From Octopus vulgaris (lineage: Eukaryota), in NCBI GenBank assembly GCA_951406725.2, contig OX597819.1, positions 120,404,001 to 120,468,000 of the forward strand: a stretch of 64,000 nt of DNA, in the 5' to 3' direction. The position numbers and the translations under genes are program-made. The notes under the pieces were generated by a model. The model searched no databases and was not told the DNA's origin. It saw only the letters and a list, made by a program, of their open reading frames with translations. Numbering within the stretch: position 1 is the first letter of the stretch; each line of letters begins with the position of its first letter. Below are positions 1 through 64,000 of the stretch, piece after piece.

Positions 1-418
1 AATGTAAAACGTTTGTGCACACCATGAATAATAATAATTGTTCTATTATTGCCACAAAGGCGACGAACTACAGAGAAAGATTAGAAAAATATGTGGGAGT
101 TGAATGAGAAAATAGTGACAGTATAGACATATAGAGGGAGGGTGGCCATTTGGAACGAATCAAGGATCCCCCACAGAACCAAGAGTATAGTGACCTCTCA
201 CATAAATTCCCCAACATAAAGATTACTGGCAGTAACCTTATTTGCTACAAGGACGATAGACATCGATAAAATTGATTTCTGATATGGAGCCAAGTCATAC
301 ATTTTGAGGCAAATTGAGGGCTTATTAGAGTGTATTTGTTTTGTTCAGCATCAGATCGGGTCCTAGATGAGCAGACCTGTAATCGAAGATTTTATCGAGC
401 AATGTGTGTGTTAGACTA

Positions 419-805
419 CATTATCTAATGTACCTCCCCCTTTTCAAAACATCAAAATGTTATAATTAGTCAGAGTTAGCTATTTCTAGCAAGTAGAGCG
501 ACCATGTAGTACTTCCCTTGTCAGAAAGCAGATATCGTTGGAGGTTAAGGGACGTAACTAAATATCTATCGATTCTATCAGCCATCGCCCTTAGAATGTA
601 AATTATTGCTTTATAATCATTACCTAATGTGCTCTCTCCTTTTCAAAACAGTAAGATATAATAATCAATCAGATTTAGCTGCTATTTCTAACAGGTCGAG
701 CGATCACCGTTGATAGTACAGCTCTTGTAAGAAACAGACATCGGTGGGGGTTAGGTGACGTAACTAAATATCGATCCATCGATTCTAACAGCCATCACCT
801 TTAAA
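419..805. repeat. Diverged ~200-bp tandem duplication containing a dispersed-repeat core (TTAGCTGCTATTTCTAGCAGGTCGAGCGACC-like)
   Basis: 419-596 and 618-805 share ordered blocks (cattatctaatgt..tttcaaaaca..gctatttcta..gacgtaactaaatatc..atcgattcta..cagccatc). Confidence 0.75.
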
Positions 806-1609
806 ACACAAAGAAATCATTATCATTACACCAGACAATGTGATCCTATACAATAACAATGGATGGTCACGATTGGAACACTTTTTTTATCACAGTTCTG
901 CTCGACAAGGGGTTAACAAGAAACTACACAACAACCAAGTTAAGCCTTGATCAAAAATCAGTCAACTGCGACAATCCCGTTAAATTTATCCAATGTTTCC
1001 ACTTCTTTATTCCACACGGTAAAGTGTACTTTGAATCAGAGGTTCCCAAATTCCACGCGGCCCAGAAAGAATTAATTCCAAAATTTTATTAGTTTGATTG
1101 ACTCATAGCAGTCAGCAGTGAGAATATATATAGTACAAGTGGATTATGTATGAAATAATTAAATTATGTGACTATTCACTGTTTTGTTAGGTGCTTGATC
1201 CCTGCCGGTTTGTGGTTGGAGATTACTGCTTTAAGGTATATTTAACTGCTATTTCATGCCAGTCGAGTCACCATGTACTGGTTCCCACAACAAAGGGAAC
1301 AGGTGAACTTGTTTTTTGTCTTTCATACATTTGAGTCCAATTAACTAAAATTCTAAACCTCAAGCATTGAGATCGATCAAATAGATTGTTTGGTTCCTAA
1401 AATATGGAATTAGAATGACAAAGGAACACAGAATTGTCATGAATTTCTAAAGCTAACGAAGTCCATGACACATTTTTATTCCTATGTCATTCTAATTTCC
1501 TTCTACTGCTTTGTACTCGACTGATGACTCGTTCTTAAGTATACGTACATTGAGCTTTAACACCAGGTACTGGTATCGCAATGCTAAAGCCAAATAATAA
1601 TAATAATAA

Positions 1610-2010
1610 TCTCTCTATATATATAAAGCTGAAGTTGTCTGTGTATGGCAGGTTTGGTAGCCTTCAACTAACACTATCTCCTCCGAGACCCTGCAGCACA
1701 AGTTGATCAAAATTGAGAGTATGATAGAAGAAGGCTTGCTCTTCCTTCCGTATAAGAAAAAAATTCAAATAGGACTATGTTAACACCAAAAATTATTTAC
1801 ATCAAAAAGGTGCTTTTCTTCTATGAAAATCCCTATTTTTTACGATATTTTGACTGCTGTGTCGCCATTTTTCGGTGTATTTCAACCAGAAAAATGTTCA
1901 CTTAAAGAGAATAACAAGCTACATAATGCAAAATTTTTACTTTTCAAAAATTCCAATTCTAAAGAGTCGAAAAGAAAACAAACCCGAGCAATGCTGGGCT
2001 ATACTGCTAA
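1610..2010 (+). mobile_element. Non-autonomous Helitron
   Basis: 5' TC terminus (TCTCTCTATATATATAAAGCTG), 3' GC hairpin CCCGAGCAATGCTGGG followed by TATACTGCTAA (CTAG-like end), inserted between A and T in an (AAT)n tract with no TSD. Confidence 0.7.
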
Positions 2011-2034
2011 TAATAATAATAATAATTATTATTA

Positions 2035-2270
2035 TTATTTCTTTACTACCCACAAGGGGCTAAACATAGAGGGGACAAACAAGGACAGACAAAGGGGTTA
2101 AGTCGATTATATCGACCTCAGTGTGTAACTGGTATTTAATAATAATAATCCTTTCTACTAAAGGTACAAGACCAGAAATTTTGGGGGAGGGCTAAGTCGA
2201 TTACATCGACCCGATTTTCATTGCTAGGATGAAAGGCAAAGTCCACCTCGGCGGAATTTGAACTCAGAAT
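2035..2270 (-). mobile_element. tRNA-derived SINE fragments, family A (central GCCTTTCATCCTTTCGGGGTCGATAAATTAAGTACCAG domain)
   Basis: Matches the many family A copies elsewhere in the window; box B-like GAGTTCAAATTCC on the minus strand. Confidence 0.8.
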
Positions 2271-2852
2271 GTGCAGCCCGACTAGCTGCCCTTACATATA
2301 TATTGTTGTTATTGTAATAAATTATATTGCTGCTGCTGTTGTTGTTGTCCAATTAATAATTGATTTTCAACAAAGGATATTTTTATGATAGAGACGAATA
2401 AAATGTTTTGGACACAGGCCTTTTTTTTTTCTTTTTTCTGGTACTTACATTATAAAAGGGTGGATTAAGGTAAAATGGACACCTGCAGCTTTAGTTTCGT
2501 ATAAGAGCGAAACTAAATGGATGTTATATTTTCAGCCAATGTACAACCCTTCCAGCTACATCCAGTTATCAGGGGTGGCCACAAATGTCACGGTGCTCCT
2601 TCACAGATAGGTCTGTTCGTTCAATGAGGGTTGACATTGAACTAAAAACCGAAGAAGCCTTTATGTGGTGTCTTGACATGTTAGAAATAGCAGTCAAAAC
2701 GTTTTGGATACACCATGTGGGAAAAAAGAAAACAGGATGGTCATGGATAGATTGCTTTGTGTGTAGGTCACCTCGGTCCGGGTTGACCTACGAGTAGACA
2801 AAAGAACAGCCAATGATAATCACGATACTATATACATAAGCAAAAAGCTGAC

Positions 2853-2929
2853 AGTGACTTCGAAGTTGCAGTTTTACTATCCGCCAGACAGTCTGACAAC
2901 AGCTAGTAAGTCTGAACTTCGAAGTTACT
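2853..2929. mobile_element. Mini MITE with AGTGACTTCGAAGT terminal inverted repeats
   Basis: agtgacttcgaagtt...aacttcgaagttact; the same TIRs recur at 29576-29650. Confidence 0.5.
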
Positions 2930-3332
2930 ACCAACTTTTTTGCTTTGTAACATAAATACGAACAACAGAAAAGTAGCGAACGATCCTTCAATTTAAATGA
3001 TAAAATTGCTTTTATAAATAACTTAAAACACAGAAAACACACCATTTTCATTTAATTTATGTAGTTCGTACGACAGAGTACAAGTTGAACACAAGGTCAA
3101 CTCTGGTTGAACATAACCAAAAAATGTTTTGTAAATACGGTCGGAGTTAGTTTGAGGAGGGTTTGGCTGCTTTTTCAATCCTAGTCCACCTCGTTTAATC
3201 CCATTGTAAACTTTACTACTGAGCAAATTCAATGAATAAAAGGACATTGCAAGTCACGCAATAATGATAATTTCAGTCATTTTCGTTCAGACATAGGTGT
3301 GTCGAGGACTACATTGTTCGATGTAGTATATT

Positions 3333-3845
3333 CTAACGGTATTTTAGCTGCTATATCTCGCCCGTCGATCGACCACGTAACATTGTCTCCTAACAGAATT
3401 TTAGCTGCTATATCTTGCCCGTCGATCGACCACATAACACTGTCTCCTAACAGAATTTTAGCTGCTATATTTTGCCCGTCGATCGACCACATAACACTGT
3501 CCCCTAACGGAATTTTAGCTGCTATATCTTGCCCGTCGATCGACCACGTAACACTGTCCCCTAACGGAATTTTAGCTGCTATATCTTGCCCGTCGATCGA
3601 CCACGTAACACTGTCCCCTAACGGAATTTTAGCTGCTATATCTTGCCCGTCGATCGACCACATAACACTGTCTCTTAACGGAATTTTAGCTGCTATATCT
3701 TGCCCGTCGATCGACCACGTAACACTGTCTCCTAACGGAATTTTAGCTGCTATATCTTGCCCGTCGATCGACCACATAACACTGTCCCCTAACGGAATTT
3801 TAGCTGCTATATCTTGCCCGTCGATCGACCACGTAACACTGTCCC
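3333..3845. repeat. 57-bp minisatellite, ~9 copies
   Basis: Unit CTAACGGAATTTTAGCTGCTATATCTTGCCCGTCGATCGACCACRTAACACTGTCYC, period 57 (ATTTTAGCTG at 3341, 3398...); related dispersed monomer at 3948-4000. Confidence 0.97.
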
Positions 3846-4731
3846 TTCGATGGCTTGGAATAGATTTAGGAAAAGGAAGAACAGAGTGGAGGAGGAGAAG
3901 AAGAAGAAATGCACGCACAATGTACATTATTTAATGTATAAATCCTAAGATTTAACTGTTATTTCTAGCAGGTCGATCGACCACGTAAGCTGTTCCTTAA
4001 AATGCTTTTGTTGGGATAGACAGAGCAAAGGTAACGGAAGACAGAGAGAAAGAGAGAACGAGTGAGTAAGAGAGAAGAAAAAAGGATGCACGCATACACA
4101 TGCATCGAGAACACCAACAAAATAATAATAATAATAATAAGAAGAAGAATAACAATGAAGCTAACGGTATTTGTAAACAATGGGTCAGAACGTGAAGGGC
4201 AAATGTAGGGCAATGCTTGGTAACTACAAATGAATGGTAAGTATGTGGGAGACGAAGCAGCGAAGAAGGAAGCGGGGTCGGAGCAGGTGAAGGGCGGATT
4301 GTTCGTCTCACAGACAGTAAGATTGGTGATGGTGGGGGAGGGGGGGAAGGATTATTAGTATTACTACTATTACTATTATTATTGGTGGTGGTGGTGGTGG
4401 TGGTTGAGGCGACAGAGCGTCGGACTAGGAGAAATGAACAAGACGTGATTAAGTGTATAAAAAAAAAAAAAAGAGGCGGGTGATGTCGGAAGCGCGCGCG
4501 AGTGTATGTGTGTGTGTCTGTGGTGTGTTTTGGGTGTGAGAGTAGCTGAGAAGAGAGGAGAGGAGAGCAGACGGGAGGAGGATGAGGAATTAACATTTTG
4601 AAACCAGCAACGACATTAGCAATAACACAACGGACATAATAATAATAACAATAACAGTAATAATAATAATGTTTTTTTTTCTGTATGTCAATTAGCAGTA
4701 AACTACACATCCATGTTCACACACACACATC

Positions 4732-4772
<41 letters not shown>

Positions 4773-4799
4773 TACATATATATACATACACACACACAC

Positions 4800-5038
4800 A
4801 GCGTACATACAAACGTATACATACACATGAATATATATATAATGTAAATAATATATAAATATATGCATGTATACATACATATATATGTGTATATATACAT
4901 ATATATATATATACACACACAAGCGTACATACAAACGTATACATACACATGAATATATATATAATGTAAATAATATATAAATATATGCATATATACATAC
5001 ATATATGTGTGTATATATACATATATATATATATATAT
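4800..5038. repeat. ~122-bp tandem duplication in TA/CA-rich sequence
   Basis: agcgtacatacaaacgtatacatacacatgaat... at 4800 and 4922. Confidence 0.8.
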
Positions 5039-6764
5039 AATTGGCCAGTAATATTTTGTATATATATATATATATATAGATGATATATACAAAATATTAC
5101 TGGACAATTGTTGTTAAAAATAATGCATTTTTAAATAAATTAAATGCTTCGAGAAATGCACATATACACATATGTACACAATACATATATATTGCACACA
5201 AACATAATGTATGCATGCAGCATGTATGCCTAATTGATAATGCATTAAGAACATGTATGAATGTGTGCATGTTAATATATACATGTAGATGTTATAAATT
5301 TAAATAATATGCAACTGTGCACATGCTTATATATATATGTATGTATAATACTGCAGTAATGCACTCACAGCCAATACTATGAGGGGCAGTTCAATATTTA
5401 TAGATTTTTAATTATTTACACCTTACATGTACATACATCCACATATATATATATATGTGTGTAGGTGTGTGTAGTGGCTTTAGACAGGAGACAAAATGTT
5501 GTTGTGACGTTCATGCGATTCCCAAATCGAGTTTCTATGCAAAGATAACGATTTGGAAAATAAATGAAAGAAACAGATTGAAATGTAATAAAACAGATCG
5601 AAGTGCAATAAAACAGATCGATACTCGATCGCCGGCACCGGATGCCACAACTTATATACGAAACATTAAACATACATTATGAGGGTTAAACCGATTAAAA
5701 CGAATTACGATATAGAGGGAATTAGTAAATTATATATTTAACATTAAGGGTGTATATACCAAATTCAATATGTACTGAGTGTGTAACCCAGATTTTGGTG
5801 GGTGGGTGCCTCGTGTTTACAAGAAACAAGGAAAAAGGGGACAAGGTTTGGGTGTATAAATTCGTAAGCGTATAGTGATGTATAAATACATTTTAATATA
5901 TGAGTAACTTAATGAATAAAGAGTATTAATGATGAGAAGTGATAATTAATAAATGAATGAAACAGGATTACATGTAACATTTCATACATCCAACAAAAAT
6001 ATAAATTGAATTTATATACATCATAAAAATTATATATCTATACATACAATAATTACACTGTATATTATGTATATATATATACACATACATACATGTATTA
6101 CATACAAATCTATTATTTATATTATACATATCTATAAATGTATATTATATAATGATGCTGCAAATATAAACATTGTGGCCATAAACTGAGGGGTCACTCG
6201 TAAACAGAGCTGGATAGCAAAACTGCTCCCTCATTTGGTGTCCACCCATAATTATGACTAGTGATGGAGGGGTACAAAAAAATGATAATTTTCTAGTTTT
6301 CTGTGCGTTTTTCTTTCAATTTTTTTTCTTGTTGCTGTTATAAAATGAATTAACTACATATTTAATATATAAAGAACATAGATAATCTCAGGTGTTAACA
6401 TTATCCACGTATATATTTATACATCAGTTCTGTGTGTGCAGACATAGTAGATAGTATTAAATGAATTAATTTCATGTAATTTGAAGAATATAAAACGTTT
6501 CAGGTGTTAAACATTATTATTTATGTATATATAAAATGTGTGTATATTATCTATGTGTATATTGTATATACATGTGCTTTAGCTATTTGTATATTGTATA
6601 TGTATGTGCCTTAGCTATGTGTATATTGTGTATAAATATATATATGTATGTGTGCATGTATGTATACATTCTGTTAAATATCTGTGTATACTGTATATAT
6701 AATTGGTGTATGTGTTTTATACGTATGTATATTGTCTGTGTGTACATTATATATTATATCACAT

Positions 6765-7375
6765 ATATTCCTTACCCTCCGGCCAAAAGATAAACAGCAT
6801 AACCTCCAGATGTCATATTTAATTAATTTAAGTTCATTTAACATAAACAATATACAGCTTCTCAGGTGTTAAAACATCACACCTTTGTATAAACATAAAT
6901 ATATATACGTATGTGTGTGTACATCACATTATATTATTATATATATTATATTATTATGTTTATTCTTACCCTCCAGCCAAAAGATGTACAGCATAATCTC
7001 CAGATGTCATATTTAATTAATTTAAGTACATTTAACATAAACAATATATAGTGTCTCATGTGTTAAAACATCACTACTTTTTATAAACATAAATATACAT
7101 ATTATATTATGTATCACATATTTATATTATTATAATATTTATTCTTACCCTCCAGCCAAAAGATGTACAACATATTCTCCAGATGTCATATTTAATTAAT
7201 TAAAGTTCATTTAACATAAACAATAAACAGCATCTCAGGTGTTAAAACACTAATTTTTATAAACATAAATATACATATTATATTATGTATCATATATTAT
7301 ATTATTATATATTATATATTGTATTTATTCTTACCCTCCGGCCAAAAGATGGACAGCATTATCTCCAGATGCCAT
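6765..7375. repeat. ~180-195-bp tandem repeat, ~3.3 copies
   Basis: CTTACCCTCCRGCCAAAAGAT...CTCCAGATGTCATATTTAATTAAT recurs at ~6771, 6965, 7144 and 7330. Confidence 0.9.
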
Positions 7376-7784
7376 ATGCAGACTTTTCTATATATTGTTA
7401 TTATTTTGTGTTTTTGTTAGTTATTTTTGGGTACAGTATTGGCTATATGAAGAAGACAGAAGTTCAAATACAAGACTCCTCTAATGGTCTCTCTCCCTAT
7501 GTAATGTGTAAATGTGTCTGAGACTCTTCACTAATAAATTTTTGTATTTTTCCCCCATACACTTCTATCAACGGCAGGCTGTTGTGCTTTAAGAGATCGA
7601 AAGTCGGCGGCGTACGCGATCGACCAATCGCTGTCGCGCATGCCGCCGTCCGCCGTTGCCATTGGTCGAGTTTCTCCATTCATGCAGTGAGCACGTGAAC
7701 AGAACGTTCCCATGTTGCGTATGATAGTGTATGTCTGATTCCTATGTGTGTGTATGTGTGTAGTAGATACATAGGCAACTAGTC

Positions 7785-8180
7785 AGAGAGAGAGAGAGAG
7801 AGTGTGTGTGTGAAGAAAAGAGAGAGAGTAAAGGAAAGAGAGAAAGAGTGAAAAAACCAGAAAGAGAGAGAGAGAGAGTGAAGAAACGAGAAAGAGAGTA
7901 AAGGAAAAAGAGAGAGAGTGAAGAAACGAGAAAGAGAGTAAAGGAAAAACAGAGAGTGAAGAAACGAGAAAGAGAGTAAAGGAAAAAGAGAGAGAGTGAA
8001 GAAACGAGAAAGAGAGTAAAGGAAAGAGAGAGAGAGAGAAAGTGAAGAAAAGAGAAAGAGAGTAAAGGAAAGATACAGAGTGTGAAGGAAGGGAAGAGAG
8101 GGACAGTGAAGGAAGGGGAGAGAGAGACAGTGAAGGAAGGGGAGAGAGAGAGACAGTGAAGGAAGGGGAGAGAGAGAAAG
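7785..8180. repeat. Polypurine (GA-rich) minisatellite
   Basis: Repeated gagtgaagaaacgagaaagagagtaaaggaaaa and gacagtgaaggaaggggagagag units. Confidence 0.9.
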
Positions 8181-8630
8181 ATTATAAGTTCTGTGCGTGC
8201 AGACAGAGTAGATAGACAGATAGTGAAAAAGAGAGTGAGAGTGGGAACGTGAGGAAGATATAAGGATGTGTCACTGGAAGTGTGTATATGTGTGTGTATA
8301 AAATATATATATACACACGACTGTGGATGTTGTTATTAGTGTGTATATGACTATTTATGTAAACTATTACGATAAGAGAATTTTTAACAGTGAGCATGTG
8401 CGTGCATAATTTACTGAGTAATTTACCGAGATATCGATATATATACATACATATTCATACACACACATACATATATATATGAATATATATATGTGTGTGT
8501 GTGTATATATATATGAAAGTTTCATGAGTAACGGTTTTCGGTAATCTCCGATATTCGTTCATTCTCTCTGATTCCATCTCTCTCTCTCTTTCACTCTATG
8601 CATGAACGTATACATACATATATCCACACA

Positions 8631-8663
<33 letters not shown>

Positions 8664-8849
8664 ATGTGTGTGGTTTCGTATATTTATTTGTATGGGTTTT
8701 CGGATCTTCTGCAGTTCAGATTTTTTTTTATTTCATCAGGAATATTTATAGTTTCCCAGTAACTATACACAATTTACATGGTCTCACACACGCGGGCGCA
8801 TATACACACACACAATTGCTACTCCGACGGTTACAACAAAAGGGGTTTT

Positions 8850-9122
8850 TTTTCCACAAGATCCAATCAACGGAACAGCCTGATCGTGAAATTAACATGC
8901 AGGTGGCTGAGCCCTCCACAGACATGCACATCCTTAACGTAGTTTTTCAAGGAGATTCAGCACGAGACACAATGGAACAAAGCTGGCCCTTTGAAATACA
9001 GGTACTTACTCATTTTTGCCAGCTGAGTGGACTGGAGCAACGGGAAATTAAGTATCTTGCTCAAGGACCACGCGTCGCTAGGGATCGCGAGCTGAATACC
9101 TTAACAACGAGGCCACGCGCCT
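8850..9122 (-). mobile_element. SINE (family D) with CORE-like block, degenerate
   Basis: Minus strand reads GTCCTTGAGCAAGATACTTAATTTCCCGTTGCTCCAGTCCACTCAGCTGGCAAAAATGAGT after a decayed tRNA-like head. Confidence 0.55.
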
Positions 9123-9214
9123 CTACACACACATGCATCTATGAATATATATATGTTATATGTATATATATATATATATGCATATATATATATATATGCA
9201 TATATGTATTCGTT

Positions 9215-9720
9215 TATTCTTTTACTTGTTTCAGTCATTTGACTGTGGCCATGCTGCAGCCCCGCCTTTAGTCGAACAAATCAACTTCAGGACTTATTCT
9301 TTGTAAGCCTAGTACTTGTTTTATCGGTCATTTTTGCCGATCCGCTAAGATACAGGGACGTAAACACACCAACATCGGTTGTCAAGCGATGGTGTGGGGA
9401 CAAACACAGGCACACACAAATACACACACACACATACATACATACATATATATATACACACATATATATACATTTATATATGTATGTATATATATATATA
9501 TACATATATGTGTGTGTGTGTTGTGTCTGTGTTTGTTCCTCCAACATCGCTTGACAACCGATGCTGGTGTGTTTACGTCCCCGTAAATATAGCGGTTCGG
9601 CAACAGAGACCGATAAAATAAGTACTAGGCTTATAAACAATAATTCCTGGGTTCGATTTGCTCGACTGAAAAAAAGGCGGTGCTCCAGCATGGCCACATT
9701 CAAACATAAACTGAAACAAA
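9215..9720. mobile_element. Two 3' halves of SINE family B in inverted orientation around a TA/CA microsatellite
   Basis: 9215-9420 (-) and 9520-9720 (+) both match the 3' half of the full copy at 46535-46925. Confidence 0.85.
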
Positions 9721-10416
9721 ATTTTTAAAAAACATACATGTATATACATATATATACACACATACATACAACCATATATATACTCACACATATATATATA
9801 TACCCATATACATATATATATACCCATACACATACATACATATATACATATATATATGTAAATATACTATACATAGCTCTGCACTTGTAGGTCAAGGTCA
9901 CTGTACTATATAGTCTGTAATATTTTTTTATATATATACATATTTCATTCTGTCTGCAAATTCTCTTCTCTCATTCTTCATCTTGTCTTTTCTTTTATTA
10001 ATTTCCTCCTCATTTCTTTATTATTTATGTTGAGTCCATATTTTCTGCTATTTTCATACCTTTCTGGGGTTTTTTTTTTCTATTTTCATTCCTAATTTCT
10101 TAGTAATTTCCGTCTTTATTTCACTATTTTTTTCTTCTCTCTCACTCTCTTCATGCACACACACATATATATATATATAATAACAAAATAATAGATAAAA
10201 CATCTGCATATATACATACATATATGTACGTACCTACATCTATATGTATATATACATGCATATATGGGTACAGGACACCAAAAAAAAAAAAACGTCGAAC
10301 ACAACGAGAAACGAAAATATAAACACAAAACCAAGGAAATTGACATTTTTCTTAAACAACAAAATAATAGACTCCAAGACATACAAAACAAGGAAAATTC
10401 CCCTTCTTCAGCCGCC

Positions 10417-10448
<32 letters not shown>

Positions 10449-11221
10449 CATATACACACACCAACACGCATTGTTTATATATGTACAGTTTTATTTTTAT
10501 ACTTCTGTCATTCGGTCGCGGTCATGCTGGAGTGTGGCACTGTGTATATATTTGTATCCTTTCCACATCCCCGTTTTTGGGCTTACATTTTTTTCTTCTT
10601 CTGGTTCGTGGGATTTCATATTTTTCACCGTCTGATTATTATTTTTATTTTTGTATTTTTACCTGGTGTTGGCTCATTTGGTATAAGAGGGGAACTTGAC
10701 ACGAATGCCTTCACACACACACACACATATAATTACGGGGGGAACATGGGAGTGCAATGGGAAGGGTGTATGCATTATGAGCTACCTAGCTTTTTTCGGT
10801 GACATATATACCTATATACATACATACGTACCTACATATATATATCATACGATCTGTGGAACTGGGTTTGTTTTAGATTGATCTCATCCCAAATCAGTTT
10901 CTCTCTCTCTCTCTCACACACACACACATTCTTCAGTATTTCCACTATCCTTTCTTAATGTTTTTCTTCACAATTCTAACAAGGCAGCACCTACCTGGTC
11001 ACTCGATTTGCTAGAAATAGCAGCCAAATTTTCATATTATATATTTCTTTATTGCCCACAAGGGGCTAAACATAGAGGGGACAAACAAGGACAGACAAAG
11101 AGATTAAGTCGATTATATCGACCCCAGTGCGAAACTGGCACTTTATTTATCGACCCCGAAAGGATGAAATTATAGCCTACAAGCTTTAAGAAAAGCAAAC
11201 TTTGGATGATAATAATAATAA

Positions 11222-11467
11222 GGCATTCTTTCGATATAACTCGACAAAATCAAAACATTTCACTTCGGGTATTTCCGTGGGTTGTGGAGTATAGATATAA
11301 CGAAATTATGCCAGCAATGCCTTGCATATTTGTTCTTACCTGTTTCAGGTGTGTATGTAAAATTCGCAAATTTCCAAGCAGAAAACAGAATCGAACTGTC
11401 ATTTGCTTCCACGGAAATACACCAACTGAAATGCTTTGATTTTGTCGAGTTATATCGAAAGAATGCC
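11222..11467. mobile_element. MITE with ~60-bp TIRs
   Basis: GGCATTCTTTCGATATAACTCGACAAAATCAAA...TATTTCCGTGG mirrored by CCACGGAAATA...TTTGATTTTGTCGAGTTATATCGAAAGAATGCC, inside (AAT)n. Confidence 0.85.
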
Positions 11468-12018
11468 ATAATAATAATAGTTCTAAATAATTTATACCTG
11501 GAGTAATTTACGACGCCCCCCCCCCACTAGATGCAATAGCCACGACTGGACCTCCACTTGTTTCTTTTCCTCGTTGTTCTTTTTTTCCTAAAGATGTTAC
11601 AGTGTTTGCATTTTTCATGCTTGACCAAACTTGATTGGTGAAAAGTTTTGACTATAAGTCATAAAATTTGGTGTTTTTGATCGCTTATTTCTTTCATTCA
11701 TTGGACTGCGATCATGCTGGGGTACCCCCTTGAAGGGTTTTAGTTGAACACATTAACCTAAGTGATTTTTTTGTCTTTTTTTTAAGTCTAGTATATATTC
11801 TATCAATCATTTTGGCCGAACCGCAAGGTTACGGGCACGTAAACATACCAGCACCGGTTGGCAAACGGTGAGGAGCGGGCGATACATACACACATTAGTA
11901 TATATTATATATACACAATAATCAAAGTATCCAGTATTACAGATTCATTCTTTGATCAATATATCCACTCTATTTACAAATATACGAGTGCCTTCTCCTC
12001 CTGACTTCTGAACAGAGA

Positions 12019-12065
<47 letters not shown>

Positions 12066-12156
12066 TAATAAATAAAATATATGCATACATACATACATAT
12101 ATGTACGTACCTACATCTACATGTATATATACATGCATAAATAAATATATATACGT

Positions 12157-12243
12157 GAAGGCAAAGAATACGCACACCACCCGTTTCCGCGGTTACGGTC
12201 AGGGTTACGCCGAAAACGGGTGGCGTACGTATTCTTTACCTCC
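12157..12243. mobile_element. Short foldback element with telomere-like (GGTTAG-like) loop
   Basis: AAAGAATACGCACACCACCCGTTTCCG / CGAAAACGGGTGGCGTACGTATTCTTT arms around GGTTACGGTCAGGGTTA. Confidence 0.7.
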
Positions 12244-12534
12244 GTCATATATATATATATTTATATACAATGGGTTTCCACACTCTCTCCGCCTACCAGT
12301 TTCCCTCGTAAAGTGTTAGTCGACCCTGGGTTGTAGTAGCACAGACTCTTACCCGACAAGCCACGCTATCAGACCGAAACTGAAACCACGTGGTTTAAAT
12401 ACAAACTTCACCGATTAATCGCACATGCATGCCTACATCTATTATATTTATTTGATTTAATAACGAAGGAAAATGTTGTATACAGTGCTCGGGTACACTT
12501 CAACTAGAAAAATACGAAAGAAAGAAAGGCCATC

Positions 12535-12670
12535 AGCTGTATATATTGTTGGTGGATTTCATGAAGCATGGAAGTTTTAAAGGATGTAGTGTCTCGACAG
12601 CTAACAACTGATGCGGGTATTTTATTAGTTTATTCCATGCATCAGCGATTCTGAGCCTGAAAAAAATGTG
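12535..12670 (-). mobile_element. CR1-like LINE 3' fragment
   Basis: Minus strand encodes FFRLRIADAWNKL..., followed in another frame by SVVSCRDTTSFKTSML, typical of the CR1/L2-group RT C-terminus. Confidence 0.55.
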
Positions 12671-15310
12671 TCCGAAAGTCATGGGTGCTGTGTTGTTATT
12701 TGATTTTATTAGCATGTCCGCGAGTGTTTGTGGAGAAATTGTAAGTTCGGGTACGTCGGGTTGAATAAATATTGTATTTTTTCTTTCTGTTGCATCAGGT
12801 CCAACTAAGGGCGACAAATATACTTGTGTCTATTATAATTTTCCTTTATTTGCACTTATCGTAATCCTCTCACCCCTACCTGTTCTATTGTATGCTGTAA
12901 ATGTAGGACACTCACCCCGACTTACCTTTATTTTTTAAGAAATAAACTAGCACAGATTTCCCGGGCTTAAAAAAAAATTAAGAACGAATAAGTTTAAATT
13001 AATTATAATTTTTAATATTCATAAAAAAAGATGTAATAATTATATTAGTTAAGTTTAGAATAATTATAAAAAGTAAGATTGTGTTTTCATTAAATGTTTG
13101 TCGATAATCTTTTAAATAACAGGATGTTGTCTTTATAAACTTTTCATTCTTGGGGATTCTATCCCCAAGTTGTACACCGTGGTTCCAGGTGTGTCGGACA
13201 AAATACTTCACAGCAGTTATTCCGGCTTTTAATTTCTTTGAGATTGATAAAATAAATAAGAGCTGGGCACTGGGGTCGATGTAATTGACTGTACGCCTGC
13301 CCCTTAAATTGTCGGCCTTGTGCCAAAAGTTGGAACCGTTAATGAAAGTAAATTATTAGAACTCTTCTGATCCCGATTTTAACTCGCAAAACTGAAAGCA
13401 ATGCGCTAAACTCGAAGATTGCCAAGTAATTTTTTTTTTTTCTAATAGTTGTACTTATTAGGTAATTACGTACGGTGTGACAATATTTAATACATATTTG
13501 TGAATTAACACGTACAGCGATTATCTCTATTACTCTATACAATGAATGTGTTTACATCTATATTTGATTAATAAATTAAGAGGCTAGGCTAACATTCTTT
13601 AATTATGCACTCCAAAACAACAGAAACTTATAAATAAAAAGAAGTTTTTAAAAATGACTATGTGACCCACCCACGTTCTCTTGTTCCAAAATTTCATCAC
13701 GTTTATTTTTTTCATCGCTTTTATCTTTCCACTGATAACGGCTTATCTCAGTATCCCACCCCGCTCTCCATCATCTATTTTTCACAACGCACCTGTAAAG
13801 TTAACATCCGCCCTCTTATACAAACATATGACTATGTTTACATGCTTTTGTTGTTGTTTAGCGTTTCAGTCGTGACCATCCCATCTTATTATCAGACAAT
13901 AATTTTAAGAACTACATTATCTAATGTGCCCCTCCATTTTTTCATAAGATTGGTTTGGTGTGATTTTAGTGGGATTTGGCTGTTGTTTCTAACAGATCGC
14001 TCGGTTGCGTAGATACGGTTCTATTTTTGTCTACTGATTTATCCGACCGCATGCGTGTTTTCATTGTTTGTTTTTATTTGTTAAGTCAGGCAGGAAAAGC
14101 AGAGCTAGTGACCCCTATTTTCAGGACAACTGTACTTGGTAAGAGAGAGGGGGACCTTTCTTCGAACGGGACGAGACTCGACACGAATGCTTGAAACTGA
14201 ATGAACTCCGCTAAAGGCACTCAAAGTGTCGCATGGTGGTGCAGAACTGAAGCGACGAATAAAGTCGGGAGGTGTTAGCTAGGTTTTTCGACACCGTTTT
14301 AAACAAGGGTTCTCAACGTCTGCCAGCCAAGGACATCAGGCTGAAGATTTGCATGGTTTTCTTCTTATTTCACGTGGTGGGAAAAAAACAAATGGGACTT
14401 GATGAATTATGAAGACCCAGATAGAGGTCCTTTCGAACCTCGTTGCAAGCTACCGATAAAGAGCCTCGCGAGTTTTATTTCGCAGCTAGACGACATAAAT
14501 TTTAATTATTCATTCATTCGTTATGCCTAGGACTACTGTATACAATGACTTTACGTTCTTAAGAAGATAAGTAGTGATTCATGGACATTTGACTGTTATT
14601 TCTAGCAGGTTAAGCCATACATAGGGTGAGAGACTCGAAACGGTTAATTATAGGCGGTACACTATTACCGGCGGGTACATCGTAAGTTCAAATTGGTGAA
14701 GATTTTGCTAGCCGTAACACAAGACGGGGTATGTAGTTTATACCTTTCTGGGAGAGCCTCATCTGCACTAGACTACCTCCCTTTATGAAAAGAGATTTGT
14801 TGAAGGGTTTTGTTATTTTTTCCCTAACATCTTGAGTGAAGTCTTAGTCTCTCTGTCTCGGGTGTTAATAAAAAGTATTGAGTAAATTCAAATATAGTAG
14901 AATAATACTGCACTTGGACTTGTAGAAATGCGCGGTTTGTATGCATATATTCTTTACTGCTGTTATTAATTACTATGTCGCATTTCAAAGAAAATCAGGT
15001 TTCTACCAGGACTCAAATCCTGACCATTAATTAGACTTGCAAAGATTACCACTTAACTATTATTTTGCAAATCGTAATTTTCGTCTTCCCTTATCTATCT
15101 TATCTATCTCCATAGCTCTATATTTATTTATTTAGCTATCTATTGTTAATCAGCTTTTAACCTCCCTGGCTTCAATATCAATCACGTGCGTTTACAAACA
15201 AATTATCTCCCGTTTCGTCTATATTCGTCTCTCCCGCACTTTTTCTATCTTTCTTTCCGATCCTGTTCTACATAAATATAAACGCGCGCATTTATATAGT
15301 GTATGTGTGT

Positions 15311-18300
15311 GTGTACAAACACACACTATTTCTTTATTACCCACTAGGGGCGACGAAGAGGGGACATTACAAGACATGGGGACATAGAACATTATAATTA
15401 AATTTATGAAGGATGAATTGTTATATGAAAAATGATAATATGAAAGCGATGCTAAAGGCCCCATCCGTTAGGTGTACAAACACACTATTTCTTTATTACC
15501 CACTAGGGGCGACGAAGAGGGGACATTACAAGACATGGGGACATAGAACATTATAATTAAATTTATGAAGGATGAATTGTTATATGAAAAATGATAATAT
15601 GAAAGCGATGCTAAAGGCCCCATCCGTTAGGTGTACAAACACACTATTTCTTTATTACCCACTAGGGGCGACGAAGAGGGGACATTACAAGACATGGGGA
15701 CATAGAACATTATAATTAAATTTATGAAGGATGAATTGTTATATGAAAAATGATAATATGAAAGCGATGCTAAAGGCCCCATCCGTTAGGTGTACAAACA
15801 CACTATTTCTTTATTACCCACTAGGGGCGACGAAGAGGGGACATTACAAGACATGGGGACATAGAACATTATAATTAAATTTATGAAGGATGAATTGTTA
15901 TATGAAAAATGATAATATGAAAGCGATGCTAAAGGCCCCATCCGTTAGGTGTACAAACACACTATTTCTTTATTACCCACTAGGGGCGACGAAGAGGGGA
16001 CATTACAAGACATGGGGACATAGAACATTATAATTAAATTTATGAAGGATGAATTGTTATATGAAAAATGATAATATGAAAGCGATGCTAAAGGCCCCAT
16101 CCGTTAGGTGTACAAACACACTATTTCTTTATTACCCACTAGGGGCGACGAAGAGGGGACATTACAAGACATGGGGACATAGAACATTATAATTAAATTT
16201 ATGAAGGATGAATTGTTATATGAAAAATGATAATATGAAAGCGATGCTAAAGGCCCCATCCGTTAGGTGTACAAACACACTATTTCTTTATTACCCACTA
16301 GGGGCGACGAAGAGGGGACATTACAAGACATGGGGACATAGAACATTATAATTAAATTTATGAAGGATGAATTGTTATATGAAAAATGATAATATGAAAG
16401 CGATGCTAAAGGCCCCATCCGTTAGGTGTACAAACACACTATTTCTTTATTACCCACTAGGGGCGACGAAGAGGGGACATTACAAGACATGGGGACATAG
16501 AACATTATAATTAAATTTATGAAGGATGAATTGTTATATGAAAAATGATAATATGAAAGCGATGCTAAAGGCCCCATCCGTTAGGTGTACAAACACACTA
16601 TTTCTTTATTACCCACTAGGGGCGACGAAGAGGGGACATTACAAGACATGGGGACATAGAACATTATAATTAAATTTATGAAGGATGAATTGTTATATGA
16701 AAAATGATAATATGAAAGCGATGCTAAAGGCCCCATCCGTTAGGTGTACAAACACACTATTTCTTTATTACCCACTAGGGGCGACGAAGAGGGGACATTA
16801 CAAGACATGGGGACATAGAACATTATAATTAAATTTATGAAGGATGAATTGTTATATGAAAAATGATAATATGAAAGCGATGCTAAAGGCCCCATCCGTT
16901 AGGTGTACAAACACACTATTTCTTTATTACCCACTAGGGGCGACGAAGAGGGGACATTACAAGACATGGGGACATAGAACATTATAATTAAATTTATGAA
17001 GGATGAATTGTTATATGAAAAATGATAATATGAAAGCGATGCTAAAGGCCCCATCCGTTAGGTGTACAAACACACTATTTCTTTATTACCCACTAGGGGC
17101 GACGAAGAGGGGACATTACAAGACATGGGGACATAGAACATTATAATTAAATTTATGAAGGATGAATTGTTATATGAAAAATGATAATATGAAAGCGATG
17201 CTAAAGGCCCCATCCGTTAGGTGTACAAACACACTATTTCTTTATTACCCACTAGGGGCGACGAAGAGGGGACATTACAAGACATGGGGACATAGAACAT
17301 TATAATTAAATTTATGAAGGATGAATTGTTATATGAAAAATGATAATATGAAAGCGATGCTAAAGGCCCCATCCGTTAGGTGTACAAACACACTATTTCT
17401 TTATTACCCACTAGGGGCGACGAAGAGGGGACATTACAAGACATGGGGACATAGAACATTATAATTAAATTTATGAAGGATGAATTGTTATATGAAAAAT
17501 GATAATATGAAAGCGATGCTAAAGGCCCCATCCGTTAGGTGTACAAACACACTATTTCTTTATTACCCACTAGGGGCGACGAAGAGGGGACATTACAAGA
17601 CATGGGGACATAGAACATTATAATTAAATTTATGAAGGATGAATTGTTATATGAAAAATGATAATATGAAAGCGATGCTAAAGGCCCCATCCGTTAGGTG
17701 TACAAACACACTATTTCTTTATTACCCACTAGGGGCGACGAAGAGGGGACATTACAAGACATGGGGACATAGAACATTATAATTAAATTTATGAAGGATG
17801 AATTGTTATATGAAAAATGATAATATGAAAGCGATGCTAAAGGCCCCATCCGTTAGGTGTACAAACACACTATTTCTTTATTACCCACTAGGGGCGACGA
17901 AGAGGGGACATTACAAGACATGGGGACATAGAACATTATAATTAAATTTATGAAGGATGAATTGTTATATGAAAAATGATAATATGAAAGCGATGCTAAA
18001 GGCCCCATCCGTTAGGTGTACAAACACACTATTTCTTTATTACCCACTAGGGGCGACGAAGAGGGGACATTACAAGACATGGGGACATAGAACATTATAA
18101 TTAAATTTATGAAGGATGAATTGTTATATGAAAAATGATAATATGAAAGCGATGCTAAAGGCCCCGTCCGTTAGGTGTACAAACACACTATTTCTTTATT
18201 ACCCACTAGGGGCGACGAAGAGGGGACATTACAAGACATGGGGACATAGAACATTATAATTAAATTTATGAAGGATGAATTGTTATATGAAAAATGATAA

Positions 18301-20028
18301 TATGAAAGCGATGCTAAAGGCCCCATCCGTTAGGTGTACAAACACACTATTTCTTTATTACCCACTAGGGGCGACGAAGAGGGGACATTACAAGACATGG
18401 GGACATAGAACATTATAATTAAATTTATGAAGGATGAATTGTTACATGAAAAAATGATAATATGAAAGCGATGCTAATGGCCCCATCCGTTAGGTTACAA
18501 ACACACTATTTCTTTATTACCCACTAGGGGCGACGAAGAGGGGACATTACAAGACATGGGGACATAGAACATTATAATTAAATTTATGAAGGATGAATTG
18601 TTATATGAAAAATGATAATATGAAAGCGATGCTAAAGGCCCCATCCGTTAGGTGTACAAACACACTATTTCTTTATTACCCACTAGGGGCGACGAAGAGG
18701 GGACATTACAAGACATGGGGACATAGAACATTATAATTAAATTTATGAAGGATGAATTGTTACATGAAAAAATGATAATATGAAAGCGATGCTAAAGGCC
18801 CCATCCGTTAGGTGTACAAACACACTATTTCTTTATTACCCACTAGGGGCGACGAAGAGGGGACACCACAAGACATGGGGACATAGAACATTAAATTTAT
18901 GAAGGATGAATTGTTATATGAAAAATGATAATATGAAAGCGATGCTAAAGGCCCCATCCGTTAGGTGTACAAACACACTATTTCTTTATTACCCACTAGG
19001 GGCGACGAAGAGGGGACATTACAAGACATGGGGACATAGAACATTATAATTAAATTTATGAAGGATGAATTGTTATATGAAAAATGATAATATGAAAGCG
19101 ATGCTAAAGGCCCCATCCGTTAGGTGTACAAACACACTATTTCTTTATTACCCACTAGGGGCGACGAAGAGGGGACATTACAAGACATGGGGACATAGAA
19201 CATTATAATTAAATTTATGAAGGATGAATTGTTATATGAAAAATGATAATATGAAAGCGATGCTAAAGGCCCCATCCGTTAGGTGTACAAACACACTATT
19301 TCTTTATTACCCACTAGGGGCGACGAAGAGGGGACATTACAAGACATGGGGACATAGAACATTATAATTAAATTTATGAAGGATGAATTGTTATATGAAA
19401 AATGATAATATGAAAGCGATGCTAAAGGCCCCATCCGTTAGGTGTACAAACACACTATTTCTTTATTACCCACTAGGGGCGACGAAGAGGGACATTACAA
19501 GACATGGGACATAGAACATTATAATTAAATTTATGAAGGATGAATTGTTATATGAAAAATGATAATATGAAAGCGATGCTAAAGGCATCCGTTAGGTGTA
19601 CAAACACACTATTTCTTTATTACCCACTAGGGGACGAAGAGGGGACATTACAAGACACATAGAACATTATAATTAAATTTATGAAGGATGAATTGTTATA
19701 TGAAAAATGATAATATGAAAGCGATGCTAAAGGCCCCATCCGTTAGGTGTACAAACACACTATTTCTTTATTACCCACTAGGGGCGACGAAGAGAGGACA
19801 TTACAAGACATGGGGACATAGAACATTATAATTAAATTTATGAAGGATGAATTGTTATATGAAAAATGATAATATGAAAGCGATGCTAAAGGCCCCATCC
19901 GTTAGGTGTACAAACACACTATTTCTTTATTACCCACTAGGGGCGACGAAGAGGGGACATTACAAGACATGGGGACATAGAACATTATAATTAAATTTAT
20001 GAAGGATGAATTGTTATATGAAAAATGA
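15311..20028. repeat. 159-bp satellite array, ~30 copies, running into an assembly gap
   Basis: CCACTAGGGG at 15341, 15500, 15659... (period 159); copies essentially identical until ~18160, then scattered indels and substitutions. Confidence 0.99.
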
Positions 20029-20128
20029 NNNNNNNNNNNNNNNNNNNNNNNNNNNNNNNNNNNNNNNNNNNNNNNNNNNNNNNNNNNNNNNNNNNNNNNN
20101 NNNNNNNNNNNNNNNNNNNNNNNNNNNN
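20029..20128. other. Assembly gap (100 N)
   Basis: Run of 100 N. Confidence 1.
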
Positions 20129-20230
20129 TCACCACCCTATATATATTTTACGTATATGTTTTAAGCAATTTTTAAAAGATTAATTCAATAGTTATTCATC
20201 CAAGCGAGATATAAACAGTAGTAGCAGGAC

Positions 20231-20591
20231 ATCGTGAAGTATATTTGCCGCGTAAATGTGGCTAACCCTTAAGTGTTGATGCTACTGTAGCTTGTAGCCC
20301 CAGGAAGACATCTCCTCCAGCTGGTTTGTAGAGGTATTTTGGTGCAGTATTTGCAAAAGTAAGTCATCGTTCCCATCTCCAGCCTGACGTGGGTTAATGA
20401 GGACAGGTCAATACCAAGAAGCTAGGGTCCATGTGTCTTACGTCAGGCTGGAGATGGGAATGATGACCTCCCTTTCCAAATACTGATAGGGCACAGATAG
20501 TGTGGAGGAGATGTCTTCCTGGGGATACAAGCTACAGTAGCATCCACGCTTAAGGGTTAGCCATATTTAGGTGACAAATATGCTACACGAT
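20231..20591. mobile_element. Foldback MITE (~360 bp)
   Basis: Outer arms 20231-20319 / 20502-20591 and inner arms 20345-20390 / 20440-20486 are imperfect inverted repeats. Confidence 0.85.
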
Positions 20592-20753
20592 ATATATATA
20601 CATATATATAATATTATAATTAAGGGTATCTACGAGATACCTCCACGCTGGAAATAGCAGCCAAAACTTGACTTTAAAACCACATTAAATGTTCATACAG
20701 CACCAGGAGAGAAGTCAAAAGGACAAGATGAACTAGCAAAAAATTACAGGATA

Positions 20754-20811
20754 ATTCCAGATCTCGGATTTCTGGATTTGCATAAGAAATGCTTTGCCTC
20801 ATCAGTGGAAT
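20754..20811 (-). ncRNA. Type I hammerhead ribozyme motif (canonical CUGAUGA core)
   Basis: Minus strand: ATTCCA-CTGATGA-GGCAAAGCAT TTCTT ATGCAAATCC A-GAAA-TC CGA GA-TC|TGGAAT; 6-bp stem I, short stem III, one extra A before GAAA. Confidence 0.6.
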
Positions 20812-20967
20812 ATACACAGAGAGTAACATAAATACACATATATATACATATAACATACGAATACTTACATATACGAACGTATACATAAATATATATACAC
20901 GTATGCACACGGCCAGTTTAAAATGCCTGCCTATAACTCCTCGTACGATATGGCCAAAATATCAACC

Positions 20968-21522
20968 ACTCGTTTGTAGAGGTATTTTGGTGCAGGAACT
21001 TTGGGCAACTTACGTACATTTCTAGTGGGAAGAACAATTGAAATATTCTTCTGCCTCATCTATCGATTCGGGGCCCGTCCGAGATTTGTAAACCATTCTG
21101 CATGTCCTGGAATATTACTGGTTTCTTGAGAGAACGCTGAACGTCGCAGTGATACCGTTGCCCTTTTTCAAGTATCATTATTCTGTATCTCATTTGGATC
21201 CAGATTCTGCCTGGGGCAACTGAAGAGTATCAGGATGGCGGCTGGTAGATTTAAATCCGTTCATTCTCTAGAAAAGTTGCTGGTGGGTATGCGAGTCACT
21301 GTTCAGGGTTTCGTTCAGATAAATATATCAAGTATGTATGTACTCGTTTGTAGAGATATTTTGATGCAGAAATTTTGGGCAACGTACGGACATTTCTAGT
21401 GGGAAGGACAATTGAAATATTCCCCTACCTCATCTATCGATTCAGGGCCCGTTCGAGATTTGCAAACCATTCTGCATGTTCGGGAATGTTACTGGAGGCT
21501 TGAGAGAACGCTGAACATCGCA
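20968..21522. repeat. Diverged ~180-bp direct duplication, possibly remnants of a Tc1/mariner-type element
   Basis: 20968-21148 is similar to 21342-21522; the upstream segment 20905-20968 resembles a Tc1-type terminal region (weak). Confidence 0.6.
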
Positions 21523-21624
21523 TTCTAATGATTGCAACGGAATGATGCAGTTTTGTCTGTCTTCGACAGAAACGGGTATATTCTAGAAGTACCTTTGAAT
21601 ACGAACCACCTGTAGAAAGATAAA

Positions 21625-21883
21625 AGCTAAATGACCAAGCATAGATTGGCATATTTCGGTCATATTATGCGGAGGAAATCCCTGGAGAATGACATCATGC
21701 TCGGAATGGTCAGTGGCAAGAGAGGAAGAGGCCGACCAAGAACCCGCTGGCTTGACACCATCAAGAGTGATACCGGAATGGACATAGCCAATCTGAAAGA
21801 AGCGGCCCAGGATAGAACTGACTGGAGGACACTGATCCAACGAGTAACCGAGAGTCTACTTCAACTGAGCGGATAGATAGATA
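21625..21883 (+). mobile_element. RTE-clade LINE 3' end (5'-truncated)
   Basis: RLAYFGHIMRR..LENDIMLGMVSGKRGRGRPRTRWLDTI..AQDRTDWR motif, stop, then (GATA)n tail. Confidence 0.92.
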
Positions 21884-22570
21884 CTAGAAAGCTGGGAAGT
21901 TGAAGACGGGCTTTCATATAGACTGAATTAACTGATACACTACCGGGCAAAGAAAGTCTCTGTTTGGGATTTAATGTAGTACAGGACGTTTTATTTTTTT
22001 CATTTCGGGGATCGGTAAACGACGCCATTCAGAGTTCATAACTCAGGGCGTCTACTGAATAACAACACGCTCCAATAGCCAGTTTGTAAGCAAGTTGAAA
22101 GTAGCATCACTCATAGTCCCCAGATATTTGGCAAGGTGATAATAACTGCCGTACGGTTTACCAGTATTATACGTATTGGAAAAACAATGCGATGTGATAC
22201 GCATATGCGATTTCTATACGAACAATGAAATTGCTATATCAGGAAGTTTTGTTAACAAACTTACATATCTCTAGATTATTAGCGTATAGTCTCTCCACAC
22301 ACACACACACACACGCACACACGCATGTATGTATGTTTGCGTGTGTATATTTGCCATTTGAAACATTTTGCAGAGTTATTTTATTGTCTATAACGAAATT
22401 TCTAATCTATGTTTTATAATAAATTTCCAGCATTCGTTTATCTTCGTTTATCAGTGTTTCTAAGTTGACTTCATAATCTATTTAATTATTCATTCGATTC
22501 TTATTGTTCTATTTATCTGACGAATGTTGTTTAATCATCAGCATATACATGCATACATATACATACAGAC

Positions 22571-22925
<355 letters not shown>

Positions 22926-23166
22926 AGACACAAAACAAAATGAAGGAAGCAAAAATGGCTATGAGATGCTTCTGATAATAATGATAAGAGCTATATATGA
23001 TATATATGTATATATATACATACATGTATGCGCCTATGTGTGTGTATGTGTTCGTGTGTGTGTGGTATAACCTTAATATGACCTCATCATCGCGTTTGCG
23101 ATCAGGATACTGCCAAACGTAGATGACAATGTTGATGCTGATAACAGAAAAGATGGGAAAAAGACT

Positions 23167-23210
<44 letters not shown>

Positions 23211-23279
23211 TGTGTGTGGTTGTGTGTATATACGTGCGCCTGTACGCTTCTATCTGAAAATGCGAAAGGAAGAATATAT

Positions 23280-23325
<46 letters not shown>

Positions 23326-23391
23326 AAGGAAATGAAAGGGAAGCAGGAAAAGCAGATTCACTTATCAAATCTTTATACATACATATATACC

Positions 23392-23441
<50 letters not shown>

Positions 23442-23553
23442 CATATATATGCATATATACATATATACATACATATTTATATATATACATACATATACAT
23501 ATATATTCATATATATGTATATATATATTATATATATATGCATATATGCATGT

Positions 23554-23586
<33 letters not shown>

Positions 23587-23587
23587 C

Positions 23588-23620
<33 letters not shown>

Positions 23621-23988
23621 CATACATATATACATAGTCGTCTGGTCATAAATATACATACTTACATATATATATATAGAGGAAGAAGATGACAATCAAA
23701 ACGCTGACATTTCGCAACGCATTCATTAAATAGGTAAATAAATAAATAATATACATACATACATTCACACACGCGCACACATACGTGTGTATATATTTGT
23801 GTTTGTGTGTAAAGCAAAGCTATATAACAGCTGGACACCACTTGAATGATAAGAAATATGAAGGTCAGTTGATTGTCGGAAATTAGCTATATAAAACTCA
23901 CTTAAATACACAAATATACAGATCTCTCTGTAGTTGTTCTGCACCTCGCAGCCACACATAAATTAAAGTACGGTTTAGAAGTACTACA

Positions 23989-24039
<51 letters not shown>

Positions 24040-24179
24040 ATGATTTTGCTTGTGTGCTGAAATGTGTGTGTGTGGTAAAATGTATCTGTGTGTGTTTCGT
24101 TTTTGAGGTGAAAACTTGATTACGACTTCGAAATTGCGGTTTCTTGGATTTTACCTCAGTTCTTCTTGCCTTTATATAG

Positions 24180-24628
24180 TCTTTTCTACTCTAGTTACAA
24201 GGCCAGAAATATTTGGGAAGGGAACCAGTTGATTAGATCGACTCCAGTACGCAACTGGTACTGAATTTATCGACCCAAAAGGATAAAAGGCAGAGACCTC
24301 GGCGGAATTTCAACTCAGAGCGTAAAGGCAGAAGAAATACCTATTTCTTTACTACCCACAAGGGGCTAAACACAGAAGGGACAAACAGGAACAGACAAAC
24401 GGATTAAGTAGATTACATCGATCCCAGTGCGTAACTGGTACTGAATTTATCGACCCCGAAAGGATGAACGGCAAAGTCGACCTCGGCGGAATTTGAACTC
24501 AGAACGTAACAGCAGATGAAATACATATTTCTTTACTACCCACAAGGGGCTAAACATAGAGAGGACAAACAAGGACAGACAAACGGATTAAGTCGATTAC
24601 ATCGGCCCCAGTGCGTAACTGGTATTTA
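24180..24628 (-). mobile_element. Tandem array of SINE family A units
   Basis: Repeated ...GAAAGGATGAAAGGCAAAGTCGACCTCGGCGGAATTTGAACTCAG...GAAATAC|CTATTTCTTTACTACCCACAAGGGGCTAAAC units. Confidence 0.9.
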
Positions 24629-24634
24629 TTGGCC

Positions 24635-25708
24635 TCATTCTCTCTCTTCATCATAATTGGAGTGGAGAGCATGCTTTTGGGGGTAGTTGTTGCTTAATAA
24701 ACTGTTACTGAGCTTGATCATTTCTTCGTGGTATATATCACGATCGCTACTTATATTCTTTGCACGATGTTTTCGGCACTGAGCAATCCCTCTGTTTACA
24801 CTGTATGGATGGTGGGAATTGAAGTTGAGGTATTGTCCAATGAAAATCGGCTTGTGGTATACGGATATCCTGAATCCATACTTAGTGCGTATTATTAATA
24901 CGTCCAGGAATGCCAGCTGATTGTCTTTTTCTTTTTCCATTGTGAACTGTGTGGCTGGCTTTATTGAGTTCACATGACCTAACAGCACTTGGACATCTTC
25001 CTGGTGAGGCCAGATTATGAAGGTGTCATCAACATATCGCAGCCATAGGGTTAGTTTTACAGGTGTTGGTCCTAAAGCCAAATTCTCAAAGAAGCTATTA
25101 TCGGTGATAATGGCGAACCCATAGCTAAACCCTCTTCTTGTCGATATATATCAGTGTCCATAATGATATAGGTAGTTTCTACACAGAAGGTCCACATTTC
25201 CATCAGGTTTCTTAGTGGTATACTAGTACGATCCTTTAGATGGGTGTGTGTCACTAGTTGTTCTTGAATAACTGAGAGTGCTTCACCAGTTGGTACTTTG
25301 GTGAACAGACTTATCACATCTAGATTCGCCATCTGGTTGGATTCAATGGGTGTATCATTGATCAATTCTGTGAAGTGGGCGGAATTCTTCATGTACGATG
25401 TTCACTTTCTTGCTAATGGACTGATTATATCCGCAAGGAAGCGGCCCAGTGGATGACATGTTGAACCTCTACAGCTCACTATAGGTCGTAATGGAATACC
25501 ATCGTTGTGAATCTTAGGAAGACCGTACATGTGTGGTAGTTTTCTGTAGCGTTGAGTTAGTTGTCTGTACTTCATCAGTGTAAATTGATCCTTCTTCTTG
25601 TTCAAGATCTGTAACAACTTCTCTGTTTTCAATGTAGGGTCTTTCTTTACTTTCCTATAGCTACCATCACTTATAAGACTTACCAGTTTTTTCGAGTAGT
25701 CAGACTTG
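24635..25708 (-). pseudogene. Penelope-like element reverse transcriptase, frameshifted and truncated (GIY-YIG domain not seen)
   Basis: YGLPKIH..IPLRPIVS, LDVISLFTKVP, GLAMGSPLSPIIA, WLRYVDDTF, FTMEKEKDNQLAFLDV and YLNFNSHHP motifs split over three ORFs. Confidence 0.93.
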
Positions 25709-25710
25709 TA

Positions 25711-26981
25711 CGAGGGGCGTTCAATAAGTAATGTCCCTGATCAATTTCCCATAGCAGTAGAGCAACGAAACTTGGCACAGTTATTAGTCTTTTTCTACAT
25801 AGGAACAACCCAGAGTTACGCATTTCTCCCATCGTTTGATGCAGCTCTGGAGACCGTTTGCTTGGTCCTCCAACCACGACTTGACTTCAGAAATCAAGGC
25901 TGCATCATCTGGGAAACGCTTTCCTTTCAAAAACAACTTCATGGCTGGGAAGAGGTGAAAATCAGAGGGTACAAGGTCAGGAGAGTAGGGGGATGGGGGA
26001 AGAGTTCATAGCCGCACGCCTGTGCTTCTGATCTGGCGACACGCGAGTTGTGGACCGGAGCGTTGTCCTGCAAGAGGAGGATGCCTTTGCTGATCTTGCC
26101 TCGCCTCTTGGTTTTGATGGCTTCTCTTAATTTCCTCAAAAGTGAAGCATGATAGGCTCCTGTAATTGTGGTACCCTTTGCCAGGAAATCTGTCATCACT
26201 ACTCCGTCCTGGTCCCAGAAGACTGTGAGCATGACCTTGCCAGCGGAGGGCTGCACCCTTGCCTTCTTTGGAGGAGGTGAGTCATGGCGCTTCCACTGCA
26301 TTGACTGGGCTTTGGTCTCTGGATCATAGTGATGGACCCAGGTTTCATCCTGTGTAATCAGTCTTTTGAAAAATTTTGACTCATCTTCTTGGCACATCCC
26401 TAAATTCATCCTCGAGCACTCGACGCGTTCTTGCTTCTGGAAAAGTGTGAGCAACCTGGGAATCCATCTGGCAGACACCTTTTGCATATGCAAATGGTCA
26501 TGAATGGTAGTTTCCACAGACCCGGTACTAATCTTGACCTCATGGGCTATTTGGCGAATAGTTATGCGTCGATCTTTCAAAATGGCAGCCTCAACTTGAC
26601 GGACAGATGACTCATCAATGGCAGAAGGGGTGCGACCAGATCTGGGAGCTGTTTCCACAGAGTTCCGACCATGTTTGAATTCACGATGCCAGCGTTTTAC
26701 AAGGTCATATGATGGGGCATCATCACCATAAGTTACTTTCATTTCATCAAAAGTCTCCTGTGGTGTGCGTCATTTCAAATACAAAAACCGGATCACTGCT
26801 CGACACTCAACAGGCTCCATTTCCCACTTGACTCATTTCAAACACCTGTAAATCAGAAACCACAATTAGTTCGTGATTTGCCACTTACTCGATAGAGATA
26901 TAAATGTTTGCACATGCAAAATTTCAGCTAGATCAAACAACGGCAAGTGGGTCAGAGGCATTACTTATTGAACGCCCCTCG
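25711..26981 (-). mobile_element. Full-length mariner (DD34D) DNA transposon, 1271 bp, TA TSD
   Basis: TIR CGAGGGGCGTTCAATAAGTAATG (23 bp perfect, ~30 bp imperfect) at both ends, flanked by TA at 25709-10 and 26982-83. Confidence 0.97.
25784..26820 (-). pseudogene. Mariner transposase, inactivated
   Basis: ATG at 26820 (MEPVECRAVIRFLYLK*), in-frame TGA at 26770-72; WIPRLL, TQDETW, QDNAPVH motifs; 1-nt deletion near 25988 breaks HPPYSPDLVPSDF; C-terminus RWEKCVTLGCSYVEKD*. Confidence 0.93.
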
Positions 26982-27202
26982 TACATTACCAGTCGAAACG
27001 TTGTGTTAACAATAAACAAAATGAGGACAAATATATGGCAATTGTAAATAATGTAATAATGTAAATAATATATGTTTGTATGTATATATATATATATATA
27101 TATATTAATCAATATTAGGGTAGCAAAAAATTCAGTAGAAATTATTTTGCCACCAGCGGTCTAGTGAGAAAAAGGAAATAGTCAGAGACTATTAATAAAT
27201 TC

Positions 27203-27614
27203 AACAACAAATTGAGGAACGGCCATAATAGGCCGTTCGACTCACTAGAAAAAGCAGCCAAGGCTTCAACCGCAAATAGTAGTAATTCCGTAAACAGAGG
27301 AAAATTAAAAAACATTTACCCTGTTCATCTTTAGACAATGCATTGTTTCAGCGTTTTTTAATGGTAAACCAGCCTGATTAAATTAAATCAATTGATGAAT
27401 TGCGTTGGCCTTTGGAAGATTGACTTGATTTAATTTAATCAGGCTGGTTTACCATTAAAAAACTCTGAAACAATGCATTGTCTAAAGATGAACAGGGTAA
27501 ATGTTTTTTTAATTTTCCTCTGTTTACGGAATTACTACTATTTGTGGTTGAAGCCCTGGCTACTTTTTCTAGTGAGTCGAACGGCCTATTATGGCCGTTC
27601 CTCAATTTGTTGTT
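27203..27614. repeat. Long inverted repeat (~189-bp arms, 33-nt spacer)
   Basis: 27203-27391 is the reverse complement of 27425-27614 with only ~5 differences. Confidence 0.97.
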
Positions 27615-27858
27615 TTATATATATATATAATAGAAATATTAAAATTACTAAGTCTCTCTAAAAGAGAACAGCGGCAGCGTTCCCGGAAAATAATAGTTAT
27701 CGCCATACTAATATGACATTCTTATAAAAATAAGAAAAAAGCTGTCCGCTTATTAGCTCCATGAGGCCATCGCCTTAAGTTAGCTATTTGATACACAAAC
27801 TGTATCCATATAACCTTCGAACAAGGGAGGTCAGTCGCTCCACACTACTTGACCGGCA

Positions 27859-27900
27859 GCTACAGACGCGTTTCGGGGTATTGCCCCTTTTCAATGCAGC
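27859..27900 (-). ncRNA. Minimal type I hammerhead ribozyme, U3-A8 core variant
   Basis: GCTGCA-TTGAAAA-GGGG caata CCCC-GAAA-CGCG-TC|TGTAGC on the minus strand. Confidence 0.75.
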
Positions 27901-28191
27901 GTAGCCAGCCAGTAGGTGTCGCTTCCGACAATCTCTGTTCGATGGTTTTATTTACCTAGTTTCGGTGGAATACATCCACTTGTTTTCAATAATAGAAATA
28001 TTAAAATTACTAAGTCTCTCTAAAAGAGAACAGCGGCAGCGTTCCCGGAAAATAATAGTTATCGCCATACTAATATGGCATTCTTATAAAAATAAGAAAA
28101 AAGCTGTCCGCTTATTAGCTCCATGAGGCCATCGCCTTAAGTTAGCTATTTGATACACAAACTGTATCCATATAACCTACTGGCTGGCTAC

Positions 28192-28233
28192 GCTGCATTG
28201 AAAAGGGGCAATACCCCGAAACGCGTCTGTAGC
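28192..28233 (+). ncRNA. Minimal type I hammerhead ribozyme, U3-A8 core variant (inverted copy)
   Basis: gctgca ttgaaaa gggg caata cccc gaaa cgcg tc tgtagc; stem I 6 bp (one G-U), stem II 4 GC bp, palindromic ACGCGT stem III, GUC site. Confidence 0.75.
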
Positions 28234-28391
28234 TGCCGGTCAAGTAGTGTGGAGCGACTGACCTCCCTTGTTCGAAGGTTATTTGGATACAGTTTGTGTA
28301 TCAAATAGCTAACTTAAGGCGATGGCCTCATGGAGCTAATAAGCGGACAGCTTTTTTCTTATTTTTATAAGAATGCCATATTAGTATGGCG

Positions 28392-28445
<54 letters not shown>

Positions 28446-28475
28446 CATATATATACATACATATATATACAATAT

Positions 28476-28551
<76 letters not shown>

Positions 28552-28554
28552 ACA

Positions 28555-28735
28555 TTCTTTTTTACTTGTTTCAGTCATTTGACTGTGGCCATGCTGATGC
28601 ATCGCCTTTAGACGAGGAAATCAACTCCAGTAAGATTAGGACTTATTCAATCGGTCTCTTTTGCTGAGCCGCTAAATTACGGGGACGTAAACACACAAAC
28701 ATCAGTTGTTAAGCTATTGTGGGGGAACAAACATA
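28555..28735 (-). mobile_element. SINE family B 3' half
   Basis: Matches the 3' half of 46535-46925. Confidence 0.8.
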
Positions 28736-28779
28736 CACACAAATACATACATACATACATACATACATACATACATACA

Positions 28780-28811
<32 letters not shown>

Positions 28812-29041
28812 CAACGACTTCGAACCCACAAGAGTAAACAAGAGAGACAGAGAAAGAAACAAGGAAAATGCCACTTGTATTTGAAAGTTATGCAAATATT
28901 CTTTAAGAAAAACTTTTCATTTAATTTTTCCAAAATATAAGTGTTTTCCATACTCACAGTTGAAAAAGTCTCAATGACCGGAACCAGCATTAAAATGTCT
29001 TTTATTAAATTATTTTAACATTTTCTACCTTGACCTTTTTT

Positions 29042-29115
<74 letters not shown>

Positions 29116-29214
29116 CATGGTCTTCTTTCTGTTTCTCTCTACAAGATCCACTCACCATGCTTTTGTTGGCCCGAAGTTACAGAGTAGAATATAAATGTAT
29201 ATATATATATATAT

Positions 29215-29257
<43 letters not shown>

Positions 29258-29575
29258 TATACATATATATATAACATATGAATTAGAGAGAAAACCACTA
29301 TTATGTAACTCAAACAGCGATAGACATAAACCAATACATAAATAACAAATAATATATATAAATATAATTTTTTTATATAATATATCTTATAACTAGATCT
29401 CTAAAAGTATAAAATGAATGATAAATATATAATATAATAAATATATAACCTAATATTATTATTATGTATATATATGTGTGTGTATATATATATACATATA
29501 TATATGTGTGTGTATGTGTCGATAGATATGTATATATATGTATGTAATTTATTTTTACAAGAATGGCATTGAGCG

Positions 29576-29650
29576 TGACTTCGAAGTTTCGGGCAGATCA
29601 GCCATCATTAGCTTGATGATTGCTTAACTGACCGACACTTCGAAGTCACT
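29576..29650. mobile_element. Mini MITE with GTGACTTCGAAGT TIRs
   Basis: gtgacttcgaagt...acttcgaagtcac; same TIRs as 2853-2929. Confidence 0.5.
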
Positions 29651-29959
29651 ATCTATACTATTTTCGTTAAAGAATAACAAATTTGTTCACCACCTACCGT
29701 TTAATATAAGCTTGTTTTATTGTAGCCTAAAACCATACGTTAACATAAATCTGTCTATGAGATTCACATACAAGGTATTAATGGGCCCAGGGCCTGAGTG
29801 GTGGACGATTGCCCAATGTGTTGTACAAGGGGACTAACCCTTGTCGTGGCAAAACAATTTTCAAGTTTCTTAACCGCACAGCCATAGCAGTTTTTTGAAG
29901 GGTTTGCTCTCTGCAGATTCTTCCTTTCGTGATTACAGCAACATTCCGAATATTACACT

Positions 29960-30490
29960 AATACGCAACTGGTACTTAATTTATCGACCCCGAAAGGATG
30001 AAAGGCAAAGATGACCTCGGCGGAATTTGAACTCAGGACGTAAAGACAGACGAAATACCTATTTCTTTACTACTCACAAGGGGCTAAACATAGAGGGGAC
30101 AGACAAGGACAGACAAGCGGATTAAGTTGAATACATCTGCCCCAGTGCGTAACTGGTACTTAATTTATCGACCTCGAAAGGATGAAAGGCAAAGTCGACC
30201 TCGGCGGAATTTGAACTCAGAACGTAAAGACAGACAAAATACCTATTTGTTTACTACCCACAACGGGCTAAACACAGAGGGGACAGACAAGGACAGACAA
30301 ACGGATTAAGTCGAATACATCTACCCCAGTGCGTAACTGGTACTTAATTTATCGACCCCGAAAGGATGAAAGGTAAAGTCGACCTCGGCGGAATTTGAAC
30401 TCAGGACGTAAAGACAGATGAAATACCTATTTCTTTACTACCCACAAGGGGCTAAACACGGAGAGGACAAACAAGGACAGACAAACGGTC
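29960..30490 (-). mobile_element. Tandem array (~3 units, 184-bp period) of SINE family A
   Basis: CGAAAGGATG block recurs at ~29991, 30175 and 30359. Confidence 0.92.
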
Positions 30491-30492
30491 CA

Positions 30493-30690
30493 AAAGGCGG
30501 CGAGTTGGCGTAATCATTAGGACGCCGGACAAAATTCTAACCGGCATTTCGTTCAACTTTATGTTCTGCCTTTCATCCTTTCGGCGTCGATGAAATAAGT
30601 ACCAGTTACGCACTGGGTGCTTTGTATATTCTGATAATTGACTCATCCCTTGCCCCCCAAATTGCGAACCTAGTGCCAAAATTTGAAACC
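30493..30690 (+). mobile_element. SINE family A copy
   Basis: GGCGGCGAGTTGGCGTAATCATTAGGACGCC head...GCCTTTCATCCTTTCGG...AGTACCAGTTACGCACTG. Confidence 0.8.
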
Positions 30691-31469
30691 ATTCTTACTT
30701 AGCTCCAAGACATCACTGATCTAGTAGGAATTCTATAAAATTGTCGAAGGGTGAGGTGCAAGATAGATTCAACTTATATTTCTAGCATTTTGATCGACCA
30801 TGTAGGGTCTCCTTTGCCGAGAAATAATTCTCACTAAAAAGGTTATGAATGTCTCTAAGTGCAATAAATACTCCAGAGAATTAAAACCCGGCGATTTGTT
30901 AATTTATTCCTATCATTATCAGCTAAGCACATTGTAGTGAAATGAACCGTCATCTCATTTATCAGAAAGTACAAATCCTCTCAGGGACCTCTTTAAATCC
31001 TTCGTTATTCCAACTTATATCTGTGTCTTTTTTACGATACAATCTCCAACTCAGAGGAATCTACAGACATTCTGATATCGGTTTCTATTGTCTCTTGGGA
31101 CGGATTCGGTTATTTATATTTTATCTTTCACTTGTTTAAATTATTGGACTACCGCCATGCTGGAGCAATGCATTGGAGCAATGCCTTGGAGCGTTTAATC
31201 GAACAAACCGACCCCAAAAGTTAAGTTTTTTTTAAATGTCTGGTATTTCTTTCGCTAGGTTTGTGGGACGTAATCAAATCAACAACGGTTGTTAGGCTGT
31301 AGGGGAAACAATCACAAACAGAATGACACTCCACCAGACATACACACACACAAACACATACATATATCTCATGGGATTCCATACAGTTTCCACCTATAAA
31401 ATTCACTCACAAGGCATTGTTTGGTCTGTAAAATGTAGTAGAAAAATCTTGCCCAAGGGGTCACACAAC

Positions 31470-31985
31470 GGGGCGGAATTTGTACTCAGAACGTAAACAC
31501 AGACGAAATACATATTTCTTTACTACCCACTAGGGTCGAAACACAGAGAGGACAAACAAGGACAGACAAACGGATTAGGTCGATTACATCCACCCCAATG
31601 CGTCACTGGTACTTATTTAATCGACCCCCGAAAGGCTGAAAGGCAAAGTCGACCTCGGCGGAATCTGAACACAGAACGTAGCGGCAGACGAAATATCTAT
31701 TTCTTTACTACCTACAAGGGGCTAAACACAGAGAGGACAAATAAGGACAGACAAACGGATTAAGTCGACTATATCGACCCCAGTGCGTAACTGGTACTTA
31801 TTTAATCGACCCCGAAAGGATGAAAGGCAAAGTCGACCTTAGCGGAATTTGAACTCAGAACGTAACGGCAGACGAAATACCGCTAAGCATTTCGCCCAAC
31901 GTGCTAACGATTCTGCCAGTTCACCGCCTTTAATATTCTTTTCTACTCTTGGCACAAAGCCCGAGAATTCTGGAGAGGGGACCAG
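31470..31985 (-). mobile_element. Tandem array of SINE family A including a complete tRNA-like head
   Basis: Two repeated units, then GAAATACCGCTAAGCATTTCGCCCAACGTGCTAACGATTCTGCCAGTTCACCGCC. Confidence 0.9.
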
Positions 31986-33530
31986 CCTTTGATTTTTAGA
32001 AGGAAATAGTCTTGATATGTTGTTGTAATCGCTTTTCACCCCGCTTGTCGAGTCTTGTTCCCACAGGGAACAGACTTATGAACAAAGCCATTACAATCAG
32101 AAACAACAAACGTGTATTTTTACAAGTCACGTTAGCCATGCAACTTTTCAGTTCTTGAAATAGATTTGCTGTGACTTGCGGTAGAATTTGCTTATATATG
32201 TAGTACGTGGTGTGATCACGTAGCGTCTCCTTGGTTGACTTGGGACCTACTCCACCCAGTTTTACTGTTGGATATTTTATCTAAAACGATAAGAACGTTT
32301 GTTGTGGACAGAATTTTAATTTAGAACGATTAATAGTTAATTGGATTAACCTTTTGGTTGTCCTCTGTATTTCTGTATCACATATGATACCCAGAATATA
32401 TTTCACTGGCGTCCTTGTATCATATACGATACACATTCGCCACTTACGAAAGCAAAGCTTTATTTCATTTCTCGGAACGAATGAAACAGAGGCTTGCTAA
32501 AAAGTTTAAAAACAAATTTGGCCGTTTGGGACAAATTTATGAAAATGTTTTGGACAAGCAAATGGTTAAAGTGTTCAGTTGGTTAAGGAGAGCCTGGACA
32601 GAAAATAGCATCTAAGATTAAAATTGGTTATTTTGTTCTGCGTTGTTTCTTTATATCAAATACAACGAAAGAAATTTCCTACATCTTGCCTCGAGCGAAC
32701 CCATAGCAATATCATATCTTCTCCTCTATTTCAGTATTACGTGTTAAAAGTGAAACAAAAACGTTTCTCTATTTTATGTCAGATACTTTCACTTTAACAA
32801 TAAAAATAATAATAACAATTGAATTATATGTAGTAATTAATAATTAAAATCAAACTAAAGTATAATATAATCGTAACATAACAAAAGTAAAAATAGCAAT
32901 TGGTATAAAATTGCATCAATGACTTGAACTTGAATAAGTGGTTTCACATGAATGGGAATAAGTTAAAAATAAAATTAGCGTGCAGAAATGGAATAGTCCA
33001 GATGGATAATAAAAAATTAAATTAAAGAAAAGACCATTGTCTCTAAAGTATACAATGTAGAGAAAAAAGAAGATTTGAACACATGGAGGAAAGCACCTTC
33101 GAAAAGTGTCTTGGTGCGACTATGAAAGGTATCTAATCAGAGGCCGTAAAATCACCACAATAGAAGCAAGGTTCGAGTCAACGGAGCGTGCAAGGGAGTA
33201 CTCGACTCGAACTTGCAAAGTGGAAATATTTTGATTTTACCTTTATATCTGGGACGTAGGACGTCCCGGAAAAAAATTTTTAATGCCCCCCCTCCCCGAA
33301 GTAGAGGTAGGCTGGATTGTAGCCACACTTCTATACAAGAGGGAGGACAAGATACAATTGATCGAAATTACAAGAGACGGGCTAACAATTCCAGTCTGTT
33401 ATATATTTTGAGTATTGTTATCACTAGCGATATCAAGATATAACTTTGTATTTTGCATTTTATGTGTAGATGTATATATATAGATGTACATGTAATATGT
33501 ACACATATATATATACACATATATACATGC

Positions 33531-33572
33531 ACTAGCACTATGACCCGGCAACGACGGGTCTTTAATGCTAGT
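33531..33572. mobile_element. Helitron-like terminal palindrome ending in CTAGT
   Basis: ACTAGCACTATGACCCGGCAACGACGGGTCTTTAATGCTAGT; the upstream 33200-33530 may be the element body. Confidence 0.5.
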
Positions 33573-33660
33573 ATATATATATATATGTATAAATAAGTAA
33601 AATAAATATATATATGTGTGTATATATATATATATTTATTTATTTATTTTATATATATAA

Positions 33661-33702
<42 letters not shown>

Positions 33703-34194
33703 GTGTCTGTGTATGTATGTCTTTCTGTCTGCGTTTGTTCCTCACTACCGCTCGAAAACCGGTGTTGGTAAGTTTATGTCTCCCCCGTAACTTAGCGGTT
33801 CGGCTAAAGGGACCCATACAATAAATATCAGCCTTTTAAAATTATGTCCTGGGGGCGATTTGTTCAACGAAAAGCCTTTCTATGTGTTGCTCCAACACGG
33901 CTGCATAAAAATAACTGTAACAAGTAAAAGAAAAAAGGACACACATCCATTCATTCGCCCCCATCAAATGAAGAGTTGTGCTCAAGAACAAAACGTACCG
34001 CCCAACTCGGGAATCGAAACCACGGTCTTGAGATCGAGGGTGTCATATTATATCCTAACCACTTGGCCATGCACCTTCTTCATCTTAATAGGTGGAGAGC
34101 TGAACCATCCTGGGGTACAGTGGTTAGAGAATCCGGCTCGCAATCTAGACTAGGTCTGAGAGTTTACCACACCATAGTGGGTTACACTATGGTT

Positions 34195-34400
34195 CCTCTG
34201 CTTTGTGGCAGAAGTAGGAAGAAAGAGTGAGAGAAAGTTGTGGTGAAAGAGTACAGCGGGCTTCACCCCACCCCCGCTGGAGCCTCGAGCTTAGGTGTTT
34301 TTGCTCAATAAACACTCATAATGCCCGATCTTGGAATCGAAACCGCGCTCTTACGACCGCGAGTCCTCTGCCCTAACCACTGGGCCATTGCGCCTCCACT
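34195..34400 (-). mobile_element. tRNA-derived SINE family C
   Basis: Minus strand GTGGAGGCGCAATGGCCCAGTGGTTAGGGC...GGTTTCGATTCC; homologous to 40959-41285. Confidence 0.85.
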
Positions 34401-35059
34401 GTTGTTATTATTGTTATTCTTCAAACTATGATCAATATTGTGATCAAAGATATTCAAGCCGTGACCTTCACGTCATGTTTTTTTTTTAGTATAATCTTTA
34501 TTTATATTTGTATAAATTTTGCTATGAGATAAATTCTACCCTTGTATCCTTATATCTATTCAGTCAAGTCACGATCATCTCTTTTACGAAGAAGCGTAGA
34601 AGCCACGACCCCAGTGCGTAACTGGTACTTATTTAATCGACCCCGAAAGAATGAAAGGCAAAGTCGACCTCGGCGGAATTTGAACTCAGAACGTAATGGC
34701 AGACGAAATATGGCTACGCATTTCGCCCGGCGTGCTAATGTTTCTGCCGCTCGCCGCCTTTAATATTCTTTTCTACTTTAGGCACAAAGCCCGAAAATTT
34801 TAGAAAGGGGACCAGCTTTCGACTTTTAGAAGGAAATAGTATTGATATGTTGTTGTTATTGTTTTTCACCCCGTCTTTCATTCTTCAATACACCCTTTTT
34901 GCTTATAAAGATGCCAAGCCAATTGTGCTATACGTGGTAGAAACAGCACGATGGAAAATATGCAAGAATCCTATGAGATGTGAATCTTTCACAAGATTGT
35001 GCAAAATAAGATGCTAAGACAAGATAACATATGTTGTAGTGCTAGAAAAGCTGACAAGC

Positions 35060-35285
35060 TAAGGACACCAATTGTCGAGAATGAAGTCCACAGACTATAA
35101 TATTTTGAACATAAAATGTGCCACCAGTCATTGCCCAACACCGTTCTGACAGGAAATGTGGAAGGGAAGAGAGTAAGAGGGCGTGGAAGATGGTTTTGAA
35201 CTGACATCAAAGAGTAGACTAGGAACAAGAGTCTAGTTGACTGGATGCTTGCACAAATACACAGAGAACTGGAGGCTTGACAGAC
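35060..35285 (+). mobile_element. Degenerate RTE-clade LINE 3' fragment
   Basis: RL*YFEH..HQSLPNTVLTGNVEGKRVRGRGR..TDIKE, with stops. Confidence 0.7.
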
Positions 35286-36539
35286 CGAACCCTGGGAACA
35301 AAGAAGGTACTTGGCCGACGGTGGTGTCCTTTTAATTTTTAAAGACAGAAGGATGTAAATTTGACTGCTACATCTAACCAGTCGAGCTACCACCGTAGTC
35401 ATCTCAAAATCAACTTGTACACCATGTTTAACCTAACAGCGCTTAAGGTTACACGCTGGTACAATTCATATATTATTAGTCCCAGTTTGAAATAATCACT
35501 ACAATAAAGTTTATTTTTCAGTTGAAAAGAGTTGACAAACTAGGTACCAGTAATATAATCTAGTCTGTACAATCTCCGAAAGCACATGGTTGACAAAATG
35601 TGCAAGAGATCTTGCCAAACGAAATCAGTGTAAGCAATCTTAGCATTAAGTCTGGCACTAAATGTTTTTTGTTGCATCTTATACTTATTTTCTCGTAAAC
35701 TTTATATATATGAGGTTTCATTTTGTAGTTTTATGAGTTTATCTTTGAAACTGGTTACATTACGATAAAACGATTTCGTTCTTAGAGAGCGAAGTCTGCA
35801 ACATGTGGTTTGCTGCCGTCAGTATCTAGAAGGATAGTTTTTCGCTTAGGTTTCACTTAAATACGCAACTAAAAATAGAAAATATATGAAAATTCCTCTT
35901 CTGTTCACATATGTTGCCGGTGTTGGATAAATAGGTTTTTTTTTAAGCTTTCCCACCATTTTCCCCAATTTAATTGCCTTATCGGCAGATCTCACACATT
36001 TTACTGTTAATTCTAAGTGTCGCGCGGTCGTTCTTCTTATTATTTTAGTAATCTTATTTCTATCATTGGTTTTACACTGTTTTGCAAAGCGCAGCAGATC
36101 TTTGCTCCTTAGGTACGTACAATAACACGCCTATGCCTCGTATATATTTTCTATTGCCAATCTATTGAATATTTTCTACTTAGTACGCGTGCGATGCAGT
36201 TTGGCGACCTGGCATGCATTATAGCACGCCGGGCAAAATACTTTCCGGCATGTCATCCATCTTTACGTTCTGAGTTCAAATTCCAACCGAGGTCGAATTT
36301 GCCATTGGACACTGGACTCGATATTCTCGACTTACCCACTTCTCCGAAATTGTTGATCGTGTGCCAAATAATATAACCAGCATGGGCGCAGTGTTTCGTT
36401 ATGTATAACGAGTGTATTTATCCGAGGACTTTGCTTATATTTGAATCTAGACTACCTCTTAATCATTCATAATTAGCATTTCATTACAGTGTTTGCGGCC
36501 CTCAGAATACGCTTAGATTTATTTCTATATAATTTATAT

Positions 36540-36915
36540 ACTCTTTTACTCTTCAGTCATGTGACTGTGGCTATGCTGGAGTACCACCTTTAGTCGAGCT
36601 AATCGACTCCAGGACTTAATCTTTATTATTTTATCGGGTCTTATCCATAACCACTAAGTCATGGGGACGTAAATACACCAGTAACGGTTGTCAAGCGATG
36701 TTGGGAGGACAAACACAGACACACAAACATACACGAACACATACATTTATATATACATATATACGACGGGCTTCTTTCAGTTTCCGTCTACCAAATCCAC
36801 TCACAAGATGTTGGTCGGTCCGAGGCTATAGTAGAAGACACTTGTCCAAGGTGCCACGCCGTGGGAATGAACTCGGAATCATGTAGTTGGTAAGCAAGCT
36901 ACTTACCACACAGCC
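36540..36915 (-). mobile_element. SINE family B (CORE-type), near full length
   Basis: Reverse complement of the 46535-46925 consensus. Confidence 0.88.
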
Positions 36916-37042
36916 AATCCTAAATAAAGTACCAGTTATGCACTGGGGTCGATGTAATCGACTTTTTGCTGTCCCTTTTCTTAATACCTATGTCTGTTCT
37001 TGTTATATTTCCCCTCTATGTTTAACCCCCTGTGGGCAATAA

Positions 37043-37092
<50 letters not shown>

Positions 37093-37740
37093 GTCTTCTT
37101 TCAGTTTCCGTCTACGAAACTCACTCACAAGGCTTTGGTGAGCCAGAATTTATAAAAAGCTCACTATTCTAGTGATTGGTAAGGAAACTTCGTATCATAC
37201 CTCCTCCAATCCTTTCAGAAAGGTCTTTCTTCTTGCTGGGACAAATACTTTGTCTCGGAGTTATTTCACTTCCTGGCTGACTTTCGCAGGAAAATCCCGT
37301 AACTTAGTAATTTTCACGCCGCCTGAATGAATGGGTTTCTTTGCCCGTCAATCTCTGGTCCTTACTGTCTCGATTTCTAGGACTCATCAGAGGAGTCTCA
37401 CAGCGAATAAGTGACAAAAGTCACAACCGTGTCCATACTATCGAAATACTTATTGCTAAAGTCTGGTACCTATCTCATCGTTTCGTTGTACCAAACCCTT
37501 AACTTGCGGGATTGTGGTGGATGTTGTTATTATTATTAAGTCGGTAAGCTGGCAGTATCGTTAGCACGCCGAGCGAAATGCTTATGAGCATTTCGACTGT
37601 ATTTAGGTTCTGAGTTCAAATCCTACCGGGGTCAACTATGCATTTCCACCTTTCAGGATCGATAAAATAGGTACCAGTTGAATGCTGAGCTCGATATAAT
37701 CGACGTTCCCCCTCCTAGAAACTGATGGCCTTATGCTAAG

Positions 37741-37797
<57 letters not shown>

Positions 37798-37799
<2 letters not shown>

Positions 37800-38216
37800 C
37801 ATTCAGTAGTTTTATTTTTATAGCGTGCTTTCACTTCACTACCGAGCGCAGCTCTGTGTGCCTTGGGTATGTGCTGTGATTTGTTGTGATGCTCTGATGG
37901 TTATTGTATGGAAAGTGTTCTGCGTAGGATGTGTGCAGTGCCTAGTAGTGCAATTTTCTGTGTTATATGTGTTTGTAAGTCCTGGTGTTTTTGTTATGTA
38001 TTTGTCTGAATATTTTTTTATCATGCCTAATGCACCTACTATGATAGGAATTGTTTCTGTTTTTAGATTCCACATTCTGGTTACCTCTATTTCCAGGTCT
38101 TTGTATTTTGAAAGTTTCTCCATTTCTTTTGGAGACACGTTGTCATCTGCCGGTATTGATACATCAATTAGAAAGCATTTTTTTTTCTTCATGATCTCTG
38201 ACAACTATATCTGGTC

Positions 38217-38220
<4 letters not shown>
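37798..38220 (-). mobile_element. R4/Dong-like non-LTR retrotransposon 3' end (restriction-like endonuclease) in (AAT)n
   Basis: NRPDIVVRD..KCFLIDVSIP.D.N...KE.EKLSKYKDLEIEV.RMW..KT..IPIIVGALG (PD..D motif of RLE), frameshifted; (ATT)n on both sides. Confidence 0.9.
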
Positions 38221-38283
<63 letters not shown>

Positions 38284-38307
38284 GTTGTTGTTGTTGTTGT
38301 TGTTGTT

Positions 38308-38338
<31 letters not shown>

Positions 38339-38341
38339 TTC

Positions 38342-38382
<41 letters not shown>

Positions 38383-39312
38383 ATTATTATTATTATTACT
38401 ATTATGCATTGTCTGTCAGACTGAGAATGGTTTCTTTGCAATATAGAAGTACTGAGTCTTTGTCTCACCAGACAAATAACCTTACGAGACTGACTCATTC
38501 CTCATTCATCTTCTGTGTACGATTGAGCTTAATTTTACCCTTCGAACAACCGAAGTCTTTAAAATATAATAAACCAGTCAAAACATTGTCTGACTATGTA
38601 CGTAATAGATTTCTTTACACCATTTACGTGATTTGCACCTGTCTGAGTCAATTTATATTCTTAGTATTTTATCAAAAATTTAATAAAACACCATTGATAC
38701 ATTAGTGTTGATTCAAAGTATTATATTCGGTGTCTAGGAACTTGTTGGTTCTTTGCCAGTGTTAAAAATCATTAATTCCGGTATCATATCGTTTCCAAGA
38801 CTGTTTGACAGATTTATAAAAGTATCGATTACAAACAATGTTTTCTTGTATATTTGTTGTCATGTTGTATTTCTTTTACATTTCATGTGTTTATTTTCTA
38901 TCGTCAACTTTAATTTTCAGCTAAACAATGATAAACCAAATGTTTTCCATATGAAAAATCCTAAAGTAACTGTGAAAGAAACGATATCCACCAACTGAAA
39001 AGATATACGAGTAAAGAGTGAGAGAAAAGATATACTTGTTTCGCCAAGATATCGATGCTGGTTGTTGATAAGGGAGATAACACAAAGGCTAATGTTACGA
39101 GGGATTTATTTTGATAAAGTGCTACGTCATTAAAATCATTTCTTGTTAGAATGGAAAGATTTTTTCCTAGAGTTTTTTGTTATTTATAGCTACGGCATAT
39201 TGTATTTCTTACTTAACGATCTAATGATGATGATGACGATAAGCAGAACAGGGCAGTGGGCAGGAAAATAAGGAAAGAGATCTACACAACAACAGGGATA
39301 GTAATAATAGTA

Positions 39313-39381
<69 letters not shown>

Positions 39382-39390
39382 GTAGTAGTA

Positions 39391-39457
<67 letters not shown>

Positions 39458-39961
39458 GACTGGAAGTGTTATCATGTACATTGTTTTGTCTTGGTATAAA
39501 AGATGGGCTACAGCAAATATTCTGCTCAATACCATAGATTTGCTTGTCAGTTGTTTGACCGTAACCATTTGAGCATGTCTCTTAGTGGCTGGCGATATGT
39601 GCATCTCTGATCACGAGTAGAAGTAGTGGGGGAGCATCATAGCCATGTGTTGAGAGGGATTCTTTGAGGTTTGAATGATTCACCTCTTGAAACATGGGTG
39701 TTTCATTCAACATCCTTAAACAACCCTCAATCAGGGACCTTTTGAGTGGGATGGGTTACCCACCAGAAGAAAATTCTAACTGGGCCCCACTTGCAAGGTC
39801 ATGCGCTGTTTATCTTGTTATGAGATCACCATGTCGCGCACATATGGTTGTGATGCATTTGCCTGGTGTACCCTTATCAGACGGGTAGTCATGATGGGTA
39901 TACTGGGCTTCGCATATTATACCCCAGTGTCACTTTGATGGCATGCACTGCTCTCTCACTC
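39458..39961 (+). mobile_element. Unclassified ~500-bp insertion in (AAT)n, probably a 5'-truncated retroposon 3' region
   Basis: GC-richer block with sharp boundaries inside (AAT)n, ending CTCTCTCACTC(AAT)n; no recognisable ORF. Confidence 0.55.
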
Positions 39962-40174
39962 AATAATAATAATAATAATAATAATAACAATAATAATATT
40001 AATAATAATAATGATGATAATAATAATAATAATAACAATAATAATGATGATGATGAAGATGATGATGATGATAATAATAATAATTATAATAATAATATTA
40101 ATAATAGTCGTAGTAGTAATAGTTTCAAATTTTTCCACATGAGTAGCAATTTATATTTGGCGGGGTGGGGCTGA

Positions 40175-40548
40175 TGAGTCGGTTACATTGTCTCCAGTGA
40201 CCAGCTTGTATTTATTTTATCGATCTCGAGAGGATGAAAGACAAAGTCGACCTCAGCGGAATTTGAACTCAAAACGTAACGGCAGATGAAATACCTATTT
40301 CTTTACTACCCACAAGGGGCTAAACACAGAGAGGACAAACAAGGACAGACAAAGGGATTAAGTCGATTACATCGACCCCAGTGCGTAACTGCTACTTAAT
40401 TTACCGACCCCCGAAAGGATGAAAGGCAAAGTCGACCTCGGCAGAATTTAAACTCAGAACGTAACGGCAGACGAAATACCGCTATGCATTTCGTCCGGCG
40501 TGCTAATGATTCTGCCAGCACACCGCCCTCAATCATAATAATAACGGT

Positions 40549-40613
<65 letters not shown>

Positions 40614-40850
40614 TTATGATGACGATGATGATAAAAATTCCTAATTTTGACACATGGCCAGCAATTTCAAAGAAAAGAATAAGTTGATTACGTCGTCTCC
40701 AACATTTAACTGATCCTTATTTATTCGTCCCCTAAAGGATGAAAGGCAAACTGGCCCTCGGCAGAATTTGAACGCAGAGCGTAAAGACAAACAGAATGCC
40801 GCTAAGCATTTCGCGCGGCAAGCTAACGATTCTACCAGTTCGCCTCTTTA
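40175..40850 (-). mobile_element. SINE family A copies (tandem plus single)
   Basis: Family A consensus blocks at 40175-40530 and 40640-40850. Confidence 0.85.
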
Positions 40851-40958
40851 ACAACAACAACAACAGCAAAATTCTCATCATCAACATCAACAGCAAAAAG
40901 AACATCAACAACAACAACATCAACAGCAATAACATCATCAACAACACCATCAACATCA

Positions 40959-41285
40959 GTGGAGGCGCAATGGCCCAATGGTTAGGGCACCGGACTCGCG
41001 GTCCGAGGATCGCGGTTTCGATTCCCAGACCGGGCGTTGTGTGTGTTTATTGAGCGAAAACACCTAAAAGCTCCACGAGGCTCCGACAAGGGTGGTGGTG
41101 GTGGTGACCCCTGTTGTACTCTTTCGCTCCAAATTTCTCTCGCTCTTCCTTCCTGTTTCTTGTCCCCGACTTCCTACGCAAACGGGGGTTGACCTGCTTT
41201 CTCTTCTGCGGGTCTTACAAATAGCAAAGGAACACGTTTCGGACTTCTCCCAACTTGCGACCTCTGGGACGAAGACCGTTCGCTC
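40959..41285 (+). mobile_element. tRNA-derived SINE family C, full length with (CAA)n tail
   Basis: Box A TGGCCCAATGG, box B GTTTCGATTCC, body, ends in a CAA/CAT-rich tract; related head at 48779-48900. Confidence 0.85.
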
Positions 41286-41344
41286 AACAGCAACAGCATC
41301 AACAGCAACAAAAACATCACGAACAGTAACATCAACAAGAGCAT

Positions 41345-41380
<36 letters not shown>

Positions 41381-41801
41381 AAAAACAACAACATCATCAT
41401 CATCATCATCATCATCATCAACAACAACATTCCTTTCTTCTAGAGACACAATTTTACATTAATCTAAGGGGTTACTTCATACATGTGTAGAGTACAAGTT
41501 TATTCTTAAACAAATCTGTTTTTGATAGTGATTTTATATTTCGGCCTCTTAACCCATAGTCAGGATGGCTTATATTTGTTAATATTTATCAGAAGCAACG
41601 CAGTGTCTCAAGGGCCAAGAGTTTCGTGCGTTGGCACTTATCAGAACGCACTCTCTGGCTTCTGCAACATATTAATGAAAATTTACATATGCTCATACTC
41701 TGAGTTCTATTGTTCTTGTTCTTGCTATAACTATATGTGTGAGTGTATGTGCATGCGTCTGTGTGTATGAGCTTGTACATACATACACATATATATACAC
41801 A

Positions 41802-41863
<62 letters not shown>

Positions 41864-41865
41864 TA

Positions 41866-42103
41866 TAAAATAAAATAATAGGGAAAAAATCCAAACTTAG
41901 AGGGAAAAATCAGATTTAGGATTAAATCCAATTTTATAGTATAAATATATTATATTATATTATATTAAATTAGAGATAAAACCACTATTAGGCAAATCAA
42001 ACAATGAAAAACATAAACCAATACATAAAATTAATTTAATTTATATTATTTTAAATATATATCAAAAGTATTAAAAGTTTAATAAAAGGTAAAGAGTAAA
42101 ACA
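41866..42103. repeat. Dispersed AT-rich element inserted in (TA)n
   Basis: Near-identical reverse-complement copy at 58337-58569 and a partial copy at 29280-29345. Confidence 0.85.
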
Positions 42104-43274
42104 TATATATGTATGTATCGATTGTTAAACGATGTTAGGGGAACAAACACAGACGCACAAACACACACACACATATATATGCATATGCATATATACGACG
42201 GGCTTATTTCAGTTTCCGTCTGCCAAATCTATTCACAAGGCTTTGGTCGACCCGAGGCTATAGTAGAAGTATATATATATATATATATATAACTTTCAGG
42301 ATTTATAGAAGCGCAGTATTTATATAGAAAAGACACCAAGAAAGGTAGAGTCAGGGAAAGCGACCCCGTACGCTAACAGTGTAAACGAACACCGTCGTAC
42401 TTAGTAAAATAAATAGTAGTAGCTTGTATGCACGTGGTATTTCATCATGCAACTTTATTATTCCATAAAGTATATTAAATGCTTTTTATCAATCAACATC
42501 ATGTTCTACTGTGTTAGCAGTGCTCTTTACTTTATTTTGCTAAGGTTATTTCTACAGAAATTGCAACCAGCATTACTTTTTTGCTACAACGTTTCCTATC
42601 GAGACGTTAGATGAAGCAGACAATGAAATCGAAGAAAAATAGGTAATGAGTGAATATGCCATATTTTGGTGGGGTTTAGCCCGAAATTTAGCATATACAC
42701 TAATTACATATTTTTGTCTCCGATCTCATTGTTTGTTTACATCTGATGTCTCGATACGAAACGTTGCTTCCAAAAAATCAGTGCTGACCATAAGAAATAA
42801 CTTTAGCAAAATTAATAGTGTAAATATGGATTTATTCTTCCAGTTATTCTTGCGTACACAAGTACTGACCAAATACACAACGCATACGCAAAATCACAGA
42901 CGAGTACGCTCCGGTGTATAATGCCCGGTCGACTATAGCTTCAAGATCTAATGCAGTGAAGGTTAGCGTGTGGCGAAGTATAAACAACACAAATAGGTTG
43001 AAATTTACTACAGCTGTTTCAGACGTGTTTTTTACTAATCAGGTAAATCAAGAGTAAATGTTAACATGTAGGATATTTAGCACACATAGTACATAATGTA
43101 TATTGACCGTCTCATCTGGGTTATTTGTGGGAAAAATCCTGAATGTTGAACTTTACTTTTAATTCACCCGAAAGAAACTTTTTTTATATATCATGTAATT
43201 ATTGTGTTCATCAATAAAAATACGGCTGAAACAGCCGCAATGAACTTCAACCCATCTCTGTTGTTATACATACA

Positions 43275-43356
<82 letters not shown>

Positions 43357-43464
43357 ATCCAAACATGTAAACACAAAGAGAAAACACAACGCGAGGACGT
43401 AGAACAAGTATAGTGTTATTAGACGCTCAGGAAAGGAAGGAAATATATATATATATATATGTGC

Positions 43465-43539
<75 letters not shown>

Positions 43540-43652
43540 CGTATGTGTATATATAGAGTGATTGAAATGGTGTACAGATATTACATATTGAGAAGAGGGA
43601 GGCAGTCAAAATTTTGGATGACGAACTCTTGAAGACAGAAATTAAATCCAAA

Positions 43653-43725
<73 letters not shown>

Positions 43726-43912
43726 TGTATGTATGTATGTATATAGAAAAAAATGTCAAGATAGAAAATGCTAAAATAGCTTTATACAAAATATTTCAGT
43801 ACCGGTTTCAGTCAGTGAGACATTTTCAAATGTAAGTATGGAAATCAATATGTGGTTGATATATAAATATATATATATCAACCACATCGTATATATATAA
43901 ATATATACATAC

Positions 43913-44017
<105 letters not shown>

Positions 44018-45119
44018 CATATATACACACACAAGATCATATATTCTCACCGAGAGTAAAATTCGAGTTAGTTTAGTTCTGGAGATAAATCTTAATTTGA
44101 ACACAAGATGAATGAGGTATAAAATTTACACGAGTATCTTGTACACATATCTGCTGCTGACTGCCCGATCATCGCCACCAGAAGCAAGGTTTTGCTTATT
44201 GAAATGAGCATCTTTCGGCCTGCGGTTATATTTTGTACTGCAAATAAAAGTGCAGAACTTCATATCTAGAAGTTTTGACTAAATAGAAATGTAACCGAAC
44301 GTTTAACGTAATAATGGCTGCTAGATAGACTCGATAGGTGCAGAGCACGTGACGGGCGGTTAGTTGGTGTGACACAAGAGCGAAATTCCATGCATAAAGA
44401 ACCATAAGTATAGAAAAAGAAATGAAATCATAAAACAAACAAAAGAATGACAAAAAGGAAAAGGAAAAACACAAAACAAAATAAAAAAGCAAAAACGTAC
44501 AGGAATAAAGCAGAGACGATTAGGCGGCTTGGAAAAGATCTTTTAGATTAAAACCTCTTTTTTTGCTTTCTGATATCGCTCAAGCAATCCAGCCACCATA
44601 AAGAGTGACGAGATAACAGCGATATAGTCAGGGTTGGTAATTAGAAACAAGCCAAGGGTGCTGGTAGCGGCTAGGTTGTTGTAGTGTAATAATGGTAAGA
44701 AAGAGATGGAGCTGGTGATGGTGGTGGTGGTGGTGGTTGCGATGGTAGTAAAGCGATGGAGCTCGTTTAGGTTGTTGCTCATTTTTTTTTATCTCGGTTA
44801 TAGGAACAGAAGGGGAGGTAATATTATCTAAAATGTAAAGGCCGCCATTTTCTGTTTGATAATCCGTGTTGACCTTAATCAGGTAAAAATGGTTATAAAA
44901 TATAATAATCATTATGTCTACTCATTCTTTTTTCTTTTTTTTTAGACAAGGAGGGTATGGCAGGTGAGATAATAGACGCTATTTTAATAGATAGCGTTCA
45001 GCTGCTTGAATTGTAAACCGTCAAATATGATTACAACGTAATAATACTGCACAGCTGAAGAGAGTTGCCTTCAGTTGCGACGAACTACGAACCATCTACA
45101 TATTTATATATATGTTGAC

Positions 45120-45181
<62 letters not shown>

Positions 45182-45248
45182 TTGTGTGTATATATATATA
45201 TGTATGTATATATATACATATATATATATATATATGCATGTATGTATG

Positions 45249-45283
<35 letters not shown>

Positions 45284-45387
45284 TACATTGACACACATAC
45301 ATAAAATCGTGTGTATATACATTCACACGCATATGCACTCGTATATGTATGTTTCTGTAGTAATTAGACACATACAAATATACACAC

Positions 45388-45423
<36 letters not shown>

Positions 45424-45705
45424 GTAGAAACGTATCACCAAAATCTATGTAGCTTATCACTGTTTCATATAGACTCATGCGCATAGTCACACATAAGTTC
45501 CTATACATATGCGTCTCTACGTCTCTCTCTCTATATATATGTATATATATATATATATATGACATTATATATATAAAATATTATATATATATATATATGA
45601 CATTATATATATAATATATGATATATACATATATATATATATATATGATATATATGTATATACACTCATATAAATATAAGGATGTATATCTGTGTATGTG
45701 TATGT

Positions 45706-45748
<43 letters not shown>

Positions 45749-45815
45749 TAAATATATATACACACATATATAAATATATATACACATACAGATATAAATG
45801 TATACACACACACAT

Positions 45816-45869
<54 letters not shown>

Positions 45870-45940
45870 AGAGAGCGAAACATAAATATATATACTTTTA
45901 TATACACACACATATATGTATATAAATATGTGCGTGTGTG

Positions 45941-45985
<45 letters not shown>

Positions 45986-45987
45986 TT

Positions 45988-46024
<37 letters not shown>

Positions 46025-46314
46025 TGAGTGTGTGTGTGTGTGTATGTACTTGACTCAAACGAGTTAAGTACGTAGTCGCGTTTATGTTCTTGTACACACA
46101 ATCTTCGTGCTCTATCATTATTATGGAGATAAGTGATGACTTTCTCTTGAAAGAAATGACAAAATCCAAATGTTGAATTCATTATGTTCAAGTGTTTGTC
46201 TGAGTGTATATACTTGTATGTATGCATCTATCTAGCTATCTCTACGTAAGTGTGTAGCTGTGTATGAATATGTGTGTATATTTATATTTTACTGATTATT
46301 CATGTGTGTATGTG

Positions 46315-46356
<42 letters not shown>

Positions 46357-46534
46357 CATGGGGTCATGTGACTCTATATTCACATGTATGTGTTAGATGG
46401 TGTCAGTGCGTGTTTAAAAAAAAAAAACAAAAAACAAAAAAAAAAGAACCTGCGCGTGAATTTTGGCTAAAATCTTTCATATTTATGAAATATGCTGATA
46501 CATACAAAAATTGCTCCATATAATTCCATATATG

Positions 46535-46925
46535 TGCAGGCGTGGCTGTGTTGTAAGAAGTTTCATTCCCAACCGCATGGGTCCGAGTTCCATTCTCATT
46601 GCGTGGCATCTCGGGCAAGTGTCTTAAGCTATAACCTCGGGCCGTCCGAAGTCTTGTGATTGGATTTGGTAAACGGAAGGTGAAAGAAGCCCGTCGCATA
46701 TATATATATACATATGTATATGCTTGTTTGTCTGTGTTTGTTCCCCCACCATCGCTTGACAACCGATGTTGGTGTCTTTACGTCCCCGTAACTTGGCGGT
46801 TCGGCAAAATTGCCGATAGAATAAATACTAGGTTTACAAAGAATAAGTCCTAGGATCAATTTGTTCGACTAAGGCGGTTCTCCAGCATGGCCGCAGTCAA
46901 ATGACTGAAACAATAAAAGAATAAA
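46535..46925 (+). mobile_element. SINE family B (tRNA head + CORE-like block + internal microsatellite + tail), full length
   Basis: GCAGGCGTGGCTGTGTTGTAAG...GAGTTCCATTC...GGCATCTCGGGCAAGTGTCTT (CORE-like)...CCAGCATGGCCGCAGTCAAATGACTGAAACAATAAAAG. Confidence 0.9.
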
Positions 46926-47604
46926 ATAACACATATGGGGTGTTTAATTATTTGTTTATGTTCGGATCTTTGTATCATAATAGCCTTAGCATAATTCTGT
47001 TCTGTCTGTCTTTCGAGTGAGAGAAGCAGAGAAAGAGAGAGAGAGAGGGGGAGGAGAGGGAGAGCGAGAGGACGGGGCGAGTGAGTTCCACCACCGTTCT
47101 TTCTTCTCTAGGTACAAGGTCAGAAATTTTGGAGGATGGAGCCAGTCAATTTGATCGACACTTGGTGGTAACTGGTACTTAATTTACCGACTCCGAAAGG
47201 AGCAAAAACAAAGTCGACCTCGGCGGAATTTGAACTGGGAACGTGAAGATAGACGTACTCACGTTTCTGCAAGCTCGCCGCCTTGTTCTATCACTGTCCT
47301 TTCCACAACCCTGAACAGCCACCGAAGAAGCTGCTCCGTGATGGCGTCGATCTCTCTGCTTAAAATAGCAGCTATATTACCCTCATGTCTCATTTTATCG
47401 TCTTAAAAGTCAGTCGCATCGACTAATGCAATAATATAGTCAGAGTTACGCTGTCTGAGAGAATGATGGAAGGGTCCCGCCTTGACGAGACGGTCCCACC
47501 TTAACGGAACGGTAACGTCTTGACAGGATAGTTACGCCTTGAAAAGACAACCAAATAAAAATTGCAACAACAACAACAACAATAACAACAACAACAACAA
47601 CAAC

Positions 47605-47666
<62 letters not shown>

Positions 47667-47803
47667 TATTGCTGCTGCTACTTAAATACATATTTTATCT
47701 GTGAATTTGCGTGTGTCATCTGGGAATGCATGCAATGAGCTTCCCTACTCTAGGTGCATGGAAAACACTCGGCGAGAAACAGAAGAAAATTTGAAGAAGG
47801 AAA

Positions 47804-47872
<69 letters not shown>

Positions 47873-47925
47873 GATTTCAAATTTTGGCACAAGGCCTGCA
47901 AGTATGGAGGAGAGGGTAAGACAAT

Positions 47926-47984
<59 letters not shown>

Positions 47985-48121
47985 TATTGCTGCTGCTACT
48001 TAAATACATATTTTATCTGTGAATTTGCGTGTGTCATCTGGGAATGCATGCAATGAGCTTCCCTACTCTAGGTGCATGGAAAACACTCGGCGAGAAACAG
48101 AAGAAAATTTGAAGAAGGAAA

Positions 48122-48184
<63 letters not shown>

Positions 48185-48238
48185 GATTTCAAATTTTGGC
48201 ACAAGGCCTGCAAGTATGGAGGAGAGGGTAAGACAATT
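47605..48238. repeat. ~320-bp perfect tandem duplication (differs only in AAT tract length)
   Basis: gatattgctgctgctacttaaatac...ggagagggtaagacaatta occurs twice. Confidence 0.93.
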
Positions 48239-48594
48239 ACATCGACCCTAGTCTTCATAAGGATGAAAGGCAAATTCGATCTTAGCGGAATTTGAACTCA
48301 GAAACGGACGAAATGCCACTAAGTGTTTTGTCCAGCGAGTTAAGGATTCTTCCAGCTCACTGCCTTAACAATAATAATCATTTGTACTATAGACACAAAG
48401 CCTGGAATTTGGGGATGGGGTGGACTAATCGATTACTTCGAACACAGTGTTTCACTGATACTTAATTTATCGACCCCGAGAAGATCAAAGGCAAAGTCGA
48501 CCTCAGCGGAATTTGAAATCAGAACGTAGAGACAGACGAAATACTGCTAAGCATTTCGTCCAGTGAGCTAACGATTCTGCCTGCTCACCGCCTT

Positions 48595-48648
<54 letters not shown>

Positions 48649-49955
48649 CTCTCTCTCTACTATAGCCTAAAGAAGAGTAACTCCGATCAAAAATGTTCCA
48701 TTCATGATTACCGCATTCTTTATTCAGACTGTGTTTATCAACGGCTACAATATCTAATGATTCCTAAGATACTAGTATGTGGAGGCGAGCCCCTTAGTGG
48801 TTAGGCTGCTGGACTCATGATCGTAAGCGTGCGGTTTTGATTTCTGAACTGGGCGATGGTTTGTGTTCTTGAGCGAAATACTTCCTTTTCTATTGCTCCA
48901 ATCCACTCAACTGATTACAATGAGCAATCGTGTGATGGACCGACGCCCCGTCCAGTGGAGGACTATATGCCAAACCAGAATACTGGTTTGGCGTTTACAT
49001 GTGTTTGTCAAGCTAACTAATATATCGGCAAGTTCTTTTCTGGTCTACGCACAAGGCCAGAAATTTTGTGGGAAGGGGGAACCAGTCGATTAGACCCCCG
49101 GTGGCGACCTGTACTTAATTCACTGACCCCGAAACGAGGAAAGGCAAAGTCAACCTCGGTGGAATTTGAACTCAGAACATAGGGACAGGCGAAATACCGC
49201 TATGCATTTCGCCCGGCGTTATAACGTTTCTGCCAGCCTACCACCTTGAAGTGTATGTGTATTCTTTTCTACCCTGGGCACAAGGTACAAAATTTTGGGA
49301 GAGACGTGTTGCAGTTGATTATATCGACCCCAGAACGCAACTGGTACTTAATTTATCGACCCCGAAGGGATGAAAGATAAAATCGACCTCGGTGGAATTT
49401 GAACTCAGAACATAACGGCAGACGAAATACCTATATTTTTACTACCCACAAGGGCTAAACACAGAGAGGACAAACAAGGACAGACAAACGGATTAAGTCG
49501 ATTATATCTACCCCAGAGCGTAACTGATACTTATTTAATCGACCCCGATAGGATAAAAGGCAAAGTCGACCTCGGCGAAATTTGAACTCAGAACGTAACG
49601 GCAGACGAAATACCTATTTCTTTACTACCCACAAGGGGCTAAACACAGAGAGGACATACAAAGAAAAGACAAACTGACTAAGTCGATTACATCGACCCAG
49701 TACATAACTGGTACTTATTTCATCGACCCCGAAAAGGATGAAAGGCAAAATCGACCCCGAAGGAATTTGAATGCAACGGAAAGACGGACAAGATGCCGCT
49801 AAATATTTTGACTGGCGTGTTAATGATTCTGCTAGATCACCGCCATATCAACATGGGGCCTGGAATTTTGGAGGCGGGGACCAGTCGATTACATCGACCC
49901 CAGCGCGTATATTGTACTTGATTTATCGACCCCGAAAAGATGAAAGGCAAAATCG
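48185..49955 (-). mobile_element. Cluster of SINE family A copies and tandem units
   Basis: Family A blocks at ~48185-48595 and 49035-49955. Confidence 0.85.
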
Positions 49956-49964
49956 ACGACGGTG

Positions 49965-50335
49965 ATTGACTGCGGCCTTTAGTCGAAGAAGTCGCCCCCG
50001 TACTTATTCTTTCTAAGCCTAGTATTTATTTTATCGGTTTCTTAAGCCGAACTGCTAAGTAACGGGGACGTAAACACACCAGCATCGGTTACCAAGCGAT
50101 ATTGGTGGTGGTGGGGGGGGGGGACAAACACAGATACACAAACACACTGACATATATATACATATATACATATACATATATACGACGGGCTTCTTTCAGT
50201 TTCCATCTACCAAATCCACCCAGAAGGCTTTGGACGGCCCGAGGCTATAGTAGAAGACACTTGCCCAAGGTGCCACGCAGTGGGAATGAACCCGGAACCA
50301 TGTGGTTGGTAAGCAAGCTACTTACCACACAGCAC
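49965..50335 (-). mobile_element. SINE family B
   Basis: GACACTTGCCCAAGGTGCCACGCAGTGGGAATGAACCCGGAACCATGTGG... Confidence 0.9.
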
Positions 50336-50534
50336 TCATGCGTTGCGAGATTCGCATGATTCCATGCAGTAGGACTGAACGCAAGACAACATGTTTGCAA
50401 AATGATGTTCTTAACTACACAGCTATGCCCGCGCCCAGAATTTAAGTCTAACTATTAAAGTAGTCTTCTTTCTACCTCGAAGGAGAAAGGAGTGACGCTA
50501 TAAGTTTATTCATTCCGCAGATGTAAAATATAAG

Positions 50535-51195
50535 CGGCGAGTTGGCAGAAACGTAAGCACGCAGGACAAAATGCTGAGCAGTATTTCGTCTGCCGTTACG
50601 TTCTGAGTTCAAATTTCATCCTTTCGGAGTCGAAAAAATTAAGTACCAGTTGCGTACTGGGGTCGATATAATCGACTTAATCCGTTTTTCTGTCCTTGTT
50701 TGTCCCCTCTATGTTTAGCCCCTTGTCGGTAATATACAAATAAGAAACGTTAGCACGCCGGCGAAATGCTTAGCGGTATTTCGTCTGCCGCTACGTTCTG
50801 AGTTCAAATTCCGCCGAGGTCAGCTTTGCCTTTCATCCTATCAGGGTCGATTAAATAAGTACCAGTTACACATTGGAGTCGATGTAATCGACTTAATCCG
50901 TTTGTCTCTCCTTGTTTGTCCCCTCTATGTTTAGCCCCTTCTGGATGATATACAAATAAGAAACGTTTGGACGCCCGCAAAATGCTTAGCGGTATTTCGT
51001 CTGCCGTTACATTCTGAGTTCAAATTCCGCCGAGGTCAACTTTGGCTTTCACCCTTTCGGGGTCGATTAAATATGTACCAGTTACACACACTGGAGTCGA
51101 CGTAATCGACTTAATCCGTTTGTCTGTCCTTGTTTGTCCTCTTTGTGTGGTAGTAAAAAAATAGGTATTTCTTCTGCCGATACGTTCTGAGTTCA
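50535..51195 (+). mobile_element. Head-to-tail multimer of SINE family A
   Basis: Full head at 50535, then units restarting at GAAACGTTAGCACGCC (~50745, ~50960) and GGTATTTC (~51164). Confidence 0.9.
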
Positions 51196-51605
51196 AAAAA
51201 AAAAAACAGTAAAATCTAAGCGGATTGTTTAGAAGGAGGCACTGGAAAAAAGGGGATTTTATACCAGGATTTTGCAGAACTTTATTTAAGAATGGCGCTT
51301 GCTATCTTTCTCCAAAATTCTGAATCATACAAAGACTATCTTCGTCAGATCTTTCAAATTTGGAAGTTTTCATGTTCGATAATGAAACGTTTGTTTTTTT
51401 GTTGTTGTTGATGGTGTTGCTGTCTTTAATATGAATGATGTTGAAATATGTAACAGAAAAGGATATCGTGATATCTGATACACTAAACTTTAACAAGATA
51501 TGCATACCATCCTGTTTGCTTCGCATATGTCTGTTTTTAGTCACGTACATAAAGTTATGCATCTATGTATGACTGCATGTATGTATGTATATATGTATGT
51601 ATGTA

Positions 51606-51638
<33 letters not shown>

Positions 51639-51846
51639 ATGTATATATGCATATTTCAAAGAAATCCTATAGAAAACAACTGATTACAAATTGCCACTAT
51701 GCTAATATACATACACACATATATACATACATACATACATACATACATACATACACAAGAACACGCAAATATATATATAATGTATAGGAAAGCATTCATA
51801 GAAACAGACACACGCGTACACACACGTACATACACGTATACACACG

Positions 51847-51907
<61 letters not shown>

Positions 51908-52688
51908 CGCATACACTAAGACACGTGCATATGGATTTATGCACACACATGAGTGTATGCGTATATGTATTTATATAGACACACACACACATATACATGT
52001 ATGTAAATATATATATATATATGCCTGTGTATGCATGTGTGTATATATAAATATATATATTTATATATACATATATATATATATATACATATACGAGCAC
52101 ATACATATACACACACATATGCATGTATATATATATATATATATACATATATATACATATATACATATATATTTAAACATATATACACATGTATATATAT
52201 ATATATATATATGTACACGCACATAAATTATACACGTAGATAAATCTGGTAGCTAACGTCTATGCACACATACAAGAAAAGACCGTAAAAATCGGCGCAC
52301 ACATACTGGCTTTGCCATCTAAACACATATACATATGCAGAAATCTAGAAATAACACGGGGAGTGAGTAGCAGAGAGAAAGAAAGGAGCAATGAAGGAGG
52401 GTGAGAGAGTAAGGAGGAAGAGAAACAGGGTTTTATGAGGGAGAGCGAAACTGAAATAATTAATAGATGAGTGAGAGGGGGAGCAGGGACGCGGTGGTAA
52501 GTGATAATTGCGTGCGTATGTGTGTGTCTATTCACATATATAATTACGCATACACACATGTATGTATATGTGTATAGATATAGGTATATAGATACATATA
52601 GATATAAATATTTATATATTCATAAATATACATATATGTATAGATATACATACATATACACACACACAAATATATATATATATATATG

Positions 52689-52732
<44 letters not shown>

Positions 52733-52745
52733 ATATATATATAAA

Positions 52746-52812
<67 letters not shown>

Positions 52813-52920
52813 GTGTATGTAGCATACAAATAAACATACACAGGCATATGTAGATATGTAAGAATTTATGAGTATATATGCGTGTAAATATGTGTGTGTA
52901 TATGCATATATATATATATT

Positions 52921-53012
<92 letters not shown>

Positions 53013-53021
53013 CATAAATAT

Positions 53022-53054
<33 letters not shown>

Positions 53055-54857
53055 TATATATAGCCATGCACACATAGTTGCATACATATACATGTAACAA
53101 ACATACACATATACACATACATCATGATATACATACATATATACGTCCTTATATGCATACATGTGTGTGTGTGTGTGTTTCAGTGTTTACGTGAGTATGT
53201 GTATGGATAGAAAGAAGGCGAGAGAGAGAGAGAGTTAGAGAGAGAGGGGGTAGTGAGAGGGAGAAAGAAAATTATAATGAAGTGAGAGGAAAGAGAAACA
53301 AGGAGATGCTATGGGAGTGAGAGATATGTAGATAGATAGGTGCATAGATAAAAAGGGAGGAGGAAATGGAAAATATGAGAAGGGGAGATATCGCCCCTGC
53401 CCCTGCCCCTGCACATACACCACCAAAAACAAACAAAAGAGAAACAAGAAAAATTGTGCTCGTAAGAGACTGTAAGAGGCAAGGCCGAGAGAAAAGGCAA
53501 ATGAACACCAACAAGTATATCAGCCGAAAAGAAAAGAAAAGAAACCAAAAAAAAAAACAGCATTCGAAGCAAATAAAACCTACAAAAACAATACAATCAA
53601 CAACATCAACAACAACATGTACAATTACAAGAAGAAGAATAAAATAGCATAGCTGATAGATGAAGATAGAGACCGATGTTTGAAGGCGGTCAGACAGTAT
53701 TTTGAACGAATCCAGATGTGGACCTAGTCGTCTATCTTATCTGGTACGAAGAATAAATAAAGAGCTATATGCGACTATCTCGCAGAAGCGATAACATAAG
53801 TTACGCCTTCAAGCTTAGATCTTAAATATTTCTTCTCAGATTGACGAAAATACTAGAAAGTAAAACAACGCGAAAATATAGCAACAAAAAAATGTGTATC
53901 GCGTGTATGCGTGTAATCATAACCACACACACGCATAGAATACCAATAGGCATACTACACGGGTAGATGTAAGTATGTATAAATACGGGAATAGATAAGT
54001 GTGTAAATGTGTGTGTGCGTGTACACACGTACAGAAACACACACACATACACACAAACATATATACATACATATATGTATATATATATATATATATACAC
54101 CTGTGCAAATATATATGAATATATAGATGGTCATATACATGCGTATATATTCATATATGTGTGTGTGTATTATATATATATATATATGTATATATGTATG
54201 CATATATATATCTGTATATATATATATATATATATATACACACTCACAATATGTACATATATATATATGCACACGCATATAGAGACACACACACATATAT
54301 ACATATATATATATATGTATGTATGTATTTATTTATATAAGTATATATAACTACGCATATACATCTACATACAAACACACACACATACACATATATGTAT
54401 ACACCGGCATATATATATATATATATTTACCTATATTTATACATGCATTGATATACATACATGCATACATACATATATATATAAATATATACATATATAT
54501 ATATATGCATGCATATAAAAATAACATAACAACCACAAGTGTAATATGATACGAATAATAACAAATGTAACAATGAAGATAATAACTGAACGACAATAAA
54601 AGAAAGAGGAAAAAAGACAAAATGGCCACCGAGAGGAATAGGAGGAGAAAAGAACGTGAAGTGGTGGCGGTATGAGGCGGGATCGTTGGGTGGAAGGATA
54701 AAGTTGGAAATGCAAATACATAATTTTATAAGCAAAGTATCTATTGCTTGGAAGCTCGCTTGGTAAGGATTATTGTAGTTCTCGTTAGGGGATACATACT
54801 TCTTGTGAGTGCGTGTGAGCGTGTGTTTTTGTGTGTCTGTGAGTGCGTTTGTATAAC

Positions 54858-54936
<79 letters not shown>

Positions 54937-54943
54937 GCTATAT

Positions 54944-54975
<32 letters not shown>

Positions 54976-55264
54976 CTATACTCACACGCACACACATATA
55001 TATATACACACACATATGCATAGATATATGCATCAATGTATGCGTAAGTATATACACACGCCATTCTCATACGCACATTAAATATTTCGTATAATCAGAA
55101 AATTCGAAAATAAGATTCTTCTGTATTAAAAATTCTTCGTTATATCATCTGAGCTGGAGAAAGATGTATATCATGAACATTTTCCACTCAAGATTTTATA
55201 ATTGACCTTAGGCGCTTTCGCTTTTTACAACTTTTCAAATACACGTATTATTGGGTTAATATAT

Positions 55265-55348
55265 GTTTACGGGGATGTAAACACACCAGCATTGGTTGTC
55301 AAGCGGTGGTGGAAGGATCAACACAGATACATAAACAGACACCTACAC

Positions 55349-55383
<35 letters not shown>

Positions 55384-55552
55384 ATACATATATATTGAGG
55401 ACGAGCTTCTTTCAGCTTCCGTCTACCAAATCCACTCCCAAGTCTTTGGTCGGCTCGTGGCTATAGTAGAAGAGACTTGCCCATGATGCCACGCTGTGGG
55501 ACTGAACCCGGAACCATGTGGTTGGTAAGCAAGCTTCTTAACACACAGCTAC
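55265..55552 (-). mobile_element. SINE family B
   Basis: Family consensus match. Confidence 0.85.
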
Positions 55553-56109
55553 TCTTGCATCTATACACACACACACACAGACGCGCACACACAGACACAG
55601 ACACACACACACATATATATGTAATTATGTGTATAGATTTCATTGATTATGTAATAACTTTAAACTGAAAGTTATTCGAACTGAAGGAATAAGTAAGTCA
55701 TATTCAGCCATCATTCTTCCACACATGCCTACTCCGTCCACAAGTCATACGAACTGATACTAAAATCAGTTAAAGAGACTAAATAGACACACACAGGCTA
55801 TACATATGCAGTTACATATACATACAGATGCTATCGTTTTATTCCAGCAGAAGGACAGAAAGACGTATATGAATGACACAAATGGAAAGTTTAAATATAA
55901 AATTATACGTAGCGACACACAGCAGATATTCACAAGAATGTTTATGTTTCATAATATCATATACACAAGGGGTTGAAAGACTTATAAAGACACCTGTTAT
56001 AATATATGTATGTATATATGTATATGTATGTGTGTATGTATGTATGTATGTATGTATGTATGTATGTATGTATATATATATAAATATATATATAATCTAA
56101 ATATATGTA

Positions 56110-56142
<33 letters not shown>

Positions 56143-56208
56143 TTCTCTCTATATATATATGTGTGTGTGTGTGTGTATATATATAGTGAGAGAGAAAGAG
56201 AGAGAGAT

Positions 56209-56245
<37 letters not shown>

Positions 56246-56756
56246 CATAATTATTTGTGTAAGTGCGTGTCTGTGCACGTGGATACATACACACACACAC
56301 ATGCATACACACACATATATACACACAGACGCGCTTGCGCGCACACACACATATTTTTATATACACAGATTTATATACACGTATAAAATCATTGCAGAAG
56401 CTCAAAGTATTCCTCCGTGCATGCTTAACAGCGCCTCTTTCATCTCTTCTTATTTCTGTCATTAAAGTAAGGTCATACTGGGGCAACACTTTTATCGAAC
56501 AAGTGAACCAAGTACATGTTTTTACGTCTCGAAATTTGCTGGATGTTTCTTCTGTTGAACCGCTAAGTTAGGGGATAAAACAAACAAAAAAAAAGCTAAG
56601 CTGCTGTTCAAAAACAAGCCAAGCTGTTGGTGATGGAGGCAAATACAAACATACACTCTCACTCACTCACACATACACACACACACGCCCACGCACACAC
56701 ATATACATCTATAGATGTTTGTATGATTTTATGTATACATGTTTATATTATTTATG

Positions 56757-56820
<64 letters not shown>

Positions 56821-56909
56821 CATGTATATGTCTCTCACTCTCTGTCCGTCTATTCATCAATCAGTCAATCAATCAATCAATCAATCAACCAATTAATCAA
56901 TTATTTCAT

Positions 56910-57122
56910 TTTAGTACTCTAGGGACAAGGCCCGAAATTTTGGGGGAAGGAACCAGTCGATTAGATAGATCTCCAGTACGCAACTGGTACTTAATTTGTC
57001 GATCTCGAAGGATGAAAGGCAAAGTCGACCTTGGTGGAATTTGAACTCAGAACGTAGTGGCAGACGAAATGCCACTAAGCCTTTCGCCCGGCATACTAAC
57101 TTTTCTCCCAGCTCGCTGCCTT
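56910..57122 (-). mobile_element. SINE family A with alternative tail
   Basis: TACTCTAGGGACAAGGCCCGAAATTTTGGGGGAAGG tail + central domain + head. Confidence 0.85.
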
Positions 57123-57996
57123 TGATCAATTATTCTATCTATACACATGCACACGCACTCACACTCACACTCACACACACACACACACACACGCAGGAAA
57201 ACATTCACACATATACTTATATACACGACGTGTTCTCCCCGTTTCCTCGTTCTGACTCTCTAGTAGAAGACCCTTGCACACGTTATCGAGCAGTGGAACT
57301 AGACACCTCGTAGTTACAAAACTCGTTTGTTAACCACTCAGTGAATCCTGAACCCATAAGCAGTTTCTTTTCTTATGAGCATTCTTTTTAGTTTATGTTA
57401 ATTCCATGCTGGAGATTTATCTTCTCAGCTCTCTGTGTCTTGTCTATGTATGTCTAGGATTTTGCTATTTTTGAATCTATGGCTTAGGAGGGGCATTTCT
57501 TTGTAGATGACTGGTCAGACCTGTTAGTGAGAACTTCATCTAAATTCCCTTAAGAAGACACTTGCCCTAGGTGCCACGCAGTGGGACTGAACCCGGAACC
57601 ATGTGATTGGTAAGCAAGCTACCTACCACACTGCCATATAGATTTCTTTTTTATTTACATTGTGTTTAATGGCATTCGTTGTTTGCCTACGTCATTACAG
57701 TGTCAAAATGCCATGTTTGCGACGTAGTAACATTTGTAGTAACGATGATGAAGATGATGACGACGATAATGAAGAAGATAATGATGATGATGGTGATGAT
57801 GATGATAGTTATAATCATGTCATCCACCCTGTTTCCATCCACCTAGTTTAATCCTTATGGCTTGAACCGACCCAGAACAATATAAAGTCACTTGCCCCGA
57901 ATTCGACGGAGCAAGGTCGAACTTAGGAGGTCGCATGATTGATTATAAAGTGAACAACCGTTTAACAATCTCGGTTTTGCTTGCGTCTAAGTCTTG

Positions 57997-58198
57997 TACA
58001 GGGTGTTGAAAAAGTCTCTCCGCAGTAAGTATTTTATTGCAAAATAAATATTTATAAGATGGTTTAAGACTACAAAAGAATTTATTAGACTTTACAAGAC
58101 GCTGAAAAGCTTTATAAGAGGTGTTGAAAGTGTCGTCCTCCATTTTCATTACATAAGTTGACTCTTCTAAAATACACTGCGGGGAGGCATTTTGATAT
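57997..58198 (-). mobile_element. Tc1/mariner-superfamily right end with transposase C-terminus
   Basis: TA-CAGGGTGTTGAAAAAG TIR-like end; minus strand [19 protein letters not shown]. Confidence 0.7.
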
Positions 58199-58200
58199 TA

Positions 58201-58254
<54 letters not shown>

Positions 58255-58271
<17 letters not shown>

Positions 58272-58564
58272 GTATATGTATGTATATACCGCGCAAACAC
58301 ACATATATATACGTACATCATATATATATATATATATGTTTTACTCTTTATCTTTTATTAAACTTTTAATACTTTTGATATATATATATAAAATAATATA
58401 AATTAATTAATTTTATGTATTGGCTTATGTTTTTCATTGTTTGATTTGCCTAATAGTGGTTTTATCTCTAATTTAATATGATATAATATATATTTTACTA
58501 TAAAATTGGATTTAATCCTAAATCTGATTTTTCCCTGTAAGTTTGGATTTATTCCCTAATATTT

Positions 58565-58601
<37 letters not shown>

Positions 58602-58650
58602 GTACGTATATATATGTGTGTTTGCGCGGTATATACATACATATACATAC

Positions 58651-58665
<15 letters not shown>
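58255..58665. repeat. Inverted duplication of flank around an AT-rich insert (58337-58569)
   Basis: ATACCGCGCAAACACACATATATATACGTACATCA on the left; TGAGGTACGTATATATATGTGTGTTTGCGCGGTAT on the right. Confidence 0.9.
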
Positions 58666-58707
<42 letters not shown>

Positions 58708-59496
58708 CTCCGTAGAATAGAATAATATTCTTTGCTCATGATTTGTAATATGGTGGCGGTACGTGCGTTGAGGTCTTGTGTAACTGAGCTCAACATGTAT
58801 ACATAAAATATATCATAGTTAATGCTATTAAAATATATAAATAAGAAAGAAGGAGTGTTATGCTAAAATAGTATACGATTATTTCGCTAGTAAATAACGT
58901 TGGAACGCCGTACACACAATGAAAAATGTGTGTGTGTATATATCTGGATATTTAATATATGAATTATTTTGAATAGTAAAAGAAGAATGATGCTGCGAGA
59001 TTCAATGACAAAACGGCCAATAATATTTCGAAATTTATCCGGAAAGTACAGAAGACATTTTCAGAGTTAATCTTGTTTCATGATTTTCTTCATAAATTTT
59101 TACATCGTCAGTCAAAAAGCAACGACGTCGTAACTTTGTAAAATTTTTACTGAAAGAATTGGTGAGTAAATATTCTGCAACGAATATATCTTGAGCTTGA
59201 AAATAAATTTGTTTAGGAATTAAATTATTCTGTGATGCAATCTATATTTTGAATAGTAATTCAATACTTCTATATTTCACATACATACATCAATGAGTGT
59301 TTCTATATTTAATATACACATAACGTTAAATCGGTATTTCTATGTTTACCATACATAGATTGAAAAGCTAAATTTTCAACGACAGTGAAAAACATCAATG
59401 TTAAAATCAAAAAATAGTATTTTCTAGAACGTACAGAACATCTATTTTTATGATTCCCGCAAGGACTAAAATACTTTGATTCCGATTACATAGTAT

Positions 59497-60331
59497 TTTA
59501 CTCTTCTACTTGTTTCAGTCATTTGCTTGCGGCCATGCTGGAGCACCGCCTTTTAGTCGAGCAAATCAACCCCAGGACTTATTCTTTGTAAGGCTTGTAC
59601 TTATTCTATCGGTGTCTTTTGCCGAACCGTTAAGGTACGGGGACGTAAACAAACAGCATCGGTTGTCAAGCAATGTTGGGGGGACAAACACAGACACACA
59701 ACACACACACACACACATACACACACACACATATATATATATACATACGACGGGCTTCTTTCAGTTTCCGTCTACAAAATTTACTCACAATACTTTGGTC
59801 GGCCCGAGGCTATAGCAGAAGACACTTGCCCAAGGTGCACTGGGACTGAACCGGGAACCATGCGGTTAATAAGCAGGCTACTTACCACACAACCACTCCT
59901 GTTGTCTTTTTTATAAAATGTTGGGTGGGTGCAAGCCAATCTTATTGTGGGCTTTCAATAAGAGCGACTTTGAATTGATACACACATAAGTATATTTCAT
60001 CGTATCAGCAAAGGCCATCCTGGTTATTGACAAGAAATCCTTTTCCTGTATATCTCAACAACAGGGTCATCAAGTCGCTGTTCCATCTCTTTTTTACTCT
60101 TTTACTTGTTTCAGTCATTTGACTGTGGTCATGCTGGGGCACCGCCTTTTAGTCGAGTAAATCGACGCCAGGACTTATTCTTTGTAAGCCTAGCACTTAT
60201 TATATCGGTCTCTTTTAAGAGAACGATAGAATAAGCTGGTTTGTTTACGTCTCCGTTAAGTTACGGAGACGTAAACAAACCAGCATCGGTTGTCAAGCGA
60301 TGTTGGGGGACTGGCACAGACACATACACAC

Positions 60332-60374
<43 letters not shown>

Positions 60375-60396
60375 CATATACACACACATACATACA

Positions 60397-60474
<78 letters not shown>

Positions 60475-60627
60475 TACGACGGACTTATTTCAGTTTCCGT
60501 CTACCAAATCCACTCACAAGGCTTTAGTCGGCCCGAGGCTATAGAAGAAGATACTTGCTCAAGATTCCACGCAGGGGGACTGAACTTAGAACCATGTGGT
60601 TGGTAAGCAATCTACTTACCACACAGC
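59497..60627 (-). mobile_element. Two full-length SINE family B copies (59497-59900; 60090-60627)
   Basis: Family consensus with an internal (CA)/(TA) tract. Confidence 0.9.
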
Positions 60628-62097
60628 GTTATTCCCACAACAATCTTAGCATCTCCGAATTAGAAAGTTGTACGCAACCTGGATTAAGATCCAGTTCAGG
60701 TATCTGATTGACCGCCACTTCTTCCCCCATCTGCACACTAAACGCTTTGTTCTAGCCCTTCCAGAGCAAAAAGCCTCTGGAATTCCATCGTTGTTCTTAA
60801 GTTTCCATGATAATGTCGAAGCCACTCCGATTCAAACTAAACCGCATTCAACTTAGAAAACTAAAAGAGTCTAAAAATATCGTAGATATTCTTCCACTTC
60901 AATAATATCCAACAAAAGATGTTAAATATTGATTTCAAATTTTAGTACCAGGCCAACTATTTCGCGGGGAGGTGGCAAGTCGATTACTTCGACCCCTTCT
61001 CTTCAACTGGTATTTATTTTATCGACACCGAAAGGATAAAAAAAAAAAAAAATTCGAAGTCGACCTCGTCGTAATTTGAACTTAAAACGGAAAGGCAGAC
61101 GAAATAAAATGATACGAATTTCGTTCTAGTTTGCTAACGATTCGGCCAGCTTGCTGCCTCAATGATATGCGTTATATGTTATGGGATTTGAAGGGAAATG
61201 TCTCTCTTAAAGCTAATCTCTGCATTTATGCATTCTTACATGATTTTTTTTTTTTTACCTGTGTAGCTGTGAGTATATATTTTCTAAATGACTATGGGAT
61301 GAGGGACAGTCATGGCTCTTTGGTTAAGAACCTCGTTTAGCAACAACGTGGTCTCGGGTTCAATCCTACTGTACGGTAGATTGGACGAATGTTTCTATTA
61401 TAATCCCGGGTTGTGCAGTGATTTGTGTATTGGGGATCTGATTGACGAAACTGAATGGAAGCCCATCGTACACACACACACACACATATGTGAGTATGTG
61501 TGTGTGTGTATATGTGTGTGAGACTGTGTGTAAGTGTCTGTGTATGCCCTCCATCACCATTTGCCTTGCAGTTCGGCAAGAGATACAGACAGAATAATAA
61601 TCAGATTTAAAAATGCGTATTGGTGTTAATTTCTTCGACTAAGCCCCTCAAGGAAGTGCTGCAGCCTGGCCGCAGTCCAGTGAGTGAACCAATGAGCCGG
61701 AACCTCTTATAATCCGCACTAGTTTACACAAATATATAGGTACCTCAATCTCATGTAATTATTTAAGTACAGTTAATATTTGTTTCATTTAAAGTGTTTT
61801 GAGCAAAGGTAACCGGCCATGCTACAGCATGTTCAGTAGTATAGAATGGTTTTGGAACCAGACGTCCCGGAAAACCGATATTGTACCTGTAATACATAGG
61901 TAACAGGCCTGTATTCCTTAACAGTATAAGAACCTACATTTCTAAGTAAAACAAAGATATCAACAACAACAACAAAAACAATAACATCAGCAGCATCAAC
62001 AGCATCATCAAGAACATCAACACCAACAATAAAAAAAAACAACATCAACAACAACTACATCAACAATTACAAAAACAGCAACATCAATATCAACAGC

Positions 62098-62288
62098 AAG
62101 AAGAAGAAGAAGACGAAGAAGAAGAAGAAGAAGAAGAAGAAGAAGAAGAAGAAGAAGAAGAAGAAGAAGAAGAAGAAGAAGAAGAAGAAGACGAAGAAGA
62201 AGAAGAAGAAGAAGAAGAAGAAGAAGAAGAAGAAGAAGAAGAAGAAGAAGAAGAAGAAGAAGAAGAAGAAGAAGAAGAAGAAGAAGAA
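62098..62288. repeat. (GAA)n microsatellite, ~63 units with two interruptions
   Basis: Direct inspection. Confidence 0.99.
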
Positions 62289-62695
62289 AACAGCCACGAA
62301 GCCTGTAAGAAGTCTCCAAACGTACACGAAATAGTAAGTAAATCACTCTCAGAACGTGAACTTACGTCTGGAAAAAAAAACAGTTAATAAAATTTCATAC
62401 CGTCTAACATCTAAACGGAATGGTCATAGCTGGAAGGCTTTTAATAATAAAGTATGTTCATTCAGAAAGGTAATTTGGGAACAGATGCTCTAACAAACAG
62501 GAAGGAGTTGTTGTTGTTGTTGGTGGTGGTGGTGGTGGTAGTAGTGGTCGTGGTCATGGTCACGATTGGAATGGCTTTTTTTTTTAATGATTGCGGTGGT
62601 CTAAAATCTGCTCGACTAAAATTTACCCGGTCTAAGCTCCGCGACCACCACTGCAGAAACAAAAAGAACAACCTGAACAGAAAAAAAAGAACAAT

Positions 62696-62756
<61 letters not shown>

Positions 62757-63811
62757 GCTACTACTACAGCTGCTATTACTGCTGAGGATGATGATGTTGC
62801 TCCTACCACCACCACTATACCACCACCACCATCACCGCCTCCGCCACCCCCACCGCCTACGCCATTACTACTACTACTGCGACTACTAATCTACTTGAGC
62901 TGCTACTGCTGCTACTACTACTACTATTGCTGCTAGTACTACTACTACTATTACTACTCCTGCTACTACACTTCTACTAATATTGTTGCTGTTTACTACT
63001 ACTACTATTACTTTTACTACTACTACTACTACTACTACTACTACCAATACTGCTAATGTTGCTGCTGTTACTACTACTACTACTCTGCCACTAACCAACC
63101 AAAATATAATAAACAAATAAAGCAACGCAATGTTTATTTCTAGGTAAATCGTCATAGAGGTTATCTTAAAACCAACGAATGTATAAGTTGAAAACAAAAA
63201 AAGAGAGAGAAAAATAAGAAAAATATGAAAAAAATAAGAAAAACAAATAAAAAAAGCAGCCTCTTCTCTTATCTAATATAATCAAAATAGTTCGCCTCTT
63301 ATAGCATTAACATCTTATCAGACTGTTGTCTGCTAATTCAACGTTGATAAACGTTTATCGTCAGAGAGCAATCGAAAATGGAATTTCTTAAAACAAACAA
63401 CTCACTTAACGAAATAATAGTCTTCACTAGTTATGTTAATTTTTCATTCACTAACCTTTCTTTATTCTTTATTAGCTACGAATTTCTTTCCAAGTTTTTC
63501 TTTTATTATTATTATTACTACCATTATTATTATTATTTTCTTTCTTCGGTATATTCTATTTCAAATAGACTCCATTTTTTTTTTATTATTTACACATATT
63601 ATTATTTTTTTTTTGAAAAAAAGAAAAAAAATTTTTTTTAAAAGAAAAAAATTTTTTTTTTTTAATATCATTATAAAAATTTCTCAGATATTAACAACTT
63701 CAAAACTCCGTTATCCTTGTTTCTCGTTTTATTGTTTGCTATTTATCACTTCTAATCTCAGATTGTCCATTCATAATTATTCATTTTTCATTTCAAATCT
63801 AAATAAGTTGC

Positions 63812-63858
<47 letters not shown>

Positions 63859-64000
63859 GTTTTGGCTTGGCAATTGATACGTGTTGCACCCAAGTCTCCA
63901 CCAGAGACGTCAAGCGACCACAAGATATTGCATCCGAAGAGGCTAACAGGTGAGGTACCGTGCCATTGAAAACAGAGTCTGTGAGAGAAAGAGGGAAAGA

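What the first reader, a model, noticed from the sequence alone, without database searches (positions are those of the whole stretch)
27627..28395. 362-bp hammerhead-ribozyme unit with a U3-A8 catalytic-core variant: candidate retrozyme or circRNA-forming PLE partner
Seen: a non-coding 362-bp monomer repeated head-to-tail (~1.5 copies) and then inverted at a 4-nt ACCT microhomology, between (TA)n tracts and ~0.6 kb from the mariner-split Penelope-like RT. It contains GCTGCA-TTGAAAA-GGGG(caata)CCCC-GAAA-CGCG-TC|TGTAGC. Known: the hammerhead core is C3UGANG8A...GAAA...UH with a C3-G8 tertiary pair, and U3-A8 is a compensatory variant. PLE pseudo-LTRs and metazoan non-LTR retrozymes carry minimal type I hammerheads whose palindromic stem III (here ACGCGU) allows dimeric cleavage. 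A scan for the standard CUGANGA core would miss this one. Inference: a young self-cleaving, non-autonomous element mobilised by PLE RT that may yield ~362-nt monomer or circular RNAs.
Basis: partly seen in the sequence, partly recalled or inferred. Interest (0 to 1): 0.78.

Follow-up and report, generated by a model that had tools for sequence, protein, structure and literature searches.

The report
Tandem retrozyme with variant hammerhead core
A 362-letter non-coding repeat, scattered in tandem and inverted copies at well over a thousand places in this animal genome, carries a rare variant of the hammerhead ribozyme motif and likely spreads as a self-cutting, possibly circular RNA by borrowing the enzyme of a Penelope-type jumping gene.

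Summary
Observation confirmed. The 362-bp unit is one copy of a dispersed non-coding family. The genome holds 2,080 exact matches to its U3-A8 hammerhead pattern (control 0), in at least four lineages 13-16% apart. Arrays reach about 10 units.

Stems I, II and III show compensatory changes between lineages. A double (dimeric) hammerhead is the predicted best fold.

Insertions carry Penelope-like-element (PLE) hallmarks: (TA)n targets, inversions, and two fixed 3' ends about 60 nt apart. None of about 150 insertions is the terminal repeat of a coding PLE.

The neighbouring RT is an old, unrelated family with a different (C3-G8) hammerhead. The better partner candidate is a young Neptune/Nematis-type PLE elsewhere in the genome. 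It shares the U3-A8 core, TA targeting and age, but its pseudo-LTR does not align with the unit.

Verdict: a metazoan non-LTR retrozyme, a known class. U3-A8 is known from schistosome PLEs; I found no report of it in a retrozyme. Cleavage, expression and circles are untested. This copy has only one hammerhead per strand, so it could not excise a monomer itself.

The parts
27627..27988 (-). One full 362-bp monomer (unit position 1 = 27988, 362 = 27627). Its 3' end (...CTATTAT) abuts (TA)n and is the commoner of the family's two fixed 3' ends.
27989..28178 (-). 5'-truncated upstream tandem copy (unit positions 173-362); no hammerhead
28175..28395 (+). Inverted segment (unit positions 72-292), joined at a 4-nt ACCT overlap; ends near the family's second 3' end (about 299-302) in (TA)n
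27859..27900 (-). Type I hammerhead motif: stem I GCUGCA/UGUAGC, core U3 UGAAA with A8, stem II 4 bp, GAAA, palindromic ACGCGU; predicted cleavage between 27865 and 27864
28192..28233 (+). Second copy of the same hammerhead motif in the inverted arm; U3 at 28198, A8 at 28203, C17 at 28227
27945..27996 (-). Relic hammerhead-like motif across the monomer junction (U3-A8-type box, 5-bp hairpin, GAAA box broken in several lineages); probably not active
27614..27626 (.). (TA)n target tract, left
28395..28552 (.). (TA)n target tract, right

Best explanation
This is one insertion of a non-coding, tandemly repeated 360-bp element (a non-LTR retrozyme) whose RNA is predicted to cut itself with a U3-A8 hammerhead working as a dimer and is likely copied into (TA)n sites by the reverse transcriptase-endonuclease of a Neptune/Nematis-type Penelope-like element acting in trans. 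Steps. (1) Arrays with two or more same-strand hammerheads exist (shown, 14 of 69 loci) and are transcribed (inferred). (2) Two hammerheads pair through the palindromic stem III and cleave after GUC, releasing 360-nt monomers that may be ligated to circles (predicted). (3) The PLE protein nicks AT-rich DNA and starts reverse transcription inside the RNA at one of two fixed sites, unit positions about 300 and about 362 (end clustering shown; mechanism inferred from PMC11167929). (4) Synthesis runs through the cleavage site, on a circle or an uncleaved multimer, and stalls or switches strand at stable helices. This gives 1-10 head-to-tail units, 5' truncation and inversions (structures shown; cause inferred). 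The window copy, with one hammerhead per strand, is a likely dead-end product.
For: Copy number and youth: 1,115 candidates, best 40 scored, full-length matches 98-100%; 2,080 hammerhead pattern matches vs 0 control. Four lineages 13-16% apart and 2-4% within, all about 360 bp (77 full monomers). Covariation: stem II first pair G-C/G-U/A-U, stem III ACGCGU/ACAUGU, two distal stem I pairs, 91% of cells paired vs 26-49% when slid; stem I pair G-U/G-C/A-U and free N7 = A/U/C. The double hammerhead is the co-fold minimum, -60.9 vs 2 x -27.4 kcal/mol. The circular monomer folds with z -6.8 (lineage A) and -3.9 (lineage B) against 60 shuffles. PLE hallmarks in a set chosen by hammerhead pattern on contig C1 (plus 3 C2 loci): 61 of 91 loci inverted; 142 of 161 segment 3' ends at two sites, 122 of these 142 running into (TA)n. 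These match the described PLE tail, inversion and TA features (PMC8557442 passages, PMC11167929). No coding parent: no PLE ORF joined in pseudo-LTR geometry in 27+30+72+20 loci (one locus is in two sets); 0 of 55 outer 5' junction flanks shared between loci. Candidate helper: 781-aa RT + GIY-YIG frame with a Cx4CxxC linker, 16 such open frames among 148 listed matches, pseudo-LTR copies 99-100% identical, TA-inserting, U3-A8 hammerhead with ACAUGU stem III, and two 3' ends about 30 nt apart, the second ending in C(C/T)TATTAT.
Against: No cleavage, expression or circle data. The unit does not align to the helper's pseudo-LTR or to the 3' regions of 20 coding PLE loci (best scores 18-37 vs shuffled maxima 26-42; two at or slightly above their shuffle maximum), so the partner is inferred, not shown. 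Covariation rests on few lineage-level events: the number of pairs with double changes (4) equals the shuffle mean (4.2; 405 of 500), and 21 of 104 predicted whole-unit pairs are broken in at least one of 5 lineage copies. Lineage B replaces the usually conserved G10.1-C11.1 pair by A-U. 5' breakpoints do not pile up at the cleavage site: 0 of 260 at position 125, 9 at 124-128, against 38 at 161-170. Only 9 locus-private substitutions are shared by all units of an array vs 103 in a single unit, which does not separate circle from multimer templates. In the 2026 preprint 8 of 9 tested retrozyme dimers did not cleave; in PMC11167929 hammerhead cleavage was not needed for insertion.
Confidence: 0.72

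Rival explanations
1. Same non-autonomous PLE-mobilised element, but the hammerhead is weak or protein-dependent and no circles form; the template is a linear multimeric transcript and the conserved fold serves protein binding. This differs from the best explanation only in steps 2 and 4.
For: No breakpoint peak at the cleavage site. Most insertions span the site. Hammerhead mutants still insert in vitro (PMC11167929). Low in vitro activity of PLE hammerheads (PMC4209133) and of 8 of 9 frog retrozymes (bioRxiv 2026.07.22.740005).
Against: Core boxes are kept across lineages 13-16% apart while N7 and stems vary. Homogeneous arrays of up to about 10 units keep appearing although insertions are usually truncated. 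Mussel retrozymes of the same size do make abundant circles (PMC7229834).
Confidence: 0.15
2. The unit is the pseudo-LTR of a coding PLE not yet found, and the arrays are by-products of that element.
For: All insertion hallmarks are PLE hallmarks. Frog retrozymes are homologous to pseudo-LTRs (24 of 57 families, bioRxiv 2026.07.22.740005). Searches score only the best candidates, and only about 150 of more than 1,000 loci were inspected. One locus (L142) is joined to about 190 bp of a Neptune-type ORF start.
Against: Upstream of a unit lies another unit or unique target DNA, never a shared sequence (0 of 55). No ORF in pseudo-LTR geometry in the loci. The L142 fragment belongs to an older family (about 80-88% among copies) and can be pre-existing target DNA.
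Confidence: 0.09
3. A DNA-level satellite or foldback/MITE-like repeat in which the hammerhead is incidental.
For: Tandem arrays and inverted arms.
Against: Copies are dispersed over many chromosome-scale contigs in short arrays. 3' ends are fixed and 5' ends ragged, as in retrotransposition. Inversion points vary, so there are no fixed terminal inverted repeats. RNA stems covary.
Confidence: 0.03

Closest known systems
Metazoan non-LTR retrozymes (coral, mussel, axolotl; Cervera and de la Pena 2020, PMC7229834)
   Same: Non-coding tandem units of 170-400 nt (mussel 350-390 bp), GC below 45% (here 41%), one type I hammerhead per unit, thousands of copies, PLEs in the same genome, strongly folded predicted circle.
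   Different: Core is U3-A8 rather than C3-G8. Circles and cleavage are shown there and untested here. Here the insertion ends (two fixed 3' sites, TA targets, inversions) tie the element to PLE-type reverse transcription at the genomic level.
Vertebrate retrozymes as non-autonomous PLE derivatives (bioRxiv 10.64898/2026.07.22.740005)
   Same: Monomer, dimer and multimer arrays with type I hammerheads; co-occurrence with Neptune and Poseidon PLEs.
   Different: There 24 of 57 frog families are homologous to known TEs, 21 of the 22 matches being PLE pseudo-LTRs; here no alignable pseudo-LTR was found. That survey is mostly vertebrate and uses canonical and minimal hammerhead models.
U3-A8 minimal hammerheads of Schistosoma Cercyon PLEs (PMC4209133)
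   Same: Same core covariation; short palindromic helix III implying dimers.
   Different: Those have long helix II and short helix I, are mostly single heterogeneous motifs and belong to PLE pseudo-LTRs. This one has canonical helix sizes (I 6 bp, II 4 bp) plus a long distal stem and sits in a homogeneous tandem non-coding unit.
PLE pseudo-LTR and 'tail' (PAc Poseidon, PMC11167929; PMC8557442)
   Same: Two alternative 3' ends downstream of a hammerhead, partial tandems, inverted 5' segments, AT-rich targets.
   Different: No ORF; the tail is about 60 nt rather than 30-40; the ends lie about 175 and 238 nt after the cleavage site rather than about 85-90.

Membership tests
Non-LTR retrozyme | Short (about 170-400 nt) non-coding unit in head-to-tail repeats | tested here: met
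   362-bp unit, arrays to about 10 units; longest Met ORF 38 aa
Non-LTR retrozyme | Type I hammerhead in each unit, at least two consecutive units intact in some arrays | tested here: met
   14 of 69 C1 loci; not met by the window copy itself
Non-LTR retrozyme | Dispersed multi-copy family without LTR features or its own ORF | tested here: met
   no ORF joined
Non-LTR retrozyme | Self-cleavage of the RNA | not testable with these tools
   Only structure prediction and covariation
Non-LTR retrozyme | Expression as linear and circular monomer RNA | not tested
Type I hammerhead ribozyme | Core boxes with a 3-8 Watson-Crick pair, GAAA, UH, three helices | tested here: met
   U3-A8 pair, G5 A6 A9 G12 A13 A14 A15.1 U16.1 C17 present; helix III only 1-2 bp unless dimeric; lineage B has A10.1-U11.1
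Type I hammerhead ribozyme | Helices supported by compensatory change | tested here: inconclusive
   4 of 25 pairs double-changed; 35 cells vs 12.9 shuffled (0/500), but pair count not above shuffles (405/500); a further stem I A-U type in lineage C; few independent events
Pseudo-LTR of a coding PLE | Unit contiguous with an RT + GIY-YIG ORF | tested here: not met
   None in about 150 insertions; the census is incomplete
PLE-mobilised element | Fixed alternative 3' ends (tail), 5' truncation, inverted segments, microsatellite targets | tested here: met
PLE-mobilised element | Terminal sequence shared with an identified autonomous partner | tested here: not met
   No alignment to the pseudo-LTRs or 3' regions examined; only motif-level sharing

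The most novel reading that the evidence does not exclude
A viroid-like 360-nt circular RNA parasite that has persisted through at least four lineages by being recognised by a Neptune-type PLE protein through RNA structure and short motifs rather than pseudo-LTR homology. Reverse transcription starts at two fixed internal sites and rolls round the circle. It would be the first retrozyme with a U3-A8 core that I could find, and a ready natural pair (young intact helper plus young parasite) for testing whether PLE reverse transcriptases use circular templates.
Probability: 0.35. Interest if true: 0.7.

Novelty: new variant of a known kind. Interest (0 to 1): 0.46.

Why it matters
How animal retrozymes are mobilised, and whether PLE enzymes copy circular RNA, are open questions stated in PMC7229834 and the 2026 preprint. 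This family shows PLE-type insertion footprints on a non-coding unit and comes with a contemporaneous, intact candidate helper, so both questions become directly testable in vitro. It also shows that scans for the standard CUGANGA core miss about 2,000 hammerhead motifs of this family in one genome, plus those of the young coding PLE family. The class and the core variant are each already described, which limits surprise.

Tried and rejected
Neighbouring RT as parent or helper: rejected. Family copies are 84-90% identical in DNA (14 loci) and 68-82% in protein, show no hit to the unit at E<=1, and have their own C3-G8 hammerhead.

L064/L083, a lineage-B copy beside a coding PLE: the two are tail-to-tail and separated by about 500 bp of (TA)n, so independent insertions. 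L179, L157 and L161 are likewise separated by microsatellite or unrelated DNA.

L142 junction to a Neptune-type ORF start as evidence of template switching: left open. The fragment is from an older family and is duplicated in inverted form, as target flanks can be.

Second hammerhead-like motif at the unit junction as an active ribozyme: rejected; its GAAA box is GAAG or GTAA in several lineages and stem I pairs poorly.

5' ends as evidence of in vivo cleavage: no peak at the site. Array-private variants as a circle test: uninformative.

Rfam at gathering thresholds: no hit. Three look-ups of earlier findings returned nothing. A Pfam family used by the protein database was not in the genome-search library. 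Luense et al. 2016 (PMC5785218), on small PLE hammerhead variants, could not be read and may already cover U3-A8 activity or related motifs. The age of the L179 PLE family was not determined. No RNA reads were examined.

Full report
1. Observation. The locus reads, on the minus strand, unit positions 173-362 then 1-362, preceded by an inverted segment 72-292. Repeat finding gives the 362-bp spacing and the 221-nt inverted arm, both 99%; the junction overlap is ACCT. The hammerhead motif occurs twice, once per strand (27900-27859 minus, 28192-28233 plus). These are the only two hits of a C3-G8/U3-A8 type I scan of the window. Rfam finds nothing at gathering thresholds. The unit is 41% GC with no Met-started ORF above 38 aa.

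2. The family. A search of the window's genome gave 1,115 candidates; the 40 scored held 158 matches, full-length ones 98-100% identical, spread over most large contigs. One array has about 10 units at 99.7-99.9%. An 81% identical 360-bp relative defined lineage B (2,887 candidates, top 40 at 95-97%). Two hammerhead patterns matched 1,249 and 2,080 times against 0 for reversed controls. I fetched all 69 loci of the first pattern on contig C1, 3 on C2, and 20 of the additional C1 loci listed for the second pattern. Seventy-seven full monomers fall into four lineages (34, 37, 5 and 1 copies), 2-4% diverged within and 13-16% between. The unit has therefore multiplied as a unit several times.

3. 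The ribozyme. On 27 distinct A and B copies chosen by me from 110, 91% of cells in the 25-pair model are paired (26-49% when slid). Four pairs change on both sides: stem II G-C/A-U with G-U intermediates, the stem III centre (ACGCGU/ACAUGU), and two distal stem I pairs. The cell count beats all 500 shuffles, but the pair count does not (405 of 500), and the events are few. Lineage C adds an A-U type at a stem I pair seen as G-U and G-C elsewhere; N7 is A, U or C. Over the whole unit 7 of 104 predicted pairs are compensatory, 11 change on one side and 21 are broken somewhere among five lineage copies. A single hammerhead is predicted to misfold (-27.4 vs -20.7 kcal/mol for the active form), whereas the double hammerhead is the co-fold minimum at -60.9. 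The circular monomer folds better than 60 shuffles (z -6.8 and -3.9). A relic hammerhead-like motif spans the unit junction but is not conserved. Activity is predicted only.

4. Insertion anatomy. In the pattern-chosen set, 61 of 91 loci have an inversion. Of 161 segment 3' ends, 142 fall at unit positions 292-304 (68) or 353-362/1-9 (74), and 122 of those 142 run into (TA)n, against 3 of 19 other ends. The top-hit sets agree: 21 of 27 and 16 of 30 inverted; 43 of 48 and 36 of 46 outer 3' ends in TA. Both end sites finish in CTATTAT in lineage A. 5' breakpoints are ragged, with a peak at 161-170 (38 of 260) in the long predicted helix and none exactly at the cleavage site. Partial tandems, inverted 5' segments, an optional tail and microsatellite targets are PLE hallmarks (PMC8557442, passages). 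The tail reflects two internal reverse-transcription starts (PMC11167929, main text and part of the methods). Fourteen of 69 loci have two intact same-strand hammerheads one unit apart; the window copy does not.

5. Is it a pseudo-LTR? PLE proteins hit the flanks of 0 of 27 A loci, 1 of 30 B loci, 4 of 72 and 0 of 20 further loci. L104/L083, L179, L157 and L161 are separated from the unit by microsatellite or other DNA. L142 is joined to about 190 bp of an older Neptune-type ORF start and is ambiguous. None of 55 outer 5' flanks in 152 insertions is shared at the junction with another locus. The mobilised RNA is therefore the unit multimer or circle. A rare coding parent is not excluded, because most copies were not inspected.

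6. Which enzyme? The neighbouring RT is a broken member of an old family (9,002 candidates, 68-82% protein identity; 84-90% DNA identity to 14 loci) with no similarity to the unit. Its family pseudo-LTR carries a C3-G8 minimal hammerhead, whose 3' half lies at window 26987-27061. A GIY-YIG search found a young family with 16 open 781-aa frames among 148 listed matches. It has RT and GIY-YIG domains, a Cx4CxxC linker (Neptune/Nematis type per PMC8557442) and an upstream ORF. Its pseudo-LTR copies are 99-100% identical (1,045 candidates, 40 scored), the same age as lineage A. It inserts in (TA)n, carries a U3-A8 hammerhead with ACAUGU stem III as in lineage B, and ends at two sites about 30 nt apart, the second in C(C/T)TATTAT. 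It does not align with the unit, nor do 3' regions of 20 coding PLE loci. It is the best candidate helper, not a proven one.

7. Comparison with what is known. Non-LTR retrozymes with 350-390-bp units and abundant circles are described in a mussel (PMC7229834; passages and sections 14 and 17). A 2026 preprint argues that they are non-autonomous PLE derivatives, and found cleavage in 1 of 9 tested dimers (parts 1-3 of 5; supplements closed). U3-A8 was reported in Schistosoma PLE hammerheads (PMC4209133, parts 1-2 of 4). Searches for hammerhead + U3-A8 + core gave only that paper. Hammerhead + C3U + G8A gave none. Retrozyme + cephalopod, hammerhead ribozyme + octopus and retrozyme + Neptune gave no report of this family in their listings. 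An octopus repeat annotation has no occurrence of 'hammerhead' (PMC13282606, passages). A review confirms the dimer model (PMC6765202, passages). Luense et al. 2016 could not be read, and Repbase/Dfam were not searchable, so the family may be catalogued there. That the host is octopus-like is my recollection-based guess and comes from no call.

8. Verdict. It works like a metazoan non-LTR retrozyme and, on every feature testable here, is one; it is not an ordinary pseudo-LTR and is unrelated to the RT next door. New here: the U3-A8 core in a tandem retrozyme, genomic footprints of PLE-type reverse transcription on a unit with no alignable PLE parent, and a contemporaneous intact candidate helper. 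Shown: sequence, copy structure, lineages, end patterns. Inferred: cleavage, circles, helper identity. Interest 0.46.

Noticed in passing
L076:430-5672 (G000:C16:20834929-20840171) and related loci L077-L081: Young two-ORF Neptune/Nematis-type PLE family (781-aa RT-GIY-YIG frame, 456-bp pseudo-LTR, TA-inserting) whose hammerhead also has a U3-A8 core and an AT-rich stem I; standard scans would miss it.
   Followed up: partly
window 25711-26981: Mariner transposon with terminal inverted repeats and a frameshifted transposase (Pfam Transposase_1), sitting at the inversion junction of the old PLE.
   Followed up: partly
window 24635-25710 (-) and 26987-27061 (+): Old broken PLE RT (Poseidon-like by my reading; 29% to the Neptune-type protein) and the inverted 3' half of its pseudo-LTR with a C3-G8 minimal hammerhead.
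   Followed up: yes
window 27104-27626: Another TA-flanked element with nested inverted repeats, about 80% identical to stretches in L202, L236 and L024; not identified.
   Followed up: no
window 24227-24624, 29967-30488, 31472-31880, 49313-49771: A 184-bp repeat in short tandem runs at several sites; SINE-like by recollection.
   Followed up: no
window 15311-20028: 159-bp satellite, about 30 copies at 98%.
   Followed up: no
L142:2299-3530: Lineage-B insertion joined to about 190 bp of a Neptune-type ORF start, with the junction duplicated in inverted form; template switch or pre-existing target.
   Followed up: partly
L229:232-447: A still older relative of the unit (71% identity), suggesting further lineages.
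   Followed up: no
L016, L120, L126: Insertions outside long TA tracts show apparent 8-11-bp target-site duplications; L007 shows an inverted duplication of flanking DNA (read by eye).
   Followed up: no
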